A stretch of 64,000 nt of DNA from Candidatus Anstonellaceae archaeon (lineage in GTDB: Archaea > Micrarchaeota > Micrarchaeia > Anstonellales > Anstonellaceae): NCBI GenBank assembly GCA_038887295.1, contig JAWAKW010000001.1:366359-430358 (forward strand), written 5' to 3'. The position numbers were made by a program, and so were the translations under genes. Positions 1-64,000 of the stretch are shown one piece after another (positions within the stretch are counted from its first letter, which is position 1; every line of letters starts with the position of its first letter). The notes beneath the pieces are model-generated. The model was given only the letters and a program-made list of their open reading frames with translations. It was not told the DNA's origin and did not search any database.

Positions 1-784
1 ACATCGGCAATACTATATAGGCTGACAAAGCAATAGCAATAAGCAATCCCCCCAACTTTCTTGTAAAGTACGGTATTCTTAGAATCAGCCCAATCGATAT
101 CATTACTGGGAAGAAAGCATACCATAAGTAATCCAGCACTATCTGCTGAGCTCTTGCCAGCATCATCAATTTGATGGAAATGTCAAATATTGAGGAAAAT
201 AAATCAGCAACCAAAGAAAGCCCTGCAAAAGGGGAGATATTCAGATTGCCTTGTCGCTCATCAAGAATTGAAGTGCTGCTGAAAGCCAAGTTGGAAAGGA
301 ACGCGTAGTTCCAATAATTTTTCAATGCAGTAAACGCAGTCATCCGTGCAGTTTCATAAAGAGTCTGCAAATAATCACTTGCAAGCTCTATATGGCAAGC
401 TCTTCTTCTGTCTATTGGGCAATTGGCTCCGCTTGGGCAGCAAACAGTATTGACATAGGTGTCCCAAGCACCGGTGGTGTCATCGCTTATGTGGCTTAAG
501 TTCATCAGCCACTCATCCACTACCGAAACTAGTCCCACTGTGAATATCAAAATTATCAAAGAAAATGCAGTCTGCCAAACCTCTTTTTTCACCCACACCC
601 TCAGCTTTTCATCACCAGTGGCCGCAGCTACAAAATACCCAATTGCAAGCAAAAGGATAACTGTAGCAACTGCAATCCCAACAAGCGATTCCCATCCCCA
701 TACCCACACGCTTCTGCTAGGTTGGGCATAAGTTAGGCTAACCAAAGCGATGCATACGAACATTGCCAACCTTTTCAAATTCAT
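1..784 (-). CDS. Polytopic membrane protein, paralog 1 of tandem family (runs off window start)
   Basis: Not in the ORF track; translated by hand from ATG 784: MNLKRLAMFVCIALVSLTYAQ...GYFVAAATGDEKLRVWVKKEVWQ...ASDYL...AQQIVLDY...GLILRIPYFTRKLGGLLIAIALSAYIVLPM. No stop before position 1. Shares motifs with the next two ORFs. Confidence 0.85.
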   Translation of the reverse strand, partial: MNLKRLAMFVCIALVSLTYAQPSRSVWVWGWESLVGIAVATVILLLAIGYFVAAATGDEKLRVWVKKEVWQTAFSLIILIFTVGLVSVVDEWLMNLSHISDDTTGAWDTYVNTVCCPSGANCPIDRRRACHIELASDYLQTLYETARMTAFTALKNYWNYAFLSNLAFSSTSILDERQGNLNISPFAGLSLVADLFSSIFDISIKLMMLARAQQIVLDYLWYAFFPVMISIGLILRIPYFTRKLGGLLIAIALSAYIVLPM

Positions 785-785
785 G

Positions 786-1706
786 TTATCCCAGCTTTTG
801 CCCTATGAATTTTGTGAAACTTTTGATAAAGGCTATGGTAATTGTGATTGAAAGGGCAGGCAAGAAAAGCGCCTGCAGCAGTAGATAGGAGAATGACAAA
901 AACGGATAGAAAAAAGTCTTTACATAGCTATATAGCCCGAACTCTGTCGTTTCTGTTGTGAAATTGGGGTATCTGCTGAGCATATAATCATCTATATTTG
1001 GAAGCGACGTGGTGGAAAAGGTGTTAGTCAACATGAAGTTGACTACATATCGGTGCATTACATAGGTGTAAGGGAATATTATGCCGAAGCCTATTGCAGT
1101 TGCAATAAGGAAAGCGCTTGCATCCCTCAACGGAGGAAATATTCTGGTTAGAACAGCTGCAGGCAGCAAAAATGGCAAAAGCATCCCTCTTATTGCCTCA
1201 AGGATAATCTGTTGTGTCAGAAGGCTTGCAATAAAAGGCATGGTTATTATGGAAAGGTAGCTGAATACCTTCTCTATCACTGGTGCAGAAGGGAAAGCAG
1301 GCAATATCGTACCCCATGCGCCGGGTCCCCACCTCATTGACCATGCTCCCCAATATTGGTATCTTAATTCTGCAGCCTTGAAAAATACAGCAACCTTTAG
1401 CCCTACATTCTGACTAATATCATTCAAATAATCCCTTCCAATCTCATAGGGGTCAGCACCAGCAAACATTTCTGCCATCTCGGCTGCAAAACAGGTTGCC
1501 CCAAACAAGCCGATAAACAATATCGCAGATACAAACAACTGGTAAATTTCAATTGAAGTGAATGCCTCATATTCTGGCTTGCGGAAAAGCGAGGCACTCA
1601 TATAAGAAATTACAAGGACTGAAATCATGGTTGCAAGCGCAAGGCCCGCTGTAGCAAAAATCACGTTGTACAAAAATGCAGGATCTGCACACAATGGCAT
1701 CCTCAC
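786..1706 (-). CDS. Polytopic membrane protein, paralog 2
   Basis: 306 aa with several hydrophobic helices; motif LTRIFPPLRDASAFLIA...IIFP; start overlaps the stop of the upstream paralog. Confidence 0.85.
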   Translation of the reverse strand: MRMPLCADPAFLYNVIFATAGLALATMISVLVISYMSASLFRKPEYEAFTSIEIYQLFVSAILFIGLFGATCFAAEMAEMFAGADPYEIGRDYLNDISQNVGLKVAVFFKAAELRYQYWGAWSMRWGPGAWGTILPAFPSAPVIEKVFSYLSIITMPFIASLLTQQIILEAIRGMLLPFLLPAAVLTRIFPPLRDASAFLIATAIGFGIIFPYTYVMHRYVVNFMLTNTFSTTSLPNIDDYMLSRYPNFTTETTEFGLYSYVKTFFYPFLSFSYLLLQALFLPALSITITIAFIKSFTKFIGQKLG

Positions 1707-3091
1707 ACCAGTTTGCTTATTCCAAAAATCTTTGTTTCACCGCCTATGAGCAAAGCAAAATCTTTCAGAAGAGTCAATGTTATCACAATCTCATTGACCA
1801 AAAACAAAATGGCTATCATAGCAAAGTGCATCGTATCTTCTACAACGACTTCTACTAATTTTATCATCGCAACGGTTGCTTCCTTTGGATGGGGAAATAG
1901 GAATGCATCCCAGTCCCTTAATATAATTGCCCCTCTTCTCTTTAGCTCTTGCCATGCCTCATCCGCTCTTCTTTCAGTTTTGGTCCACTGCTCAGAGCTT
2001 GCACTTCCGCGGGCGTATATTTCAAGAAAAGTCGTTTCCTGCCTTTTTGCGTGCTGCTCAAGTATCCTATTCACCTCATCTGGGCTTTTGCCGTAACAAA
2101 TAGAAAAAATAGAGGAATATTGCGAAAAGTCTGTCAGCGGAGAGGCGCAGACCTTTGTTCCTGAAGAGTCGTATCTGCAATTGAATGAGCAGCAATCAGC
2201 ATCTGTATTACATGTTTGGTCATTGGTTAGGCACTGCGGACCACTTGGCTGAGGTTGCGGGTTTGCAATCATCTCCCATATTTGCTGGTTTATCAGTATG
2301 CTGATTGGATAGATGAAGTAGCCGGCAAAAACCACTGCAATTATAGTTGAGCCAGTTTTGCGGGTAAGTGGGAAAGCTCTCAGCATCAGCCCAAAAGGCA
2401 AAAAGACACTCAAAGCCGTCTCTTCAATAAAAATGAGCAGGATTTTTTGTGCCATCACGCTTGCTATAATTGCACCCAATATGTCCACAAGAAGGGTGTG
2501 AGCATCATTAAGGGGGACAGTCCCTATCCATGGGGCAACAGATATATCCAACTTAATGAATGGATAAAATATAGGCAAAGAAAATCCGGTAACAAGACCG
2601 GAAAGTATACCTATAAACATCTCGCTTAGCATCAGTGAGTTGTACCCCAAAGTAAGTTTGTTGAGCATTACCCCCTCTGCCACCACCGGATAAGGGAAAA
2701 TCATTAACTTTGGGCGGCAGCCAAGGAAATAGTCCGCCTGAGCATACGCCAAATTCCCATTTTCCCATTTCCCGTTTCTAAATGGGCCGTGCTTTGCAGC
2801 CCACTCAGGGCAGACTCTGTCAGGCGGAACGCCCTGCAAATTAAACCCCTCTGCAACAAAATCAAATATCCCGCCTGGAGTTGCAAGCAGAAAGGCAAGC
2901 AGAAGCACTATTGCACTTACAACCAGCTCTGAGGCTTCTGCCTTCGCGAAGGCTTTGAGGGCAGCATTTGAAAAAAACTCCCCTGCCATAAAAGAAAGGA
3001 CAATTATCCCAATTGCCACTGCGAAGGCAAAAAAGATATACTCGTAAAATGGGGACTGCTGGATTATCACTGCAAGCAAATACTCAAGCAT
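1703..3091 (-). CDS. Polytopic membrane protein, paralog 3, with a Cys-rich knottin-like loop
   Basis: 462 aa; motif LMLRAFPLTRKTGSTIIA...FIYP; C-x6-C-x5-CC-x3-C-x9-C insert. Confidence 0.85.
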   Translation of the reverse strand: MLEYLLAVIIQQSPFYEYIFFAFAVAIGIIVLSFMAGEFFSNAALKAFAKAEASELVVSAIVLLLAFLLATPGGIFDFVAEGFNLQGVPPDRVCPEWAAKHGPFRNGKWENGNLAYAQADYFLGCRPKLMIFPYPVVAEGVMLNKLTLGYNSLMLSEMFIGILSGLVTGFSLPIFYPFIKLDISVAPWIGTVPLNDAHTLLVDILGAIIASVMAQKILLIFIEETALSVFLPFGLMLRAFPLTRKTGSTIIAVVFAGYFIYPISILINQQIWEMIANPQPQPSGPQCLTNDQTCNTDADCCSFNCRYDSSGTKVCASPLTDFSQYSSIFSICYGKSPDEVNRILEQHAKRQETTFLEIYARGSASSEQWTKTERRADEAWQELKRRGAIILRDWDAFLFPHPKEATVAMIKLVEVVVEDTMHFAMIAILFLVNEIVITLTLLKDFALLIGGETKIFGISKLV

Positions 3092-3194
3092 ACCTTTTCC
3101 CTTAGTTTTTGTTGGGCATTGATTACTTAAACTATTTGGTTGGTTCTCAGAAAGGCACAGATTTATATACGCTGAGAATCAAAAGTGATCATTG

Positions 3195-6100
3195 ATGAAC
3201 TTCAGTGGCATTTTCCACAGCAAAGCCCCACTAATTTTGCTAGCTTTGCTTCTCTCTCCCTCCCTTTTATTCTCCTTTGAAACATTAAGCGAGGGCAAAT
3301 TCAAGACTATCATCGATTTGGAATTAGATAACAAAACCGTGATTGCAAAGATTACCTATGTCAATCTCAGCTATTACACCAAGCCGCTGCCACAAAACTA
3401 TCCGAATTTGGACAGAAGACTTACTACCTTGCCACAAGAGTTTTTCAAGCAACCATCAAGGCCTTATTCTGAGGACTACTTTAGTTTTGAAAAGAAAAAC
3501 CTTTCCAATGCCTCGCTTTTTTTCACAGTAATTGCAGGAGCAAGTGAATTCAGAGTGGCTAATGAGAACGGGCAAGAAATCTGTTTTCCTGCAAATAAGA
3601 CTGATGAGGCTGGAAGAACAAATTGCACAGTTTCGCATTTTCTGAATGCATCCGGACAGCCCCAGCCGATCGATTCTTTGCCAAATTGCGCATTAGTCAA
3701 AGTGGTCTTCAACGGAATGTTCAAGGATGGGGTGGAATACAAAGCCAGCACGCAGACGATCATGGTTTGCCCTGCCTTCAGCCCTGCTCTTTCAAAATTA
3801 GGGCTTGCCACTGCGTTGGTGCTTTCCTCAAATTCAAATTCCTGGATTTGCTTCCCATTAATCCTGATCCTTTCTCTTCTTATAGCAGGAATGTATTATT
3901 CTGGAAGGAATCCGCTTTCCCTTTTTGATTTAACTACTCCTAAGCTGCCGCAGGGAAAGCATGCCAAGATGAAATCCAAAGCATCCCCGCAAATGATTCG
4001 CTCTATTGCACGAAAATATGCGCAAATCCAGCTCAGGGCAGCAGCGCACGCAGCCAAACTGGCTGCTGTGGCTGCCAAAGCAAAAGGCAAAGACATGGGG
4101 CTAGAAAAAAAAGAAATCGGACGCAGAGCAAGAGAGGCAAGAAAGCGGACCGAAGAGCTCTTTCGCGACATCAAGCACACGTTGGGTCACACTAAAACTG
4201 GGCTCTCAGATGCTCAAATAGCAGAATTCCAAAGGAGGCTCGCAGCAATATTTGGAGATGCACCCCAAGGAAGAAGAGCATTTGCAATCTGGAAAAAAAG
4301 CATTGAGGCAGCACTGCCTTTTGTGCAGCTTTACAATGCAGCCTATCAAGCATACAGCCTCACTGCAGAAGGCCGAGGCACTTCCAACTCATTCATCTCA
4401 CGAAAAGTAGTCACCCCCCTATTTAATACTCTCACCAAAAAAAGTGTATGGCTGGAGGAGCTTAAGGGGGTGAGGGCATCTGGGAAGATTCCGCTTATCA
4501 AAGCCCCTTTGAATACTCTGACAAAGGCTTTTGATGTGACTGCTCAGCACCGCTCCTCGCGCGTATCTGCCGTAAATCTAAGAAGAGAAATACTTGGCGG
4601 AATCTTTTATACTATTTTAAACAGGTTGAACATGCTGGATAAGGTAGGCTCAGCAATAAGAGGCTCGCCTATAGAAAAATTCTTCAAATTCACCCACAAC
4701 TGGACATTTCAGAATTTTGTTGAAAAACACGACTTATACACCAAAAAATTCCGTGAGCTTTACGACCCGGTAGAAAATATCCGCAATCTCACGATTATAT
4801 CGTCCAAGATTTTATATGACAATGCCATCATAGCATTGAGTCTTTGGCTTCCAACAAAGGCAACAATGAGTGAAATTTTGAATTCCTTAAAAGTAGAAAC
4901 AGAGAAGAGGAGTTTGCATGAGCAAAGGCTTATATTGGAAGGACTTTTGAAAGACCTCCAAGAAGGAAGGTATATCTCACGTACTAAATTAAAGAGTGTC
5001 TTAGATAGGATAGATATTTCACCGTCAGATCGCAACTTTATCTTAACCGCCATCAGTCTGCAAAGAAAGTGGAGTGAAATAGAGAGGCGAATCTTAGAAA
5101 TCATGAACGCTCAATTTGCCACTTATGCAGATAGGGTAATGGCATTATACTCATTGATGAAAGAGTACAATCTTGACAAGATAAAAGGGCGCGAGCCACT
5201 TAATCTAACTGACACTCTTCAAAAATGGAAAGAACATGAAGAAAGATTGATTAGAGGAATTATGCTTGCCAGGCTTGAAGGAGGAGTTTACAAGCCCATC
5301 ACATGGAACGATATACGCAACGACATGAGGAATAATGTTTCTGAAGATGAGATTAGAAGAAAATATTCAGGCATTCTCAACCAAAATGAATACAAGAATA
5401 GAATTAACGCTTTGCGCAACTATATATTGCTTGCCCAAAATGAAGATGATTTAAGAAGAAGAACTGTCAACTGGATTTTGGAGATTCGTGATGAGTTAAA
5501 CCGCAAACTTGGCAGTGCAGACAGAACAGACACATTATCCCTTCTTCGCTCCAACTTTGTTGGCACAAACCCAACTGCAGAATTCCTTAACAGAAGATTA
5601 AGAGAACTCGGAGTTAATGTTTCTGTAAGGAACTTGGACGAGTTTGAAATCTTCTTCTTCAGAGGTACAATGGCAGAGCAGATGCGCGCCAACCTTGAGC
5701 AGGCAGCGAGGGCCAGAGGACTAAACATGTCTGTAGACGAGATTTTAAGAAGGCTTTTGTCTGACACTCTCCACTTCCAGATGGCCTACAATGTTGCAAT
5801 CGTGAGGATAAATGACTTGATTTCTGGCAAACCTGAAGACAGAAGAAGAGTGTTTTCGGATGCATTTGGGATTGATGCAGAAAGGCGCGTTGCCCAGATG
5901 ATTAAAGCCCATGAGCAATTGGAATATGCATTTCAAAGGAAAGTTTTCAATTATACAAACTATGATTTGAGCACTGAGAAGCTTTTCAACTTGGTTCGAG
6001 CCTCTGACCGGGCAACCGCGTTTTTCGTTTGGGGTTCGCAAAGAGGCGGAACCAATGCAGAAATTGGCATGGGGCTCTTGAATTCAGCCCTAAGACAAAA

Positions 6101-8765
6101 CGCAGAGGCAATCGGGATATTGCGCGCCTTCTACAATAATTTAACTAATCCTTCAAGCAAATTCTATGATGCGCGTTTTGCCGCCAACGTAAGAGGAAAT
6201 TTTGTTTCTGACTACCAAGCACTTCTTGATAGAGGATATAACTTCACTGACTTACGTAATGGTGTGGGCCTCCTTTTGAGTGGAGACAAGAGGGGTAATT
6301 TGCCCTTTGTGGAATACGACCGCAACATCCTTTCCAAGCTTGGCTACTCAAGTGAAATTGTCCGGAAAGGGGAAGTCCGCGACCTCGCTCCTCTCTTGGC
6401 CAGATTGTCTGAATCATTTTACATAAACCTTCCTACCGGCGTTGTGATTCTGACAAAACATGTCGATTCGGCAGGAAGAACTAGCTGGCTTTACGGCTCT
6501 CCGCTAAAGGACAAGACAGTTGCAGCACTTTACAATCAAGCAATCCAGGATCCCACCTATACGAGAACTTCAGAATTATCAAAGGCTCTCGCAGGATTCG
6601 ACAGAGATGGGAATTATAATCCTCTTTTGCAGTCTATAAAAGTTATTGCTGCGAAAGATTTGCAGGAGATGAAAAACAATCCGAACAATTTTTTCGGTCA
6701 TATCTCTTGGACAGAAGGAGTCAAAAACAGGATAAGAACAGGCCTTCACAAGCTTGGTGAGCTGTTTGGAGAAATGTATTATGCAGGCACAAATTGGCGT
6801 GCAACCAAGCTTGAAGGGTGGTATGCTGCCCAATATCAAATGCGCATGATCTTGGACTCCTACGAGCGCTCAATTAATACTTACATGACCTCTGGCAAAG
6901 GGCGCTTTGATCCCTCAAACTATATAAGGAATATGGAAGAGGAGGCAAAAAATTCCCAGGATCCTGTCAGACTCCTGATTGCACAAACAATGTATAAGCT
7001 AGACAGAGGAAATGGAACAAAGCTTGAAACGCTTCGTGCCACCTGGGAAGGCTTCAAGCGCAATATTGCCTCAAAAATTGTTACAGAGGTTGCAGAAGCA
7101 GAATCTGCATTCTATTCTGCCAAGCTGGAGATGCGTGCGATTGAAAAGTTAAGAAAAGAAGGGGCAATCACAGACACCGAATACCGCAGCCTCCGCTCTG
7201 AAGCACTGTCCAAAATACAACATTTCAAGTCAGAATGGAAAGAACTGAAGCATGAGTACAAAGACTATAATCAGTCTGCAAGATACTGGGCAAGCAGCCA
7301 TGACAATGTTTATGGAACAAGCAGGAACATATTCACAGCATTTAGCCCTCTTGCAGCCATTTTTGACAGCAAGTTCGTCCAAGGTGCAAAATATGACTTC
7401 TACTGGATTACAGAATCCAGCGCAATGAGGGACCCGCGCACAGCCACTGGCGCAGGCTTTGGCCTTGACTATTCATTTTATGTAGGTTATCAAACCGGTC
7501 AGACAGTCTATGAACGCTCCAGATTCTACATGACCAATGCACTGTGGGAAGAACAAAACCGCATCCCACTTATTTTTTCATACGCAGTCCATAAGTGGTT
7601 CTATGCGCCAGTAAGCCAAGCATTCCGTGACAGAAGTCACTACCCGTCATATCTTGAGATGGATGCCATTTATCCAGGAAGGATGCATGATGACAGCAGG
7701 CGTGGTAAACATGATCTGCTTTTCCCCACCCTCCTTGCTCCCTTGCGAAAGCACTACAGCTCAGATTTCTGGCGGACAAGGTTTCAGGCTCTGCTTGACT
7801 ATTCTGGAGCTTCCTCATTTATAGGTGCATATCTTGACACAACACCAAAGGATTCATTCACCCGCACAATGGCAGAAAAGCTGTTTACCCCAAGCCCGCA
7901 CTATTCTACTGAAGCTCGGTTTATTCTTTCGCAGCGGACGCTTGACCAGTTCAGGAAGCTTGATGAGGCAATTGAAAAATTCAGCGAGGTAAGAGAAGCA
8001 TGGCATCAATATATTACGTCACCTGACGGCTCAGATGAGCAGCGAAAGGCATTAGATGTGATTTCAAAATATGTAGAAATACGTGACAGAAGGCCTTGGG
8101 GAGTTCAGCGTGCTGTTTCGGGTTCAGATATGGATGAGGACGGCTCCAGAAACCGTTTCATGAACCTTTATATCGGCTTTCACCAAAACATTTGGAAGCC
8201 AGTGGTGCCAGGAATGATGGATTTAGATCCGATAACTGGAAAATGGCGTGCCTTCCCCCAGGTTGCCGCAGTAGTTGACCGCGCAAAAGAAGAAACTAAA
8301 TTGGACAACTTGCGCCACTTCAATATCGCGCGCTTTGATGAAAGCACTGGTAGGTTGGTTTGGGAAGACCAGCTGCATACTCATGATGATGCCTCAAGGG
8401 AAGTATACAAGCGTGAAAGTACCACCCTCATTCACTTAATAAAATACCAAAACGAGATGCTGACTTATAGCTTGACAAACACTCCCTCCACCATCTTCAT
8501 GTCGCCTACCATTCGTTTAGGCCAAGTTATCTTAGGCCACACCATTTTATCTACAACTTACATTCCTCAAACGATCTTTACTGAAATGGTATTGTCACCA
8601 GTACGAAAGCTGCAGCGTACCGGCCTGATATTGAAGAATAACATACAAGACTTAGTTGACAGCGTCTCCTTCTGGAGAGAAACCAGCTATGAAAAACTTT
8701 CAGAAGAGGCATTGAGGGAAGGTCTGGAAACATATCGTGTATTGAGGGGAAGACGATCAATATGA
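3195..8765 (+). CDS. Giant membrane-anchored protein of unknown function (~1856 aa)
   Basis: N-terminal signal peptide, ~170-aa Cys-containing domain, hydrophobic segment at about aa 200-236, then a ~1600-aa charged, probably helical region. Confidence 0.85.
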   Translation: MNFSGIFHSKAPLILLALLLSPSLLFSFETLSEGKFKTIIDLELDNKTVIAKITYVNLSYYTKPLPQNYPNLDRRLTTLPQEFFKQPSRPYSEDYFSFEKKNLSNASLFFTVIAGASEFRVANENGQEICFPANKTDEAGRTNCTVSHFLNASGQPQPIDSLPNCALVKVVFNGMFKDGVEYKASTQTIMVCPAFSPALSKLGLATALVLSSNSNSWICFPLILILSLLIAGMYYSGRNPLSLFDLTTPKLPQGKHAKMKSKASPQMIRSIARKYAQIQLRAAAHAAKLAAVAAKAKGKDMGLEKKEIGRRAREARKRTEELFRDIKHTLGHTKTGLSDAQIAEFQRRLAAIFGDAPQGRRAFAIWKKSIEAALPFVQLYNAAYQAYSLTAEGRGTSNSFISRKVVTPLFNTLTKKSVWLEELKGVRASGKIPLIKAPLNTLTKAFDVTAQHRSSRVSAVNLRREILGGIFYTILNRLNMLDKVGSAIRGSPIEKFFKFTHNWTFQNFVEKHDLYTKKFRELYDPVENIRNLTIISSKILYDNAIIALSLWLPTKATMSEILNSLKVETEKRSLHEQRLILEGLLKDLQEGRYISRTKLKSVLDRIDISPSDRNFILTAISLQRKWSEIERRILEIMNAQFATYADRVMALYSLMKEYNLDKIKGREPLNLTDTLQKWKEHEERLIRGIMLARLEGGVYKPITWNDIRNDMRNNVSEDEIRRKYSGILNQNEYKNRINALRNYILLAQNEDDLRRRTVNWILEIRDELNRKLGSADRTDTLSLLRSNFVGTNPTAEFLNRRLRELGVNVSVRNLDEFEIFFFRGTMAEQMRANLEQAARARGLNMSVDEILRRLLSDTLHFQMAYNVAIVRINDLISGKPEDRRRVFSDAFGIDAERRVAQMIKAHEQLEYAFQRKVFNYTNYDLSTEKLFNLVRASDRATAFFVWGSQRGGTNAEIGMGLLNSALRQNAEAIGILRAFYNNLTNPSSKFYDARFAANVRGNFVSDYQALLDRGYNFTDLRNGVGLLLSGDKRGNLPFVEYDRNILSKLGYSSEIVRKGEVRDLAPLLARLSESFYINLPTGVVILTKHVDSAGRTSWLYGSPLKDKTVAALYNQAIQDPTYTRTSELSKALAGFDRDGNYNPLLQSIKVIAAKDLQEMKNNPNNFFGHISWTEGVKNRIRTGLHKLGELFGEMYYAGTNWRATKLEGWYAAQYQMRMILDSYERSINTYMTSGKGRFDPSNYIRNMEEEAKNSQDPVRLLIAQTMYKLDRGNGTKLETLRATWEGFKRNIASKIVTEVAEAESAFYSAKLEMRAIEKLRKEGAITDTEYRSLRSEALSKIQHFKSEWKELKHEYKDYNQSARYWASSHDNVYGTSRNIFTAFSPLAAIFDSKFVQGAKYDFYWITESSAMRDPRTATGAGFGLDYSFYVGYQTGQTVYERSRFYMTNALWEEQNRIPLIFSYAVHKWFYAPVSQAFRDRSHYPSYLEMDAIYPGRMHDDSRRGKHDLLFPTLLAPLRKHYSSDFWRTRFQALLDYSGASSFIGAYLDTTPKDSFTRTMAEKLFTPSPHYSTEARFILSQRTLDQFRKLDEAIEKFSEVREAWHQYITSPDGSDEQRKALDVISKYVEIRDRRPWGVQRAVSGSDMDEDGSRNRFMNLYIGFHQNIWKPVVPGMMDLDPITGKWRAFPQVAAVVDRAKEETKLDNLRHFNIARFDESTGRLVWEDQLHTHDDASREVYKRESTTLIHLIKYQNEMLTYSLTNTPSTIFMSPTIRLGQVILGHTILSTTYIPQTIFTEMVLSPVRKLQRTGLILKNNIQDLVDSVSFWRETSYEKLSEEALREGLETYRVLRGRRSI

Positions 8766-10999
8766 GGCAGATTTTTTTCATTGCAGCTTTTTTCTTGCTT
8801 TTTGGATGCACCTTCAATATTCCGCCAGAGCAAAAATTTGTCTCTGCAGATTTGACTCTTGCAAGATTTTCGCCGCAAAATGAGATGGCGTGCCAGCCGC
8901 TTGATGACCCAAAGCCTTGCTATTGCATGGTATGTCAAAACACCACAAGCTGGCTCGGCCTTTTTGATAAAGTGAAATTCTTGTCTTCATGGTTTGATTC
9001 CAATCTTTACGAGGGCAAATGCGAATTTAGGCATTGCAATCTTTCTGATATGGTAAATTTCATCGAACAGGACAAAAACACACAGCTTCGCTCCTTTATG
9101 CTGGGCGGAGGACCCACTCATTCTGCGGTGGATTTGGCGAATACTTATTGCAACTACTCCCTTCAGTTTTCAACCAAATGGCTAATAGGCACACAAACAG
9201 TATCTCCTCCAATTCCAAAGAAGACACAGGCAAAATGCTGGCTGGAGCGCAATATCTTGCCTTTCTATATTTATTTTACAGAAGGAAAAAACATTGACCC
9301 TGTGAGAACAGGGGAGATTGCAAAGGCTTTGAATGGCACAGGCCCTGTGTTTTTGACCACTGAAGCCTGGCTTGATCCAAGAGACCCCTTCTCAGTACAA
9401 AAAGTCAAGGAACAAATTGACCAAATAAAAGCAAACTGCAACAAATGCCTTGTCGTATTGATGCTTAATGGGACTACAGCCGATCGCAAAGCACTCCTCA
9501 AAGAATTTTTTGGTACAGGGGATATAAAGACAGGGGCGGGCTTTAGCCAATATTATAAAAAAGTAGACGTTGTTGGGTTCGGAATACTTGCAAATGATTA
9601 TCCAACTTGTAATCCAGTAGATGTAATCGGGGAGAATTTCCTTTTTTCTCGCTTCGTCCTCAAGAATTATTCCAAGCCAACTATCTGGCTTTATGTCGGC
9701 GTTAGCAAAGGCAACAACAGCTTCAACAGTTGTACGTGGACAGACTCCCAAATCCATCTTTTCTACCAGCAGCTTTTTGCAAGCACACAGGCAATGGCAA
9801 GTTCAGGTGTGATTGGGATTGGCTTCTATGAGTTTTCAGATCACTCCGGCCCTATTCCCTGCGACAATAGGACAAAAGGCTGCGAGTTTGGCTTTTTGGA
9901 CGTTTTTGGCAACCAAAAGCACCCTGTGCTAAACAGCTGGTCTTCCCTCTGCCAATATTTTGGCACAGAGCAGTTCAGAAGCCTGCTTATTTTCTCAAGA
10001 AATGGATACGGCTCTGTATGCGACCCGGGGCAGCTTCAAAACAACAAGATGTTCCGTGCAATTTCTCTTGAAATAAACAGCCCCAAGCAGCCCTCATACT
10101 CTTTCGTGGCGCCTGCTCCAAAGCAAAAATACATCCGGTGCGGAGACATCTGCGTTTCTGATGTTCCCCTAAAGGATTGGACGATTTTTGATAACACCAA
10201 CAAGCAATTTGATTCCTCACATTGTGACATTTATTCATTTATAGAGGAAGAAGCAGATAAAAAGGAAATCAGCGCACTCTTTTTCAGGGCAATTATAGAG
10301 CAAGAAAGCAATTTTGACAAATTCGCTGTTTCATGCATCTCCAAAGACTCACCAAACTGCAACACGGCCAACCTCACTGTTGCTGAGATTTGCAGGCTTG
10401 CAGGCATGCCAGACGATTGTGGCCGGGTTCCTGGCACGTATTGGAACGATGCCCAGATCCATTCAGAATGCCCACCACACATGAAGCCATGTGCCTTCGG
10501 GCTTGCACAATGCATTGCTTATCCTGGTGCTTATTATGTCCAAAATAATCTTGCAATGCCGCCAGAGATTAGAAATTGCGGGAAAAGCAAGTCAGGAAAA
10601 GACTACAATCCATTTGACCCTTATGATAGCGTCTGCTGCGGTACCTCACTTTTCAAGTATATGCTCGATTTCCATCCTTCTACTGGCTGGTCTTTTGTGA
10701 ATAGACACTGGAATTCGCTGACAGAATGCACTGGCGGGGTAAAAGATGATAAGGGCTGGCTTGCTTATCTTCTTGCTGCAGAAACTTACTATGGTCATCT
10801 GCCGCCAAGTATCTCTTCGTTTCTTTCACAAAGAGACCAAAATGGCAAATGTCAAGGAATTCAGCATTATGTAGATTACATGCGCTCTGTAGGGCACGTA
10901 TATTCTATGGATGTAATGTCGCGCTACCTTGATGCAATAGAAAAATGTGGGGCAGAATGCCCTGGCAAAGAGATGCAAATCATTGCCCAGCAGCCGTAA
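8762..10999 (+). CDS. Cys-rich lipoprotein with putative glycoside-hydrolase-like N-terminal region and C-terminal lytic transglycosylase (SLT)-like domain
   Basis: Lipobox LLLFGC; RAIIEQESNFDKFAVS (catalytic E-S motif), AFGLAQ (GLMQ-like), NPFDPYDSVCCGT; ATGA overlap with the giant protein gene. Confidence 0.7.
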   Translation: MRQIFFIAAFFLLFGCTFNIPPEQKFVSADLTLARFSPQNEMACQPLDDPKPCYCMVCQNTTSWLGLFDKVKFLSSWFDSNLYEGKCEFRHCNLSDMVNFIEQDKNTQLRSFMLGGGPTHSAVDLANTYCNYSLQFSTKWLIGTQTVSPPIPKKTQAKCWLERNILPFYIYFTEGKNIDPVRTGEIAKALNGTGPVFLTTEAWLDPRDPFSVQKVKEQIDQIKANCNKCLVVLMLNGTTADRKALLKEFFGTGDIKTGAGFSQYYKKVDVVGFGILANDYPTCNPVDVIGENFLFSRFVLKNYSKPTIWLYVGVSKGNNSFNSCTWTDSQIHLFYQQLFASTQAMASSGVIGIGFYEFSDHSGPIPCDNRTKGCEFGFLDVFGNQKHPVLNSWSSLCQYFGTEQFRSLLIFSRNGYGSVCDPGQLQNNKMFRAISLEINSPKQPSYSFVAPAPKQKYIRCGDICVSDVPLKDWTIFDNTNKQFDSSHCDIYSFIEEEADKKEISALFFRAIIEQESNFDKFAVSCISKDSPNCNTANLTVAEICRLAGMPDDCGRVPGTYWNDAQIHSECPPHMKPCAFGLAQCIAYPGAYYVQNNLAMPPEIRNCGKSKSGKDYNPFDPYDSVCCGTSLFKYMLDFHPSTGWSFVNRHWNSLTECTGGVKDDKGWLAYLLAAETYYGHLPPSISSFLSQRDQNGKCQGIQHYVDYMRSVGHVYSMDVMSRYLDAIEKCGAECPGKEMQIIAQQP

Positions 11000-11000
11000 A

Positions 11001-11429
11001 TTACTTTGTTTTCAAGCTTTCCCTTGCCCTTTCAAGCTCAATTGCCTGCTTTGCACGCATGATGTCTTTGGGGAAGTGCCTGCCGCGCATCATAAAGTTG
11101 CGCTCATAGGTTTTTGCCTCAAATTTGGATGCAATTATTTCTGCTCCGGATTCTATATCAAATTCTTTGCAAGAGAAAATGTCCACGCTTGCAAAGTTCT
11201 TCTCGGGGAAAGTATGGATGCTGATGTGAGATTCTGCAATCAGCACGATGCCCGACACCCCCCAATCCTCGGGCTTCACGCCGCTGTATGTGAACGTGTA
11301 TGGCGGCATAATCTTGGTCATCCCAATCATTTCAGGGAACTCATTCAAAAAATTGTAAATGAAATTCACATCCTTCAGCTTCTTTTTGTTGCATCCATAC
11401 ATGTCCAAAGTCAAATGTGGTCCAAACAT
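11001..11429 (-). CDS. speD: Pyruvoyl-dependent S-adenosylmethionine decarboxylase proenzyme (SpeD/SpeH family; arginine decarboxylase specificity not excluded)
   Basis: GPHLTLD...GVSGIVLIAESHISIHTFPE...VDIFSC, with the E|S self-cleavage site. Confidence 0.9.
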   Translation of the reverse strand: MFGPHLTLDMYGCNKKKLKDVNFIYNFLNEFPEMIGMTKIMPPYTFTYSGVKPEDWGVSGIVLIAESHISIHTFPEKNFASVDIFSCKEFDIESGAEIIASKFEAKTYERNFMMRGRHFPKDIMRAKQAIELERARESLKTK

Positions 11430-11504
11430 TTGTGTAGTCCTCCCCTCCCCCCGTCAGAAGGCAAAAGCCTCCAATAGGGGAAACGTGGTTTTTATGTGGT
11501 GCAT
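11430..11504 (-). promoter_or_regulatory. Structured speD 5' leader (hairpin next to the SD) and possible 16-codon uORF
   Basis: Minus strand reads TTTCCCC-TATT-GGAGGC-TTTT-GCCTTC-TGAC-GGGGGGA-GGGGAGG-ACTACACAA-ATG. Confidence 0.45.
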
Positions 11505-11743
11505 TACTATATTTAAGCTTTTCTATTTTTTGTAAGAAAAAAGCATTTTTAATCAGTTTTAATCAAAAAATGAGATCTTATAGCGCTTTTTTTTAAAAAA
11601 ACAACTCTAATATCAATTTTATTTAAATTAAATTCGCTAATAGGCTCTTTAAGTAATTTAAATTTATTTTTCCTCTTTTTTTAAAAAATCAGCGGACTAA
11701 TGTCAATTTTGGAAGCTTTTTGGCATCTTATATCTTATTTTTT

Positions 11744-12109
11744 TCATTCAACGTCGAAAAAATTTTTTGTTCCGTTTGGAACTTTTTGTTTTTGTATCTT
11801 CCTATCTGTACCCTTCAAAGTCCCTGATACCACTTCAGGCTCCATTCTCGCAGGCGAATTTTCATACTCGGCAAAACAAGCCATGCAAAATATCACATCA
11901 TAAAGCTTGCTTCGCTCGCAGCGCAAAACCCCTCTTCCGCCGCTGTATTTTACAAGCTTAAAGCCAATCAGGCTAATCCCCAACTCTCCAAAAAAAGATA
12001 AGAAATGCTGGTAAATTGCCTTTTTTGCAATTTCCTCCTGCGGCGCAGTTCCACCTATGCTCATCTTGAAGCGTATATATCTTTTCTTGAATGCCTGAGC
12101 AGTTTTCAC
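11744..12109 (-). CDS. rnp2: RNase P protein component 2 (Pop5/Rpp14)
   Basis: KKRYIRF...FFGELG...GVLRCER...VSGTLK; located next to Rpp30 and eL15. Confidence 0.85.
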   Translation of the reverse strand: MKTAQAFKKRYIRFKMSIGGTAPQEEIAKKAIYQHFLSFFGELGISLIGFKLVKYSGGRGVLRCERSKLYDVIFCMACFAEYENSPARMEPEVVSGTLKGTDRKIQKQKVPNGTKNFFDVE

Positions 12110-12543
12110 TTCACTTCACCGATAAGTTTGCTGGCAAGCTTTTTTGAAAACTCAATTTCATGAGGTGTCATCCCCAAAACCCTCATGAGAGCCTCAAGTT
12201 CCTTTTCATTTCTCAGCATCATCTGGTTTTGCGCAAGCGTCCCAAAAACAGCTCCGCAGCCAGTTTTTTTACACATCTGGCTTGCAATCCTCATCTTGGA
12301 GATTGTAATCCCTCTTTGAAATCCCTTCTGCTTGATTATATCTGAAAATGAGAAAAAGACTGCACCCCCAAGCTTTGCAAGGTTTTTCAGCTCGCCTTCT
12401 TCAAATTCGTATGTCTCCCTGTATATGATGCATTTTTTTTGGGATTTTTTTTCGGTTGTGAAGCTTTTCAGCCTCCTTATGTCCACCAACTTCTCAATAC
12501 CTTTCAGAGGCTGCAGCCCCTCTGCCAGTACAAAATCCAGCAT
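12106..12543 (-). CDS. rnp3: RNase P protein component 3 (Rpp30)-like, short
   Basis: C-terminal half resembles Rpp30 (FSFSDII...MLRNEKEL..LMRVLGM); conserved order rpl15e-rnp3-rnp2. Confidence 0.6.
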   Translation of the reverse strand: MLDFVLAEGLQPLKGIEKLVDIRRLKSFTTEKKSQKKCIIYRETYEFEEGELKNLAKLGGAVFFSFSDIIKQKGFQRGITISKMRIASQMCKKTGCGAVFGTLAQNQMMLRNEKELEALMRVLGMTPHEIEFSKKLASKLIGEVK

Positions 12544-12555
12544 TCAGCTCACTTT

Positions 12556-13032
12556 CTAAATGTTCCTCCCTTTTTTCCCTGCAGAAGTCAAGCCCCTAAA
12601 TGCCCTTCCTCGCTGTATATTTGGCAATACTCTCCTTTCAACAAGGATGACCTCAAAATACTTCTTAGTGCCATCCTGCCCTACCCAATAAGAATTGAGG
12701 ACTTCGCAGTTTGAAAACTTCCTTGCAGCCTTCTCCTCTGCTATCCGCTGAAGAGACTTCCCCGGCGAAAGGTACGCCACATTTTTTGCAGGCTTTCGGC
12801 CGCCCCTCGGGTGCCTTCTTTTCCTGGAGCCCCTGCCAACCGCAACGCGCACCATGATGTACCCTTCTTTTGCTTTGTATCCAAGCGAGCGCGCACGGGC
12901 AAGGTTGGTAGGCCGCTCAATCCTTACTACTGTGCCTTCCTTTCTCCATTGCTGCAGCCTTTTTCTGTATGCTTCTGACCTGGTTTTATACTCCTGCTGG
13001 AAAGCTTCCTGTATATATTTGTACATTCCCAC
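12556..13032 (-). CDS. rpl15e: 50S ribosomal protein L15e
   Basis: MGMYKY...[21 protein letters not shown]...[10 protein letters not shown]...RGLTSAGKK; GTG start at 13032 after a GGTGA SD. Confidence 0.95.
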
Positions 13033-13103
13033 AAAATCACCGCACTGCTTCGGTTCGGGCAGCAACCCCCACATCCCAAAGCATCAGCCTTTCTGTGCAA
13101 AAC

Positions 13104-14033
13104 CTATAATAAACCTTGCCCTTTTTGCACCACAAATTGCCTTTCTTTGTAGATTATTGCATCCCCGCTTGCAAAGCGCTCACCTATCCTTAAGCGTATG
13201 TATCCATCCTCACCCTGCTGATACGCACCAACCAAAATCGCCTCTCCCTTTGCTGCCTTCATCACATAAGGCTCAAGTCCCAAGGCAAGGTCTGCAAATG
13301 CATATTTTACTGCATCTGTAAGGGGAAGCCGAATCTCGTTTGCTTCGCCCAAGAAAGTCAGATGCTTGAAATCCAGCACGATTTTGCCTTCTTTTTGCCT
13401 CTCCATCACTTCCTCCATTCTTGTACGCATTTGTGCAATTGGTTTTCTAAGCCTCCTTTTTGTAAGCTCAACTATAGCCTTTACAACGCCTGATTTGATT
13501 TTTGCAAGCTTAGTTTTTGCCTTTTGCAGCCGCCTGCGGTGCTCTTTTTTTGGAGCTGCCAGCGCTGCATGAAGCCTTTCCAGCTTTGCCTTGCAAAGCC
13601 GAGCTTCACGTTCAAATTTTTCAAGCAAGCCTTCAACATTGATTATTTCTCCTTCTGCAATCTCTTGCCTCGCCCTCTCCAAATAACCTTTCAGCCTTTC
13701 TATCTTCTTTTTGCTTTCCTCAAATCCTTCAGCCCACTCTTCTGCAATTTCAGAAGCTGAGGCAGCTATTGCCAACTGATGCATCGTATCAATCTCATCC
13801 TCGATTTTGTCAGCAACTATTGTCACTTCGTTTAGCTGTAAGTCGTTTTCAATGGCCCGCTGCCAGTCAATCCTTTTCAGCTGCTCTTCTACTTTTTCAA
13901 TTTTTGAGTAAAATTCCGGAGCTTTTTGCGAAAGAAAAACGAATTGTTCAAGCGCAGAATCCGCCATCCTTTCAAGAGCCTCAAGCTCAATGGTGCACTC
14001 TTCGATTTTGCTTCCTCTTGCCTGGACTGGCAT
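13104..14033 (-). CDS. Hypothetical coiled-coil protein
   Basis: 309 aa, E/K-rich heptad pattern with a small C-terminal alpha/beta-like region; co-oriented with rtcB. Confidence 0.7.
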   Translation of the reverse strand: MPVQARGSKIEECTIELEALERMADSALEQFVFLSQKAPEFYSKIEKVEEQLKRIDWQRAIENDLQLNEVTIVADKIEDEIDTMHQLAIAASASEIAEEWAEGFEESKKKIERLKGYLERARQEIAEGEIINVEGLLEKFEREARLCKAKLERLHAALAAPKKEHRRRLQKAKTKLAKIKSGVVKAIVELTKRRLRKPIAQMRTRMEEVMERQKEGKIVLDFKHLTFLGEANEIRLPLTDAVKYAFADLALGLEPYVMKAAKGEAILVGAYQQGEDGYIRLRIGERFASGDAIIYKERQFVVQKGQGLL

Positions 14034-14066
14034 GGAATTTTTGTAGCAGCCGAGATTTATTAAGTT

Positions 14067-15494
14067 TTAGCCTTTGACCACGCCAATTGGAACTAGCCTA
14101 GCAACAATATCGCTTAAGCCTGCCTTCTGCACAGAGGCGACCACGTCGTCCACGTTTTTGTAAGCTTCCGGCGCTTCTTCCGCAAGCAGCTCAAATTCTG
14201 TTGCCTTCACCATAATCCCTTTTTGCATCAGGCTGCTTTGTATCTCTTTTCCGCTCCAGGTTTTGACTGCTTTGCTTCTGCTCATTGACCTGCCTGCGCC
14301 ATGGCAGGAAGAGCCCCAAGAATTCTGCATCGCACCTCGCTTTCCTACAAGCACATAGGATGCAGTCCCCATGCTTCCAGGAATCAAAACCGGCTGGCCT
14401 ATCTCCCTATAGTAATCAGGCAATTCCTTTCTGCCCGCAGCAAATGCCCTTGTGGCTCCTTTTCTGTGCACACAAAGCTTCATCCTTTTTCCATCCACTT
14501 CATGCTCTTCGAATTTTGCTATGTTGTGGCAAACATCATATATCAACGGCATCTGGTCACTTGTGCCTTTTCCGAAAACTTCGTCAAAAGTCTGCCTTAC
14601 CCAATGCATCATCACATGCCTGTTGCAAAACGCATAGTTTACAGCGCAATACATTGCCTTGATGTATCTTTCTGCCTCAGGAGAATTTATCGGCGCGCAG
14701 CACAGTTCTGGGTCTGGAAGCTCTATGCCATATTTTCTTGAGGCAGCAATCATTTGCCTTAGGTAGTCATCGCATACTTGATGGCCAAATCCTCTTGAGC
14801 CGCAGTGTATCATTACCACTATCTTGCCCTCTTCAAGGCCGAATTTTTTTGCAACCTCGGGCTGGAAAATTTGCTGGACCTCTTGAAGCTCCACAAAATG
14901 GTTCCCTGCCCCTACGGTTCCAAATTGCGGTAAGCCTCTGCTTTTTGCCTTATCAGAAACAGCTGATGGGTCTGCGCCCTCCATTTTCCCGTTTTCTTCA
15001 GTCCTTTCTTTGTCCTTGCGTGTCCCAAAGCCATTGCGTATTGCCCAATCCACTCCCTCAACTACAGCTTCGTCCAATTCCTGCACTTTCAGTCTCAGCT
15101 TGCCTTTTGATCCGACGCCAGATGGCACGTTCTTGAAAAGAAGGTCAATCAGCTGCCTCTTTTTTTCTTCCACCTCTTTCCTTACAAGTGGAGTGGCAAT
15201 CAGCCTCACCCCGCAGTTAATATCGTACCCTACTCCCCCAGGTGAAATTACGCCTTCTTCCACGTCAAATGCAGCGACCCCACCTATAGGGAAACCATAA
15301 CCTTCATGGCCGTCCGGCATCAGCAAAGAGTGTTTCACTATGCCCGGCAAGCACGCAACATTTTTCAGCTGCTCAAATGTCCTGTCTTTTCCCATTCCTG
15401 CAAAGACTTCCTGCGTTGCAAAGACTCTTGCAGATACCCTCATTTTGCCTTCTTTTTCAATCTCCCAAATTGCAGGTGCTATTTGCTGCGCCAT
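14067..15494 (-). CDS. rtcB: RNA-splicing ligase RtcB
   Basis: MPDGHEGYGFPIGG, GVGYDINCG, GAGNHFVE, HRKGATRA, SCHGAGR, EEAPEAYK. Confidence 0.97.
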   Translation of the reverse strand: MAQQIAPAIWEIEKEGKMRVSARVFATQEVFAGMGKDRTFEQLKNVACLPGIVKHSLLMPDGHEGYGFPIGGVAAFDVEEGVISPGGVGYDINCGVRLIATPLVRKEVEEKKRQLIDLLFKNVPSGVGSKGKLRLKVQELDEAVVEGVDWAIRNGFGTRKDKERTEENGKMEGADPSAVSDKAKSRGLPQFGTVGAGNHFVELQEVQQIFQPEVAKKFGLEEGKIVVMIHCGSRGFGHQVCDDYLRQMIAASRKYGIELPDPELCCAPINSPEAERYIKAMYCAVNYAFCNRHVMMHWVRQTFDEVFGKGTSDQMPLIYDVCHNIAKFEEHEVDGKRMKLCVHRKGATRAFAAGRKELPDYYREIGQPVLIPGSMGTASYVLVGKRGAMQNSWGSSCHGAGRSMSRSKAVKTWSGKEIQSSLMQKGIMVKATEFELLAEEAPEAYKNVDDVVASVQKAGLSDIVARLVPIGVVKG

Positions 15495-15503
15495 TTTCCC
15501 ACT

Positions 15504-16460
15504 TCAAGATGCTATCTCCTTTTTTATCTTCCAGAGGTGCTCTATGCGCTTTGCAGTAAGCGGGTGGGTCATGAAAAGCTCTACGATGCCGCCCTTTTTC
15601 TCTTTCTCCACAGCTTGAGCAAGGGTTGCAGCGTTATCTGCATCAATTGCTTTCATAACCTCAATAAAATCTGTTTTTGCAGCGGAGCTTTCTGCAAAAT
15701 AAAGCGCCTTCACCATGGATTGGCTATTTTCGCCAGAAGTCTTTACTCCATAGCTTATCTTTGCAAGCGCCCTCATCAAAGCTGCAGGGTTCCCAGTCAG
15801 CCGAGCAGAAAACTCATCAGCGTAGTATTCGCGCTGGCGCGAAAGCCACATGACCATCAGCTGCCCAATGAACTGCGCTACAAAAGCACCAAGGAAAGCA
15901 GCAAGCGTGTTTCTTCCCTCTCGATCATTTCCAAAAATCAGCACCCCGTAGTAAAGCGCAACCGGCAAAACAGAAGCCAGTGTCATTACAGCAACGTCGC
16001 GGTTGTTTATGTGCCCAAGTTCGTGGGCTATTACTCCCTCCACTTCCTCACGGTTCAGTACGGACAAAAGGCCAGTGTGGATAGCTATCCCAGAATCATT
16101 CTGCGTCCGTCCGAACGCAAACGCATTCGGGCTTGAGTCATTCACAAGATATATCTTTGGCATGGGCATTCCAGCTTTTTTGCTTAAGCGTTCTACCATT
16201 TCAAAAATCTGCGGAGCGTCCTCGTATTTTAGCTCTTTTGCACCAGTTGCAATCTTTATTATCGTAGGGCCAAAATACCACTGCACGCCGAGCATGAACA
16301 GCGAAACCATCAGCCAAAACATTATGCCTCCAGAGCCGCCTATCCCAGAAGCAACCAAAATCACACCAAGTATTCCGGCAACTAGACCAAATACCAGCAC
16401 GCTAGTCAAAAGTATCCGAAGCCGCAGTCCTATCCCTGGAGTAAATATTTTGCTGCTCAT
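15504..16460 (-). CDS. htpX: Membrane zinc metalloprotease HtpX (M48)
   Basis: PNAFAFG, AHELGHI, SRQREYYAD, FMTHP; N-terminal TM helices. Confidence 0.92.
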   Translation of the reverse strand: MSSKIFTPGIGLRLRILLTSVLVFGLVAGILGVILVASGIGGSGGIMFWLMVSLFMLGVQWYFGPTIIKIATGAKELKYEDAPQIFEMVERLSKKAGMPMPKIYLVNDSSPNAFAFGRTQNDSGIAIHTGLLSVLNREEVEGVIAHELGHINNRDVAVMTLASVLPVALYYGVLIFGNDREGRNTLAAFLGAFVAQFIGQLMVMWLSRQREYYADEFSARLTGNPAALMRALAKISYGVKTSGENSQSMVKALYFAESSAAKTDFIEVMKAIDADNAATLAQAVEKEKKGGIVELFMTHPLTAKRIEHLWKIKKEIAS

Positions 16461-16618
16461 AGCCTCTCACCCAGCACTTTAGTAGTATAACTAACCTTTT
16501 ATTATTATTTTCCCATATTCTGCGTTGCGCCCTTGTAGTCCAACCTGGATAGGACACGAGCCTCCGAATGACTCGGCTTCCAGGCGAAAGTTCGTAATCC
16601 GGGTTCAAATCCCTCCCT

Positions 16619-16697
16619 AGGGGGCACTTATGTTAACCTTAAAGCCCCCTGAGGGTTCACTCGGTAGGGGGCAACCAGAATAAAAGCAGCGCCCCCT
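16619..16697. repeat. Two copies, 47 bp apart, of AGGGGGC-N18-GCCCCCT
   Basis: 16619-16650 and 16666-16697; the loops differ in sequence but both are 18 nt; each copy is followed by a GTTCAC linker. Confidence 0.9.
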
Positions 16698-16810
16698 CAC
16701 CGTTCACCCCCGAATAGTAACTGCAGATTTTGGGGGGCAAGAAAGAGACCCATGTTGGCATTTGTTAAAAACATCAAAGGTTGCCTTTTGCCAACCTCAA
16801 ACTAGCAAAT

Positions 16811-16934
16811 CTGGTGTTGGCATTAGGGGTTGAGGAAAGGGGACAATAGAAACACTGGTGTTCCCCTTTCCACTGGTGTTTGCCTTAGGGGTTGAGGAAA
16901 GGGGACTGTGGATACTCTGGTGTTCCCCTTTCCA
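16811..16934. repeat. 62-bp tandem direct repeat, each unit containing GGAAAGGGGA-N18-TCCCCTTTCC
   Basis: Units 16811-16872 and 16873-16934; differences are concentrated in the loop. Confidence 0.92.
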
Positions 16935-17003
16935 GGAGAGTCCCGGCAAGGGCGCGTTTTTTATCAAAAGTGCTATTAAGCTGTTGCTAGAAAATCACGC
17001 TTT

Positions 17004-19166
17004 ATGCAAAAGAAAATACTGATTACCGCTGCGCTTCCTTACGTGAACAATGTTCCTCATCTTGGCAACATAATAGGCTGTGTGCTTTCTGCAGATGTTT
17101 TTGCGCGGTATTGTAGAAGCAGAGGCTACCCAACCCTTTTTGTATGTGGCACAGATGAATACGGCACCGCAACCGAGGCAAAGGCTTTGGAGGAGGGCAT
17201 AAGCCCACAAGAGCTTTGCGACCGCTACCACCAAATACATCGGAAAATTTATGAATGGTTTGGAATTTCAACTGATATTTTCGGAAGGACCACCACTCCA
17301 CTTCATACTCAAATTACGCACGAGATTTTCCTTGCGCTTTACAAAAATGGCTATATCAAAGAAGATGAAATAGTGCAGGCTTATGATGAGAAAGCCGATA
17401 TGTTTCTTGCAGATCGCTTCATAGAAGGCACCTGCCCGCACTGTGGCTATGAGCAGGCAAGAGCAGATCAGTGCGACAAATGCGGCCGCCTACTCAACTT
17501 CGATGAATTAATCAACCCGATAAGCAAACTCACCAAGACTACTCCAGTCAAAAGGACTTCAAGGCATCTTTTCATAGACCTTCCTGAAATTGAAAAGCAG
17601 CTTGAAGAATGGATTGAAAAGACCTCAAAAGAGGGTTTTTGGTCTGAAAATTCTTATAAAATCTCCAAAGCTTGGCTTTCAGAAGGACTCAAAAAGCGCT
17701 GCATCACACGGGATCTAAAGTGGGGGGTGCCAGTGCCGCTTCCAGGCTGGGAGAAAAAAGTATTTTACGTTTGGTTTGATGCCCCAATCGGCTATATTTC
17801 AATAACCGCCAACTTCACCTCGGACTGGAGAAGCTGGTGGCAGAACCCCAACGAGGTTCTCCTCTATCAGTTTATGGGGAAAGACAATGTGCCATTTCAC
17901 ACAGTCATTTTTCCCTCCACCCTTATGGGAACAAGGCAAAATTGGACGCTAGTCTACCATCTTTCAACAACAGAATTTCTCAATTACGAAGGAGGGAAGT
18001 TCAGCAAATCAAGGGGCGTTGGGGTGTTTGGCAATGACGCAATGGAAAGCGGCATCCCTGCAGATGTTTGGAGATATTATCTGCTTGCAAACAGACCGGA
18101 GAAAACAGACTCTGATTTTACCTGGAAGGACTTTGCAGAAAAGACCAACAACGAGCTGCTTGCAAACCTCGGCAACCTTGTCAACAGGACGCTGGTGTTC
18201 ATTGACCGAGAATTTGGAGGGCAAATCCCTCAGCCTTCGCTTTCAAAAGAAGACCATGCTTTTATTGACTCTCAGAAATCCATTTTCGAAAAAGTTACTG
18301 CGCTTCTTGAGCGCGTGCAGCTCAAAGATGCACTTCACCTCATCATGCACGCAAGCAAGGAAGCAAATGCATATTTCCAAAAACAGCAGCCTTGGAAGAC
18401 TGCAAAAGAGGACAGGCAGCGGTGCGCTAGCGCAATTTTTGTGCTTGCAAACCAGATAAAAGACCTTGCTGTGGCTTTAGAGCCATTCCTGCCACACACC
18501 TCTGCTTCAATTTTTAGCCAGCTTTCCATCCCTCCTAAAAAATGGGAGGATTTAGGACGCCTCTCTTTGTTGCCGGGCCACAGGATTGGAAAGCCTGAAA
18601 TTCTTTTCAGAAAGCTTGAGCCAAAGCAAATTGCCGTGCTTTCGGCCAAATACGGCGGAAAGCAAACAGAAAGCGCAAGCTCTTCTGCACAGATCGCATC
18701 CGATGAGGTTTGGCTGGATTTGGAGGTGGCAAAAATAATCTCTGTCAAGCCCCATCCATCTGCCCAAAAGCTTTACATCGAGAAAATCCGCCTAGGAAAT
18801 GAAGAGAGGCAAATCGTCTCCGGTTTGGTGCCGTACTACAGCCCGCAAGAGCTTGAAGGGAAAAACATAATTTTGGTGAAGAATCTCAAGCCAGCAGTAA
18901 TTCGCGGGGTCGAATCCCAAGGGATGCTGCTTGCAGCCCAAGATGAAAAGGGGAACGTGGAAGTTCTTGTCGTGGATGCTGCAGAGGGCACCAAAGTCCA
19001 AATAGGTTCCTCTTCTGTTGCTGCTTCTTCGCAGATTACGATTGAGCAATTTTTCAGCGTGAAGCTTGAGGTGAAGGACGGCGTTTTTTTGGCAGGCGGC
19101 AAGCCGGTGCTGGTCGGCGGCCGGCCAATCACCACCAAGAGAGTGCTGAACGGAAAGGTGACTTAG
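17004..19166 (+). CDS. metG: Methionine--tRNA ligase with C-terminal tRNA-binding (Trbp111-like) domain
   Basis: LPYVNNVPHLGN, CPHC/CDKC knuckle, YVWFDAPIGY, KFSKS, ESQGMLLA. Confidence 0.97.
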   Translation: MQKKILITAALPYVNNVPHLGNIIGCVLSADVFARYCRSRGYPTLFVCGTDEYGTATEAKALEEGISPQELCDRYHQIHRKIYEWFGISTDIFGRTTTPLHTQITHEIFLALYKNGYIKEDEIVQAYDEKADMFLADRFIEGTCPHCGYEQARADQCDKCGRLLNFDELINPISKLTKTTPVKRTSRHLFIDLPEIEKQLEEWIEKTSKEGFWSENSYKISKAWLSEGLKKRCITRDLKWGVPVPLPGWEKKVFYVWFDAPIGYISITANFTSDWRSWWQNPNEVLLYQFMGKDNVPFHTVIFPSTLMGTRQNWTLVYHLSTTEFLNYEGGKFSKSRGVGVFGNDAMESGIPADVWRYYLLANRPEKTDSDFTWKDFAEKTNNELLANLGNLVNRTLVFIDREFGGQIPQPSLSKEDHAFIDSQKSIFEKVTALLERVQLKDALHLIMHASKEANAYFQKQQPWKTAKEDRQRCASAIFVLANQIKDLAVALEPFLPHTSASIFSQLSIPPKKWEDLGRLSLLPGHRIGKPEILFRKLEPKQIAVLSAKYGGKQTESASSSAQIASDEVWLDLEVAKIISVKPHPSAQKLYIEKIRLGNEERQIVSGLVPYYSPQELEGKNIILVKNLKPAVIRGVESQGMLLAAQDEKGNVEVLVVDAAEGTKVQIGSSSVAASSQITIEQFFSVKLEVKDGVFLAGGKPVLVGGRPITTKRVLNGKVT

Positions 19167-19237
19167 CTTCCCAAAGCTATTTATACCGCATCGGTTCATG
19201 GTTTTAGGCACTTTTGGGAGGATACGAAGGGGTCATA

Positions 19238-21310
19238 ATGGCATCTGAAGTTGACCTTCTGCCATACGTGGAAAAATTCGAGGAGTTTTATTCAGTTGCA
19301 ATGAAGGAGAAAATCAGCAAGCTGGTGGCAGAGTATCCGCTTCAAAAAAGCCTAGTGGTTGACTACCATGAGCTTGAAAGGTTTGACAAAAACCTTGCCG
19401 ATTTGCTCATCAAGCAGCCGGACAACATCATTTCTGCTGCTGAGCAAGCCCTTGTGAATTCCCAAGCAGTTTCATTCAAGGCAGCTCATCCAGAGGAAGA
19501 GTTTGAACCCCATGTCCGCTTCTTCAACCTTCCAAGCTCCAACCTTCTTATACAGGACATCAGCAGCAGGCAAATCAAGGAGCTCATCTGTGTCAAAGGC
19601 ACCATCACCCGCAGAACGCAAGTAAAGCACAAAGTAAAGGTTGCAGTCTATATTTGCCAAGTATGCGATGCCAAGACTAAGATTCCCCTAACCAAAAACG
19701 CAACTGTTCCGCAAGTGTGCGACTCGTGCAAGAGAAGGGCGCTCAAACTGGAGGAAGATGAGTCTTATTTTGTGGATATCCAATGGGCGCAGGCCCAAGA
19801 GCTTCTTGAGAGGCTCAAAGGTGGAGCAACCCCTGCCCAAATAAGCCTCCTTTTGGAAGACGACCTTGTCAACACAGTCACTCCCGGCGAAACCATGGAA
19901 ATTACCGGGATAATGCGCATCAGGCCGGAAGGCAAACGGGGCAAGGACTCTGCCCAAATATACGAACGGTACCTTGATGTCGTCTACATAAAAAGCACCC
20001 AGAAGGATTTTGAGGAAATAGAAACCACAAAGGAAGACGAACGGAAAATCCGTGAGCTTGCAGCAGACCCACGAATTTATGAGAAGATGCGCAACTCAAT
20101 TGCTCCGGGGATTTATGGGCACGATGAGGTAAAGGATGCCTTGGTGCTTCAACTTTTCGGCGGAACGCCCGGCAAGGTAATGCCTGGCGGTGCGCCCATC
20201 CGCGATGACATGCACATCCTGCTGATAGGCGACCCAGGCTCTGCAAAAACCCGATTTTTGCAGTACGTCTGCGAGCTTGCACCAAAAAGCATCTATGTTT
20301 CAGGCAAATCAGTGACTGGAGTAGGTTTGACTGCTGCTGCAGAAAAGGACGAGATCGGAGATGGCGGCTGGACCCTGAAAGCAGGCGCGCTGGTGCTTGC
20401 TTCTGGCGGGATTGCCGGTGTGGACGAATTTGACAAGATAGATGATAACGAAAGAGCCGCAATGCACGAGGTTATGGAATCGCAAAGCGTCTCAGTTGCA
20501 AAGGCAGGCATAGTGGCAAAGTTTCGGGCAAAAACCGCAATCCTTGCAGCAGCAAACCCCAAGTTCGGCAGGTTTGACCCAAATAAGCTCCCAGGAGAGC
20601 AGTTTGATATCCCGCCCACTCTTCTTTCAAGATTTGACCTAATCTTTCCAATTATCGATGTGCTGGATGAGGAGAAAGATGCAAAGCTTGCCCAGCACCT
20701 CTTGTCAATCCATAAATTTGCAGCAGAGGCAAAAGAGGCAAAGGAAGAGTCAATCGTTCCGCCCATCGATCCAATTCTCCTTCGCAAATACATCTCCTAT
20801 GCAAGGCAGCACGTCAAGCCGGTTCTTTCAAAGGAGGCAATGGAGCGCCTAAAGGAATATTATGTGCAGCTGAGGGGCAGAGGGAAAGCTGAAGGCTCGG
20901 TACCCATCACCCCACGCTATATTGAAGGCCTAATAAGGCTTTCTGAGGCTTCTGCAAAGGTGCGGCTTTCAAATACTGTGGAGATGCAAGATGCAGAAAG
21001 GGCAATTCGGCTTGTTGATTTCATGCTGAATAAAGTAAGCAGGGACAGGGAAACAGGCAAGCTGGATATAGATATTTTGGCAACCGGCAGGCCAAAAAGC
21101 CAAGTTGACAAGATAAACGAGATTCTCTCTATTGCAAGGAAGCTTCAGGAGCAGCTTGGGGCAGTGGAAATTTCAAGGCTGATAATGCAAGCAGAAGAAA
21201 AGGGAATAGATGAAATCACTGCGCGAAGGCTGATAGAAGACTTGATTTACAAAGGGGAGCTTTACAAAGCAAAGCCAGGCTTTGTCAAGATAGTAGAGCA
21301 GTCAGGCTGA
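19238..21310 (+). CDS. mcm: Replicative helicase MCM
   Basis: CQVC/CDSC Zn finger, GDPGSAKT, VDEFDKI, AAANPKFGRFD, LLSRFDL; no intein. Confidence 0.96.
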   Translation: MASEVDLLPYVEKFEEFYSVAMKEKISKLVAEYPLQKSLVVDYHELERFDKNLADLLIKQPDNIISAAEQALVNSQAVSFKAAHPEEEFEPHVRFFNLPSSNLLIQDISSRQIKELICVKGTITRRTQVKHKVKVAVYICQVCDAKTKIPLTKNATVPQVCDSCKRRALKLEEDESYFVDIQWAQAQELLERLKGGATPAQISLLLEDDLVNTVTPGETMEITGIMRIRPEGKRGKDSAQIYERYLDVVYIKSTQKDFEEIETTKEDERKIRELAADPRIYEKMRNSIAPGIYGHDEVKDALVLQLFGGTPGKVMPGGAPIRDDMHILLIGDPGSAKTRFLQYVCELAPKSIYVSGKSVTGVGLTAAAEKDEIGDGGWTLKAGALVLASGGIAGVDEFDKIDDNERAAMHEVMESQSVSVAKAGIVAKFRAKTAILAAANPKFGRFDPNKLPGEQFDIPPTLLSRFDLIFPIIDVLDEEKDAKLAQHLLSIHKFAAEAKEAKEESIVPPIDPILLRKYISYARQHVKPVLSKEAMERLKEYYVQLRGRGKAEGSVPITPRYIEGLIRLSEASAKVRLSNTVEMQDAERAIRLVDFMLNKVSRDRETGKLDIDILATGRPKSQVDKINEILSIARKLQEQLGAVEISRLIMQAEEKGIDEITARRLIEDLIYKGELYKAKPGFVKIVEQSG

Positions 21311-21364
21311 CACTTTAGGTGGCAATTTTAAGATTTGGCGAGAATATATAATAAGGGGAAAAGG

Positions 21365-23725
21365 ATGCGGCATTTCGACTTTAAAAAAAGCCACCACAGG
21401 CTCAAAGAGGACCAGCTTTTGAATTTCAAAAGCTCGCTTACGCACGAATGCACCAGCACGCGCAGGATGAGGCTGGTTGTCTTTCGGCATTTTCTTGAAA
21501 ATGTGGTGCTCAAACATGCAGCCGAGTTCAGGCCAGGGGCATACAAAGTAATCTTTAAGCCAGAGGAGAAGGAAGGCTCGCCTTACTTGTGCATTTATCC
21601 ACAAATGCGCTTTTCTGATTTGAATGCCTTCAAGATTATAAAAAGCCAAAAAAAAGACATAGTTTTCATTTCATACAGGTGCAAAGAGCCTTTCTCCTTG
21701 GTGGATACACTGCAAAGGGAAATTGGAGCTCAGCCACTTGCCAACTTTTTAATCAGGCATATAGACTTCGAAACTTTGGCTTCAGCCATAGCCAAAAAGA
21801 AGGCTCAGCTTGCCTTGCATACGCCACAAAACGATCAACTTATCGCAGACCTTCAAATCCTCCAAGATTACATTAGTAATGAAACCTCCCAAAGAGAATT
21901 GCTGCTTAGACAATCCTGCCTTCCTGGAAAAACAACCCAGGAGCTTTACCGAGCTCTTTCAGAGATAAAATTAGTGATTTTGCAGATGAAGGAAGTCAAA
22001 AGGCAAACCAATTCGTGTGAGCGGCTTCCTGACATTATGCCGTTTTCTGCCGCAATGTTTTGGCCAATTTCGCAGCATGAGGCAAAAATTATTGTGGATT
22101 GCGCAAGCCCTGCCTTCAAAGCCTTCGTCGCTGCAGGAATGCAACAATATGTAACTGCAATGAAAAAGTCTTCAGGCGTTGCACTCTTGGAGTATTCCTC
22201 ATTTGATTTGATGCGCGACTTTGACTATCTGCTACAGCGGATGCAGGACCAATACCCAAGAAAAGAATCATTCCAGCGCAAATATGAGGACATTATGCGT
22301 CGCATGCGCGAAGTCTACAACAAGATTAGGGTTATAGACAAAAAAATGCTCACCCTTTCTTCCAAGCTTTCATATTCTCCTTATGATTTTTTGGCCGTAT
22401 GCGAACTTGGGCAAATGAGGAGAGATTTGCTTTTGCTGCTGAGGAAAATTTACAAGGATGTCGAGTTCCTAAGCCACAAAACCGAAGAAGTCAACCATTT
22501 AAGGATGATAATTTCAACCATGGCTGCAAATTTGTGCAAGATTGTTAGCGATGAGTACAGGCTGTGGGAAACCTTCCTTTCCTCAGGCTATCTGTTTGAG
22601 CCATCTTTTCAGAAGAATCTGGCAAAGCTTAAAGCAAAGGAAAAGCCAGATATCCAAAAGCTATATTACCGAATAAGCTCTTTCATCCGATATGCAGAGT
22701 TGGAGGATGAAAATATACAAAAAATGAGGCAGGACGCTTCCTCCAGCCCGCAAAAATACTTCAGCAAAAGCAACAACCTTGAAAAGGATCTTGCATCCAA
22801 GATAGATTCGCTCAGGGACATTTCTCCTCTGGCGCACTTTGTCCTTTCCGAAGCCTATATTGATTCAAGATCCCATCTGGAGTATAAATTCGGCGGCAAC
22901 ATGTGCGAAGACCCATTTTATTACCTAAATTCGACCGATTTACTTCTTGCAAAGCTGATGATTGCCCCCAATGAAGAAAAACAGGCTGCAGCAGAGCAGC
23001 TCAGAAAACAAGTTGCAGCAAATGCATCTGTTTTTGGAATTCTGGAAAAATACGGTCTGAAATCCCAGATTCTTAACAGCATAGAGCCTTTCCTTTACCT
23101 CAAAGAAAAGGCATTTGACTTGGAATTCAACCCATTTTCCAAGCTTGAGGAAGGATTCCGCGGCAAAAGCATAGAGGTCTCTTACAGAACTGCAGTGGAA
23201 TCAGACGGAAAGATGTATATCTATTACCAATTAGGACAAATTGTAGAAAAAGTACCCATTCCTACCCCTTCTGAAATTTCTGCCTCAGAAAAGATAGGGC
23301 CGGAAGCAGTTTATGGCGACAAGTTTGATTTAGATTTTGTCCTGCAGAATCAAGTTACAGGCAAGCCACTTTCTGAAATTTACACTATAATTTACAGCTC
23401 TCTGCCTTCTGACTTCTCAACTTTTCTTACTGTGCAACAAAGCCTCCGTTTTGAGGACCTTTCCACCTCATACTTCCTTTCAACCTTCCCAAAAAGCCAT
23501 TTTGGAGGTTGCATCTCAAATATAGGGGAGGTTCCGCCATCATTTTTGGACAAAAACACCAATACCCTCATTGACGGCCTTAAGGCTATCTATCCAAACT
23601 ACCAAAATGAGGTTAAACAACTAGTGGATTTCTTTCTGGATAAGATGAGGTTGAGGATATTTAGGGAGCTGAACCGCTCCACTCTCTTTTGGATTTCAAG
23701 CTGCATCGATGAAATGAAAACATAG
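21365..23725 (+). CDS. Hypothetical protein (~786 aa, helical-looking, no motif recognised)
   Basis: Long uninterrupted ORF; start uncertain (TTG 21335 or ATG 21365). Confidence 0.7.
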   Translation: MRHFDFKKSHHRLKEDQLLNFKSSLTHECTSTRRMRLVVFRHFLENVVLKHAAEFRPGAYKVIFKPEEKEGSPYLCIYPQMRFSDLNAFKIIKSQKKDIVFISYRCKEPFSLVDTLQREIGAQPLANFLIRHIDFETLASAIAKKKAQLALHTPQNDQLIADLQILQDYISNETSQRELLLRQSCLPGKTTQELYRALSEIKLVILQMKEVKRQTNSCERLPDIMPFSAAMFWPISQHEAKIIVDCASPAFKAFVAAGMQQYVTAMKKSSGVALLEYSSFDLMRDFDYLLQRMQDQYPRKESFQRKYEDIMRRMREVYNKIRVIDKKMLTLSSKLSYSPYDFLAVCELGQMRRDLLLLLRKIYKDVEFLSHKTEEVNHLRMIISTMAANLCKIVSDEYRLWETFLSSGYLFEPSFQKNLAKLKAKEKPDIQKLYYRISSFIRYAELEDENIQKMRQDASSSPQKYFSKSNNLEKDLASKIDSLRDISPLAHFVLSEAYIDSRSHLEYKFGGNMCEDPFYYLNSTDLLLAKLMIAPNEEKQAAAEQLRKQVAANASVFGILEKYGLKSQILNSIEPFLYLKEKAFDLEFNPFSKLEEGFRGKSIEVSYRTAVESDGKMYIYYQLGQIVEKVPIPTPSEISASEKIGPEAVYGDKFDLDFVLQNQVTGKPLSEIYTIIYSSLPSDFSTFLTVQQSLRFEDLSTSYFLSTFPKSHFGGCISNIGEVPPSFLDKNTNTLIDGLKAIYPNYQNEVKQLVDFFLDKMRLRIFRELNRSTLFWISSCIDEMKT

Positions 23726-23861
23726 CGATGATTTATGAGTTAGGCTGTTGCAAAGCAGATCGCAAAGAAAGGTTTAAGCTTGCATATGAAACTGCATCGA
23801 AGATCTCTTATTAAAAACATTTTTAAACATTATCTAACACATTACTCTATCGGTGAGCCTC

Positions 23862-25102
23862 ATGCGTTTTAATTTGATTTTCATTCTTCTGTTTGCAGCT
23901 CTAACCCCCTCTTGTTTTTCGGAAGGATACATGCTCAAAGTAGATAAAGCTTTGATTTCGAAGCACTTGAAGACCCCTTAAGCCCACAGTCTATTCTTTC
24001 AGGAAGCGGCTTGTTCTCCCAAACAAACTCCTTTGGCTGGCTTTTCAAAGAAAACAGTCATAGTTTACCCACAACATTCTGAAAAACGCCCGGAAAAATA
24101 TTCTGCTGAACATGAAATCGTTTTTAGCAGAGTAGAGACTGGTCACTATCCTAAAGCTGGATTAGCACTCAGCACAGATCAGAAAGGAGCATTATTCATC
24201 GAGTTTGAAAGCCGCGCAGGCGAAGTATACCCTCGCGTGCTCAAAAATGACGGTCTTCTCACTTCTGAGTCACAATGGCTCAAAAGATATTATTTCATAC
24301 CTGAAAATTTTGAAAATGGGGCAAGCATTTGGCTTTTGATAGGATGGATAGAGAATATGAGTATAGACGATGTTGTGAGGCACATTAAAGAAGAAGGAAA
24401 ATTCACTGTTGAGTGGGAAGACTATCAAAACCGCTACGAATATACTGCCTATTCCATATTTTCAAACAAACTTACTGGAGAGCTTAAGATGGTTTCTAAT
24501 TATGATACTCGCGGGAGTACAAGAATTATGCGATAAGGGAAGAGGGGCCTAATCTGCTATTCTTCCTGACAGATGACTACGATTACATAAAGAATCTTGA
24601 TTATGTGGATACTTATAGAATATATGTGGAAGGACTTCCTAACATACCTACCAACATAGATTCAATATCAGAAAAACTGAGCGCATACATCGAAGGCACT
24701 CTTAAACTTCCAAAGCCGCAGTTCATCATCTTCTCCTGGTCACATCTTGTAGGAGAAGATCCACATGATTATCATAAGGCACTGATTGAAGTGTGGGCTA
24801 TTAAGATGAAAAATCACTCAGTTTACACTGTTGCCATGGGTTTAGCCTACTCAGACAGTTATATTTTTTCTAGAAGATTGAAAGAGTTCGTTGGCACATT
24901 TACCCTCCAATCAGCAAAATATACCGATCCGCACGCCTTGGAAGCTACGCAAATATTTGAAGGTGAAGCATTTGGTTATCTGGATGAGAATCTTTCTCCA
25001 ACAGGTCCTGGATTACTAGGCTATTTTTCCGAAGAACCATCGCTTTTAAAGGAGGCAACTGGGCCTTCCTGCCGTGCTTTGAGATTTTCAGTGTTAAGAT
25101 GA
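23862..25102 (+). pseudogene. Disrupted gene for a secreted protein (premature stop plus frameshift)
   Basis: GGTGA SD and ATG 23862 give signal peptide MRFNLIFILLFAALTPSCFS; in-frame TAA at 23979; the same frame continues as ORF 24033-24536; the frame of ORF 24605-25102 is open from 24506 and overlaps it. Confidence 0.7.
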
Positions 25103-25210
25103 ATCTTGCACCCTTCAAGACAACCCACAAGCTAAAACACATTGTTTTTAAATTCATATGAAACTAATTAATAATCGTCTTTTTTGAAATGGAAAAGGTG
25201 GAGAGGTGAA

Positions 25211-25900
25211 ATGATGGAAATTAAAGATCTGTTCTCAGCCAAAGGGCTTGCATTCCTTGCGCTCTTTACGCTCCTTTCAGTAGTTGCATCTTCAATAAAC
25301 TTTTCTCAAGTCTTGGGTGGCCCATCCAATCAGACCTTCACCTTCTTCCAGTTCATAGGGCCGATCGCTGGCGGATTCCTTGGCGCCGGAGTGGGAGTCC
25401 TTTCAGTGATTCTTACCCAGCTGACTTCGTTTATCCTTTTGGGCAAATCGCTCGAAGTAATAAACGTGCTTAGATTTTTGCCTATGGCATTTGCAGCATT
25501 CTATTTTGCAAAATACTCAAAAGGAAAGCTTGTGCAAGGCATAGTCCCGCTTTTGTGCATGGCGGCTTTTATGGCGCATCCTGTCGGCTTGCAAGCATGG
25601 GTTTACTCGCTTTATTGGATGATTCCTGCAATAGTGCTTTTGCTTCCTGAAAACCTTTTTGCCCGCTCTCTTGGCGCAACCTTTACTGCCCACTCCATCG
25701 GAAGCATAATTTGGCTTTACTCTTTCCCATCCACACCTCAATTTTGGATTGGATTAATCCCTGTTGTGGCGTTCGAGCGGCTGCTTTTTGCAAGTGGCAT
25801 TGCGGCATCCTTTGTAGCGTTCAGCACTGCGCTTGCCAGAGTGGATGCAATTGCAAAGTCAGGCTTAATCCACATTGACCGCCGCTATGTGATTGCATAA
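25211..25900 (+). CDS. Integral membrane protein, possibly an ECF transporter S-component
   Basis: About 6-7 TM helices; FQFIGPIAGGFLGAGVG resembles the S-component N-terminus; GAGGTGA SD. Confidence 0.55.
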   Translation: MMEIKDLFSAKGLAFLALFTLLSVVASSINFSQVLGGPSNQTFTFFQFIGPIAGGFLGAGVGVLSVILTQLTSFILLGKSLEVINVLRFLPMAFAAFYFAKYSKGKLVQGIVPLLCMAAFMAHPVGLQAWVYSLYWMIPAIVLLLPENLFARSLGATFTAHSIGSIIWLYSFPSTPQFWIGLIPVVAFERLLFASGIAASFVAFSTALARVDAIAKSGLIHIDRRYVIA

Positions 25901-25901
25901 G

Positions 25902-26706
25902 CTACTTTTCTTTCTTTTTTGCATTTCGTATAAGTTCGCTAAAGCCATCCAGAATCTCAAGCGGCAGCGGTATGATTACAGTATTTGAAGCAGATGGACC
26001 CAACCCATCTATGGTCTGAAGCGCCCTCAGCTGAAGGCTTGCAGGCACTGAGGACATGATCTTTGCAGCCTCAGCCAGGTTCTTTGCAGCAAGCCTGTCT
26101 CCTTCAGATTTTATGATGGTTGCGCGCTTTTCCCTCTCTGCAGCAGCCTGTCTGCTCATAAGTCTCTTCAAGTCATCAGGGACATCCACATCTTGAAGCT
26201 TGATTGCAGTCACATCCAGGCCCCAGCCTTCAGTGACTTCTTCCACTACTTTCTGTATTTTTTCCCCAATCAGGCTTCTCTCGCTTAGCACTTCATCCAA
26301 ATTCATGGACCCAATTACATCCCTTAGTGCAGTCTGGGCGTACTGCCCCATTGCATAAGTGAAATTTTGCACTTTCATCACAGCATCCTCTGGTTTTTCC
26401 ACTTTGAAATAAAGCACTCCATTTACTGAAACAGGGACATTATCCTTTGTCATGACCGACTGCTTTGGGATATCCAAAGTCAAAATCCTCATATCTACTT
26501 TCCTGAGTTCCTGCAAAACCGGGATGATGATGGTGATTCCTGGCTCCCGCGTCCCGCTGTACTTTCCAAGAAAGAAGACCACTCCTTTTTCATATTGGTA
26601 AATCACATGCACAAACAGTTTGATGAGAACAGAGAACAATTAGTATTCCAATAGTCAAAAGCAGCTCTACATTTAAAAGAAACCTCATCAAAATGTCAAT
26701 CAGCAT
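25902..26706 (-). pseudogene. SPFH/band 7 (stomatin-like) protein, frameshifted by a 7-bp tandem duplication
   Basis: VDMRILTLDIPKQSVMTKDNVPV...QTALRDVIG...QAAAEREKRA. Removing one GAGAACA copy (26625-26638) joins ATG 26706 and the TM helix in frame, giving 265 aa. Confidence 0.8.
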
Positions 26707-26857
26707 TTCTTCACCCTGCGTCTTTTTCGCTTTACTGCTTTTTATTATTTGCTGTTGATTTGACTTTTCTATAAGCTTTTCTTTAAGAAAAAATAGCAGT
26801 CTGATTTTTCATGGCTGCATTTGCAACTCTTTTATTTCTTTTCTTTAGGATACTTTA

Positions 26858-27328
26858 GTGCGCAAAGTAAAGGAGTTTTGCTGCAAAGGCAACTCTCTAA
26901 AAGGCTGGTGGAAAGTCAAAAATCCGCTGGCAGTGATATTCAACTTCCTTCTTATTTATCCAGCCAGGTTTTTCCCTTCCACTTCGCTTAAAAACATGGC
27001 TTATAGGCTGTGCGGGGCGAAAATAGGTAAAGGTGTAACCTTTGGGCTGGGGGCAATGCTGGACATTTTCTTTCCTGAGCTGATTGAAGTAGGAGATGAA
27101 GCCATAATTGGCTACAACAGCGTAATTTTGGCCCACGAGTTCCTGCAAGGCAAGTACCGGATAGGGAAAGTCAAAATAGGCAAGAACGCAATGATTGGCG
27201 CAAACTGCACTATTATGCCCGGAGTCTCAATTGGCGATGATGCTTGCATTTGCGCAATGTCTTTAGTCAACAAGGATGTACCAGCAGGCCAGATGTGGGG
27301 CGGGGTTCCTGCAAGGCGAATCAAATGA
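26858..27328 (+). CDS. Hexapeptide-repeat (left-handed beta-helix) acyltransferase
   Basis: IGYNSVILAHE...VKIGKNAMIGANCTIMPGVSIG...GGVPAR. Confidence 0.88.
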   Translation: MRKVKEFCCKGNSLKGWWKVKNPLAVIFNFLLIYPARFFPSTSLKNMAYRLCGAKIGKGVTFGLGAMLDIFFPELIEVGDEAIIGYNSVILAHEFLQGKYRIGKVKIGKNAMIGANCTIMPGVSIGDDACICAMSLVNKDVPAGQMWGGVPARRIK

Positions 27329-27878
27329 AAGTCGCGCTTATTCTTTTGGTCCACCTGATTGCAATACTTGCAGGGCTGTATTACTATTGGGATCAGTTTG
27401 TTTCCACCCCTCTGCCGCTTTTGGTTTTTGTGCCAGACTGCCCGCTTTACGTCCTTCTTGTCTTGCCACTGCTTTTGCGCAAAGCAAAAGGCAGCTTTTA
27501 CCCATTTTTTGTCAGCAGCGGGCTAGTCAAATACGGGCTGTGGACGGTTTTCGTGCTTGTTTTTTACTCTGATGTTTATTTTGCTCCGCAATTTTTCATG
27601 ATCTCTTTCGTTTTTTTGCTTGGGCATATCGGGATGTTTCTTGAAGGGCTTTATTTTTTGCCCAAAAACCCAAAGCCATTTTACCTTTCTATCTTGATTG
27701 GCTGGTTTTTGGTCAATGATTTTGCAGATTACTATTTTGGCACAGCCCCGCCCATCCCATACCAAAGAAGGGAAACCGTGGAAGGCTTGACTGTAGCGTC
27801 AAGCTTTGCAATCCCCATTTTGCTTTTTGCACTAAAAGAAAAGATAAATCAGTTCAAAGAAAGGCTATTGTCGCCTGC

Positions 27879-27882
<4 letters not shown>
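27325..27882 (+). CDS. DUF1405-like membrane protein
   Basis: YYWDQF...FVPDCPLY...GLVKYGLWT...HIGMFLEG...NDFADY; ATGA overlap with the upstream gene. Confidence 0.75.
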
Positions 27883-32359
<4,477 letters not shown>

Positions 32360-32402
32360 TCAACGCAGATTTTATCTCAAAGCAGCCTTTTAAAGGTATG
32401 CC

Positions 32403-33371
32403 CTACTTTATTTCACCCACAAGCTCCTCAAGCAAATCCTCCAGCGTCACAATCCCTAAGAATCTCCCTTTTTCATCTTCCACAATGGCAATGTTCCTGC
32501 CCAGCTTTTGAAGCCTTGCAAATGCCTCAGAGACCTTTACGCTGGGGTGAAATCGCACTGGCTCCCATGCTATTTTCGAGATGTGCCAATCAGGATGCTG
32601 GTAAAGTGCCCTTCCCAATATTTTCACAGAAACAGTCCCAATTACCTTGCCATTCAGAAGCACAGGGAACCTTGAATATTGGGTGTTTTGGAGAACTTTG
32701 CGGTGCGCGGTTGCAACCAGCATCCTCCCGTCTAGCGCAACCACTTTATTTTTCGGGGTCATTGCCTGCTCCACTGTCCGGTCATTGAAGTCCAACACAT
32801 TTTCAATCATTTCCTTTTCTTTTTCGGTGATGCCTTTGCTTTTTGCGCCAAGCTTTATCGCAGACCTTATTTCGTCTTCTGTGAACTTTTCAATGCCTGT
32901 TGCGCGGCTATATACGCCAGGAATTAGGTAGTTGATTGCATCAAACATTGCAACTAGGGGGAAAACCAGATAATAATAAAATTCAAGCGCAGGCCCCACA
33001 AGCAGCATTATCCTTTCACTGTTTGAAGTTGCAAAGCTTTTCGGGACAATATCCCCAAAAGTCAATATAAGAAAAGTCATTATCGCAATTGCAACTCCTA
33101 ATCCTGCCTCACCCCAAATCCCAATTGCAACCGCGGTTGCCATCGCAGATGCCGCAACATTTACAATATTGTTTCCAATCAGCAGGGCAATTACAATTTT
33201 CCTTCGCTTTGCCCTCAGCCGATGCAAGCTTTCTGCCCCTGGCACTTTCTTTTCCATAAGCTCGTGTATTTTCACTGGTCCAAGTGAAAGGAAAGCCACC
33301 TCAGTTGCTGCAAACACTCCTGACAAAAAAAGCAGGAATGCCAAAATTGCAATGTCCACGTAAAGCTGCAT
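32403..33371 (-). CDS. CNNM/DUF21 + CBS-domain membrane protein (CorC/HlyC family)
   Basis: LSGVFAATEVAF, LIGNNIVN, FGDIVPKS, YSRFPV, GIVTLEDLLEELVGEI. Confidence 0.9.
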   Translation of the reverse strand: MQLYVDIAILAFLLFLSGVFAATEVAFLSLGPVKIHELMEKKVPGAESLHRLRAKRRKIVIALLIGNNIVNVAASAMATAVAIGIWGEAGLGVAIAIMTFLILTFGDIVPKSFATSNSERIMLLVGPALEFYYYLVFPLVAMFDAINYLIPGVYSRATGIEKFTEDEIRSAIKLGAKSKGITEKEKEMIENVLDFNDRTVEQAMTPKNKVVALDGRMLVATAHRKVLQNTQYSRFPVLLNGKVIGTVSVKILGRALYQHPDWHISKIAWEPVRFHPSVKVSEAFARLQKLGRNIAIVEDEKGRFLGIVTLEDLLEELVGEIK

Positions 33372-33407
33372 AAAATGTTTTCTTGCAGCTAAATAAAAAT
33401 ACTTGCT

Positions 33408-36400
33408 TTACGAGCAGCCCGTGGTCTCTCCACAGTCAATGCATACCTGGCAGCTCCCGTTCTGCTTCACCTTCATAGAGCCGCAGCTTGGACACTGCAG
33501 CCCGGTAAAACCTTGGGCTTTTGCATTCCTTGCCTTCTCCTCAAAATCTTCATCTTCCTTCTCCTCACGGGCTGGCTGCATCTCTGCAAGCTTGGTTTGG
33601 GCTTTTTGCTCCTCTACTCTTGGAGTAGGCTCATGCGCACTCTCCCCATTTATTGTTTTGACATGGACAAAATCTCGCCTGTTGAGATACTCATAGCCAA
33701 GCACTCGGAACACGTAATCTATTATCGAGGTAGCATTCTTTATTGCCTCATGGCCAGTTACCACCCCAGAAGGCTCAAACCTCGTGAATGTGAAGGTGTC
33801 CACAAATTCCTCCAGCGGAACCCCGTACTGTAAGCCCTTACTGACGGCAATTGCAAAGCAGTTCAACAGCGCACGATAGCCTGCACCCTCTTTGTACATG
33901 TCAATGAATATCTCACCAAGAGTCCCATCCGGGTACTCGCCGGTCTTAAGGTATACTTTGTGGCCACCCACTCTTGCCTCCTGAACAAAGCCCCTTCTTT
34001 TCGGCGGGAGTTTCCTTCTGTTTATCCTCCCTAAAATCTTTGACTGAAGCTGCGCAGGTCCAAAAGTCTCATCTATGTCTTCGCTTATCCCAAGAAGCTG
34101 CGCAAGCTCGTCTTCATCCACATCAGCAGTGGCATTAAGCGGCTGAGACAGCTTGCTTCCATCCCGATAAAGTGCGATGCTTTTGAGCATGTATTTCCAA
34201 GAGGCAAAGTATGCCTGCTTTATATCTTCTATGGTGCTTTCTGCAGGCATATTGATAGTCTTGGAAATTGAGCCGCTGATAAATGGCTGTGCAGCTGCCA
34301 TCATCCTTATGTGCCCAAGGTAGGAGATGAAGCGCTTGCCTTTTTTGCCGCACCTGTTGGCGCAGTCAAACACAGGATAGTGCTCCTGTGCCAAGTGAGG
34401 TGCGCCCTCGAGCGTCATGGTGCCGCACACATACTCATTTGCCTCTTCTATTTGCTGCTTTGTGAAGCCAAGCTTTGAAAGCAAATCAAATTTGGGGTCG
34501 TTTATCTCAGCGCTGCTAAACCCAAGCGACTGCAGGAAGTCTTCGCCCAAAACGTGCTTGTTGAATACAAACCGTATGTCAAATATCCTCGGAAGCTCTG
34601 CTTCAATCCGAGCAATTTTTTCTTGCGTAAACCCTTTCGCAGCCAAAGTCTGCGGGTTGATATGCGGGCAGCCAGCCAAGGTTGCCCTGCCAAGCGCATA
34701 TTGCTCTATTTCCTTTATTTGCTGCGCAGTGTAGCCAAGCTTTGCCAGCGCCTTTTTGACCGAGTTGTTTACTATCTTAAAGTACCCGCCGCCTGCCAGT
34801 TTTTTGAATTTGACAATTGCAAAATCCGGCTCTATTCCAGTGGTGTCACAATCCATCTGCAGCCCTATGGTTCCAGTAGGAGCAATTACTGTAACCTGGG
34901 CATTTCTGTAACCGTATTTTTCACCCATCTGGTATGCCCTGTCCCAGCATTCTCGCGCAGCTTCCAGCAGGTATTTGGGGCAAAATTGCGGGTTAATTCC
35001 CATCGGCTTTACGGTAAGACCCTCGTATTCGTTTTCAGGAGCGTTGTAAGCGGCCCTTCTGTGGTTGCGGATTACCCTCAGCATGTGCTGGCGGTTCCTT
35101 TCAAATGCCTTAAACGGCCCAAGCTCGCGCGCCATCTCCGCAGAGGTTGCATAAGCTTCGCCGCACATTATTGCAGTTATTGCCCCACATATTGCAAGCC
35201 CCTGCGGGCTTTCATATGGGATCCCCATAACCATAAGAAGCGTCCCAAGGTTTGCATACCCCAGCCCAAGGGTGCGGAACTCAAAGCTTTTTCTTGCAAT
35301 TTCTTTTGACGGGAATTGTGCCATCAAAACAGAAATCTCAAGCACCACAGTCCAAAGCCGCACGGCGTGCCTGAATGCCTCTACATCAAACATTCCGCTT
35401 TTTTCATCATAGAATTTGACAAGGTTAAGCGAGGCAAGGTTGCAGGCAGTATCATCCAAGAACATGTATTCCGAGCAAGGGTTGGAGGCGTTTATTCTGC
35501 CGTCTGCTGGGCAGGTGTGCCACTCATTGATGGTGTCGTCAAACTGAAGGCCTGGGTCTGCGCAGCTCCAGGCAGCATATGCTATTTGGTCCCAAAGCTG
35601 CCTTGCCTTCACTTTTTTCATGACGCTTCCGTCTGTCCGCGCTATTAGGTGCCAATCAGCGTCATTTTCAACTGCCCAGATGAATTTGTTTGAAATGCGC
35701 ACAGAATTGTTGCTGTTTTGGCCAGAAACAGTAGTGTAAGCTTCAGATTCGTAGTGCGTATCAAAGATCGGAAAATCAATTTTGTATTTGCCTTGCTTTG
35801 CAAGCGCAAGCGCCCTGAAAATGTAATTTATCGGAACATTGCGCGAAAGTGCCTTGACCACTGCAAGCTTTACCCTCTCATTTTTCAAGTCAGTGGTTTG
35901 CTCGTCTTTTGCGACTTTGAGTATCTCGTTTAGGTATTTTGCGCAAGCCTTGCTTCCAGCAACCATTGCAGCAACTTTTTGTTCCTCTATCACTTTCCAG
36001 TTTATGAACTTTTCAACATCAGGGTGGTCAATATTCACAATCACCATTTTGGCTGCCCTTCTGGTGGTTCCGCCTGATTTTATTGCCCCTGCAGCCCTGT
36101 CATATATTTTCAAAAATGACATCAAGCCCGAGGAATACCCCCCACCCGAAAGCTTTTCACCCTCTGCCCTCAGGCAGGAAAAGTTGGTGCCTGTGCCTGA
36201 GCCATACTTGAACAGCCTTGCTTCGCGGACTACCAAATCAAATATCCCGCCTTCATTTACCAAGTCATCTTTGACTGATTGGATAAAGCAAGCATGCGGC
36301 TGCGGTCTGGTGTATGCATCCTCAGAAGGCCTGATTTCCCCGGTTTGCGGGTCTGCATAATAATGTCCCTGAGGGCTTCCTCTTATCCCGTATGCAAAAG

Positions 36401-36884
36401 CAAGCCCTGTGTTGAACCACTGAGGCGAATTTGGGGAAGCCATCTGATGCACAAGCATATACTTTAGCTCGTCCTCAAATGCTTCAGCATCTTCTTTGCT
36501 TGCAAAATATCCATACTTTTCCCCCCAATGCCTCCAGCAGCCAGCAAGCCTTCTTATCACTTGTTTGATGCTTCTTTCCGGCCCAAGCATTATTTTTCCG
36601 TCAGGCCCAATTATCGGCTTGCCGAATTTGTCATACTGCGGCACGCCAGCCTTGCGGAAATACTTTTGAGCCACAATATCAGTTGCAACCTGCGACCAGC
36701 TTTTTGGCACCTCCACATCCTTCATTTCAAAGACAATGGAGCCGTCTGCATTTTTTATGGTGGAGGTTCTCAATTCGTACTCAACAGTATCAAGAGGGTC
36801 TATTCCTTCAGTTGTAAAAAGCCTCCTTATTTTCAGCCCACCCTGCCGGCTTTCTTGCGGCAAAAGCGCTTCGGTTTTTTCCAT
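33408..36884 (-). CDS. nrdJ: Class II (B12-dependent) ribonucleotide reductase
   Basis: [34 protein letters not shown]-terminal CPSC/CIDC and TGCS. Confidence 0.95.
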
Positions 36885-36951
36885 CCTCTCCTCCTCCCTT
36901 CGGCAAGCAAGTCAGGCATTCTCGGGTTGGCAACCATCCAAACCCTTAAAA

Positions 36952-36999
36952 CCACAATATATTGCGCTTTATTTGATTTTCAAACACAACATCTTGTGC
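36952..36999. promoter_or_regulatory. Tandem NrdR-box-like operators upstream of nrdJ
   Basis: CCACAATATATTGCGC (36952-36967) and ACACAACATCTTGTGC (36984-36999), 32 bp apart; both match the acaCwAtATaTwGtgt consensus. Confidence 0.75.
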
Positions 37000-37150
37000 C
37001 TAGAAGCATAGCATTTGCATTGCTCAAATTTATAAGCATATTTTTGGGCATTTTTTTGCTATTCATAGCTGTTTTATTTAGGACAAATCCAAAGCGGAAG
37101 CGCTCAAAAGCTTTATTTAAGCTATCATCGTAAGAGCAGTGGTGCTTTAG

Positions 37151-38050
37151 GTGGTGCGCGCAATATTTTCCTCTACTGGAACATTTGCAGTCAAGGCAGG
37201 GCTCGCCCAAATGCTCAAGGGCGGCGTAATAATGGATGTAGTCAATGAGCATCAGGCGAAAATTGCCGAGGATGCAGGGGCAGTTGCAGTGATGGCCCTT
37301 GAAGCAGTCCCCGCAGACATTCGGCGCTCAGGCAAGGTTGCGCGAATGGCAGATCCTGCAAAAATCAAGCAGATAAAGTCAGCGGTTTCCATCCCGGTCA
37401 TGGCAAAATGCAGGATAGGGCATTTTGTAGAGGCGCAAATACTTGAGGCTTTAGAAGTGGATTATATTGACGAATCCGAAGTCCTCACTCCCGCAGATGC
37501 CGAGCGCCACATAGACAAGTGGTCATTCAAGGTGCCTTTCGTGTGCGGCTGCCGCGATTTGGGAGAGGCTTTGCGCAGGATATCTGAAGGGGCTGCTATG
37601 ATAAGGACAAAAGGCGAGGCAGGCACGGGCAATGTTGTGGAAGCAGTTAAGCACATTCGGGCAATCAATGAAAAAATTGCCCGCTTAAAAGGCTGCACTG
37701 AAAAGGAGCTTGCCCAGGAGGCCAAGCAGATGCGGGTGCCGCTTTCGTTGGTCCAAAAGGTGGTGGAGCTTGGAAGGCTTCCAGTTGTGAATTTTGCAGC
37801 CGGCGGGATAGCTACTCCTGCAGATGCCGCATTGTGCATGCAACTTGGCTGCGATGGGGTTTTTGTGGGAAGCGGGATTTTCAAGTCTTCTGAGCCAGAA
37901 AGGATGGCGCAAGCCATTGTGGAGGCAGTGGCGCATTACAACGATCCACGAAAGCTTGCTGAAATTTCCGAATCCTTGGGTGCTCCGATGGACGGAGTAG
38001 ATGTTTTTTCGCTAAAGGCTGAAGAAAAGCTTTCAACAAGAGGAGTCTAA
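37151..38050 (+). CDS. pdxS: Pyridoxal 5'-phosphate synthase subunit PdxS
   Basis: [45 protein letters not shown]. Confidence 0.97.
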
Positions 38051-38626
38051 ATGGACAAAATAGGGGTACTTGCGCTTCAAGGGGATTTTGAGGAGCACAT
38101 CCATGCTCTTCTTAAAGCTTCAGAAAAAATAGCAGTTCCTATCAAAATCGTTGAGGTCAGAACCGCCTCTCATCTTGAGGGGGTGGATGGTCTGATTATC
38201 CCTGGAGGGGAATCAACTGCAATTTCTCGGCTGATGGAAAGAGAAAAGCTCTTTGAAAAAGTTGCATCTGTTCGAAAAATAATGGGTACTTGCGCAGGGG
38301 CAATCCTGCTTGCAAAAGAAGTGCACGGAGCCACACACTTCCAGCGCTTCCTTTCCTTGATGGACATCTCTGTAACCAGGAATGCTTACGGGTCCCAGCT
38401 TGCTTCGTTTGAGGCGCAAGTCACTACAATTTTTGGGACACTAAACGGCGTTTTTATCCGTGCACCAAAGCTGCGTCCGATTTCACCCCAGGTGCAGCCC
38501 ATGGCTTTTTTTGGGGAGGAAGTGATTGGGGCTTATCAGAAATCGAATGACCAGCACTTGATTGCGCTGGCATTCCATCCCGAGCTGACTACCACCAAGT
38601 TCCATGAGTATTTCATCAAGCTTTAG
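38051..38626 (+). CDS. pdxT: PLP synthase glutaminase subunit PdxT
   Basis: GVLALQGDF, PGGEST, GTCAG, RNAYG, FIRAP, FHPE. Confidence 0.96.
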   Translation: MDKIGVLALQGDFEEHIHALLKASEKIAVPIKIVEVRTASHLEGVDGLIIPGGESTAISRLMEREKLFEKVASVRKIMGTCAGAILLAKEVHGATHFQRFLSLMDISVTRNAYGSQLASFEAQVTTIFGTLNGVFIRAPKLRPISPQVQPMAFFGEEVIGAYQKSNDQHLIALAFHPELTTTKFHEYFIKL

Positions 38627-38773
38627 CTAGATTTCCCTTCCTCTTGCGCACTGCACGCACACAAAGCCGGTTTTGCACTGTGGCCTGCCGCAATTCCCTC
38701 TCCCGCACAGCTTGCAAGTCTCAGTTGCAACCCGACCGCAGATTGCGCAAATGCCTGCAATATTCATAGCCAT
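38627..38773 (-). CDS. 48-aa zinc-finger microprotein (8 Cys)
   Basis: MAMNIAGICAICGRVATETCKLCGRGNCGRPQCKTGFVCVQCARGREI; TGATG overlap with the aIF2-gamma stop; below the ORF-track length cutoff. Confidence 0.8.
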   Translation of the reverse strand: MAMNIAGICAICGRVATETCKLCGRGNCGRPQCKTGFVCVQCARGREI

Positions 38774-39969
38774 CAGCATATTATTCCAAAGCCAGACAGC
38801 CTCCAGCGCTGGCCCAGCTTCCTTGTAAGTGCTGCTTTTCCATTCTTTTCTGCGCAGATGGGGCGCTTAAGCTTTATGCTTACAATATTTCCTTTAAGTC
38901 TGCTGATTATTCCAACTGAGGTTGCAGTGCCTGCTGAAATCACAATCGGCTCCCCGATCTTCAGAGGCGGATTTTCAAACCCCTCCCTTTTGAGAAGGCT
39001 GTATTCCAAATCCACTTCAGAAAGCACGGGCGGCAAAGTCCCTTTTTTACCCACGATATTTCCAACAAGCTGGTCTGCCTTTGCAATTGCGGGGTCCAGC
39101 CCGGTTGCTATTCCTATCAGTCCGCCAGGCTTCGCTTCCTGCACAGGCTCTCCTCCTGCCATCAGCCCTTCTATTTTTATCACAATAGGCTCAACAGATT
39201 CCTTATCCTTCACTTTGACTGAAATTCCAGGAAGCATCTCCACCTCTTCCCCAACTTTTAAGGTGCCTTGTACAATTGAGCCGCCAATTACCCCTCCTTT
39301 GAGGTTTTTTATGTCCGTCCCAGGTTTGTTGACGTCAAAGCTTCTTGCCACATACATTCTTGCAGGAAGAGTCGGGTCATGCTTGGGGGTGGGTATGGTC
39401 TTTTCTATTGCTTCCACCACCTTGTCTATATTTGCATTGTAGTTTGCAGACACAGGGATTATTGGGGCATTTTCGCAAGGCGACCCCTTTAAGAATTCCT
39501 TTATCTGCCGATAATTTTCAAGTGCCTTTTCGCGCGAAACCAAATCAATCTTGTTTTGCACCACCACCACATGCTTTATGCCAAGCACATTTAGCACCAT
39601 CAGATGCTCCTCAGTTTGCGGCTGCGGGCATTTCTCATTTGCAGCAATCACCAGCACTGCACCATCAAGCAGGCTGGAGGCGGCAATGGTGGTGGTCATC
39701 AGGGTTTCGTGCCCTGGCGCATCAAGAAAAGAAACGTGCCTAGAAACTTTCCATTTGCCAGGCTCTTTTTCAGCTTGCATCGCAGTGGCATATGCAGTGC
39801 CATCCTCATTCTTGTAAAATGTGGTGTCTGCATACCCAATCTTTATCGTTATCCCTCGCTTTATCTCCTCAGAATGCGTGTCGGTCCACTTGTTTGTGAG
39901 GGCACGGGTAAGGCTAGTTTTGCCATGGTCCACATGCCCAACCATTCCAATGTTTACTTCAGCTTGCAA
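38773..39969 (-). CDS. eif2g: Translation initiation factor 2 gamma subunit
   Basis: NIGMVGHVDHGKT, RGITIKIGYA, DAPGHE, QNKID, RSFDVNKPG, WRLSGFG. Confidence 0.96.
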   Translation of the reverse strand: MQAEVNIGMVGHVDHGKTSLTRALTNKWTDTHSEEIKRGITIKIGYADTTFYKNEDGTAYATAMQAEKEPGKWKVSRHVSFLDAPGHETLMTTTIAASSLLDGAVLVIAANEKCPQPQTEEHLMVLNVLGIKHVVVVQNKIDLVSREKALENYRQIKEFLKGSPCENAPIIPVSANYNANIDKVVEAIEKTIPTPKHDPTLPARMYVARSFDVNKPGTDIKNLKGGVIGGSIVQGTLKVGEEVEMLPGISVKVKDKESVEPIVIKIEGLMAGGEPVQEAKPGGLIGIATGLDPAIAKADQLVGNIVGKKGTLPPVLSEVDLEYSLLKREGFENPPLKIGEPIVISAGTATSVGIISRLKGNIVSIKLKRPICAEKNGKAALTRKLGQRWRLSGFGIIC

Positions 39970-39973
39970 CTAA

Positions 39974-40366
39974 TCACTTTTTCTTCTCTTCTTTCTTTTG
40001 CGGGAAAAGCTCTTCAAGGGGTTTGGTCCCTGTCTTTACTACAATTGCGTTCACCTGCACTATCTGGTCTGAGATGACATTCCCTCTCACTTTCCTTTTT
40101 TCCCTTACCCCTTTGCCTTTTTTGCGGAATCCGGGACCATCAGACAAAATGACGTCTACTCTGCGCGGCCCAGAAACATCCGGCCTCATCGGAAAGCCTG
40201 AAGTGTCGCTTCCTCCACGTATCTCAAACTCATACCCTTCTGCACCGATAAATCCGCCGTAAAAGGTCTGGCCTATCTTTTTACCGATAAGCTCGCTTTC
40301 CTTTCCTTTTGGAACTTCCACATTGAAGCTCTTCCCTGTCTTTGGGTCAGATATGACAATTTTCAT
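39974..40366 (-). CDS. rps6e: 30S ribosomal protein S6e
   Basis: MKIVISDPKTGK...GGSDTSGFPMR...VRGNVIS. Confidence 0.95.
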   Translation of the reverse strand: MKIVISDPKTGKSFNVEVPKGKESELIGKKIGQTFYGGFIGAEGYEFEIRGGSDTSGFPMRPDVSGPRRVDVILSDGPGFRKKGKGVREKRKVRGNVISDQIVQVNAIVVKTGTKPLEELFPQKKEEKKK

Positions 40367-40430
40367 TTTATCACTCCCAGTCTCAAGTTAGGCTTATTTT
40401 CTGCAATCTTTTAAAAAGGATTACCAGGCG

Positions 40431-41462
40431 CTAAAGGAGCTTCCACCCTTTTCGAGTCAAAATAGCCATTTCTTCAAATCTGACTCCATATGTTTTTCGA
40501 TAGGAAGCCGGCTCAATTGCAACCACGGCCCCTATCTTTAGCTTGTCTTCAGATTTGTCTGAAAGCGAAGGGGCCTCATGCACCTCCAGCCCCACGCCGT
40601 GTCCGATTGCATGCACGAGCGCAGGAAGACTCATATTTTTCATTTCACGTTTTGCCGCTGCAGCAACTTCCTTTCCCGTGCTGCACTGCCCAAGTGTTTC
40701 AAAAACCCTCCAAAAAAGCTGCTGACATTTTTCATATTCCCGGAAAGCAACGGTGCTTTTGCTTTTGAAATAGCAGCGAGTAAAATCTGAGCAATACTGC
40801 TTATGCCTTACCCCAAAATCTACCAGAACCAAATCCGAAAGCTTAGCATCGGTTGGCTGATGGTGCGGAAACCTTGCATTCTTCCCTGAGGCTACAATCG
40901 GCTCAAAGCACGCTTCTGCACCACTCTGAAGCGCGGTTATCTTCAAGGCCGCTGCCGCCTTCTTTTCAGTTTCGTACTCCCAAGGGTCAAAATCCTGAAG
41001 GATTTTCCTTGCAATTTTGGCAGAGGCAGCCATCAGACTTGCCTCATGAGGGGATTTTTGCGCCCTCAAGGAAAGCACTCTCTTGTCTGCCCCTACCAGC
41101 CGGAGCCCTGCTTTTTTGGCTGCAGCAAACTGCGCTGCAGAGATTTCGCGCATGCAAACCCCAATTTTCCCCTTTCCGCAGGCCTTTTTTAGCAAAACAG
41201 CCGCATCTGCGTCAATTTTTTTTACAGGATAATGCGAGATTCCCTTCGCCTTCTCGTAATTCATCGGATAGACAAACAAAATCCCGCCAGCAGGCTTAAG
41301 CACCAAGTAACTGCTGTCTATCTGGCATCCTGCAAAATATGCAAAGCTTGGGCTGCTGTTGTGCGTATTGAGGAAAATGGCGCAGCCAAAATCTGCCCCT
41401 TCAAAAAGTCTTTCCCTCCTTTTTTCAAGCTCCTGTTGCATCCACGCACCTTCAGCATTCAC
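40431..41462 (-). CDS. Xaa-Pro peptidase (M24 family)
   Basis: VDFG..YCSDFTR, HAIGHGVGLEVHEAP, IEP, GVRFEE. Confidence 0.9.
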   Translation of the reverse strand: MNAEGAWMQQELEKRRERLFEGADFGCAIFLNTHNSSPSFAYFAGCQIDSSYLVLKPAGGILFVYPMNYEKAKGISHYPVKKIDADAAVLLKKACGKGKIGVCMREISAAQFAAAKKAGLRLVGADKRVLSLRAQKSPHEASLMAASAKIARKILQDFDPWEYETEKKAAAALKITALQSGAEACFEPIVASGKNARFPHHQPTDAKLSDLVLVDFGVRHKQYCSDFTRCYFKSKSTVAFREYEKCQQLFWRVFETLGQCSTGKEVAAAAKREMKNMSLPALVHAIGHGVGLEVHEAPSLSDKSEDKLKIGAVVAIEPASYRKTYGVRFEEMAILTRKGWKLL

Positions 41463-42670
41463 TTGGGCAATATCGCAAGCACGCCATCCAGCCTTCCCAA
41501 AAGCAAAAGCGCTGCGTTTACTTGTCTTTTTGAGGCATCCTCCTTTGCTGCTTTTTGCAGAAACCTTTCAATTGCAGCAATTGCGCAAGGCGCATTCAAG
41601 TCACAATCCATGCATTCTTCAAACTCCTCCTGAAGCCTTTTTGCAAGGCTCTCAAACTGCTTATTCTCCTTCCCATCCTTCTCTTTTAGGGTTTGCAAAG
41701 CTTGCTTTATCAACCCATACCTTTTCTTGATTGCATCTGCATATTCCCAAGTGAAATTCAGCCTTTTTCTGTAATGGACTGACAAAAGCAAAAAGCGCAC
41801 CGCTCTTGGTGTAAACCCCTTTTTGAGCAGATCCTGCAGGTAAATTACATTGCCTTTGGTCTTGCTCATTTTTTGGCCATTCACTATCAAGTGCCTTATG
41901 TGGATCCAGTATTTTGCATACTCTCCTTTGAGCGCTTCCACCAGCGCGCGCGTATTTTCATGGTGGTTGAAGATGTTATCTTTGCCCCCCATTGCAACAT
42001 CTATTCCACGCCCCAGCGTCTCAAAAGACATTACTGCGCAATGCAAATTCCAGGCAGGATATGCCCATCCAAGCTTGGACTGAAAGCAAAAGCCCCCTTT
42101 TTTTCCTGCGGTGCTGCAAGGCTTCCATATGAGGAAATCTCCTGCCAAGTACCGCTTGTATTCCTCAAGCATAACCTTCCTTTTCTTAGGCTTCAGCCGG
42201 CTTCCAGAAAGCTCACCGTATGGCGGATATTTTGATATATCAAAAAACACCCTCCCTCTCTCGTCTTTGTATGCAAGCTTTGCCTGCTGAAGCTGAATTA
42301 CCCAGTCTGCCATCCTGTCCACATATTGGCTTACATGAGGGTAGCTGTCTGCAGGCAAAATCTCAAGCAAGTCAGCGTCATGCCTGAAAAGCCCCTCGCA
42401 CTCCAGCGCAAGTTTGCGGCAGTCGCACTTTCTTTTTTTTGCCTCCTTTACAATACTGTTGTCAAAATCAGTTATATTCATCACATGGGTTACCTTGTAT
42501 CCAAGATAAATCAAGTAGCGCTTAAACAAATCTTCCCATACATAAGTTCTGAAATTGCCTATGTGCGGCCTTGCATAAACTGTGGGCCCACAGGTGTACA
42601 TTCTAACCTCGCCGCGCTTTTTTGGCCTAAATTGCTGCATTTTTTTTGTCAGGCTGTCAAATATTTCCAT
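41459..42670 (-). CDS. cysS: Cysteine--tRNA ligase-like protein (divergent, short)
   Basis: YTCGPTVY, HIGN, NITD, KMSK, HYRK present; PGWHIEC and FPHHENE motifs altered. Confidence 0.75.
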   Translation of the reverse strand: MEIFDSLTKKMQQFRPKKRGEVRMYTCGPTVYARPHIGNFRTYVWEDLFKRYLIYLGYKVTHVMNITDFDNSIVKEAKKRKCDCRKLALECEGLFRHDADLLEILPADSYPHVSQYVDRMADWVIQLQQAKLAYKDERGRVFFDISKYPPYGELSGSRLKPKKRKVMLEEYKRYLAGDFLIWKPCSTAGKKGGFCFQSKLGWAYPAWNLHCAVMSFETLGRGIDVAMGGKDNIFNHHENTRALVEALKGEYAKYWIHIRHLIVNGQKMSKTKGNVIYLQDLLKKGFTPRAVRFLLLSVHYRKRLNFTWEYADAIKKRYGLIKQALQTLKEKDGKENKQFESLAKRLQEEFEECMDCDLNAPCAIAAIERFLQKAAKEDASKRQVNAALLLLGRLDGVLAILPK

Positions 42671-42674
42671 AAAA

Positions 42675-43424
42675 TCACATGTTCATTTTTTCAAAGCTAT
42701 AAATCCCTCCAAGCATAAATATAATGCTGAACAGCGTAAGCGCAGCCACATCTAGCAATATCCCAAAATTTGTCATCCCCAATATTGCATACCTTAGCAA
42801 ATCAACTCCGTATGTAAGCGGATTGAGAGGGAGCAGGACCTTCAAATAGGCCGGCAAATTATCCATCGGAAAGAGTGCCCCTGACAGCATAAACATGGGC
42901 CAAAGGATAAAGCTCATCACAAGGTTGAACCCTTCAGGGCTTTTCATATTTGCCCCAATTATCAGCCCAAGCGAGACTATGCAGCATGAAATCAATGCAC
43001 AAACCAGCAATGCAATCAGTGCGGCATCCGGCCGGGCCAGCCCAAGCAGCACTCCCACTGCCAAAAGCACTGCTGCTTGCACCATCACATCAGTTGCTCC
43101 ACCCAGCATTTTTCCTGCAAACACTGCGCTTCTTGGAACTGGGGCAACCAGCACTTCTTTGAGGAAATCCAGTTTTCTGTCCCATATGACATAAAGCCCG
43201 TAAAAAATTGAGCCAAACAAGACTGTCATGCCTACAATTCCTGGAAAGATGAACTGCTGGTACTCCATCCCACCAATTTTTACCGCGCTTCCAACTCCTG
43301 CCCCAAAAATCATTATCCACAAAAGCGGAGTCACTATCGCAGAAATCACCCTCTCTTTTTCCCTAACAAATACTTTTGCTTCTCTCAGCCAAACTGCATA
43401 AACTGCATCAGCAAACCTGCCCAT
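42675..43424 (-). CDS. ABC-2 type transporter permease
   Basis: FIFPGIVGM, LKEVLVAPV, LSGALFP, NPLTYGVD. Confidence 0.9.
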   Translation of the reverse strand: MGRFADAVYAVWLREAKVFVREKERVISAIVTPLLWIMIFGAGVGSAVKIGGMEYQQFIFPGIVGMTVLFGSIFYGLYVIWDRKLDFLKEVLVAPVPRSAVFAGKMLGGATDVMVQAAVLLAVGVLLGLARPDAALIALLVCALISCCIVSLGLIIGANMKSPEGFNLVMSFILWPMFMLSGALFPMDNLPAYLKVLLPLNPLTYGVDLLRYAILGMTNFGILLDVAALTLFSIIFMLGGIYSFEKMNM

Positions 43425-43428
43425 CCTC

Positions 43429-44397
43429 TCACTTCCCTTTGCTTTGTATAATCCTTTCCATATACCCGCCTTCGCCTTCTTCCTCCCTTATTTGCCTCCC
43501 TGTATATTTTATGAACAAATCATTCAGGCTTGCAGGTCGGAGACTTACAGACTCTATATCCTTGAATTTGCGGAGGATTTTCGGCAGAGCCTCAGTGGTG
43601 TTTTTTATGATTGCAACCACTTGGCCTTTTTTTGCGCTTCTGACCTTCCCAAAGCTTTTGAGCCCTTCTGCAAGTGTGCGCGGGCATCGGGTCTTGAATA
43701 TTGCAACGTCTCCTTCCAGGCTTTCCACCAGCTGGCGCGGCTGTCCAACCGCAAGTATTTTTCCCCTGTCAATTATTGCCACCCGGTCAGCATACATCTC
43801 GGCTTCCTCAAGGTAGTGGGTGGTGAAAACCACTGTGGTTTTTTCGGTTTGAGAAAGCTTCCTAATGTATCTCCATATTTTCTCGCGCGTTTGGGGGTCT
43901 AGCCCAATGGTTGGCTCATCCAAAAAGAGCACCTTTGGCTTGTGCAAAATCCCACGCGCAATTTCCAGCCTGCGCCGCATTCCACCTGAATACTCCCTTA
44001 CTTTGGAGTGCTGCCTTTCTACAAGGCCTACCAGCGAAAGCACCCGATCTATCCGGGCCTCCCTTTCGTTTTGCGGCACCCCATACATCAGCGCGTGCAT
44101 GTAAAGATTTTCCCTGCCAGTCAGCAAATCATCCACGCTTGGAGCCTGAAACACCACCCCGATCGACTGCCTGACTTCCATAGGCTCCTTTTCTACATCG
44201 TGCCCAGCAACTTTCGCAGTGCCGGCATCAGGGGCTAACAAGCCACACAGGATAAGTATGGCAGTGGTTTTTCCAGCCCCATTTGGCCCAAGAAGGGCAA
44301 ATATTTCGCCTTCGTTTATGTCTAGGCTTATGCTGTTTAGTGCGCGTATCTTTCCGAATGATTTTGCAAGCCCATCAATTTCAATCGCTTTTGGCAT
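43429..44397 (-). CDS. ABC transporter ATP-binding protein (DrrA-like)
   Basis: GPNGAGKT, YSGGMRRR, LDEPTIGLD; likely start MPKAIEID. Confidence 0.92.
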   Translation of the reverse strand: MPKAIEIDGLAKSFGKIRALNSISLDINEGEIFALLGPNGAGKTTAILILCGLLAPDAGTAKVAGHDVEKEPMEVRQSIGVVFQAPSVDDLLTGRENLYMHALMYGVPQNEREARIDRVLSLVGLVERQHSKVREYSGGMRRRLEIARGILHKPKVLFLDEPTIGLDPQTREKIWRYIRKLSQTEKTTVVFTTHYLEEAEMYADRVAIIDRGKILAVGQPRQLVESLEGDVAIFKTRCPRTLAEGLKSFGKVRSAKKGQVVAIIKNTTEALPKILRKFKDIESVSLRPASLNDLFIKYTGRQIREEEGEGGYMERIIQSKGK

Positions 44398-44448
44398 ACT
44401 TTCGAATTTGATAGTGCAGCTTTTAAACAGCACCGACAAAAAAGCGGC

Positions 44449-44763
44449 ATGCACGAAACCTCTTCCAAAGCAGAATTGGCCCAAAAAATTTCAAAAGGCA
44501 AATGCATAGTTTTGTTTTACGCAAGCTGGTGCCCGGACTGCTCTAGGTTCATGCCAACTTTTGATTCCCTTACACTCCCAAAAGGTTATGCTGTTTTGAA
44601 GGCAAAAATTGATGAGGATTCCAATCCCATCTGGGAGGAATTCAAAATTGAGGTAGTCCCCACCGTGGTTTTGTTTGAAAACGGCAAAGAAAAGGCAAGG
44701 GCTGAGGAAACTTCACCTGGCAGCTGTGCAAAAGGACTCAAAAGGCTGCTTTCAAAACTTTAA
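44449..44763 (+). CDS. Thioredoxin family protein
   Basis: FYASWCPDC, VPT cis-Pro motif. Confidence 0.85.
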   Translation: MHETSSKAELAQKISKGKCIVLFYASWCPDCSRFMPTFDSLTLPKGYAVLKAKIDEDSNPIWEEFKIEVVPTVVLFENGKEKARAEETSPGSCAKGLKRLLSKL

Positions 44764-45509
44764 TCTGCCTCTATCCGTGGAGCCAGATAGTAAACCACCT
44801 TTGCCCCTTCAACTTCGTACTCGACTTTCAGCGGCTTATTGGTGGCAAGATAGACAAGCAAGGAGGCATTTTCCGGGCATGCCCTGACAATATCTTCCAA
44901 ATATTGAAGCGGGAAAGTTGCCCGGGAAGGCTTACTTACTTTCATCTCTATTACTTCCTCAGACTGCATGTCATTTTCCTCAGTCAAATCTGTAGAATCG
45001 CCGTGCACCTCTATCCAAAAGCCTTTTTCTGAGGCTTCAAGCGTAATGTGTGACCCAACAAGGGCAGCATCTCTGAGGCTTTCTTTGAAGTGCGTGCTTG
45101 AAACCTTCACCACTGCATCATGCTGTACTGCTGGCTCTTTGGTGGCGCCCGCAGGCATGTCAATTATCGGGACTTTGAAACTCCTTTTCCTGCGTTGCCC
45201 GATGAACTTGAGCTGAAGCTTGTTTTCCGCCTGCGTTATCTCAAGCTTTTCGCCCAATCTGCTTCTTGAAAGTATTTTTGCAATGTTATCAAAGTTGAGC
45301 CCGACTTTTGCAGGTGGAAGTGGGGCTTCGTAGTGCGAAAATGCGCCAGCAGGCATGGAAAAGACAACCATCGAAATTTGGGAGGGGTCCATTGCCCTCA
45401 AAAACAGGCCATCCCTCCCTATTTCAAGTATCCCTTCATCAATCAAGTTCACTATGGCATCAATTGCATTTTTGTAGCGCCTTGCGTCATCCACCATGAT
45501 TTTGAACAT
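44760..45509 (-). CDS. pcn: DNA sliding clamp PCNA
   Basis: RAMDPSQISMV, YYLAPRIE; 249 aa. Confidence 0.94.
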   Translation of the reverse strand: MFKIMVDDARRYKNAIDAIVNLIDEGILEIGRDGLFLRAMDPSQISMVVFSMPAGAFSHYEAPLPPAKVGLNFDNIAKILSRSRLGEKLEITQAENKLQLKFIGQRRKRSFKVPIIDMPAGATKEPAVQHDAVVKVSSTHFKESLRDAALVGSHITLEASEKGFWIEVHGDSTDLTEENDMQSEEVIEMKVSKPSRATFPLQYLEDIVRACPENASLLVYLATNKPLKVEYEVEGAKVVYYLAPRIEAD

Positions 45510-45574
45510 GAAAACAACACCCCCTTATACACTTCCACGCATATCTTTAAAGCAGTTTGGTAGATTATCTGTCC

Positions 45575-46306
45575 ATGCAAGGCGCCCTGTATCTTGAGGA
45601 CTCTTATTTGAGAAGCTGCATTTCCACCGTAACTCAGGTAAGGGAGGGCAAATACATAATCCTCGACCAAACAGTCTTTTACCCAACAGGAGGGGGGCAG
45701 CCGTGTGATACTGGCAAACTCGTGCGCCTCTCAGACGGTGCCGTATTCAAAGTGGTTTCTGTTTCAAAATCGCCAGAAGGTATCATCCATGAAATTGAGC
45801 TGGCAAGCACTTCCCTGCCGCCTCTTGACAGCGGCCAGCAGGTCCAATGCAGCATAGATTGGGAAAGAAGGTACAAGCTGATGAGGATGCATACTGCAGG
45901 GCACGTCCTTGCGGCAATACTCTATTCAGAAAAAGGCATATTGATTACAGGCAACCTGCTGGGCATAGACAAATCCCGCTTTGATTTTTCGCTTCAAAAT
46001 TTTGACCGTGCTGAGTTTGAATCATTGGTGAAAAAGGCAAACGAGGTAATCTCGCGCAACCTTGAGGTCAAGGTTTTTTACATTTCGCGCCAGGAAGCCT
46101 CCAATTACCCGGGCGCAGTAAAGCTTGCATCTGCCCTCCCCCCTGAAATTCCCACACTAAGGATGGTTCAGATAGGTGACATTGACTGCCAGGCAGACGG
46201 CGGAACCCATGTGAAAAATACCTCCGAAATCGGCCAAATAGTCTTCTTGGGGGCTGAAAACAAGGGAAAAAATAACAGAAGAATAATATTCACGGTGCAG
46301 CCTTAA
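45575..46306 (+). CDS. alaXM: Alanyl-tRNA editing protein AlaX-M
   Basis: TVFYPTGGGQP, MRMHTAGH, DGGTHV. Confidence 0.9.
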   Translation: MQGALYLEDSYLRSCISTVTQVREGKYIILDQTVFYPTGGGQPCDTGKLVRLSDGAVFKVVSVSKSPEGIIHEIELASTSLPPLDSGQQVQCSIDWERRYKLMRMHTAGHVLAAILYSEKGILITGNLLGIDKSRFDFSLQNFDRAEFESLVKKANEVISRNLEVKVFYISRQEASNYPGAVKLASALPPEIPTLRMVQIGDIDCQADGGTHVKNTSEIGQIVFLGAENKGKNNRRIIFTVQP

Positions 46307-46369
46307 GCTGCTGCACTGGTGCAACATTTGCCCTAACTCGCCGCTGCGCAAGCAACTTTTTTATATTTT

Positions 46370-46391
46370 CATATGCTTATATAATTATATG
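46370..46391. promoter_or_regulatory. Imperfect palindrome over the arsR start codon (putative autoregulatory operator)
   Basis: CATATGCTTATATAATTATATG; 9 of 11 positions pair. Confidence 0.55.
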
Positions 46392-46661
46392 AATAAGGCA
46401 GCAAAAATTTTCGCCGCTTTGGCTGAGCCAACTCGCTTGGAAATACTGCTTCAGCTTTCTAAGCGGAGCGGCTGCGTGTCTGGCCTTCAGCTTAAGCTAA
46501 ACCGCAGCCAACCAAACATCTCACAGCACCTTCGGGTGCTAAGGGAGGCAGGCTTGGTCAAAAGCAGGCGAGATGGCAAAAAAGTGTGCTATTCTCTTTC
46601 AAGCAGCGCGGTTGCCAGGCTGATTTCTGCTGCCGAAAAACTAGGAGGGAGAGAATGGTAG
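46389..46661 (+). CDS. ArsR/SmtB family transcriptional regulator
   Basis: FAALAEPTRLEIL, SQPNISQHLRVLREAGLV. Confidence 0.92.
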   Translation: MNKAAKIFAALAEPTRLEILLQLSKRSGCVSGLQLKLNRSQPNISQHLRVLREAGLVKSRRDGKKVCYSLSSSAVARLISAAEKLGGREW

Positions 46662-46906
46662 AAGCATCTGAGGGCCAAGTGATTGTCTACAGCACCAAAA
46701 CCTGCCCTTTTTGCATAATGGCAAAAAGGTACCTAACCCAAAAAGGAGTCAAGTTCATAGATTATGATGTTGGCTCTGACCAAAAAAAGGCATTTGAAAT
46801 GATTGCAAAAAGCGGCCAGATGGGGGTTCCAGTGCTGGATATAAAAGGCAAAATAATTGTCGGCTTTGACAAACAGGCAATAGACGAAGCTCTGGCTGCA
46901 GACTGA
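46655..46906 (+). CDS. Glutaredoxin-like (NrdH/YruB-type) protein
   Basis: VYSTKTCPFC, SGQMGVPV, IVGFD; GGAGG SD. Confidence 0.9.
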   Translation: MVEASEGQVIVYSTKTCPFCIMAKRYLTQKGVKFIDYDVGSDQKKAFEMIAKSGQMGVPVLDIKGKIIVGFDKQAIDEALAAD

Positions 46907-46915
46907 GGTGAGAAT

Positions 46916-47122
46916 ATGAAGTTTGAAAAAAATGTCGGCGAGATTGACCGTGCAGTGCGCGCAATAGTTGGCGCTGCCTTGCTTGCAGCGATAGTGTTTG
47001 CTGATTTTGATATCGCGCTCAAGCTGCTGCTTGGACTTGCAGGTGTAGTTTTGCTTGCAACAGCCTTGACTGGAAGCTGCATGCTTTATTCAGTGCTGGG
47101 CATCAACACATGCAAAAAGTAG
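46916..47122 (+). CDS. DUF2892 (YgaP-like) membrane protein
   Basis: KNVGEIDRAVR, two TM helices, C.LY..LGINTC. Confidence 0.88.
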   Translation: MKFEKNVGEIDRAVRAIVGAALLAAIVFADFDIALKLLLGLAGVVLLATALTGSCMLYSVLGINTCKK

Positions 47123-47124
47123 CT

Positions 47125-48066
47125 TCAGCCTTCAAAGTGCCTGTCGCACCCTTCAGGGGTAGGTATTGCTATCGGAGAGATGAATAGCTTAAGATATCCT
47201 ACTACAGGAACAGACAGCACTACTTTTCCTTTTACCCTTTCCATTTCCACAGGCAAATTCCTCTCCCCTGCAAGCTCCACCTGCACATCAAAAACAGGGT
47301 TGTTGTCGCCTTTGGTAAGCACAAAGCTTTGATTTCCTGCCTTCAAAATCAGGTAGGCGCGGTGGATAATGTCTCCCACCCTTGCGTAATATTCGGTCTC
47401 TTTTGGCGAATAGACTACCACATCGTTGCTTGCATCAAAATAGTATTTTTTCCCTCCCACTTGTACCCATTTTACGCAAGGACCATACTGCCTTTCGCCG
47501 CTTTTTGGATAGACAATTTGGCACCTTTCGTATCCAAACATTACTTCACCATGCCTTTCAGTGAAATCTTGCGGCCTGGAAAGGAAGTCGTTACACAAGG
47601 ACAAGGAGGGGTTTTGGACACAGGCAGAATAAATTGAGCCACTTACATTTACCACCGGCTTGCCGTTCTGGATAACTTCTGCCCTCCCCAAGCCTTGTGC
47701 ACTTTTGACTTCTGCCTGCGGCGCATTGATTTGCCAGCCAGCAATCACCACCAAATCTCCACGCTGAATGTTTGGAAGCATAGAGCATGAAACCACCGCA
47801 TTCAGCGGCGAGGGAGTCTGAAGCAAAAATCCTGCCCCAAACCAAATTGAAAGCGCAATCAAAACCGCGATGGCAGTTTCCTTGATTTCATGCATCAGTC
47901 CATGCTTTTTTATACCTGCCAAAACCTCAAGCACTACTGCCGCAACTATTGAAGCCCCGCACAGCACCCCAAACAGCCAAAAGCCACTTGCAAGATACAA
48001 AAGCAAGGTGGCAGCTATTGCTACATAAGATACCTTCTGGTAAAAAAGCAGCTGCTTTTCCTCCAT
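47125..48066 (-). CDS. Archaeal signal peptidase I (S26) with a large Cys-containing insertion
   Basis: VVSCSMLP..RGD, IIHR, TKGDNN, GKV..VP.VGY. Confidence 0.82.
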   Translation of the reverse strand: MEEKQLLFYQKVSYVAIAATLLLYLASGFWLFGVLCGASIVAAVVLEVLAGIKKHGLMHEIKETAIAVLIALSIWFGAGFLLQTPSPLNAVVSCSMLPNIQRGDLVVIAGWQINAPQAEVKSAQGLGRAEVIQNGKPVVNVSGSIYSACVQNPSLSLCNDFLSRPQDFTERHGEVMFGYERCQIVYPKSGERQYGPCVKWVQVGGKKYYFDASNDVVVYSPKETEYYARVGDIIHRAYLILKAGNQSFVLTKGDNNPVFDVQVELAGERNLPVEMERVKGKVVLSVPVVGYLKLFISPIAIPTPEGCDRHFEG

Positions 48067-48076
48067 TTCCACAAAC

Positions 48077-48370
48077 CTATTTCTTAGGCTTCTTTGCAGC
48101 TTTGAGCGCTTCCTTGAATTCGCTTGCCTGCTTGCGCAGCTTCTTTATTGCAGCCTTTATTGCAGAAAGAGGACTTCCCTCGCTTACTCTCACCATCAGC
48201 ACAGGAGGAGCAACCAGAGGATGGTCCTGCCTACAAGCTGCAAATTCCACATTTTCATCCTCAAGCATTATCTCCTTTAGTGCATTAGGAAAGCCAATGT
48301 CCACGTCCTCCCCATGAAGCTCAATTTCAATATAGTCCTTCTCGTTTTTCACAACTTTTATTTCCATCAA
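48077..48370 (-). CDS. rpoL: RNA polymerase subunit Rpo11 (L)
   Basis: IELHGED..NAL, FAA..DHPL; adjacent to csl4. Confidence 0.85.
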   Translation of the reverse strand: MMEIKVVKNEKDYIEIELHGEDVDIGFPNALKEIMLEDENVEFAACRQDHPLVAPPVLMVRVSEGSPLSAIKAAIKKLRKQASEFKEALKAAKKPKK

Positions 48371-48379
48371 AAATCCCCC

Positions 48380-48955
48380 CTAAATTTGAGCTTTCCGATA
48401 ATCCTTTGCCAATTTCCGGTTTTCAGTAGCTTTGCACTGTTCGCATTTAAGTAGCCTTCCTTCCTGCCTGAGTGGGTGGCGGCACTTGCTGCAGAATGCC
48501 TTTATTGCGCCAAGCTCCTCGGAATCTGTTGAAAGGCGCATCTCCCCATTGCGCATATCTACTATTTTTGCGCGTATGATATCTCCAATTCTGTATTCGT
48601 CCCGCACATTGCGCACATAGCCTCTTTTTATCATGGAAGCATGAAGCACTGCATAATCTGGGTTGTCGCCGAACCTTTCATCAGCCTGCTCCAAGGCCCC
48701 TCCCATTTGCATGCTTACAAGCGCAATCGGCTCCACAATATTTTCCACCCTCCCTATTATTATGGAACCCACCCCATATGCCCTCAGAGGGGTTCCATGC
48801 GCTACAGAAAGCCTGCGGTTCTGCTCAAGCAGGGTGCCGCACACACTTGCCCTTATAGACTCTCCTTCTATATACGTGCCTTCCCCTGCCAAATATTCTT
48901 CCTCGGTGCCCAAAAATTCACCCGGGATTACAAACCTCTTTTCCATCTGAACCAT
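48380..48955 (-). CDS. csl4: Exosome RNA-binding protein Csl4
   Basis: PGEFLGTEEE, S1 domain GDIIRAK, CSKC/CEQC Zn ribbon, ENRKLA. Confidence 0.92.
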   Translation of the reverse strand: MVQMEKRFVIPGEFLGTEEEYLAGEGTYIEGESIRASVCGTLLEQNRRLSVAHGTPLRAYGVGSIIIGRVENIVEPIALVSMQMGGALEQADERFGDNPDYAVLHASMIKRGYVRNVRDEYRIGDIIRAKIVDMRNGEMRLSTDSEELGAIKAFCSKCRHPLRQEGRLLKCEQCKATENRKLAKDYRKAQI

Positions 48956-49016
48956 CCCAAACTAGGTGTTTCTGCTTCAATAAATATTTAAATGGCTTTT
49001 CCCAAACCCTCTATCA

Positions 49017-50261
49017 ATGACAGCCAAAAAAGGCAAATTGGTCATCTGCATTGACCGGGACAATGACCTTTACGAGAAAATCAAGGTTTCTGGCCCAATA
49101 ATTGGCAGGGAGGCAAACCTTGAGGCAGCCATAAAGCTGGCTCTTGCAGACCCAACAGAAACCGATGCAAATACTATGTTTCAGGCAATCAAAATCTATG
49201 ATGCCATCTCATCAGAAATGCCCGCGCAAATTGTCACCCTCACCGGCTCACCTTCGCTTGGGTATGCTGCAGACAAGGAGATTGCAAGCCAACTTGACAG
49301 GGTGCTTTCAGAATTTCCCGTGGATTCTTGCATATTTGTTTCTGATGGCGCATCTGACCAGCAGATACTGCCAATCATCCGCTCCAGGCTGAAAATCGAC
49401 AGCGTGGAGCTGGTGGTGATGAAGCAGGCAAAGGAGCTTGAAAAGACATATTTTGTCATTTTGGAAAAGCTCAAAGAGCCCCATTACGCCCGCTTGGTTT
49501 TCGGCATCCCGGCAGTCCTGCTTTTGCTTTTTGCGGCAAGCCGATACCTTGGCTTGGGCATAGAGTTTGTTGCGGCAGTGCTTGCCTTGTATTTGGGGCT
49601 GAAAGCATTTGGGATAGAAGACAGGATTTTCAAGATAGCCTCTGAGTTCCGCTTTGCCGCAGACAAAATTTCAAGCATCATCTACTTCGTCTTTTTCATC
49701 ATGCTCCTTGTTGCAGGCTGGGCAGCCTTCCAGCGCTACACCACCGCGCAGGAGATAGGGCTGGACAGCGTCAAGACAACCACCTATGTGGTAAAAACGC
49801 TTGCCAACATGCTTTCAATTGCCTTCCTCATCCTTTTTGCAGGCAAGACCATAGATATCCTCAACGAGCGCGAGCCGAAGAAGATAGAGATACCCACATA
49901 TGGACTTTATGCAATAAGCACAGTGATAGTGTGGTTCCTCATTTCAGTTGCCTCTGACTGGGTGCTCAACTTATACCCGCCCTATGTTTCCTTCCAGGAT
50001 TTCCTTCTTGCAGTGATTGCGGCAACATTTTTGGGCTTTTTTGGGATTTGGTCCATGAGGCAAATCAAAATCTCGCTTATTTTGAAGATGAAGCTGGACG
50101 GAAGGGAGCTTTTCACCGAGCATGGCGCCTATCTTGGCAAAATCGTAGGAGTTGACCCTAAAGAATCCCTTCTTATTTACCGCTCCCCTCTTGGCCAAAA
50201 GCTTTCAGTCCATCTAAGCGACATTTCCTCGCTTGGTGAGCGCGTAATAATCAAAACTTAA
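49017..50261 (+). CDS. DUF373 family membrane protein with C-terminal PRC-barrel-like domain
   Basis: [36 protein letters not shown]. Confidence 0.85.
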
Positions 50262-52264
50262 CCTTTTGCACTAATCATTTTCCTCATTTTTGCAATAAGC
50301 TTTTTCTTCTGTGGGCAGTCCACCAGTGCCACTTTTAGCACATCCAAAAAGTTCTTTGCAGGGATTATCTTTATTTTGCCCCTCAGCTTTTTGGAAAGGT
50401 AAATGTCCTCTATATTGTTTGCAGGCACAATGATTTCTTTCATCCCTGCCTCAATTGCAGCCTCAGTCTTTCCGGTCACTCCACCCACAGGCAACACCTC
50501 GCCTCTGACAGAAAGAGAGCCGGTCATTGCAACCTCCTGCCTTACTGGAATGCCTTCCATTGCAGAAATTATTGCAACCGCAATTGAAATTGAAGCAGAA
50601 TCGCCTTCCACGCCTTCATAGGTTTGCAGGAATTGAACATGCATGTCATACTGGCTCACATCCCTTCCAATATGCTTCTTTATTATTGCAGAGACGTTTT
50701 CCACAGCCTCCTTTGCAATTGTGCCAAGCTTTCCTGTTGCAATCAGCTTGCCTTCAGCTTTGCTGCTGGATGGGGTGACTTCAGCAACTATGGGCAGCAC
50801 CAGCCCAGAAAGGGTGTCTCCCAGCACCGCAAGCCCATTCACCTTTCCTACTTGGCTTCCTTCTGAAGAAAATACCTGGTAGTCCTTGCGGGATTCAATC
50901 ACCCTCCTGCTTATCTGCTGCTCCAAAGTTTGAGCTATTTTTTTTGCTCGAATCACATGCTCTGCAGTGACATATTTCGCCTTCTCCTCGTTTGCAATGT
51001 CGCCTGCAGCACGCACCAAGCCGCCCAGCTCCCTCAAGTTAAGCGAAAGCCTCTTTTTCCTGCCTGCCATTCTTCTTGCCTCGTCTATTACCTCTGCCAC
51101 CGCATCAGCAGTAAAGTGCGGAATCTTGCCGTCCTTCTTTATTTCCTGCGCCACGAACTGAACGTATTTGTCCTCGTTTTCAGGGGTATCAGGTATGCTG
51201 TCTTGCATATATACCTCATAGCCATTCCCGCGAATTCTGGACCTTAATGCAGGGTGCATGTTGCGCAAATCCATCAGGTTGCCTGCAGCAACCAGCACAA
51301 AATCGCACGGCACAGGCTCGGTTTTGACGATTGCCCCAGAGGAGTTTTCAGACTGCCCTGTGATTGGGTATTTTTTCTCCTGCATTGCAGTAAGGAGCTC
51401 CTGCTGGCTTCTGGGCCTCAGTGAGGCAATCTCATCAATGAAAAGCACGCCTTTGTTTGCGCGATGGATTGCGCCTGCCTCCACCCTCAAATGAGCAGGG
51501 GTGCCCAGCCCGCCTGACTGCAGCGGGTCGTGCTTCACATCGCCCAAAAGCGCGCCTGCCTTTGCCCCAGTTGCATCCACAAAAGGCGCAGTCTTTTTGC
51601 CTGAATTGTCCACAATCAGCTTGGGCTCAGTGGATTCTGAAAAGCCCAGCCTCCTTCCGAAATTGTTGGTGAATTTGTTGAGCAAAAACAAAAAGCCCAG
51701 CCCAAAAAGGATTGCAAGCACAAACCATTTGTTCTCGTTTGAGAGTATGCCGGTTGCATAAAGCACAATTATTGCCCCAATCATAACAAGCAAAAACCAA
51801 ATGCCATCGCTTCCGCTACTTCTGTTCATCATTGCTTCCCTGTTTTTGCTTGCCTGCTGTATTATCCTGCCCTGCCCAATATCTTCCTCTTCCTGCTTTG
51901 CTTGGGGCGCCATTTGCGCAAGCATCCTTTTCATCTGCCGAAAAGAGGAGTAAAGCTGGTAAAGCTGCGGGTCTTTCCTTATTTCCTCCTCAGAAGGGTA
52001 AGTTTTTACTGTCCGAATAATGGGTCGGTTTTCGTCGTTAGGGTTTGGATAAACCAGCACATCCTCAAGCTCGGTGGCAGGCATAAGCTCTGCCATTGCC
52101 TGGGCAAGCATGGACTTGCCTGTCCCAGGCATCCCAATCATCAGCACATTTCTTCTTTGCGCTGCCGCTTTCTTTATGATTTTGACTGCCTCATCCTGGC
52201 CTATCACTTGGTCTATCAGCCTGGAAGGAATAGGTATCTCATCAGTTGTTTTGAACTGCCTCAT
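50258..52264 (-). CDS. lonB: Membrane-anchored archaeal Lon protease
   Basis: DQVIGQ, GTGKS, two TM helices, [28 protein letters not shown]. Confidence 0.96.
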
Positions 52265-52298
52265 TCTAAAGCACCCATTTGCCCTCCTTGATTTTTAT

Positions 52299-52862
52299 TT
52301 ATTGGCTTGAAACGTTTTTTAGCATTTCAACTATTTCTTGCCCAATTGCGCACTGCCTCTGACTTATTGCATCGGCGAATGCTAATCTTGCCCTTTCGCA
52401 TTCAATCATATTAGAGCAGCTTTTTAGGACAGCCCAAGCCTGACTTATTTTCTCAAAAGAAATACTGCTTACAAGCTCTTCAATTTTCTTCAAGCGGTAA
52501 GTATTAGGAACTCCTTTTGGCCCGTATGTCTGATTATAATAGATTTCAAGCTCATTCAAAAGCTCCATCTCATTGACCTTGCTTTTTGTCGCCTCCAAAA
52601 TTTCGCCTTCTTTCCTTGCCTTACCAAGCTCAGCATCAAGTGCATTCAGTTTGGTTTGCATCCCTTCCTTTGCAGCTGCGCATTCGGCAATCCTGGCTTC
52701 AAGGCTGAAGATTTTGCTTTCCTGCTGTGCAAGCTTTTCATTAAGAGCCATTATTTGGCTTTCATAGCCTTTTTTGATTTCATCATATTTGCTTTCCGCA
52801 TCGGTCAGGCATCCTGCCACAAGTAAAGATGCAACAATCAGCACTGCTGCAGGCATTTTCAT
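52299..52862 (-). CDS. Hypothetical coiled-coil lipoprotein
   Basis: Lipobox LVAGC followed by a heptad-rich region. Confidence 0.75.
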   Translation of the reverse strand: MKMPAAVLIVASLLVAGCLTDAESKYDEIKKGYESQIMALNEKLAQQESKIFSLEARIAECAAAKEGMQTKLNALDAELGKARKEGEILEATKSKVNEMELLNELEIYYNQTYGPKGVPNTYRLKKIEELVSSISFEKISQAWAVLKSCSNMIECERARLAFADAISQRQCAIGQEIVEMLKNVSSQ

Positions 52863-52929
52863 GCAAAAGCCTCTCTTGCAAGGTTTTTATGCCTTTATAA
52901 AGCTGCTGTGTCAGTTTATAATTTTCAGT

Positions 52930-52977
52930 GTTAATACGGTATTAACGCTTTTAAATCTTTGTTAATACAATATTGAC
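52930..52977. promoter_or_regulatory. Twin palindromic operators flanking the TATA box of the HTH-grpE-dnaK operon
   Basis: GTTAATAC-G-GTATTAAC (52930-52946, perfect) and GTTAATAC-A-ATATTGAC (52961-52977), with TTTTAAAT between them. Confidence 0.75.
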
Positions 52978-52987
52978 AGTGATTGGT

Positions 52988-53437
52988 ATGGCAAAGGCCA
53001 ATCCCACCCTGCCTACAGTGGTGCAAAAGGGCAAATCTCATCATGTTGATTCAGACTTAGTGGCATTGTGCAAAATGATGAGGATAATGTCAGAGCGCGA
53101 CATAGATGCCACCCTGCCTCAAGTGCTCAAACTGATGCTTCTTGAAGGCAGGCTCAGACCTATTGGGGGAAGCGAGCTTTCCCGCATCTCAGGGCTCAAC
53201 CGAATCACAGTTATTCATCATCTCAAAAGGCTTGAAGAAGTAGGCTTGGTCCGCCGTGTCGAAGGCAAATATATTCTTAGGTTTCGATCAACCGAGGATA
53301 TGCTGGTAGAGTTCAAAAAGGAAGTTGAGAAGATGCTTATGGAAATGGACGAGCTTGCAAGGCAGATAGACGAAGAATTCGGTCTTTTTGAGCGCGGATT
53401 TGCCAATGTCAACACCAAGGACAAAGTCAAAAAATAA
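52988..53437 (+). CDS. Winged-HTH transcriptional regulator (putative heat-shock repressor)
   Basis: SELSRISGLNRITVIHHLKRLEEVGLV plus C-terminal coiled coil; first gene before grpE. Confidence 0.8.
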   Translation: MAKANPTLPTVVQKGKSHHVDSDLVALCKMMRIMSERDIDATLPQVLKLMLLEGRLRPIGGSELSRISGLNRITVIHHLKRLEEVGLVRRVEGKYILRFRSTEDMLVEFKKEVEKMLMEMDELARQIDEEFGLFERGFANVNTKDKVKK

Positions 53438-53446
53438 GGTGTTCTT

Positions 53447-54019
53447 ATGAGCAGCAAAAAGCAGCCTGAGGCTCAGCAGCAAGAGTCGCAACAGCCTTCC
53501 TTGCAAGAGGAGCAGATAAAGCAGCTTTCAGCAAAGATTTCAGAAATGTCAGATCAGCTTTTGAGGCTTCAGGCAGAGTTTGACAATTACAAAAAAAGGA
53601 CCGCAAAGGAAAAGGAAACTCTTTCAAGTTATGCAGAAGGCAAGATGATGTTGCGGCTGCTTCCTCTTTACGAGGAGCTTGCATTTGCCGAGCAGGAAGT
53701 TTCCAAAATACAGCAAGAATCTGTCAAAAAAGGCGTGTTACTTTTGCTTTCAAAAATGCGCTCGGCATTTGAAAGGGAAGGGCTGCAGCAGCTGAAACTG
53801 GAAGGGGAGAAATTTGACCCTTTCCTGCATGAGGCAGCTGGATATGAGCCCTCTGATTTGCCTGAAGGAACCATCCTTAGGGCAATCCAAAACGGATACA
53901 AATTCAGGGGCGAGCTTCTTCGCCCTGCGATTGTGATTGTGTCTTCAGGGCCGCATGCGCCAGAGGCGAATGCTGGCCACAAGGCAAATACTGTTCAAGA
54001 ATCAGAAAATAAGGGGTGA
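53447..54019 (+). CDS. grpE: Nucleotide exchange factor GrpE
   Basis: [23 protein letters not shown]....LLRPA.V.V. Confidence 0.94.
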
Positions 54020-54024
54020 TTGTT

Positions 54025-55875
54025 ATGGCAAAAATCATTGGAATAGACCTTGGTACTTCCAATTCTGCCGCGGCAGTGCTTGAAGGCGGAAAGCCAGTCA
54101 TGATTCCGTCAGCAGAAGGTGCCTCTCAGTACGGCAAGGCATTCCCATCCTATGTGGCATTCACTAAAGATGGCAACCTGCTGGTTGGTGAGCCTGCACG
54201 AAGGCAAGCAATCACCAACCCAGAAGGGACATTTTATGGATTCAAGCGAAAGATGGGGACTGATTTCAAGTACAAAGCATTCGGCAAAGAATACCGGCCA
54301 CAGGAGCTTTCTGCATTTTTGCTTCAGAAAATCAAGCGCGATGCAGAAATGTTCTTGGGCGACAAAGTGGAAAAGGCAGTAATCACAGTGCCGGCTTACT
54401 TTGACGACAATCAAAGACAGGCAACCAAGGACGCCGGTGCAATTGCAGGCCTGGAAGTGGTGCGCATTATTAACGAGCCTACTGCAGCAGCCTTGGCATA
54501 CGGTCTGGACAAATCAGAAAAGGAGCAGCGGATTGTAGTGTTTGACTTGGGCGGCGGAACGCTTGATGTTACTGTAATGGAATTTGGAAAAGGCGTTTTC
54601 GAGGTGAAAAGCACCTCAGGTGATACCCAGCTTGGCGGAACTGATATGGACAATGCAATCGTGGATTATCTTGTGGGTGTGTTTTTGAGGGAAACAGGCA
54701 TCAATGTTTCCACAGACAAGCAGGCAATGCAGAGGCTGCGAGAAGCAGCAGAAAAGGCAAAAATCGAGCTTTCCACCGTGCTTGAGTCAGAAATCAACCT
54801 TCCTTTCTTGTCTGCAGATAGCAGCGGGCCAAAGCACTTTGTGCACAAGCTTACCCGTGCCAAGCTCGAAGAAATTGTAGAACCCATCGTCACACGCTGC
54901 AAAAAGCCAATTGCTCAGGCGCTTCAGGACGCAAAACTAACCATTAATGATATCGACAAAATCATTCTTGTCGGCGGTCCAACCCGCATGCCAATAGTGC
55001 AACGCTTTATTGAAACCACATTCGGCAAAAAGCCCGAGCGTGGAATCGATCCAATGGAGTGCGTGGCAATGGGTGCGGCAATCCAAGCAGGCATAATTTC
55101 AGGTGATGTAAAAGACATACTGCTTTTGGATGTCACTCCGCTTTCGCTTGGAATTGAAACACTTGGCGGGGTATTCACCAAGCTGATTGAAAGGAACACC
55201 ACAATTCCAACAAGAAAGTCCCAAATTTTCACTACTGCAGCAGATTTCCAGACCTCGGTTGAAATCCACGTGCTTCAAGGAGAGCGAGCGATGGCAAAGG
55301 ATAATATAGAGCTTGGGAGGTTTTCCTTGGTTGGAATTCCTCCTGCTCCTCGCGGAGTGCCACAAATCGAGGTGACATTTGACATTGATGCAAACGGCAT
55401 ACTGCATGTTTCTGCAAAGGACTTGGGCACAGGTAAGGAGCAAAAGATGCAAATTATTGCGCCGCACAAGATGGACAAGGCAGAAATCGAGGCAAAAATG
55501 AGGGAAGCAGAAAAATTTGCAGAGCAAGACAGGAGGGCGCGTGAGGAGGCCGAATTGAAAAACGAAGCAGAATCCCTTGCATATACAGCAGAAAAAACGC
55601 TTTCAGAGTTTTCAGACAAAATTGAAGCTTCACTCAAAGAGAAAGTCAAGAAAGCTGCAGAAGAAGTGCGAGAGGCACTCAAGAAAAACGACATTGCTGC
55701 AATCAAGTCCTCCATGGAGAATCTTAAGAAGGCTCTTCAAGAGGCCGGTGGATCGATTTACCGCGGAAGCAGTTCAGGAGGAGCAAACTTTGGGCCAAAA
55801 GGAGGCCCAGACGAAGGCCCAGGCCCATCCGACCAAGGAGGCAATGTCTATGATGCAGAATACAAAAAAGTCTAA
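54025..55875 (+). CDS. dnaK: Chaperone DnaK (Hsp70)
   Basis: [42 protein letters not shown]. Confidence 0.98.
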
Positions 55876-55934
55876 CAAGCCAAGCGTCTGAATCACTTTA
55901 AAACCTTTCTTAACACAAATCCCAACAGAATTTT

Positions 55935-56867
55935 ATGAAGCTGAAAAAGCCAAACCTGCAACAAGTATCTGCTGCACTTCTTGCAGGCACCATGCTTGCC
56001 TCCTCAATTTTTTTCAGCAAATTCCTGGAAAGCCATCCCAGCCCAAAAGTCATCCAGTCTCCTGTCGCTCAAACTGCAGTTTCCGACACTATTTCAACCC
56101 CGCTTCGTCTTCAAACCACTTCATTCCGGCCCTCCACACTAAAAAAAGCAAGGCAATATCTTATTGCAAATGGTTTTGAGCATCAGTTTGTGGATTCGCT
56201 TTTTTCTGACAGCAGGCTTTCTAAGCTGAACATTTTTTCTTCTGCTTCCAAGCCTGCCAAAAAGCTAACTTATGAGGAATACAAAAGGCTTTATGGTTTT
56301 GAGGAGCTTGCAGTCAAAGGAGCAAAATTTTATCACTTACACAAAAACCTACTTGATTCGCTTCAATCCTTCACAGGTGTGCCTGCTTTTCTTGTGGTCT
56401 CAATTTTGGGCATAGAAAGTACTTATGGCAACAACTTGGGAAATCACCTCCTAATCAACGTCTTTCTTACAATAATTGAGGACAGGCCAGCAAGAAAGGA
56501 CTTTGCGCTGCAGCAACTTGAGGATTTCCTTGCATTATGCCGGCATTTTGGCATCGACCCATACAGCGTCAAAGGCTCGCATTGGGGCGCATTTTTGCCA
56601 GCCCAATTCATCCCTTCTTCTCTAAGAAAATACCTGCATGTGCTTGACTGCTCCTCATTTGAAGAGCTTTACAATATAGAAAATTCCATCAGGCTTGCAT
56701 TTTCCTACCTTGCAGATGCAGGTGCATCCGCAAAAGAAAATTTTTCGCTTGACAGCTCCAACTACGAAGCAGCATTTGCCTACAATCACTCTTCCTTTTA
56801 TGCCCGCCTTGCAGTTGAGCTTGCAGAAAGGATAAAGCAACTTTCCAAGAAAATGGGGCCGCTGTGA
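55935..56867 (+). CDS. MltB-like lytic murein transglycosylase (SLT_2 family) with N-terminal anchor
   Basis: VSILGIESTYG (catalytic Glu), KGSHWGAFLPAQFIPSS (GSxAGAMGxxQFMPSS-like), AYNHSSFYA..V.ELA..I. Confidence 0.82.
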   Translation: MKLKKPNLQQVSAALLAGTMLASSIFFSKFLESHPSPKVIQSPVAQTAVSDTISTPLRLQTTSFRPSTLKKARQYLIANGFEHQFVDSLFSDSRLSKLNIFSSASKPAKKLTYEEYKRLYGFEELAVKGAKFYHLHKNLLDSLQSFTGVPAFLVVSILGIESTYGNNLGNHLLINVFLTIIEDRPARKDFALQQLEDFLALCRHFGIDPYSVKGSHWGAFLPAQFIPSSLRKYLHVLDCSSFEELYNIENSIRLAFSYLADAGASAKENFSLDSSNYEAAFAYNHSSFYARLAVELAERIKQLSKKMGPL

Positions 56868-56942
56868 TTTGAACACAGATCACTAGGTTTTCCGAATGGG
56901 GTTTCCCGAACCTAGCAGCATACCAGGTTAGCCCACGGCCCC
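56854..56942 (-). tRNA. tRNA-Pro(CGG) with a 16-nt canonical intron (56889-56904)
   Basis: Acceptor GGGGCCG/CGGCCCC+A; anticodon stem CTAGG/CCTAG with loop TT-CGG-GA; BHB central helix TTCG/CGGA; T-arm CTGTG-TTCAAAT-CACAG. Confidence 0.92.
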
Positions 56943-57104
56943 AAGATGCATCTGGCAACACTTAAGGCAGACAGAAAGTTATGAGTGGTATTGATAAAAA
57001 AGTTTAGTGGTGGCTCTGGTGTTGTTGCTATGCCACCAAAGACCCAACTAGTGCAGCTTCTGCTTACCTTCCCATTTTTATTTTTTTCACAAGTAGCATG
57101 ATTC

Positions 57105-57713
57105 ATGGCTGTTGTGCTCGAATTTTTCATCACTTCATTTATTTCCATGCTTGCAATTATCAATCCGATTTCAACCATCGGTGTTTTCCTTTCTCTAATG
57201 CGCAACATACACCCTGAAGAAAGAAACAGGATAGCATTCAAAGCAAGTCTTGCCGCATTTGCAATCCTATTTTTCTTCTCCATCACTGGATACTTGATTT
57301 TCCAAATCTACTCAATCACAATAGAAGCTTTCAGAATCGCAGGTGGTCTTATACTGCTTGTCATCGGAATGCGCATGATCTTCCCTCCCCAACACCAGCA
57401 GCATCCAACAACTCTTCAATCTTACATCGTCCCTTTGACCGTCCCATTAACTTCCGGACCAGGGGCAATAACCACTGCTGTGGTGCTTGCTAGCCAGGCA
57501 ACCACTTTCCTTCATGAAGTTGCCCTTTGGGCTGCAATCTTCCTTGCCTGCACTGTCAATTTCATCGTCCTTCGCTTCTCCAGTACAATAGACCAAAAAC
57601 TTGGCAAAGAAGGAATCTCAGCATTAATCAAGATAATGGGTCTTCTTGTCTGCTCAATCGCCGTCCAATTTATCATTAACGGCCTTAAGGGCGCATTTCC
57701 CGTCCTTTCCTAA
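57105..57713 (+). CDS. MarC family membrane protein
   Basis: IINPI, AFRIAGGLIL, VPLTVPLTSGPGAIT, IMGLL..IAVQFI. Confidence 0.92.
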   Translation: MAVVLEFFITSFISMLAIINPISTIGVFLSLMRNIHPEERNRIAFKASLAAFAILFFFSITGYLIFQIYSITIEAFRIAGGLILLVIGMRMIFPPQHQQHPTTLQSYIVPLTVPLTSGPGAITTAVVLASQATTFLHEVALWAAIFLACTVNFIVLRFSSTIDQKLGKEGISALIKIMGLLVCSIAVQFIINGLKGAFPVLS

Positions 57714-58140
57714 CTTTCTTCTCCACAACCCAAAACTTTCCCAATTCATCAATCCTTGTTTTACTGAATTCTAGTTTTTCAAAAATATAGCTTCCGTTGT
57801 TCACTATTTCTATCATCCCAAGGTCGTTTATAATATCTGGCAGTAGTTCTGGCAACCTATGCTCATAAGGAAGACGGGGCAATAATTGAGGCTGAGCAGA
57901 TGGTGCAGCCGTATATCCATCACTTTCACTCTCATTTTCTGTAACATTCAAAAGATAATCATATTCTTCTTCATTGCCAAAATACATCGTTTCATTTTGG
58001 GTAAGTAAAGAAGTTTCATTTGCAGTTGAGTTTCCACTTTGAGCGAAAGGATTCTCGCCTTCACAGTTTGCTAATCCTACAAGGCTGATAAGAATTATAG
58101 CGCTAAGTAGTGCAACATCCTGCTGCGGTCGCCTTTTCAT
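57685..58140 (-). CDS. Hypothetical secreted acidic protein, possibly 3'-truncated
   Basis: Signal-like N-terminus, five N-x-S/T sequons; last 29 nt overlap marC on the opposite strand. Confidence 0.55.
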   Translation of the reverse strand: MKRRPQQDVALLSAIILISLVGLANCEGENPFAQSGNSTANETSLLTQNETMYFGNEEEYDYLLNVTENESESDGYTAAPSAQPQLLPRLPYEHRLPELLPDIINDLGMIEIVNNGSYIFEKLEFSKTRIDELGKFWVVEKKVRKGREMRP

Positions 58141-58268
58141 CAAAAGAAAATCAAAGTGAATTTTTATAACTTTTTGCAAACGTCGCCTGTTACATTACCA
58201 AAAAACGATGCAGTAGGCATCTGATCCGAAGTGCAACCATTTAAATTTAACCAGGCAAGAAGATTCGT

Positions 58269-60080
58269 ATGTTTTTTTCTCTGAAGCAAGAGCTTGCATA
58301 TGCAATTGCGCAGGCGGCAGGATGCAGCATTCAGGAGGCCTTGCAGTCGATTGAGCTTCCAAAAAAGCAGTTTGGAGATTTGGCATGCACAGTTGCATTT
58401 TCGCTTGCAAAAAAGGAGCGCAAAAGCCCAAGCGAAATTGCAAAAAACATAAAAGAAAGGCTCGCACCGCATCCTTGGATAGCAAAAGCAGAAACAGAAG
58501 GACCCTACATTAATTTCTTCCTTTCAGAAGAGTTTTTTTTCAGGCTGCTTGAGGAAGTAGACAAGAGTCGGGAAAGATTTGGAAGAGGAAAAAAGAAGGA
58601 AGGCAAAGTAATTGTGGAGTTTCCTTCAGTAAACCCGAACAAACCATGGCATGTTGGGCATTTGAGAAATGCAATATTAGGAGACGCAGTAGCTTCTCTT
58701 CTTGAGTTTTGCGGCTATCAGGTAGAAAGAATAGACTATATAGATGATTTGGGATTGCAAGTGGCCCAAAGCTTCTGGGGCTACAAAGCCTTAGGAAACA
58801 AGCCCGAAGGAAAGCTAGATTTATGGCTGGGCATGCAATATGTTCAAGTAAGCAAGCTTTTTGAGCAGGACAGCAACGTACAGGCACAGGTGCGCCAGCT
58901 TTTAAAGAAGATGGAGGAAGGGATTGAGCCTGAAGCAAGCGAATGCAGACAGCTGGTTGAACGATGTGTTGCAGCGCAATACGAAACCGCCTTCAAGTTC
59001 GGAATATACCATGATGCCCTTATTTTCGAGTCGGACATAGTCAAGACAATCTTTGAGGAAGGCATGCGAATACTCAAAGAAAGCAAAGCAGTAGTTTTTG
59101 AATCAGAAGGGAAAAACGCAGGATGCTGGGTGGCAAAGCTTCCTTTAGAAGAATTCTCCAAAATGGAATCTCCAGATAAAGTTTTGATTCGCTCAGATGG
59201 AACTGCAACATATACAGGCAAAGATGTAATCTTCCAAATGTGGAAGTTTGGGCTGCTTTCCTCAGATTTCAAATATGAAGATTTCATCTTGCAGCCTAAT
59301 GGTAAGGTGTGCAAAAAGACCTGCAGCAGTGGAAGAAGTGAAAGCTTTGGAAAGGCAACTAAAGTAATAAACGTAATTGGAATGGAGCAAACTTATCCTC
59401 AAAAGGTGATAAAAGGCATTTTGGAGTTGCTTGGCTACAAAAGCCAAGCTGAAAATTCCATCCACCTCTCATACGAGCATGTTTGGCTTGAAGAGGAGCA
59501 TTTTTCTGGCAGACAAGGGACATGGATAGGCTATACTGCAGATGAGCTTTATCAAGAAGGAATAAAGAAAGCTTCAGCAAAAATAAAAGAGCAACATGAG
59601 GATTCAAAAAGAAGCCAAATCGCATCAGCTGTTGCAGTTGCTGCAATCCGATTTTCATTTTTGCGCACCACCCCAGAAAAGAAAATAGTCTTCAAATGGG
59701 AAGAAGCTCTCTCTCTTGAAGGGGATTCTGCTCCATATGCTTTGTATGCATATGCAAGGGCTCATAAAATATTTTCAAAGGCAGGAAAAGGCGCACCTGC
59801 CCAATTGCAGCTTTCTGAGAATGAAAAAGAGCTTCTAAAAAAGATAATGCTTCTTGAGCCAGTGCTGGAAAGTGCAGCAGCCCAGCTTAGACCTCATGCC
59901 GTAGCAGAATATTGTCTGGAGCTTGCCACTTCCTACAATAAGTTTTACTCCACCTGCCCAATAATTTCCTGCGAAGATGAGAAGATAAAAGCCAACAGGC
60001 TCGCAATAAATTTTGCTGCAATGACAGCCTTGAAAAACGCACTTGGCTCGATAGGAATTCAAGTGCTTGAAGAAATGTAG
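58269..60080 (+). CDS. argS: Arginine--tRNA ligase
   Basis: SVNPNKPWHVGHLRN, RSDGTATY, FSGRQG, PYALYAYARA, YNKFY. Confidence 0.95.
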   Translation: MFFSLKQELAYAIAQAAGCSIQEALQSIELPKKQFGDLACTVAFSLAKKERKSPSEIAKNIKERLAPHPWIAKAETEGPYINFFLSEEFFFRLLEEVDKSRERFGRGKKKEGKVIVEFPSVNPNKPWHVGHLRNAILGDAVASLLEFCGYQVERIDYIDDLGLQVAQSFWGYKALGNKPEGKLDLWLGMQYVQVSKLFEQDSNVQAQVRQLLKKMEEGIEPEASECRQLVERCVAAQYETAFKFGIYHDALIFESDIVKTIFEEGMRILKESKAVVFESEGKNAGCWVAKLPLEEFSKMESPDKVLIRSDGTATYTGKDVIFQMWKFGLLSSDFKYEDFILQPNGKVCKKTCSSGRSESFGKATKVINVIGMEQTYPQKVIKGILELLGYKSQAENSIHLSYEHVWLEEEHFSGRQGTWIGYTADELYQEGIKKASAKIKEQHEDSKRSQIASAVAVAAIRFSFLRTTPEKKIVFKWEEALSLEGDSAPYALYAYARAHKIFSKAGKGAPAQLQLSENEKELLKKIMLLEPVLESAAAQLRPHAVAEYCLELATSYNKFYSTCPIISCEDEKIKANRLAINFAAMTALKNALGSIGIQVLEEM

Positions 60081-61193
60081 CTAGACTGCAACCATCCTCC
60101 CTCTTTGCGCAATCAGCACCCTCTTACCGGTTTTGTAGACTGCAAAAACAGTCGCAGTTATCGGTGTTTGGTCGGTATACACATAATCAACATGAACATT
60201 TGCCTTCACTTTGCCAACCATTGCACCTGCCCCACCAAAATGGTCATTTCTTCCATATGCTATATGCGGTCCTGCCTTTTCTCTTTCAAGGATAGGTATT
60301 CCAACAGCTCCTCTTGCCTTTTCATTTATCCCAAACCCAATCTCAGCAATGTTTGCAGCTTCTGGCTCCAAGGCAATTTCCTGCCTTATTCTTTCTGCAT
60401 CCTGGCAGTTTCCAACCACACGCACTATCCTGTTCTTTTGCACATGCAAAAACGCAACTTTCCCGTCACTTTCAGAATAAATTGGCCAAATCCCGCGCGT
60501 CTGAGACTCCCCAAAGATCTTTTTTGCATCCAAATCAAGCCCTTCATAAGGGGCAGTGAAAACCTCGCCCGAAGGAAGGTTGATTACCTGGCCTGCCTGC
60601 CTACAAAGCCCACCATCCAAAATCCAGTTTTTTGCACGCGTGTCAATGTAAAGCTGTGTTCCTTTCGGAATCAATGCCCCATCAAATGTGATTTCAAACC
60701 CTTCTGCACCTTCCACTGCCGCAATCAACTTTTCCCCTTTCTGACTTATTCTGTCATAATCTGCAAGGATTGCGCCTTCCATATCCCTCCTTGCGCTTGG
60801 CATCGAGATTGCCCTTAGACCTGATTTGAGTGCGATATTCTTCAGCGGAGCAGTTGCAGAATATTTGGTTATTGCCAGCGCAATGCTGCAGCTTGCAATT
60901 AATTCATGCAAATCATTCACATGGCCTCCCCCTAAAGTGGCCGCAGTTTTTGGCAATTCTGCATTGTGCTTGCCAGTCTGTTCATAAAGCACCGCAGGAA
61001 GCAGCCTGCATTTACGCTGCTTGCAGACAATTTCTGCTGCCTTGTAGTACTCAAAAAACATGCTTTTCCTTTCTTCATCCTCTGCGTTCGGAGTGCTCTT
61101 TGGATAATCAGACAAAAACAGCATTCTCTCGTTTTCCTTGGGAGCAAAGCAAAAATCAAGAAGTTGCGCAATTTTCCTGAGGCTTTCCTGCAT
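60081..61193 (-). CDS. Aminopeptidase-like metalloprotease (M29-related)
   Basis: INLPSGEVFTAP, NIAEIGFGIN, EK...HIAYG, H.D.V. Confidence 0.78.
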   Translation of the reverse strand: MQESLRKIAQLLDFCFAPKENERMLFLSDYPKSTPNAEDEERKSMFFEYYKAAEIVCKQRKCRLLPAVLYEQTGKHNAELPKTAATLGGGHVNDLHELIASCSIALAITKYSATAPLKNIALKSGLRAISMPSARRDMEGAILADYDRISQKGEKLIAAVEGAEGFEITFDGALIPKGTQLYIDTRAKNWILDGGLCRQAGQVINLPSGEVFTAPYEGLDLDAKKIFGESQTRGIWPIYSESDGKVAFLHVQKNRIVRVVGNCQDAERIRQEIALEPEAANIAEIGFGINEKARGAVGIPILEREKAGPHIAYGRNDHFGGAGAMVGKVKANVHVDYVYTDQTPITATVFAVYKTGKRVLIAQRGRMVAV

Positions 61194-61245
61194 GAAATAA
61201 AAGCTTTGCAAAAAACTTTAATCTTTGCCTTCATGGCTGAGTAGA

Positions 61246-61277
61246 TTGATATATAAATCTATTTTTGTATATATCAA
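61246..61277. promoter_or_regulatory. Inverted repeat upstream of padR
   Basis: TTGATATATA-N12-TATATATCAA. Confidence 0.5.
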
Positions 61278-61312
61278 ATTGTGTATATTTTTAGTCCAAA
61301 AAGAGGACAAGC

Positions 61313-61639
61313 ATGAACACCGTCAGACCAATTCACCCGGAAATGACTCATAAAGCGTATTTGTTTTTGCTTTGGCTCATTTCCAAAAGAAAGCTTCATG
61401 GTTATCAAATAATCAAACTTTTGGAAAAGGAAGGCATAAAAAGCATGGGTGCAAGCAGGCTTTACCCCCTGCTCAACAATATGCTTCACAACGGCTGGAT
61501 ATCACAAATTGAAACTAAAACTGGCAAGCGGACCCGCAAAATTTATGTAATTACAAGCGAGGGCAAAAAAGTGCTAGACGAAGGAAAAAAGCTTTTTAGA
61601 GGGCTTTTAGGCCAGTTCGTGAGGGAGATGCTGCAATGA
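61313..61639 (+). CDS. PadR family transcriptional regulator
   Basis: LHGYQII, LYPLL..M...GWI, RKIYVITSEG. Confidence 0.92.
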   Translation: MNTVRPIHPEMTHKAYLFLLWLISKRKLHGYQIIKLLEKEGIKSMGASRLYPLLNNMLHNGWISQIETKTGKRTRKIYVITSEGKKVLDEGKKLFRGLLGQFVREMLQ

Positions 61640-62322
61640 AAGCCAAAGATGAAGTGCTTATGAGACTGGAAGACGTTTCAAAAATATACGATATGGGAGA
61701 AAGCAAAGTACATGCTCTCTCCCACGTCAACCTTACAATAAAAAAGGGAGAGTTCTCAGCAATACTTGGTCCTTCCGGTTCAGGGAAAAGCACCCTTTTA
61801 CACATCCTAGGTCTGCTTGATGAGCCAACATCAGGAAAAGTATATCTTGATGGGATAGATGTAAGCAAGCTTTCAGAGAAGGAGCGGGCGCAGCTTCGTG
61901 GCAAAAAAATCGGCTTTATCTTCCAAATGTTCAACCTTATACCGTCGCTTAATGTACTTCAAAACGTCATTCTTCCTGCAATCATATATGAAACTTCGCC
62001 TTCAGTGGCCGAGGCGCGGGCTATCCAAATCCTAAAATCAATTGATATGGGAGAGCGCCTTTTCCACTACCCAAACCAGCTTTCCGGCGGCCAGAGGCAA
62101 AGGGTTGCAATTGCGCGCGCACTCATAAATGAGCCAGACATCCTCTTTGCCGATGAGCCAACAGGAAACCTTGATAGCAAAACAGGCGGAGAGGTGCTCA
62201 AGCTTTTTCAGGAGCTTCACAGGCAAGGCAAAACCGTAGTCATAGTCACCCATGATTCAAATGTTGCAAAAATTACCAACCGGATAATCCGGGTGGCAGA
62301 TGGGAAAATAGAAAAATCTTAA
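61636..62322 (+). CDS. ABC transporter ATP-binding protein (LolD/MacB type)
   Basis: [32 protein letters not shown]. Confidence 0.94.
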
Positions 62323-62333
62323 GAGGTGGTATT

Positions 62334-63806
62334 GTGAAACCGTATGCTGCAATTTTTGTGCTGTGCATGGTTGCACTCTCTAATGCTGCACTGCATATAG
62401 ATTCGTATACTGTGGTGCCGGAGGTGCTTAAGCCGGGCCAAGAAGGGGCAATTACATTTTCAATCAAAAACGTAGTGCCCGCAGGCTCCACTTCAACTTC
62501 GCAGCTTGAGGACGTGCAGGTTTATTTTGCTGCTCCGGCAGGCATTACCTATAAACTCAGCAGCCCCTATGTTGTTGGCTCAATACCGGTTGGCGGGTCT
62601 GCAGTGGTTTCAATCCCGTTCAAGGTAAATTCAAATGTAAAGGGAGGGGCAATCTCTGCACCATTTTTCATCTCGATTAAAGATGCCGACCAGCTTAAGA
62701 CATTGAACGTAGTAATTAGGGTGAGCAATCCACCGATCCTTTCAATTTCTGCTGACAAGCAGACTATCGCATCAACCGATATTCTTAATCTTAACATCAC
62801 AAACAACGGCGGCCTTGCAAGCAGGGCAACTCTCAAAATCGCCCCTCAAGGCGGTTTTTCACTTTCTGGAAAGACTATGATCTACATTGGGGACATAAAA
62901 GACAGCGTTACTATCCAAGTCCCAATAGATTCGCGCAACGCAAATGAGGGCGTCAGCAGCATTCCATTCGTAATTTCATATGTCGAAGAGGGCGGAAGCA
63001 GCACCGAAGAGATCAAGCCATTGCTCATTGCAGTCAAAAAAGAGAAAGCAGACGTGGTCTTTTCCCAGCTTTCAAAAGTAATTACAGCAAGAAGCAACAA
63101 ACTTGTGCTTTCAGTCAAAAACACCGGAAGAGCACTTGAAGATTTCAAAGTTTTCCTTGAGGACCAAAAGCTTCAGCCAAAGGAGTCCAACCAGGCAAAG
63201 CTGGGCAGCCTTGCTGCAGGCCAGGAAAAAACTTTCTCATTTGAGGTCTTTGCAGATGTGCAGCCGGGTGTGCATCAGGCAGCTTTGCGCCTCAAGTGGG
63301 TGGAAGATGATGTTGAAAAGGAACAACAAATCTCTATTCCAGTAGTTGTTACCTCTGATGCTGCAACTGCAATATTCGTAGATTCAAAGCCTGCTCCAAT
63401 TGTTGTTGGAGGAGAGCACACGCTTTCTGTCCTTGTCTCAAATATCGGCTCGTACAAAATCAACAATGTCGAAGTGGCGCTTAATGCAAGCAGCGGATTT
63501 GACATACTTAATGCGCAGGCAAGCCAATACATAGGTGGGCTGGAGGCTGATGACTTTTCTACTGTCCAGTACAAGGTGCGCGTGAAGGCAAAGGAGCCAG
63601 GCACATATCCAATACAAGTATCTGTGCGCTACAAAGACCAGTCTGGCCAATGGATAAGCGATGTCTCTGAGATTCCACTTATAGTGCGCGCAGCAGAAGA
63701 GCAGCGCCAAAATGGGCTGCCTCTCATTATAGGTGGCTTGGTAGTGGCAGGTGGGGCAGCTTATTGGTACTTCAAGCTTCGCAAGAAAGGCAAGGTGCAG
63801 CCATGA
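62334..63806 (+). CDS. COG1361-like S-layer/Ig-fold repeat surface protein with C-terminal TM anchor
   Basis: Signal peptide, repeated beta-rich N-x-G modules, TM helix plus basic tail; lies between ABC ATPase and permease. Confidence 0.8.
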   Translation: MKPYAAIFVLCMVALSNAALHIDSYTVVPEVLKPGQEGAITFSIKNVVPAGSTSTSQLEDVQVYFAAPAGITYKLSSPYVVGSIPVGGSAVVSIPFKVNSNVKGGAISAPFFISIKDADQLKTLNVVIRVSNPPILSISADKQTIASTDILNLNITNNGGLASRATLKIAPQGGFSLSGKTMIYIGDIKDSVTIQVPIDSRNANEGVSSIPFVISYVEEGGSSTEEIKPLLIAVKKEKADVVFSQLSKVITARSNKLVLSVKNTGRALEDFKVFLEDQKLQPKESNQAKLGSLAAGQEKTFSFEVFADVQPGVHQAALRLKWVEDDVEKEQQISIPVVVTSDAATAIFVDSKPAPIVVGGEHTLSVLVSNIGSYKINNVEVALNASSGFDILNAQASQYIGGLEADDFSTVQYKVRVKAKEPGTYPIQVSVRYKDQSGQWISDVSEIPLIVRAAEEQRQNGLPLIIGGLVVAGGAAYWYFKLRKKGKVQP

Positions 63807-64000
63807 AGCTTGTGCATATTTTGCAGTATGCATTCATGAATCTAGGCCATCGCAAGCTTCGCTCAGGTCTTACCATCTTAGGTATAGTAATTGGGATCTG
63901 CGCAGTGGTTGCACTGCTTACTCTTGGGCAGGGATTCCAAGAAGAGGTCAACAGGCAGCTTGGCGCCCTTGGCGGAAGGACCATTTTTGTCAGCCCAGTT
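63803..64000 (+). CDS. ABC permease (MacB/FtsX family), partial
   Basis: MKLVHILQYAFMNLGHRKLRSGLTILGIVIGICAVVALL...; runs off the window end. Confidence 0.88.
   Translation, partial: MKLVHILQYAFMNLGHRKLRSGLTILGIVIGICAVVALLTLGQGFQEEVNRQLGALGGRTIFVSPV

Follow-up and report, generated by a model that had tools for sequence, protein, structure and literature searches.

The locus raises the question of whether a tRNA gene whose T-loop is interrupted by several hundred nucleotides of non-coding DNA can still be a working gene. In the window, a stretch of 64,000 nucleotides from a tiny Candidatus Anstonellaceae archaeon of hot springs, positions 16529-16954 read as tRNA-Arg(CCG) with two inserts, of 21 nt at 37/38 and of 331 nt at 59/60. 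The original prediction offered two readings of the longer insert: an exceptionally large non-canonical intron, or an element inserted into a tRNA that wobble may make dispensable. We put the probability at roughly 85% that this is a functional tRNA-Arg(CCG) whose two BHB introns are spliced by an epsilon2 EndA together with RtcB, and whose 59/60 intron has grown via repeats. Below, G000 denotes the genome carrying the 331-nt intron, and other G numbers denote the genomes of relatives.

Anatomy of the interrupted gene

By reading of the sequence, G1 of the tRNA lies at 16529. The gene, its splice adaptor and its surroundings comprise the following features:

14067-15494, minus strand: RtcB tRNA-splicing ligase gene, a pathway component (PF01139, 592.9 bits), 1 kb upstream of the tRNA
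16496-16512, plus strand: TATA-like A/T-rich box CTTTTATTATTATTTTC, a putative archaeal tRNA promoter identified by eye, centred about 26 nt 5' of G1
16529-16567, plus strand: exon 1 (tRNA positions 1-37), with acceptor GCCCTTG, D arm, anticodon stem CGAGC and loop CTCCGA, anticodon CCG
16568-16588, plus strand: intron 1, 21 nt, at the canonical 37/38 site; orthologs have 19-105 nt of unrelated sequence between conserved CTCCGA and AGTTCG
16589-16609, plus strand: exon 2 (positions 38-59), ending CCGGGTTCAAA, with A38, GTTCG, the 4-nt variable loop TAAT, T-stem CCGGG and T-loop TTCAAA
16610-16940, plus strand: intron 2, 331 nt, at 59/60 in the T-loop, of relaxed BHB (hBH) type, with no ORF; its excision restores the tRNA
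16935-16940, plus strand: 3' splice adaptor GGAGAG, of which GGAG pairs with T-loop positions 54-57 at 3 of 4 and AG with U60 makes the 3' bulge
16941-16954, plus strand: exon 3 (positions 60-73), TCCCGGCAAGGGCG, with T60, T-stem CCCGG, acceptor CAAGGGC and discriminator G
16957-16962, plus strand: T6 run, a putative archaeal terminator, after exon 3 and CG

Across the 331-nt insert the 7 acceptor pairs and the 5 T-stem pairs are without exception Watson-Crick; by our arithmetic, a 12-nt perfect complement is expected by chance about 7e-5 times within 1200 nt. The insert has stops in all six frames and no ORF of at least 60 aa. When 16610-16940 was excised in a script, ARAGORN called one tRNA with ends exactly at 16529 and 16954; the canonical cloverleaf returns once the insert is removed, as is expected of a BHB intron. 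The label that ARAGORN gave to the insert-free gene, Ser(cga) with a long variable arm, was rejected because the supposed arm corresponds to 19-105 nt that are unrelated in orthologs and because the stem 27-31/39-43 covaries across it, with pair 28-42 changing from G-C to A-T among orthologs.

With the insert in place the gene escapes the standard finders. ARAGORN reported 0 genes in the window, and the locus was also absent from whole-genome scans run with or without introns; Rfam at gathering score gave 0 matches for the locus, and none of the 36 RF00005 matches genome-wide covers it. Six chance-level Rfam matches at E<=10 in 16300-17200 (sau-41, mir-3099, mir-7094, ctRNA_p42d, ST7-OT3_2 and WT1-AS_2; E 4.2-9.3) were set aside.

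The 59/60 register was fixed by comparing G000, in which the cut is ambiguous over 59-63, with G009, in which it is ambiguous over 55-59. In this register TTCA (54-57) faces GGAG with 3 of 4 pairs, including a G-U, and a bulge of AG and T comes next. The relaxed BHB of the original prediction stands in its pair count and bulge, but RNAfold favours by 2.8 kcal/mol a register that is displaced by two bases (U54-G(n), U55-A, C56-G, U60 bulged). TCCC occurs at both junctions of the 331-nt insert (16610-16613 and 16941-16944), CTCC pairs with GGCG at 3 of 4 positions in the 37/38 intron (by eye), and the 3' ends of the two inserts, TTCCAGGCGA and TTCCAGGAGA, are 90% alike (repeat family D6). All three points had been noted in the original prediction and hold, as do its account of a tRNA-Arg(CCG) split by a T-loop insert and a canonical intron, on which excision, pairs and orthologs agree, and its expectation that standard finders would miss the gene.

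Folds of the T-arm with its intron contain the T-stem in the minimum free energy (MFE) structure for 10 of 10 introns and the full canonical BHB for 3 of 10, including the G009 and G010 orthologs. The canonical BHB lies no more than 0.7 kcal/mol from the MFE in 6 of the 10; it is 2.4-2.8 kcal/mol above it in G000 (both introns) and G016, and 4.8 in G002. In G016, as in G000, one of the 3 central-helix pairs is G-U and RNAfold favours a displaced register. On these models the 331-nt intron is predicted to satisfy the description of a relaxed BHB, with the T-stem, a central helix of 3 out of 4 pairs and possible 3-nt bulges.

Conservation of the insert in relatives and in other tRNA genes

A 5'-exon pattern found 11 loci, 10 of them resolved, and exon 1 is near-identical at 11 relatives' loci. 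A T-loop insert is present at the same site in all six resolved genomes of the genus (331, 236, 214, 109, 26 and 20 nt in G000, G016, G009, G019, G002 and G010, respectively) and has a length of 0 nt in all four resolved genomes outside it (G023, G024, G030 and G038). G004, of the same genus, is outside the resolved set, as its N run starts directly after TTCAAA. Acceptor pairs 5-68 and 6-67 are T-A/T-A in G000, G016 and G009, T-A/T-G in G019 and C-G/C-G in G002 and G010; the acceptor-stem changes across the insert are compensatory among the intron-bearing genes. The assemblies of G016, G009 and G019 share the order 5' part, M1-bearing insert, 3' exon, MetRS, M1 being a hairpin module described below. 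T-rich runs, putative terminators, lie 3' of exon 3 in 6 of 6 intron-bearing orthologs.

The interiors of the 59/60 introns vary in length and sequence, and the 3' splice helix and 3-nt bulge are kept. The last six intron bases are TGAAAA in G009, G019 and G010, TGCGAT in G002, GGAGAG in G000 and AGAGAG in G016; they pair with TTCA at 4 of 4 positions in the first three genomes and at 3 of 4 in the others, counts that are conditioned on the search, in which the finder demanded full pairing. On a loose setting, the T-loop-split finder placed a pseudo 3' exon in the second M1 copy of the 331-nt insert, and a stricter setting gave 331 nt.

Introns of the same kind occur in other tRNA genes. In G000, tRNA-Gly(UCC) has a 221-nt intron at 59/60, and in G009 such introns are found in Gly(GCC), Gly(CCC) and Gly(UCC) (175, 204 and 225 nt), which are all three of its tRNA-Gly genes. 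Since tRNA-Gly genes cannot all be dispensable, this supports the intron reading. No uninterrupted Gly gene was found among the best 30 of 40 RF00005 matches in G009, nor by ARAGORN, RF00005 or BLAST with relatives' exons in G000, an incomplete assembly (97.6%). BLAST with relatives' exons likewise did not find a 5' exon for Gly(GCC) or Gly(CCC) in G000; the 3' exon of Gly(CCC) lies at C12:1-38, and both genes were probably lost at contig breaks. Three more G000 tRNAs have short 59/60 introns of 14, 20 and 21 nt.

The loose finder gave many chance matches in G000, and 5 of 8 candidates picked from it yielded a tRNA after insert removal. The other three yielded none: two were false positives (C2 and C10), and C1:232483 is a D-arm intron with no T-loop insert. 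In G009, a locus labelled Ser(cga) by ARAGORN (L021) that seemed to be an intact second copy is a contig-end duplicate of the interrupted gene, in which ARAGORN mistook the M1 arm for an acceptor strand. Another, labelled Gly(gcc) (L024), is by our reading tRNA-Glu(CUC) with a D-loop intron. A T-loop intron lies outside where finders look, so Arg(CCG), all Gly and other tRNAs are missed or mis-called in these genomes, and the tRNA counts by which MAG quality is judged come out too low.

Splicing enzymes and intron content

The tRNA has an M48 peptidase, RtcB and MetRS as neighbours. The EndA of G000, a protein of 395 aa encoded at about 52.1-53.6 kb of contig C1, has two PF01974 stretches and one PF02778, and aligns over its full length with PDB 4fz2 (E 4e-129), which we take to be the ARMAN-2 enzyme. 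This points to an ARMAN-2-like splicing endonuclease of epsilon2 type, in line with the expected ARMAN-type enzyme, and G000 thereby encodes both an endonuclease of the relaxed-motif type and a ligase. The ARMAN-2 epsilon2 enzyme is described in the accessible text of PMC3239211 and PMC3488258, and according to the former it cleaves strict and relaxed BHB motifs.

The 331-nt intron consists largely of repeat modules:

16613-16665, plus strand: M1 hairpin copy 1, CCCTAGGGGG, a loop, then CCCCCTGAGGG TTCA (model R1, 57.4 bits)
16660-16712, plus strand: M1 hairpin copy 2, degenerate (model R1, 37.7 bits, E 4.3e-8; direct repeats D2 and D3, 47-nt spacing)
16713-16810, plus strand: middle segment, longest T run 4, about 90% shared with the tRNA-Gly(UCC) intron on contig C20
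16811-16934, plus strand: two tandem 62-nt M3 units, 16811-16872 and 16873-16934 (D1 at 89%; I6, I8)

Each M3 unit has an 11-bp hairpin, GGAAAGGGGAC / GTTCCCCTTTCC, and further M3 copies exist elsewhere in G000 and in G016. M1 and the 62-nt unit recur in other tRNA introns and directly 3' of tRNAs across this family of Micrarchaeota. Similar intron sequences sit at 59/60 of Arg CCG and the Gly genes, and in relatives Arg UCU, Arg CCU and Cys GCA have them at 37/38; the shared module is also found outside genes, after tRNA 3' ends and some protein genes. The modules are non-coding and 50-350 nt long. Among the copies examined, M1 mostly lies 0-3 bases (5 in G000 and G016) past a cut site, which may be position 37, position 59 or the discriminator. 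On the model-based alignment A2, itself biased towards the structure of the model, M1 appears to be a conserved hairpin with base-pair covariation; alignment A1 was unfit for this because its search pattern had fixed the stem. In 16300-17200, Rfam gave no C/D or H/ACA match at E<=10.

The M1 hairpin may also take part in the splice motif. A helix begins within the first two bases of the intron in both MFE folds; the BHB-constrained fold has a helix between intron bases 2-6 and GAGGG in the 3' arm of M1, and in folds of 7 of 7 M1-bearing T-loop introns this arm pairs with intron base 2. We propose that transcription would run through the intron to give one 426-nt precursor with introns of 21 nt (37/38) and 331 nt (59/60). 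In this precursor the T-stem would be the outer helix, T-loop positions 54-57 would pair with the intron's last bases GGAG, and the bulges would be made of AG and U60 on the 3' side and of A58, A59 and the first intron base on the 5' side. The M1 hairpin, able to start at intron base 2, would replace the h' helix. The epsilon2-type endonuclease would cut both bulges, and RtcB would join the exons at a spliced junction reading GGTTCAAA followed by TCCCGG and would probably circularise the intron. The intron may have originated within the genus as a short 59/60 intron (about 20-26 nt) and grown by gaining M1 hairpins, the middle segment and 62-nt M3 units, all also found in other tRNA introns and trailers, a direction that is taken only from the kinship labels of the genomes.

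Alternative readings and comparison with known systems

The best of the competing readings, which we nevertheless consider improbable, is that a MITE-like repeat in the T-loop killed tRNA-Arg(CCG) and left a pseudogene. G000 encodes tRNA-Arg(UCG), so CGG is readable by wobble and tRNA-Arg(CCG) could be dispensable, a caveat raised in the original prediction that holds. The insert is a multi-copy repeat, TCCC at its two junctions resembles a target-site duplication, and the BHB is of the relaxed kind. Against this, the exons are intact, with compensatory acceptor changes among six insert-bearing species, the 3' splice helix and bulge have been kept where the interior has not, and the T6 run follows exon 3 and not exon 2. 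The pair of TCCC motifs around the insert of G000 and G016 is absent from G009, the two insert ends have no terminal inverted repeats joining them, and trailer copies lack a duplication; every copy of a MITE would be expected to show both terminal inverted repeats and a duplicated target site. The same type of insert, moreover, is present in 3 of 3 tRNA-Gly genes of G009. The large-intron reading is therefore supported by its presence in all six resolved congeners, the compensatory changes, the kept 3' helix, the pair of EndA and RtcB, and the G009 Gly genes. The element reading survives in part: the intron is filled by a repeat family that is also present at other tRNAs, but the gene tolerates this material as an intron and is not killed by it.

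It is very unlikely that the tRNA parts were joined across repeats, or the interior mis-assembled, by the assembler. Several G000 contigs (C8, C12, C20 and C26) do break inside the repeat family, and unitigs of the insert interior are listed at mixed depths of 44-188 compared with 66-70 in the flanks, the higher summed depth being expected for repeats. DNA unitigs of run X1 nevertheless cover 16300-16628 and 16919-17600, entering both insert ends from unique flank without a mismatch, so that 31-mers span both junctions but reach less than 31 bases into the insert. No contig joining the flanks in an insert-free form was seen in X1, and the separate assemblies G016, G009 and G019 have the same architecture. 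Because of these three lines of evidence we regard the insert itself as real and limit the doubt to its exact internal length: the repeat-rich interior, notably the M3 copy number, rests on short-read assembly, and there is a modest chance that the M3 or M1 copy number is wrong. A second DNA run (X2) and the one RNA run of the same study (X3) had no sequence on this stretch, and none of the runs recorded as RNA contains the locus, results that are neutral on expression.

We give as little credence to a split gene, in which the 5' part and the 14-nt 3' exon would be transcribed apart and joined in trans, like the split tRNAs of Nanoarchaeum. A T7 run, a possible transcription terminator, lies inside the G016 insert, and trailer copies carry T7 runs (5 of 5 in G000), at about 67 nt past the tRNA. 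The two parts, however, are contiguous, 331 nt apart on one strand, and their ends fold into a BHB in cis; by eye there is one TATA-like box, upstream of the gene and none 5' of exon 3, and one T6 run, after exon 3. The longest T run is no more than 5 in 8 of 9 large introns and 4 in the 331-nt intron, which, set beside the T7 runs of the trailer copies, also favours the spliced-intron reading. In G000 the T-loop intron of tRNA-Ser(GGA), about 43 nt long, contains a T6 run, which weighs against the worry that T runs would end transcription.

T-loops, anticodon loops and the 3' ends of tRNAs are known crossover sites of integrases, and the size of the insert is within the range of small group I introns, but a self-splicing group I or II intron or an att-site remnant of an integrated element is the least probable reading, given that no Rfam intron family, Intron_gpI included, matches 16300-17200 at E<=10, that each tRNA part is single-copy, with no intact tRNA and duplicated 3' fragment such as integration would leave, and that the insert holds no integrase or other ORF, the neighbouring genes being those of an M48 peptidase, RtcB and MetRS.

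Returning to the spliced-intron reading, the series of 0, 20, 26, 109, 214, 236 and 331 nt at one site suggests growth by repeat gain around a fixed splice signal, and with such a graded series the origin and expansion of BHB introns become directly testable. The presence of a hairpin module at three different tRNA cleavage sites may indicate that a repeat family of DPANN archaea is connected with tRNA processing, a link undescribed in the papers searched. We consider it possible, if doubtful, that M1 is a tRNA-hitchhiking element that makes or enlarges BHB introns by supplying its own h' helix, exploits tRNA promoters, EndA and RNase Z for expression and release (as intron circles and trailer RNA), and spreads among tRNAs that share a T-arm; if so, the locus would be a live example of the birth and growth of an archaeal tRNA intron. 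The 331-nt intron is in any event a demanding natural substrate for the epsilon2 endonuclease, an enzyme of solved structure.

The published text searched describes neither T-loop tRNA introns of about 200-330 nt nor the M1 hairpin in Micrarchaeota, and supplementary tables, such as the ARMAN tRNA lists of PMC3239211, may give lengths. An upper bound of 129 nt for archaeal tRNA introns appears in the consulted part of a 2014 review (PMC4090602), and 331 nt is about 2.5 times that bound. According to the same part of the review, archaeal tRNA-Trp introns (median 65 nt) nest a box C/D small RNA. The present intron is similarly long, with a structured RNA inside that would be freed by the tRNA splicing machinery, but has no C/D or H/ACA match and lies in the T-loop rather than at 37/38. 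In Caldiarchaeum subterraneum, tRNA-Thr(GGU) is disrupted by a mobile element (Sugahara et al. 2012, PMC3293823, as excerpted), and there too repeated, probably mobile DNA is linked to tRNA intron gain or growth; that element is 1.8 kb long, encodes a recombinase and scatters tRNA fragments, whereas the modules here are non-coding and the gene is contiguous. Related introns have spread among tRNA genes of Thermoproteales ('intron transposition', as relayed in PMC3239211), and these intron families serve as the positive control in the available text of bioRxiv 10.64898/2026.10.13.758758. As in Thermoproteales, similar introns occupy different tRNA genes and positions of one genome; unlike them, the introns here are, by these accounts, about 10 times longer, share a module that also occurs outside genes, and belong to a DPANN lineage with an epsilon2 EndA.

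The closest system is ARMAN-2 (Candidatus Micrarchaeum acidiphilum), in which pre-tRNA-Cys(GCA) has a 59/60 hBH intron and tRNA-Pro(GGG) has introns at 53/54 and 59/60 that the epsilon2 EndA cuts (Fujishima et al. 2011, PMC3239211, in the sections available). The two share the phylum, the 59/60 position, the relaxed hBH class and, with 4fz2 presumably the ARMAN-2 enzyme, the type of endonuclease. They differ, as far as those sections go, in the 331 nt of repeat modules common to other tRNAs and in M1 taking the place of the h' helix. Measured against these portions of the literature, 59/60 hBH introns are known from ARMAN-2, and what is new here is the length of the intron and its content of repeat modules.

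A tRNA-Arg(CCG) gene in three pieces

Read from the sequence, positions 16529-16954 hold a tRNA in three pieces, and a TATA-like A/T box was recognized by eye about 26 nt upstream of G1.

Features of the tRNA gene and its surroundings (window positions)
14067-15494, minus strand: RtcB tRNA-splicing ligase, 1 kb upstream of the tRNA gene
15504-16460, minus strand: M48 peptidase gene, separating RtcB from the tRNA gene
16529-16567: exon 1, with acceptor strand GCCCTTG, D arm, anticodon stem CGAGC, loop CTCCGA and anticodon CCG
16568-16588: insert 1, 21 nt, between exons 1 and 2
16589-16609: exon 2, with A38, GTTCG, a 4-nt variable loop, T-stem CCGGG and TTCAAA
16610-16940: insert 2, 331 nt, between exons 2 and 3
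16941-16954: exon 3, TCCCGGCAAGGGCG, then a T6 run
17004-19166: MetRS, downstream of the tRNA gene

As read here, the gene is a tRNA-Arg(CCG), split, as in the original prediction, by a 331-nt T-loop insert in addition to an intron at the canonical site. Deleting 16610-16940 by script restores a single ARAGORN tRNA whose ends fall exactly at 16529 and 16954. ARAGORN's label for the spliced gene, Ser(cga) with a long arm, was rejected, as the supposed arm is the 37/38 intron, which measures 19-105 nt in orthologs. Anticodon-stem pair 28-42 covaries across this intron in the orthologs, and the acceptor stem and discriminator are also similar to those of tRNA-Arg(GCG) in the same genome (G000).

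Standard tRNA finders had been expected to miss the gene, and they do. ARAGORN called no tRNA anywhere in the window at default settings, and the locus is absent from its whole-genome scans (21 tRNAs without introns, 30 with introns allowed). Rfam gave zero matches at the gathering score and chance-level ones only up to E 10, and none of the 36 genome matches to RF00005 covers the locus. A Leu(caa) gene at 56853-56943 (minus strand), found by ARAGORN with introns allowed, has a 16-nt intron and scores 48.4 bits with RF00005; it escaped both default ARAGORN and the window-wide Rfam scan at the gathering score.

In the DNA sequencing run X1, one unitig leads out of unique sequence as far as 16628 and a second starts at 16919, so that both ends of the insert are entered with zero mismatches. 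The interior is represented by short unitigs at higher depth and one lower-depth unitig (16657-16757), and no contig joins the exons insert-free. Because of these unitigs and the separate assemblies of relatives, the 331-nt insert is taken as real and not a misassembly; the exact repeat copy number within it is less certain.

The proposed 59/60 splice site in orthologs

The orthologous locus, a tRNA upstream of MetRS, was retrieved from relatives with a 1-kb query. The 5'-exon pattern matched 11 loci, of which 10 were resolved; same-genus genome G004 was left out because an N run begins directly behind TTCAAA.

Length of the T-loop insert at the resolved orthologous loci
Same genus (insert in 6/6): G000 331 nt; G016 236 nt; G009 214 nt; G019 109 nt; G002 26 nt; G010 20 nt
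Outside the genus (4/4 resolved): G023 0 nt; G024 0 nt; G030 0 nt; G038 0 nt

The cut register is ambiguous over 59-63 in G000, owing to the TCCC repeat already noticed at both junctions, and over 55-59 in G009, owing to an A run. We place the cut at 59/60, the register favored originally, since it alone is compatible with both ranges. Acceptor pairs 5-68/6-67 in the six intron-bearing genes, for which the finder demanded full pairing, are T-A/T-A, T-A/T-G or C-G/C-G; these differences are compensatory and therefore indicate joint change of both strands across the intron. Intron interiors are unrelated among the six orthologs, or similar in modules only. At the intron's 3' end three genomes have TGAAAA and the remaining three TGCGAT, GGAGAG and AGAGAG; each of these ends forms 3 or 4 of the 4 pairs with TTCA(54-57) and leaves a 3-nt bulge with U60. 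By our own arithmetic one 3-of-4 match with TTCA has a chance of ~0.14, and the weight of this 3' splice helix rests on conservation, not on a single match.

When the T-arm plus intron was folded with RNAfold for 10 introns, the T-stem was part of the minimum free energy (MFE) structure in every case and the full canonical bulge-helix-bulge (BHB) motif in three (G009 Arg, G010 Arg and G009 Gly(UCC)). The canonical BHB lies at most 0.7 kcal/mol from the MFE in 6/10 introns, 2.4-2.8 kcal/mol off in both G000 introns and G016, and 4.8 off in G002; for the window intron RNAfold favors a two-base shift in register. In all seven M1-bearing T-loop introns, base 2 of the intron is paired to the 3' arm of M1, a conserved hairpin module, and M1 therefore sits precisely at the expected start of the BHB h' helix. 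The additional TCCCT in G000 and G016 folds as an internal bulge. All 5/5 copies keep the outer CCC, and the inner one varies (TCCC, TTCC, TCTC).

A repeat family in and around tRNA genes

BLAST of the insert against G000 located incomplete copies at six further places and three contig ends. These occur in two settings, within T-loops and directly behind the discriminator of complete tRNAs ("trailer copies"), the hosts of the latter including a Leu-like gene, Val UAC, Ala GGC and others.

Modules of the 331-nt intron
M1: hairpin CCCTAGGGGG-loop-CCCCCTGAGGG, then TTCACCCCC; one good and one degenerate copy
Middle segment: a further module
M3: 62-nt unit with an 11-bp hairpin; two tandem copies

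The M1 pattern occurs in 34 stretches of a 185,579-species collection, every one in Micrarchaeota MAGs, and the MAGs with M1 loci are labelled Micrarchaeota, Micrarchaeia, Anstonellaceae. With a covariance model M1 was found in 22/22 other genomes of the genus, 32/41 of the family and 42/121 of an order sample, at 1 to 22 copies per genome. Among model-aligned copies from 26 further loci, an alignment that the fit to the model biases in the structure's favor, pairing holds in 97.5% of cells, with two-sided changes in 3/10 pairs (13 cells) and a covariation score of 0.134 versus 0.036 when shuffled (0/500 reach it) and at most 0.035 with partners slid.

Placement of M1, sorted by hand (set A, 41 unique copies; set B, 29 further copies)
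1-3 nt past the discriminator (0-2 nt in set B): A 16/41; B 4/29
Past position 59: A 6/41; B 4/29
Past position 37 (Arg UCU, Arg CCU, Cys GCA): A 5/41; B 6/29
Tandem second copy: A 4/41; B 1/29
Within ~60 nt of a tRNA end: A no entry; B 2/29
Elsewhere: A 10/41, some behind stop codons; B 12/29

Large M1-bearing 37/38 introns include one of 196 nt (tRNA-Arg(UCU) of G002) and one of ~180 nt in another genome. In a group of loci from other Micrarchaeota (L055, L060, L031, L044), M1 stands directly behind protein-gene stop codons and also behind a TATATAATCCTTT-like motif of promoter-like look, and it is therefore not confined to tRNA genes. Downstream of tRNA-Val in G019 (loci L039 / L117) there is a tandem pair of M1 units, the second preceded by GCCCATT, which repeats the final bases of the tRNA, as though tRNA end and M1 had been copied together as one unit.

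Several G000 contigs end within M1/M3 repeats or shared tRNA T-arms (C8 at its end, C20 at its start, C12, C25 and C26 at both), and the assembly lacks the 5' exons of Gly(GCC) and Gly(CCC); as a result of such breaks, tRNA counts of MAGs like this one are too low. Locus L021, at the end of a G009 contig (C1), terminates in CTGTCTCTTATACACATCT, which we take to be a transposase library adapter. Since the tRNA-Arg(CCG) locus here repeats one present on another contig, this contig end is probably an assembly artefact.

T runs reach a maximum length of 4 in the window intron and are no longer than 5 in 8/9 large introns, the exception being a T7 in the G016 Arg intron, whereas all five G000 trailer copies contain T7 runs, the first ~67 nt past the tRNA. 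This contrast is consistent with intron copies being selected for read-through. The G000 tRNA-Ser(GGA) (C3:5029-5155, plus strand; RF00005 score only 23.4 bits) has a ~43-nt T-loop intron at 57/58 with a T6 inside, and T runs are therefore no absolute bar in this organism. M3 units of trailer copies, e.g. C1:256526-256805, come after two or three T7 runs and may lack co-transcription with the tRNA.

Probable splicing and relation to known introns

The same intron type interrupts other tRNA genes. On contig C20 of G000, tRNA-Gly(UCC) contains an intron of 221 nt with site and ends as in Arg(CCG), and a third 3' exon lies at the beginning of contig C12. G009, listed as 100% complete, has introns of 175 nt in Gly(GCC), 204 nt in Gly(CCC) and 225 nt in Gly(UCC), each with M1 at its start and TGAAAA or GGAAAA at its end; the element is also present in G016, within Gly(UCC) and Gly(GCC). 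No intron-free Gly gene was found in G000 by ARAGORN, RF00005 or BLAST with relatives' exons, or in G009 among the best 30 of 40 RF00005 matches. An ARAGORN "Gly(gcc)" in G009 was rejected, being by reading a tRNA-Glu gene orthologous to the G000 tRNA-Glu(CUC), which has a ~41-nt insert in the D-loop region (C1:1-111 and C26:17-129).

Glycine tRNAs are indispensable to a cell, so the T-loop intron type that they carry must be removed. This weighs against the alternative that a non-autonomous element has inserted into a tRNA made dispensable by wobble. Part of that alternative stands, since the intron is built of multi-copy repeat modules, and for Arg(CCG) alone wobble redundancy through Arg(UCG), which is present, is possible. 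The orthologs, the conserved 3' splice helix and the interrupted Gly genes instead back the reading as an exceptionally large non-canonical intron: the 331-nt insert is a real, exceptionally long 59/60 intron made of a tRNA-associated repeat family, and judging from these comparisons it is very probably spliced.

The 867-kb G000 genome (30 contigs) has many tRNAs with introns, including short 59/60 introns in Met(CAU) (20 nt), Arg(UCG) (21 nt) and Leu(UAG) (14 nt). The Met(CAU) gene (C1:254413-254592, minus strand) also has an 85-nt anticodon-loop intron, whose GTGATGA and GATGAT strings are reminiscent of box C motifs. G000 encodes RNase Z and a 395-aa splicing endonuclease with an N-terminal domain and two catalytic-domain stretches. 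The endonuclease aligns end to end (E 4e-129) with PDB 4fz2, presumably the epsilon2-type enzyme of ARMAN-2, which bears out the earlier guess of an ARMAN-type endonuclease. The ARMAN-2 epsilon2 enzyme is described in PMC3239211 and PMC3488258, and according to the former cleaves both strict and relaxed BHB motifs.

A literature search, supplements excepted, found no account of 200-330-nt T-loop introns or of the M1 hairpin family in Micrarchaeota. A 2014 review gives archaeal tRNA introns a range of 11-129 nt and describes long introns bearing a small RNA in tRNA-Trp (PMC4090602). Introns at 59/60 with the relaxed (hBH) motif have been published for ARMAN-2 (PMC3239211), and related introns have spread among tRNAs in Thermoproteales (cited in PMC3239211 and bioRxiv 10.64898/2026.10.13.758758). 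The 59/60 kind of intron is thus already known, and its length and its build from a repeat family are the variation.

Follow-up and report, generated by a model that had tools for sequence, protein, structure and literature searches.

The window analysed here is a 64,000-nt stretch of DNA from a member of the Candidatus Micrarchaeota (Anstonellaceae), whose genome is called G000 below; related genomes carry other G numbers. A tRNA-Arg(CCG) gene occupies 16529-16954, and the hairpin array that a preliminary description had placed inside a tRNA gene is a 331-nt intervening sequence in the T-loop of this gene, at position 59/60. The gene and its insert consist of the following parts.

16529..16567, + strand: exon 1a, with the acceptor 5′ strand GCCCTTG, the D-arm, the anticodon stem 5′ strand and the loop to A37; this 5′ part is conserved in relatives
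16564-16566, + strand: anticodon CCG, read from the sequence
16568..16588, + strand: canonical 21-nt intron at 37/38, its boundary ambiguous by one A; the G016 ortholog has the same intron with 3 substitutions
16589..16609, + strand: exon 1b, with A38, the anticodon stem 3′ strand GTTCG, the variable TAAT and then part of the T-arm
16599-16603 and 16604-16609, + strand: the T-arm part of exon 1b, namely the T-stem 5′ strand CCGGG and the T-loop from U54 to A59, TTCAAA
16610..16940, + strand: the 331-nt intervening sequence at 59/60, with orthologous inserts in G016 (236 nt) and G009 (214 nt); because TCCC is repeated, the sites from 59/60 through 63/64 are all equivalent
16615..16660, + strand: module 1 copy a (CCCT-A-GGGGGC, an 18-nt loop, GCCCCC-T(G)-AGGG, then TTCAC), the conserved 5′ terminal hairpin of a repeat family
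16662..16707, + strand: module 1 copy b, a tandem paralogue with a loop different from that of copy a and a compensatory change of the outer stem from CCCT/AGGG to CGGT/ACCG
16705..16738, + strand: module 2 hairpin (CACCCCCG, an 18-nt loop, TGGGGGGC), carrying a T4 run only; copies in tRNA trailers carry T6-T7
16739..16810, + strand: middle module with a GTTGGCA/TGCCAAC hairpin (16754-16795), common only to the intron copy in tRNA-Gly(TCC) (C20)
16811..16934, + strand: two tandem 62-nt units, each CTGGTGTT...GGAAAGGGGA-N18-TCCCCTTTCC; such units occur in G000 and G016 only, in 1-3 copies per place
16935..16940, + strand: 3′ adaptor GGAG + AG, present in intron copies only and absent from trailer copies
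16941..16954, + strand: exon 2, with U60, the T-stem 3′ strand CCCGG, the acceptor 3′ strand CAAGGGC and the discriminator G
16957..16962, + strand: T6 run, the likely transcription stop of the tRNA gene

Oligo-T runs of this kind are an established transcription terminator in archaea. On either side of the insert the exons are intact and complement each other: the acceptor strands GCCCTTG/CAAGGGC pair, as do the T-stem strands CCGGG/CCCGG, and removal of 16568-16588 together with 16610-16940 restores a cloverleaf with its acceptor, D, anticodon and T stems fully paired. The T-loop insert causes both ARAGORN and the Rfam tRNA model to miss the gene.

The hairpin array at 16610-16940 is real, and its layout is as the preliminary description had given it: AGGGGGC-N18-GCCCCCT lies at 16619-16650 and 16666-16697 with a period of 47 nt, CCCCCG-N18-TGGGGG at 16707-16736, the GTTGGCA/TGCCAAC stem in the middle module, and GGAAAGGGGA-N18-TCCCCTTTCC at 16834-16871 and 16896-16933, within the two 62-nt units, which are 89% identical to each other. 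The sequence CTGGTGTT occurs four times inside the insert, again as claimed, and 7 times in the whole window against 1.75 expected (at least 7 in 0/100 shuffles); the reported lack of an ORF of meaningful length holds too, with none of at least 60 aa within the insert. Perfect hairpins, defined by a stem of at least 6 and a loop of 3-40, number 13 in the insert against a mean of 4.5 in 1000 dinucleotide shuffles, of which 5 reach 13. Hairpins with an 18-nt loop number 4 against a shuffle mean of 0.135, and 0/1000 shuffles reach 4; since these four are two tandem-duplicated pairs, they amount, with the CCCCC/GGGGG hairpin, to two independent types plus that one and not to five independent events. 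The predicted fold of 16520-16970 has a z-score of -3.98.

The claim that the loops are constant at 18 nt and unrelated in sequence was borne out in part. Four such loops do stand in the array, but across the repeat family the loop of the first hairpin measures 17-21 nt, and a central C is conserved in at least 90% of 63 family copies, so that these loops are variable and not wholly unrelated; some copies pair further inside the loop. The number of units rests on one short-read assembly, since none of the Logan DNA contigs (X1-X3) spans the repeat or yields a joint across it. Summed Logan depth reaches up to ~2486 over the repeat against 66-70 in the flanks, a value that is not a copy number.

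As the best reading, we take 16610-16940 to be a protein-spliced intron of the bulge-helix-bulge (BHB) type at position 59/60 of a functional tRNA-Arg(CCG). Removal by splicing had been proposed before, and it is favoured by the intact exons, by the pairing of the 3′ adaptor and by the processing enzymes encoded in the genome. BHB sites are cut after the second base of each bulge. At the 3′ junction, the 5-bp T-stem adjoins a 3-nt bulge made of the final AG of the insert and U60, followed by a 3-bp helix (U-G, U-A, C-G) in which the GAG of the adaptor pairs with U54-U55-C56; the 3′ end GGAG-AG, followed by U, can in this way pair with the T-loop to give a putative relaxed BHB site. The 5′ junction lies in the 4-nt joint of a three-way junction, with no clean 3-nt bulge and no h′ helix. 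The H helix of G000 comprises 3 pairs only, one of them a G-U, and relatives have a perfect 4-bp UUCA/UGAA helix (UGAA is perfect in 2/4 G009 copies and also in G008 and G005). All seven complete family introns compared end in RGAR + AR before U, giving 3-4 pairs with the T-loop UUCA; this comparison left out two G000 entries, C1 432770 and 42487, because they are not tRNAs. When the cloverleaf and the H helix are imposed on the fold, the hairpins do not change and the penalty is 7.5 kcal/mol out of 169.

The genome encodes a full-length epsilon2-type EndA of 394 aa (C1:52216-52719 region), residues 7-394 of which align to 4FZ2, the ARMAN-2 epsilon2 enzyme used as reference (E = 4.9e-129), together with RtcB (E = 8.4e-179) and RNase Z. 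The passages on the ARMAN-2 enzyme in PMC3239211 describe cleavage of a 59/60 hBH intron in vitro. Across 6 genomes of the genus, an insert at 59/60 is found in the orthologous tRNA-Arg(CCG) gene upstream of the MetRS gene, measuring 20 nt in G010, 26 in G002, 109 in G019, 214 in G009, 236 in G016 and 331 in G000, and is absent from this gene in 5/5 genomes of other genera that were read. In G009 (completeness 100), introns of this sort, 175-225 nt long, are found in Gly-GCC, Gly-TCC, Gly-CCC and Arg-CCG alike; with all of these tRNAs interrupted, the introns must be removed. T runs of at least 5 are absent in 5/7 intron copies, and all four trailer copies in G000 have 2-3 runs of T6 or more. 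Against splicing, the Arg-CCG intron copy of G016 holds a T7 run, which should hinder read-through, and among sequencing runs recorded as RNA none contains the locus.

The same modules recur at eight other places in the 0.87-Mb genome, giving 9 BLAST intervals, all inside or abutting tRNA genes. Besides 59/60 introns, these copies start 1-2 nt after the discriminator base. Counting relatives, the family is found in introns at 37/38 and 59/60, in 3′ trailers 1-2 nt after base 73 and in tRNA-tRNA spacers, so that the occupied positions are 37/38, 59/60 and 73/74, with presence or absence varying between species. tRNAs of different identity share intron sequence (Arg-CCG and Gly-TCC in G000; Gly-GCC, Gly-TCC, Gly-CCC and Arg-CCG in G009), and in relatives the module lies in the 37/38 introns of Arg-TCT, Arg-CCT and Cys-GCA. 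Copies in reverse orientation occur beside tRNA-Glu in G000 and at two relative loci (L081 and L120), and orthologous positions are conserved between G000 and G016 at the tRNAs Val, Ala, Leu, Thr and Glu. About 30 of the roughly 40 tRNA genes of G000 lack the module and end in plain T-run trailers.

Among 185,579 species genomes, all 35 records matching the exact module 1 pattern are Micrarchaeota, and a covariance-model search for module 1 found it in 22/22 genomes of the genus and 41/151 of the order, at 1-19 copies per genome. A simple classifier left 41 of 94 distinct copies outside its classes, with ~15 tied to tRNAs by eye; the classifier is crude and its loci overlap, so these counts are not a census. 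The preliminary description had allowed that the units might belong to a known repeat scattered genome-wide. They do form a repeat family, but one restricted to tRNA genes and with a covarying stem. The literature searched contains no description of this repeat, the word "intron" having 0 occurrences in the Micrarchaeota genome papers PMC8561730 and PMC12892359, and the ARMAN tRNA lists (PMC3239211 supplement) might show related introns.

Selection on stem and geometry, suggested earlier from the array itself, is supported by the family. Compensatory changes affect 3/10 pairs of the first hairpin, in 13 cells, with a covariation score of 0.164 against 0.078 in shuffles; 0/500 shuffles reach 0.164 and slid controls stay at or below 0.03. 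Covariation is informative only on the covariance-model alignment, which is itself fitted to the model. The pattern-selected alignment A1 has changes on both sides in 0/10 pairs and is uninformative here because the search pattern fixed the stem.

Differences in unit number between species, which had been anticipated, were found behind tRNA-Ala, where the 62-nt units number one versus three in G000 and G016. The Phe-Asn spacer is TT in G000 versus ~70 nt of modules in G001, and the Arg-TCT 37/38 intron, 35 nt without a module in G000, contains the module in G019, G012, G008 and G003. Middle modules are swapped between sister species, and loops are alike within a genome and differ between genomes.

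The copies carry few marks of conventional transposition. As terminal inverted repeats the ends resemble each other only loosely: the 5′ end reads AGGGGGCAC and the 3′ end, reverse-complemented, AAGGGGAACAC, and each of the two is itself a hairpin. Neither the trailer copies of G000 nor the filled/empty Phe-Asn pair showed a target-site duplication, and the 59/60 copies are flanked only by the 4-nt TCCC repeat; direct repeats of tRNA ends, of 14-19 nt, occur in two metagenome or relative copies (L108 and L120). A search of the 97.6%-complete G000 genome for transposases, integrases and reverse transcriptases gave 0 matches to PF07282, PF01797, PF00589 and PF00078. With none of these families found and no target-site duplication at most copies, the supposed mobility would proceed without a known engine.

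Given the observed anatomy of gene and insert, the repeat family with its restriction to tRNA junctions, the covarying stem and the processing enzymes present, the insert is probably a spliced intron inflated by a selfish, structure-constrained repeat specific to tRNA junctions. The precursor would be transcribed through to the T6 run at 16957-16962, and the intron body would fold into self-contained G/C hairpins. Its last six bases, GGAG-AG, would pair with U54-U55-C56 of the T-loop and present the 3-nt bulge at U60 as a relaxed hBH site, which the broad-specificity epsilon2 endonuclease could cut between A59 and the following U and between G and U60; RtcB would then join the exons. The intron may be long and repetitive because it is made of a lineage-specific modular repeat, which consists of the terminal hairpin (module 1), the CCCCC/GGGGG hairpin, middle modules that vary and 62-nt units in tandem. 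Such a repeat would be a selfish, non-autonomous element that lives only in the removed parts of tRNA transcripts and is gained, lost, duplicated and homogenised at the DNA level. We propose that it survives because tRNA processing removes it, and that the hairpins are kept because they serve its own propagation, spare tRNA folding from a long insert, or both.

A bolder version, which we offer tentatively and hold to be less probable, makes the repeat an archaeal counterpart of eukaryotic introners: a non-autonomous element that creates as well as enlarges BHB introns at tRNA processing junctions. The element would bring the terminal hairpin, acquire a short adaptor complementary to the T-loop or the anticodon, and spread between tRNA genes without an element-encoded transposase. 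Candidate mechanisms are host recombination at the hairpins, or exchange of the excised RNA by EndA and RtcB followed by fixation in DNA.

Presence in 22/22 congeners, conservation at orthologous positions, and the precision with which a hairpin starts 0-2 nt from the cleavage site in both orientations fit function as well as they fit selfishness. It is conceivable, if rather unlikely, that tRNA transcripts carry the modules as functional small RNAs, which are released by EndA from introns or by RNase Z from trailers, as hairpin-capped and possibly circular RNAs that bind protein or foreign nucleic acid and act as a regulator, decoy or antiviral guide. Module 1 would then be universal in the genus and its stem covarying for functional reasons, and with the hairpin so close to the cut site in trailers, T-loop introns and anticodon introns alike, the released RNA would have a protected 5′ end. 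Loops that are similar within and different between genomes are as expected for co-evolution with a partner, and introns that host small RNAs are known, the C/D box intron of tRNA-Trp being an example.

The targets that such RNAs would need did not emerge within the organism's own genome, and the earlier suggestion of guide or decoy RNAs found no support. When k-mers of six loop and middle sequences were looked for in that genome outside the element copies, the five 18-nt loops had no match of at least 13 nt and 11-12-mers were near chance; five overlapping 13-mers of the 28-nt AT-rich middle were matched. Both hairpin patterns had 0 matches in viral contigs. Box C/D RNAs have the consensus RUGAUGA/CUGA and H/ACA RNAs have ACA motifs. 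As had been stated, the array fits no CRISPR, C/D or H/ACA pattern: no such signature was found, and an Rfam scan of 16000-17500 at E <= 10 returned noise only, such as a weak sR24 match inside the MetRS gene. The known Rfam models of self-cleaving ribozymes (HDV-like, hatchet and others) were likewise unmatched in that scan, and a gathering-threshold scan of 13 relative loci found one tRNA only. An HDV-like or RNase P minihelix reading of module 1 would be far-fetched, its first base not being G and no model matching it. Also at odds with functional small RNAs are the reverse-orientation copies, the swapping of middle modules between sister species, the filled and empty sites between species, and the T7 runs of trailers, which lie ~67 nt in and would truncate the RNA before the 62-nt units.

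Improbable, in our view, is a role in cis, whereby the terminal hairpin acts as a rigid helix marking where EndA, RNase Z or RNase P cuts, or as an insert disrupting the attachment sites that integrases use in the anticodon loop, T-loop and 3′ end. The three occupied positions are indeed processing junctions, they reportedly coincide with the sublocations that integrases use in tRNA genes (Williams 2002; Randau and Soll 2008, the latter as cited in PMC4033280), and the hairpin abuts the junction in either orientation. Nevertheless, most tRNA genes of G000 make do with plain T-run trailers, so that the module appears unneeded for processing; short 59/60 introns work without it in G010 and G002, and neither the Pfam search of G000 nor the viral contigs revealed an integrase or virus link.

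It is scarcely credible that a MITE-like insertion has killed the tRNA-Arg(CCG) gene and that the array is unrelated to splicing. Such a state would explain why tRNA finders do not call the gene and why its BHB is only relaxed, but the two exons, undamaged, are conserved along with the insert in G000, G016, G009 and G019, an insert of this kind sits in each of the three Gly isoacceptors of G009 with its 100% completeness, and the T-loop-pairing 3′ adaptor is found only in intron copies. Less credible still are the serially nested mini-introns suggested earlier, each hairpin unit being excised separately by the endonuclease: a permissive BHB scan finds many 3-of-4 helix/bulge combinations in the insert, but these are at chance level for so loose a rule, with none at unit boundaries, the scanner fails to discriminate, placing many chance candidates ahead of the real junction, and in place of two staggered 3-nt bulges module 1 has only one bulged purine.

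It is not settled how archaea gain tRNA introns, and the spliced intron inflated by a hairpin repeat that we favour bears on the origin of such introns. One recognisable sequence family occupies three kinds of site, namely canonical introns, T-loop introns and positions just outside tRNA genes. Filled and empty sites in congeners, together with the 20-331 nt size series of one orthologous intron, make intron gain, growth and decay traceable by comparison. Compared with the 13-nt 59/60 substrate used in vitro, introns of ~25 times that length are probably tolerated in a lineage with an epsilon2 endonuclease. On the practical side, the finding accounts for the failure of tRNA finders to detect Arg-CCG and the Gly tRNAs in these genomes, and for the breaks of their assemblies at tRNA genes. 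If the tentative comparison with introners is true, this would be the first traceable route by which an archaeal tRNA intron arrives.

Among known systems, the archaeal tRNA-Trp intron hosts a C/D box small RNA. The insert resembles such introns as a long structured RNA within a tRNA intron, presumably released by EndA, and differs from them in having no C/D or H/ACA boxes, no Rfam match and no above-chance complementarity to RNAs of its own genome. With MITEs, REP/PATE-type palindromic repeats and eukaryotic introners (PMC11282704), the family shares a short, non-coding, multi-copy nature, terminal or subterminal hairpins, variable internal modules and copy-number change, and like introners it coincides with intron boundaries. 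Unlike all of these, it sits strictly at tRNA processing junctions and, at most copies, shows neither clear terminal inverted repeats nor target-site duplications; a cognate transposase of the MITE kind was not found in G000 among the four Pfam families searched.

Transposed tRNA introns of Thermoproteales (Fujishima et al. 2010, as cited in PMC4090602 and PMC4033280) are near-identical sequences in different tRNAs, at positions both canonical and non-canonical, which implies copying between tRNA genes by a mechanism that those citing accounts give as unknown. Here, too, the same intron sequence recurs across tRNA species and positions within a lineage. The present family belongs to another phylum and, compared with what the citing papers convey, extends to trailers after base 73, a tRNA-tRNA spacer and the reverse orientation, and has a conserved covarying terminal hairpin and tandem internal units.

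Finally, the 59/60 intron of pre-tRNA-Cys(GCA) in ARMAN-2 (Candidatus Micrarchaeum acidiphilum) comes from the same phylum and occupies the same tRNA position. According to the passages on it in PMC3239211 and PMC3488258, it has a relaxed hBH-type site with the T-stem as outer helix, and both genomes encode the three-unit type of endonuclease. The ARMAN-2 intron measures 13 nt, compared with 331 nt here and 73-331 nt across the present family, whose member in tRNA-Arg(CCG) is a predicted substrate built of hairpin modules shared with other tRNA genes.

Read outward from the array, the sequence on both sides reads as a complete tRNA-Arg(CCG) gene, and this exon anatomy therefore places the 331-nt insert at position 59/60 of that gene, a repeated TCCC making any site up to 63/64 equivalent. 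By sequence reading, the gene is composed as follows (window positions):

16529–16535: acceptor strand GCCCTTG
3' of this acceptor strand: D-arm
Anticodon stem CGAGC/GTTCG with loop CUCCGA...A
16568–16588: canonical 21-nt intron at 37/38
Ending at 16609: T-stem 5' strand CCGGG and T-loop TTCAAA
16610–16940: 331-nt insert
16941–16954: T(60) CCCGG CAAGGGC G
3' of the exon end: T6 run

The acceptor strands were also recovered as inverted repeat I18, and the gene was missed by ARAGORN (with or without the intron option) and by the Rfam tRNA model. A default ARAGORN scan of the 64-kb window returned zero tRNAs; tRNA-Leu(CAA) (56853–56943, minus strand), with a 16-nt anticodon-loop intron, was matched only with the intron option. 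The central helix of the 37/38 intron of tRNA-Arg(CCG) pairs at three of four positions, with a mismatch at U33, both in the source genome (G000) and in its relative G016. An RtcB RNA ligase gene (14070–15371, minus strand) precedes the tRNA gene and its two interruptions by ~1.2 kb, and the MetRS gene (17004–19166) follows the tRNA gene 3'.

The hairpin elements of the preliminary description were all present in the insert, by sequence reading and a hairpin script:

16619 and 16666: AGGGGGC-N18-GCCCCCT (script)
16707–16736: CCCCCG-N18-TGGGGG (read from the sequence, not via the script)
16754–16795: GTTGGCA/TGCCAAC stem (script)
16834 and 16896: GGAAAGGGGA-N18-TCCCCTTTCC (script)

Also as described, CTGGTGTT occurs four times, and there is no ORF of at least 60 aa inside 16610–16940. 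The array contains 13 perfect hairpins with a stem of at least 6 against a mean of 4.5 in dinucleotide shuffles (at least 13 in 5/1000), and four hairpins with 18-nt loops against a mean of 0.135 (at least four in 0/1000). The constant loop length, earlier taken as a sign of selection on geometry, does exceed chance, but it is partly a result of tandem duplication, the repeat units having periods of 47 and 62 nt. An Rfam search of the array matched no family.

Junction anatomy, orthology, necessity in the relative G009, the encoded enzymes and folding indicate that the insert is probably an intron, and we infer its splicing. The 3' bases of the insert, GGAG-AG, can pair with U54-U55-C56 in a 3-bp helix, as read from the sequence; given this pairing, AG|U forms a 3-nt bulge adjoining the 5-bp T-stem, i.e., an hBH arrangement. 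A script identified seven complete family introns, after removal of two output rows that were not tRNAs, and each of the seven terminates in RGAR-AR|U. In two of four G009 copies, and in G008 and G005, the adaptor reads UGAA-AA|U and is perfectly complementary to UUCA. Trailer copies of the repeat, which lie directly 3' of a discriminator base, are without this T-loop-pairing adaptor. Orthologous tRNA-Arg(CCG) genes upstream of MetRS carry 59/60 inserts of 20 nt (G010), 26 nt (G002), 109 nt (G019), 214 nt (G009), 236 nt (G016) and 331 nt (G000), and the T-loop is uninterrupted in G023, G024, G030, G038 and G031, from other genera; in this comparison, the G004 locus is masked and that of G018 is a different tRNA. 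In G009 (completeness 100), family inserts of 175–225 nt occupy 59/60 of Gly-GCC, Gly-TCC, Gly-CCC and Arg-CCG. Glycine tRNAs are indispensable to a cell, so the inserts in the three glycine genes must be removed.

The splicing endonuclease of G000 is a single 394-aa ORF, aligned end to end with 4FZ2, the ARMAN-2 epsilon2 endonuclease (E = 4.9e-129), which according to PMC3239211 cleaves a 13-nt hBH intron at 59/60 in vitro. The genome also encodes RtcB (E = 8.4e-179; ORF 14067–15494) and RNase Z. A fold constrained to the cloverleaf and the 3-bp helix is 7.5 kcal/mol less stable (−161.4 vs −168.9) and leaves the intron hairpins unchanged.

A BLAST search of the G000 assembly (866,854 bp, 97.6% complete) with the insert as query returned nine intervals that hold its modules, together 2121 bp. 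T-arm copies (Arg-CCG, Gly-TCC and a 3' junction at the start of contig C12) end in the AGGAGAGT|CCCGG adaptor, and trailer copies start 1–2 nt past the discriminator of complete Thr-CGT, Val-TAC and Ala-GGC tRNAs. In a reverse-orientation copy beside tRNA-Glu(CTC), the GGAAAGGGGA hairpin starts 2 nt past the discriminator, and about 30 other tRNA genes have plain T-run trailers and no module. By contig, the Gly-TCC and C12-start copies just named and two further trailer copies are:

C20: Gly-TCC intron copy, with a copy of its 3' junction at the C8 end
C12 start: 3' junction; its acceptor CAGCCGC belongs to Gly-CCC in G009
C12 end: trailer copy of a Val gene, 1–2 nt past the discriminator
C26 end: trailer copy of Leu-TAA, 1–2 nt past the discriminator

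Several contigs break inside the repeat or adjoining tRNA genes (C8 end; both ends of C12, C25 and C26; C20), and the assembly lacks the 5' exons of Gly-GCC and Gly-CCC. In sequencing run X1, short Logan contigs reach a summed depth of ~2486 over the tandem 62-nt units (16808–16951) against 66–70 in the single-copy flanks; this figure is not a copy number, but the unit is abundant in that sample. Loose ends match middle modules of G016-like relatives.

At the DNA level, the 331-nt query matched 5 of 22 further genomes in the genus; matches to the 62-nt units were confined to G000 and G016. The exact pattern of module 1, the conserved first hairpin (CTAGGGGGC-N17-19-CCCCCTRAGGG), was found in 35 stretches among 185,579 species genomes (35/35 in Micrarchaeota MAGs), in 30 stretches of metagenome contigs and in no viral contigs. 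A module-1 covariance model matched 22/22 genomes of the genus, 31/41 of the family, 3/3, 4/74 and 2/19 in other families, and 41/151 in the order overall, with 1–19 copies per genome. Printed flanks place module 1 at 73/74 in Val, Ala, Thr, Leu, Pro, His and Phe tRNAs, at 59/60 in Arg and Gly, and in the Phe-Asn spacer; at the canonical 37/38 site of Arg-TCT, Arg-CCT and Cys-GCA, the whole 98–190-nt intron starts with it, and at L081 and L120 it lies reversed in or beside tRNAs. A crude classifier divided 94 distinct copies into 73/74 (22), 59/60 (16), 37/38 (10), tandem (4), locus edge (1) and unassigned (41, of which ~15 were tied to tRNAs by eye), counts that are not a census because the loci overlap. 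One relative's tRNA-Arg(CCT) (L065:7478–7760) combines a module-1 intron at 37/38 with an unrelated ~48-nt T-loop intron. At loci of distant Micrarchaeota (L045, L046, L059(−), L089, L095, L105, L122, L125, L134), module 1 is linked with another repeat, a perfect hairpin GCATCGAGC...GCTCGATG followed by TCTGATGCATTTTGC...GCAAAATGCAC, with no tRNA evident in the printed flanks.

The module-1 stem has 10 bp and a single bulged purine, and its substitutions indicate that this structure is under selection. Pairing cells make up 97.8% of an alignment of 43 model matches (42 distinct), which was fitted to the model and so favours structure; paired substitutions are nevertheless plain in its rows. 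Three of the 10 pairs carry compensatory changes, 13 cells in all: six of C-G to A-U, five of C-G to G-C and two of G-C to A-U. The covariation score is 0.164 vs 0.078 in shuffles (0/500 reach 0.164) and at most 0.03 with slid partners. In the window itself, the second module 1 has CGGT/ACCG vs CCCT/AGGG in the first. The selected fold may be RNA or single-stranded DNA, both of which fit the covariation.

The Arg introns of G000 and G016 share conserved ends around a replaced middle and differ in unit number (two 62-nt units in G000, one in G016); behind tRNA-Ala, the numbers are one and three. In the Phe-Asn spacer, G000 has TT where G001 has ~70 nt of modules 1 and 2 (the latter the CCCCC/GGGGG hairpin), and the Arg-TCT 37/38 intron, 35 nt without a module in G000, starts with module 1 in G019, G012, G008 and G003. 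Module loops are similar within one genome and different between genomes, which suggests homogenisation or repeated replacement. Five of seven intron copies lack a run of at least T5, one has T5 and one T7, whereas each of the four trailer copies in G000 carries two or three stretches of at least T6, the first at +67 to +122; this fits selection for read-through in introns, the T7 of the G016 Arg intron excepted. In G001 (L132:780–1060), the tRNA-Asn 3' of the filled spacer is apparently interrupted in the D-loop and anticodon region by further inserts absent from G000.

Copies at L108:2641–2716 and L120 ~1501–1550 are flanked by 14–19-nt direct repeats of tRNA gene ends, one being 19 nt long and taking in the initial 14 bases of a tRNA-Ala-like gene, and the second 14–15 nt long, from an acceptor 3' end on the opposite strand; they resemble att-type or duplication-type insertion. 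Most copies have no target-site duplication, and searches of G000 gave zero transposases (PF07282, PF01797), tyrosine recombinases (PF00589) and reverse transcriptases (PF00078).

On balance, we lean towards a 59/60 intron spliced from tRNA-Arg(CCG), the bulk of which would be a selfish, non-autonomous, hairpin-ended repeat that persists solely at sites from which tRNA processing removes it. The repeat's hairpins, strong and self-contained, would be retained for its own propagation or, alternatively, because self-folding inserts leave the tRNA and the splice site undisturbed. The main rival, functional RNA released from tRNA precursors, would account equally well for the genus-wide conservation and covariation of module 1 and for a hairpin 0–2 nt from the cut site, but it is made unlikely by copies in reverse orientation, exchanged middle modules, unfilled sites and trailers that carry early terminators; for the guide or decoy RNAs suggested earlier, loop complementarity to the own genome was not above chance. 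We give still less weight to a cis-acting hairpin serving in processing or against integration, and very little to tRNA-Arg(CCG) being a dead gene. Least probable are the serially nested mini-introns of the preliminary description, as the search for BHB sites inside the insert gave nothing informative.

Compared with the selfish-repeat intron favoured here, the literature searched makes no mention of such length, modular hairpin build or covarying terminal hairpin, nor of such repeats in trailers, spacers and both orientations; introns go unmentioned in the Micrarchaeota genome papers PMC8561730 and PMC12892359, the ARMAN supplementary tRNA tables lying outside this scope. A tentative suggestion, which we rather doubt, is that the repeat represents a truly novel type of element, an archaeal introner. 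In position, motif type and enzyme, the array resembles the ARMAN-2 59/60 introns (PMC3239211), its relaxed motif being judged from sequence alone, and is on these grounds assigned to that kind within the archaeal BHB intron class. The transposed introns of Thermoproteales, as covered by reviews (PMC4090602, PMC4033280), are likewise a family common to several tRNAs and positions.
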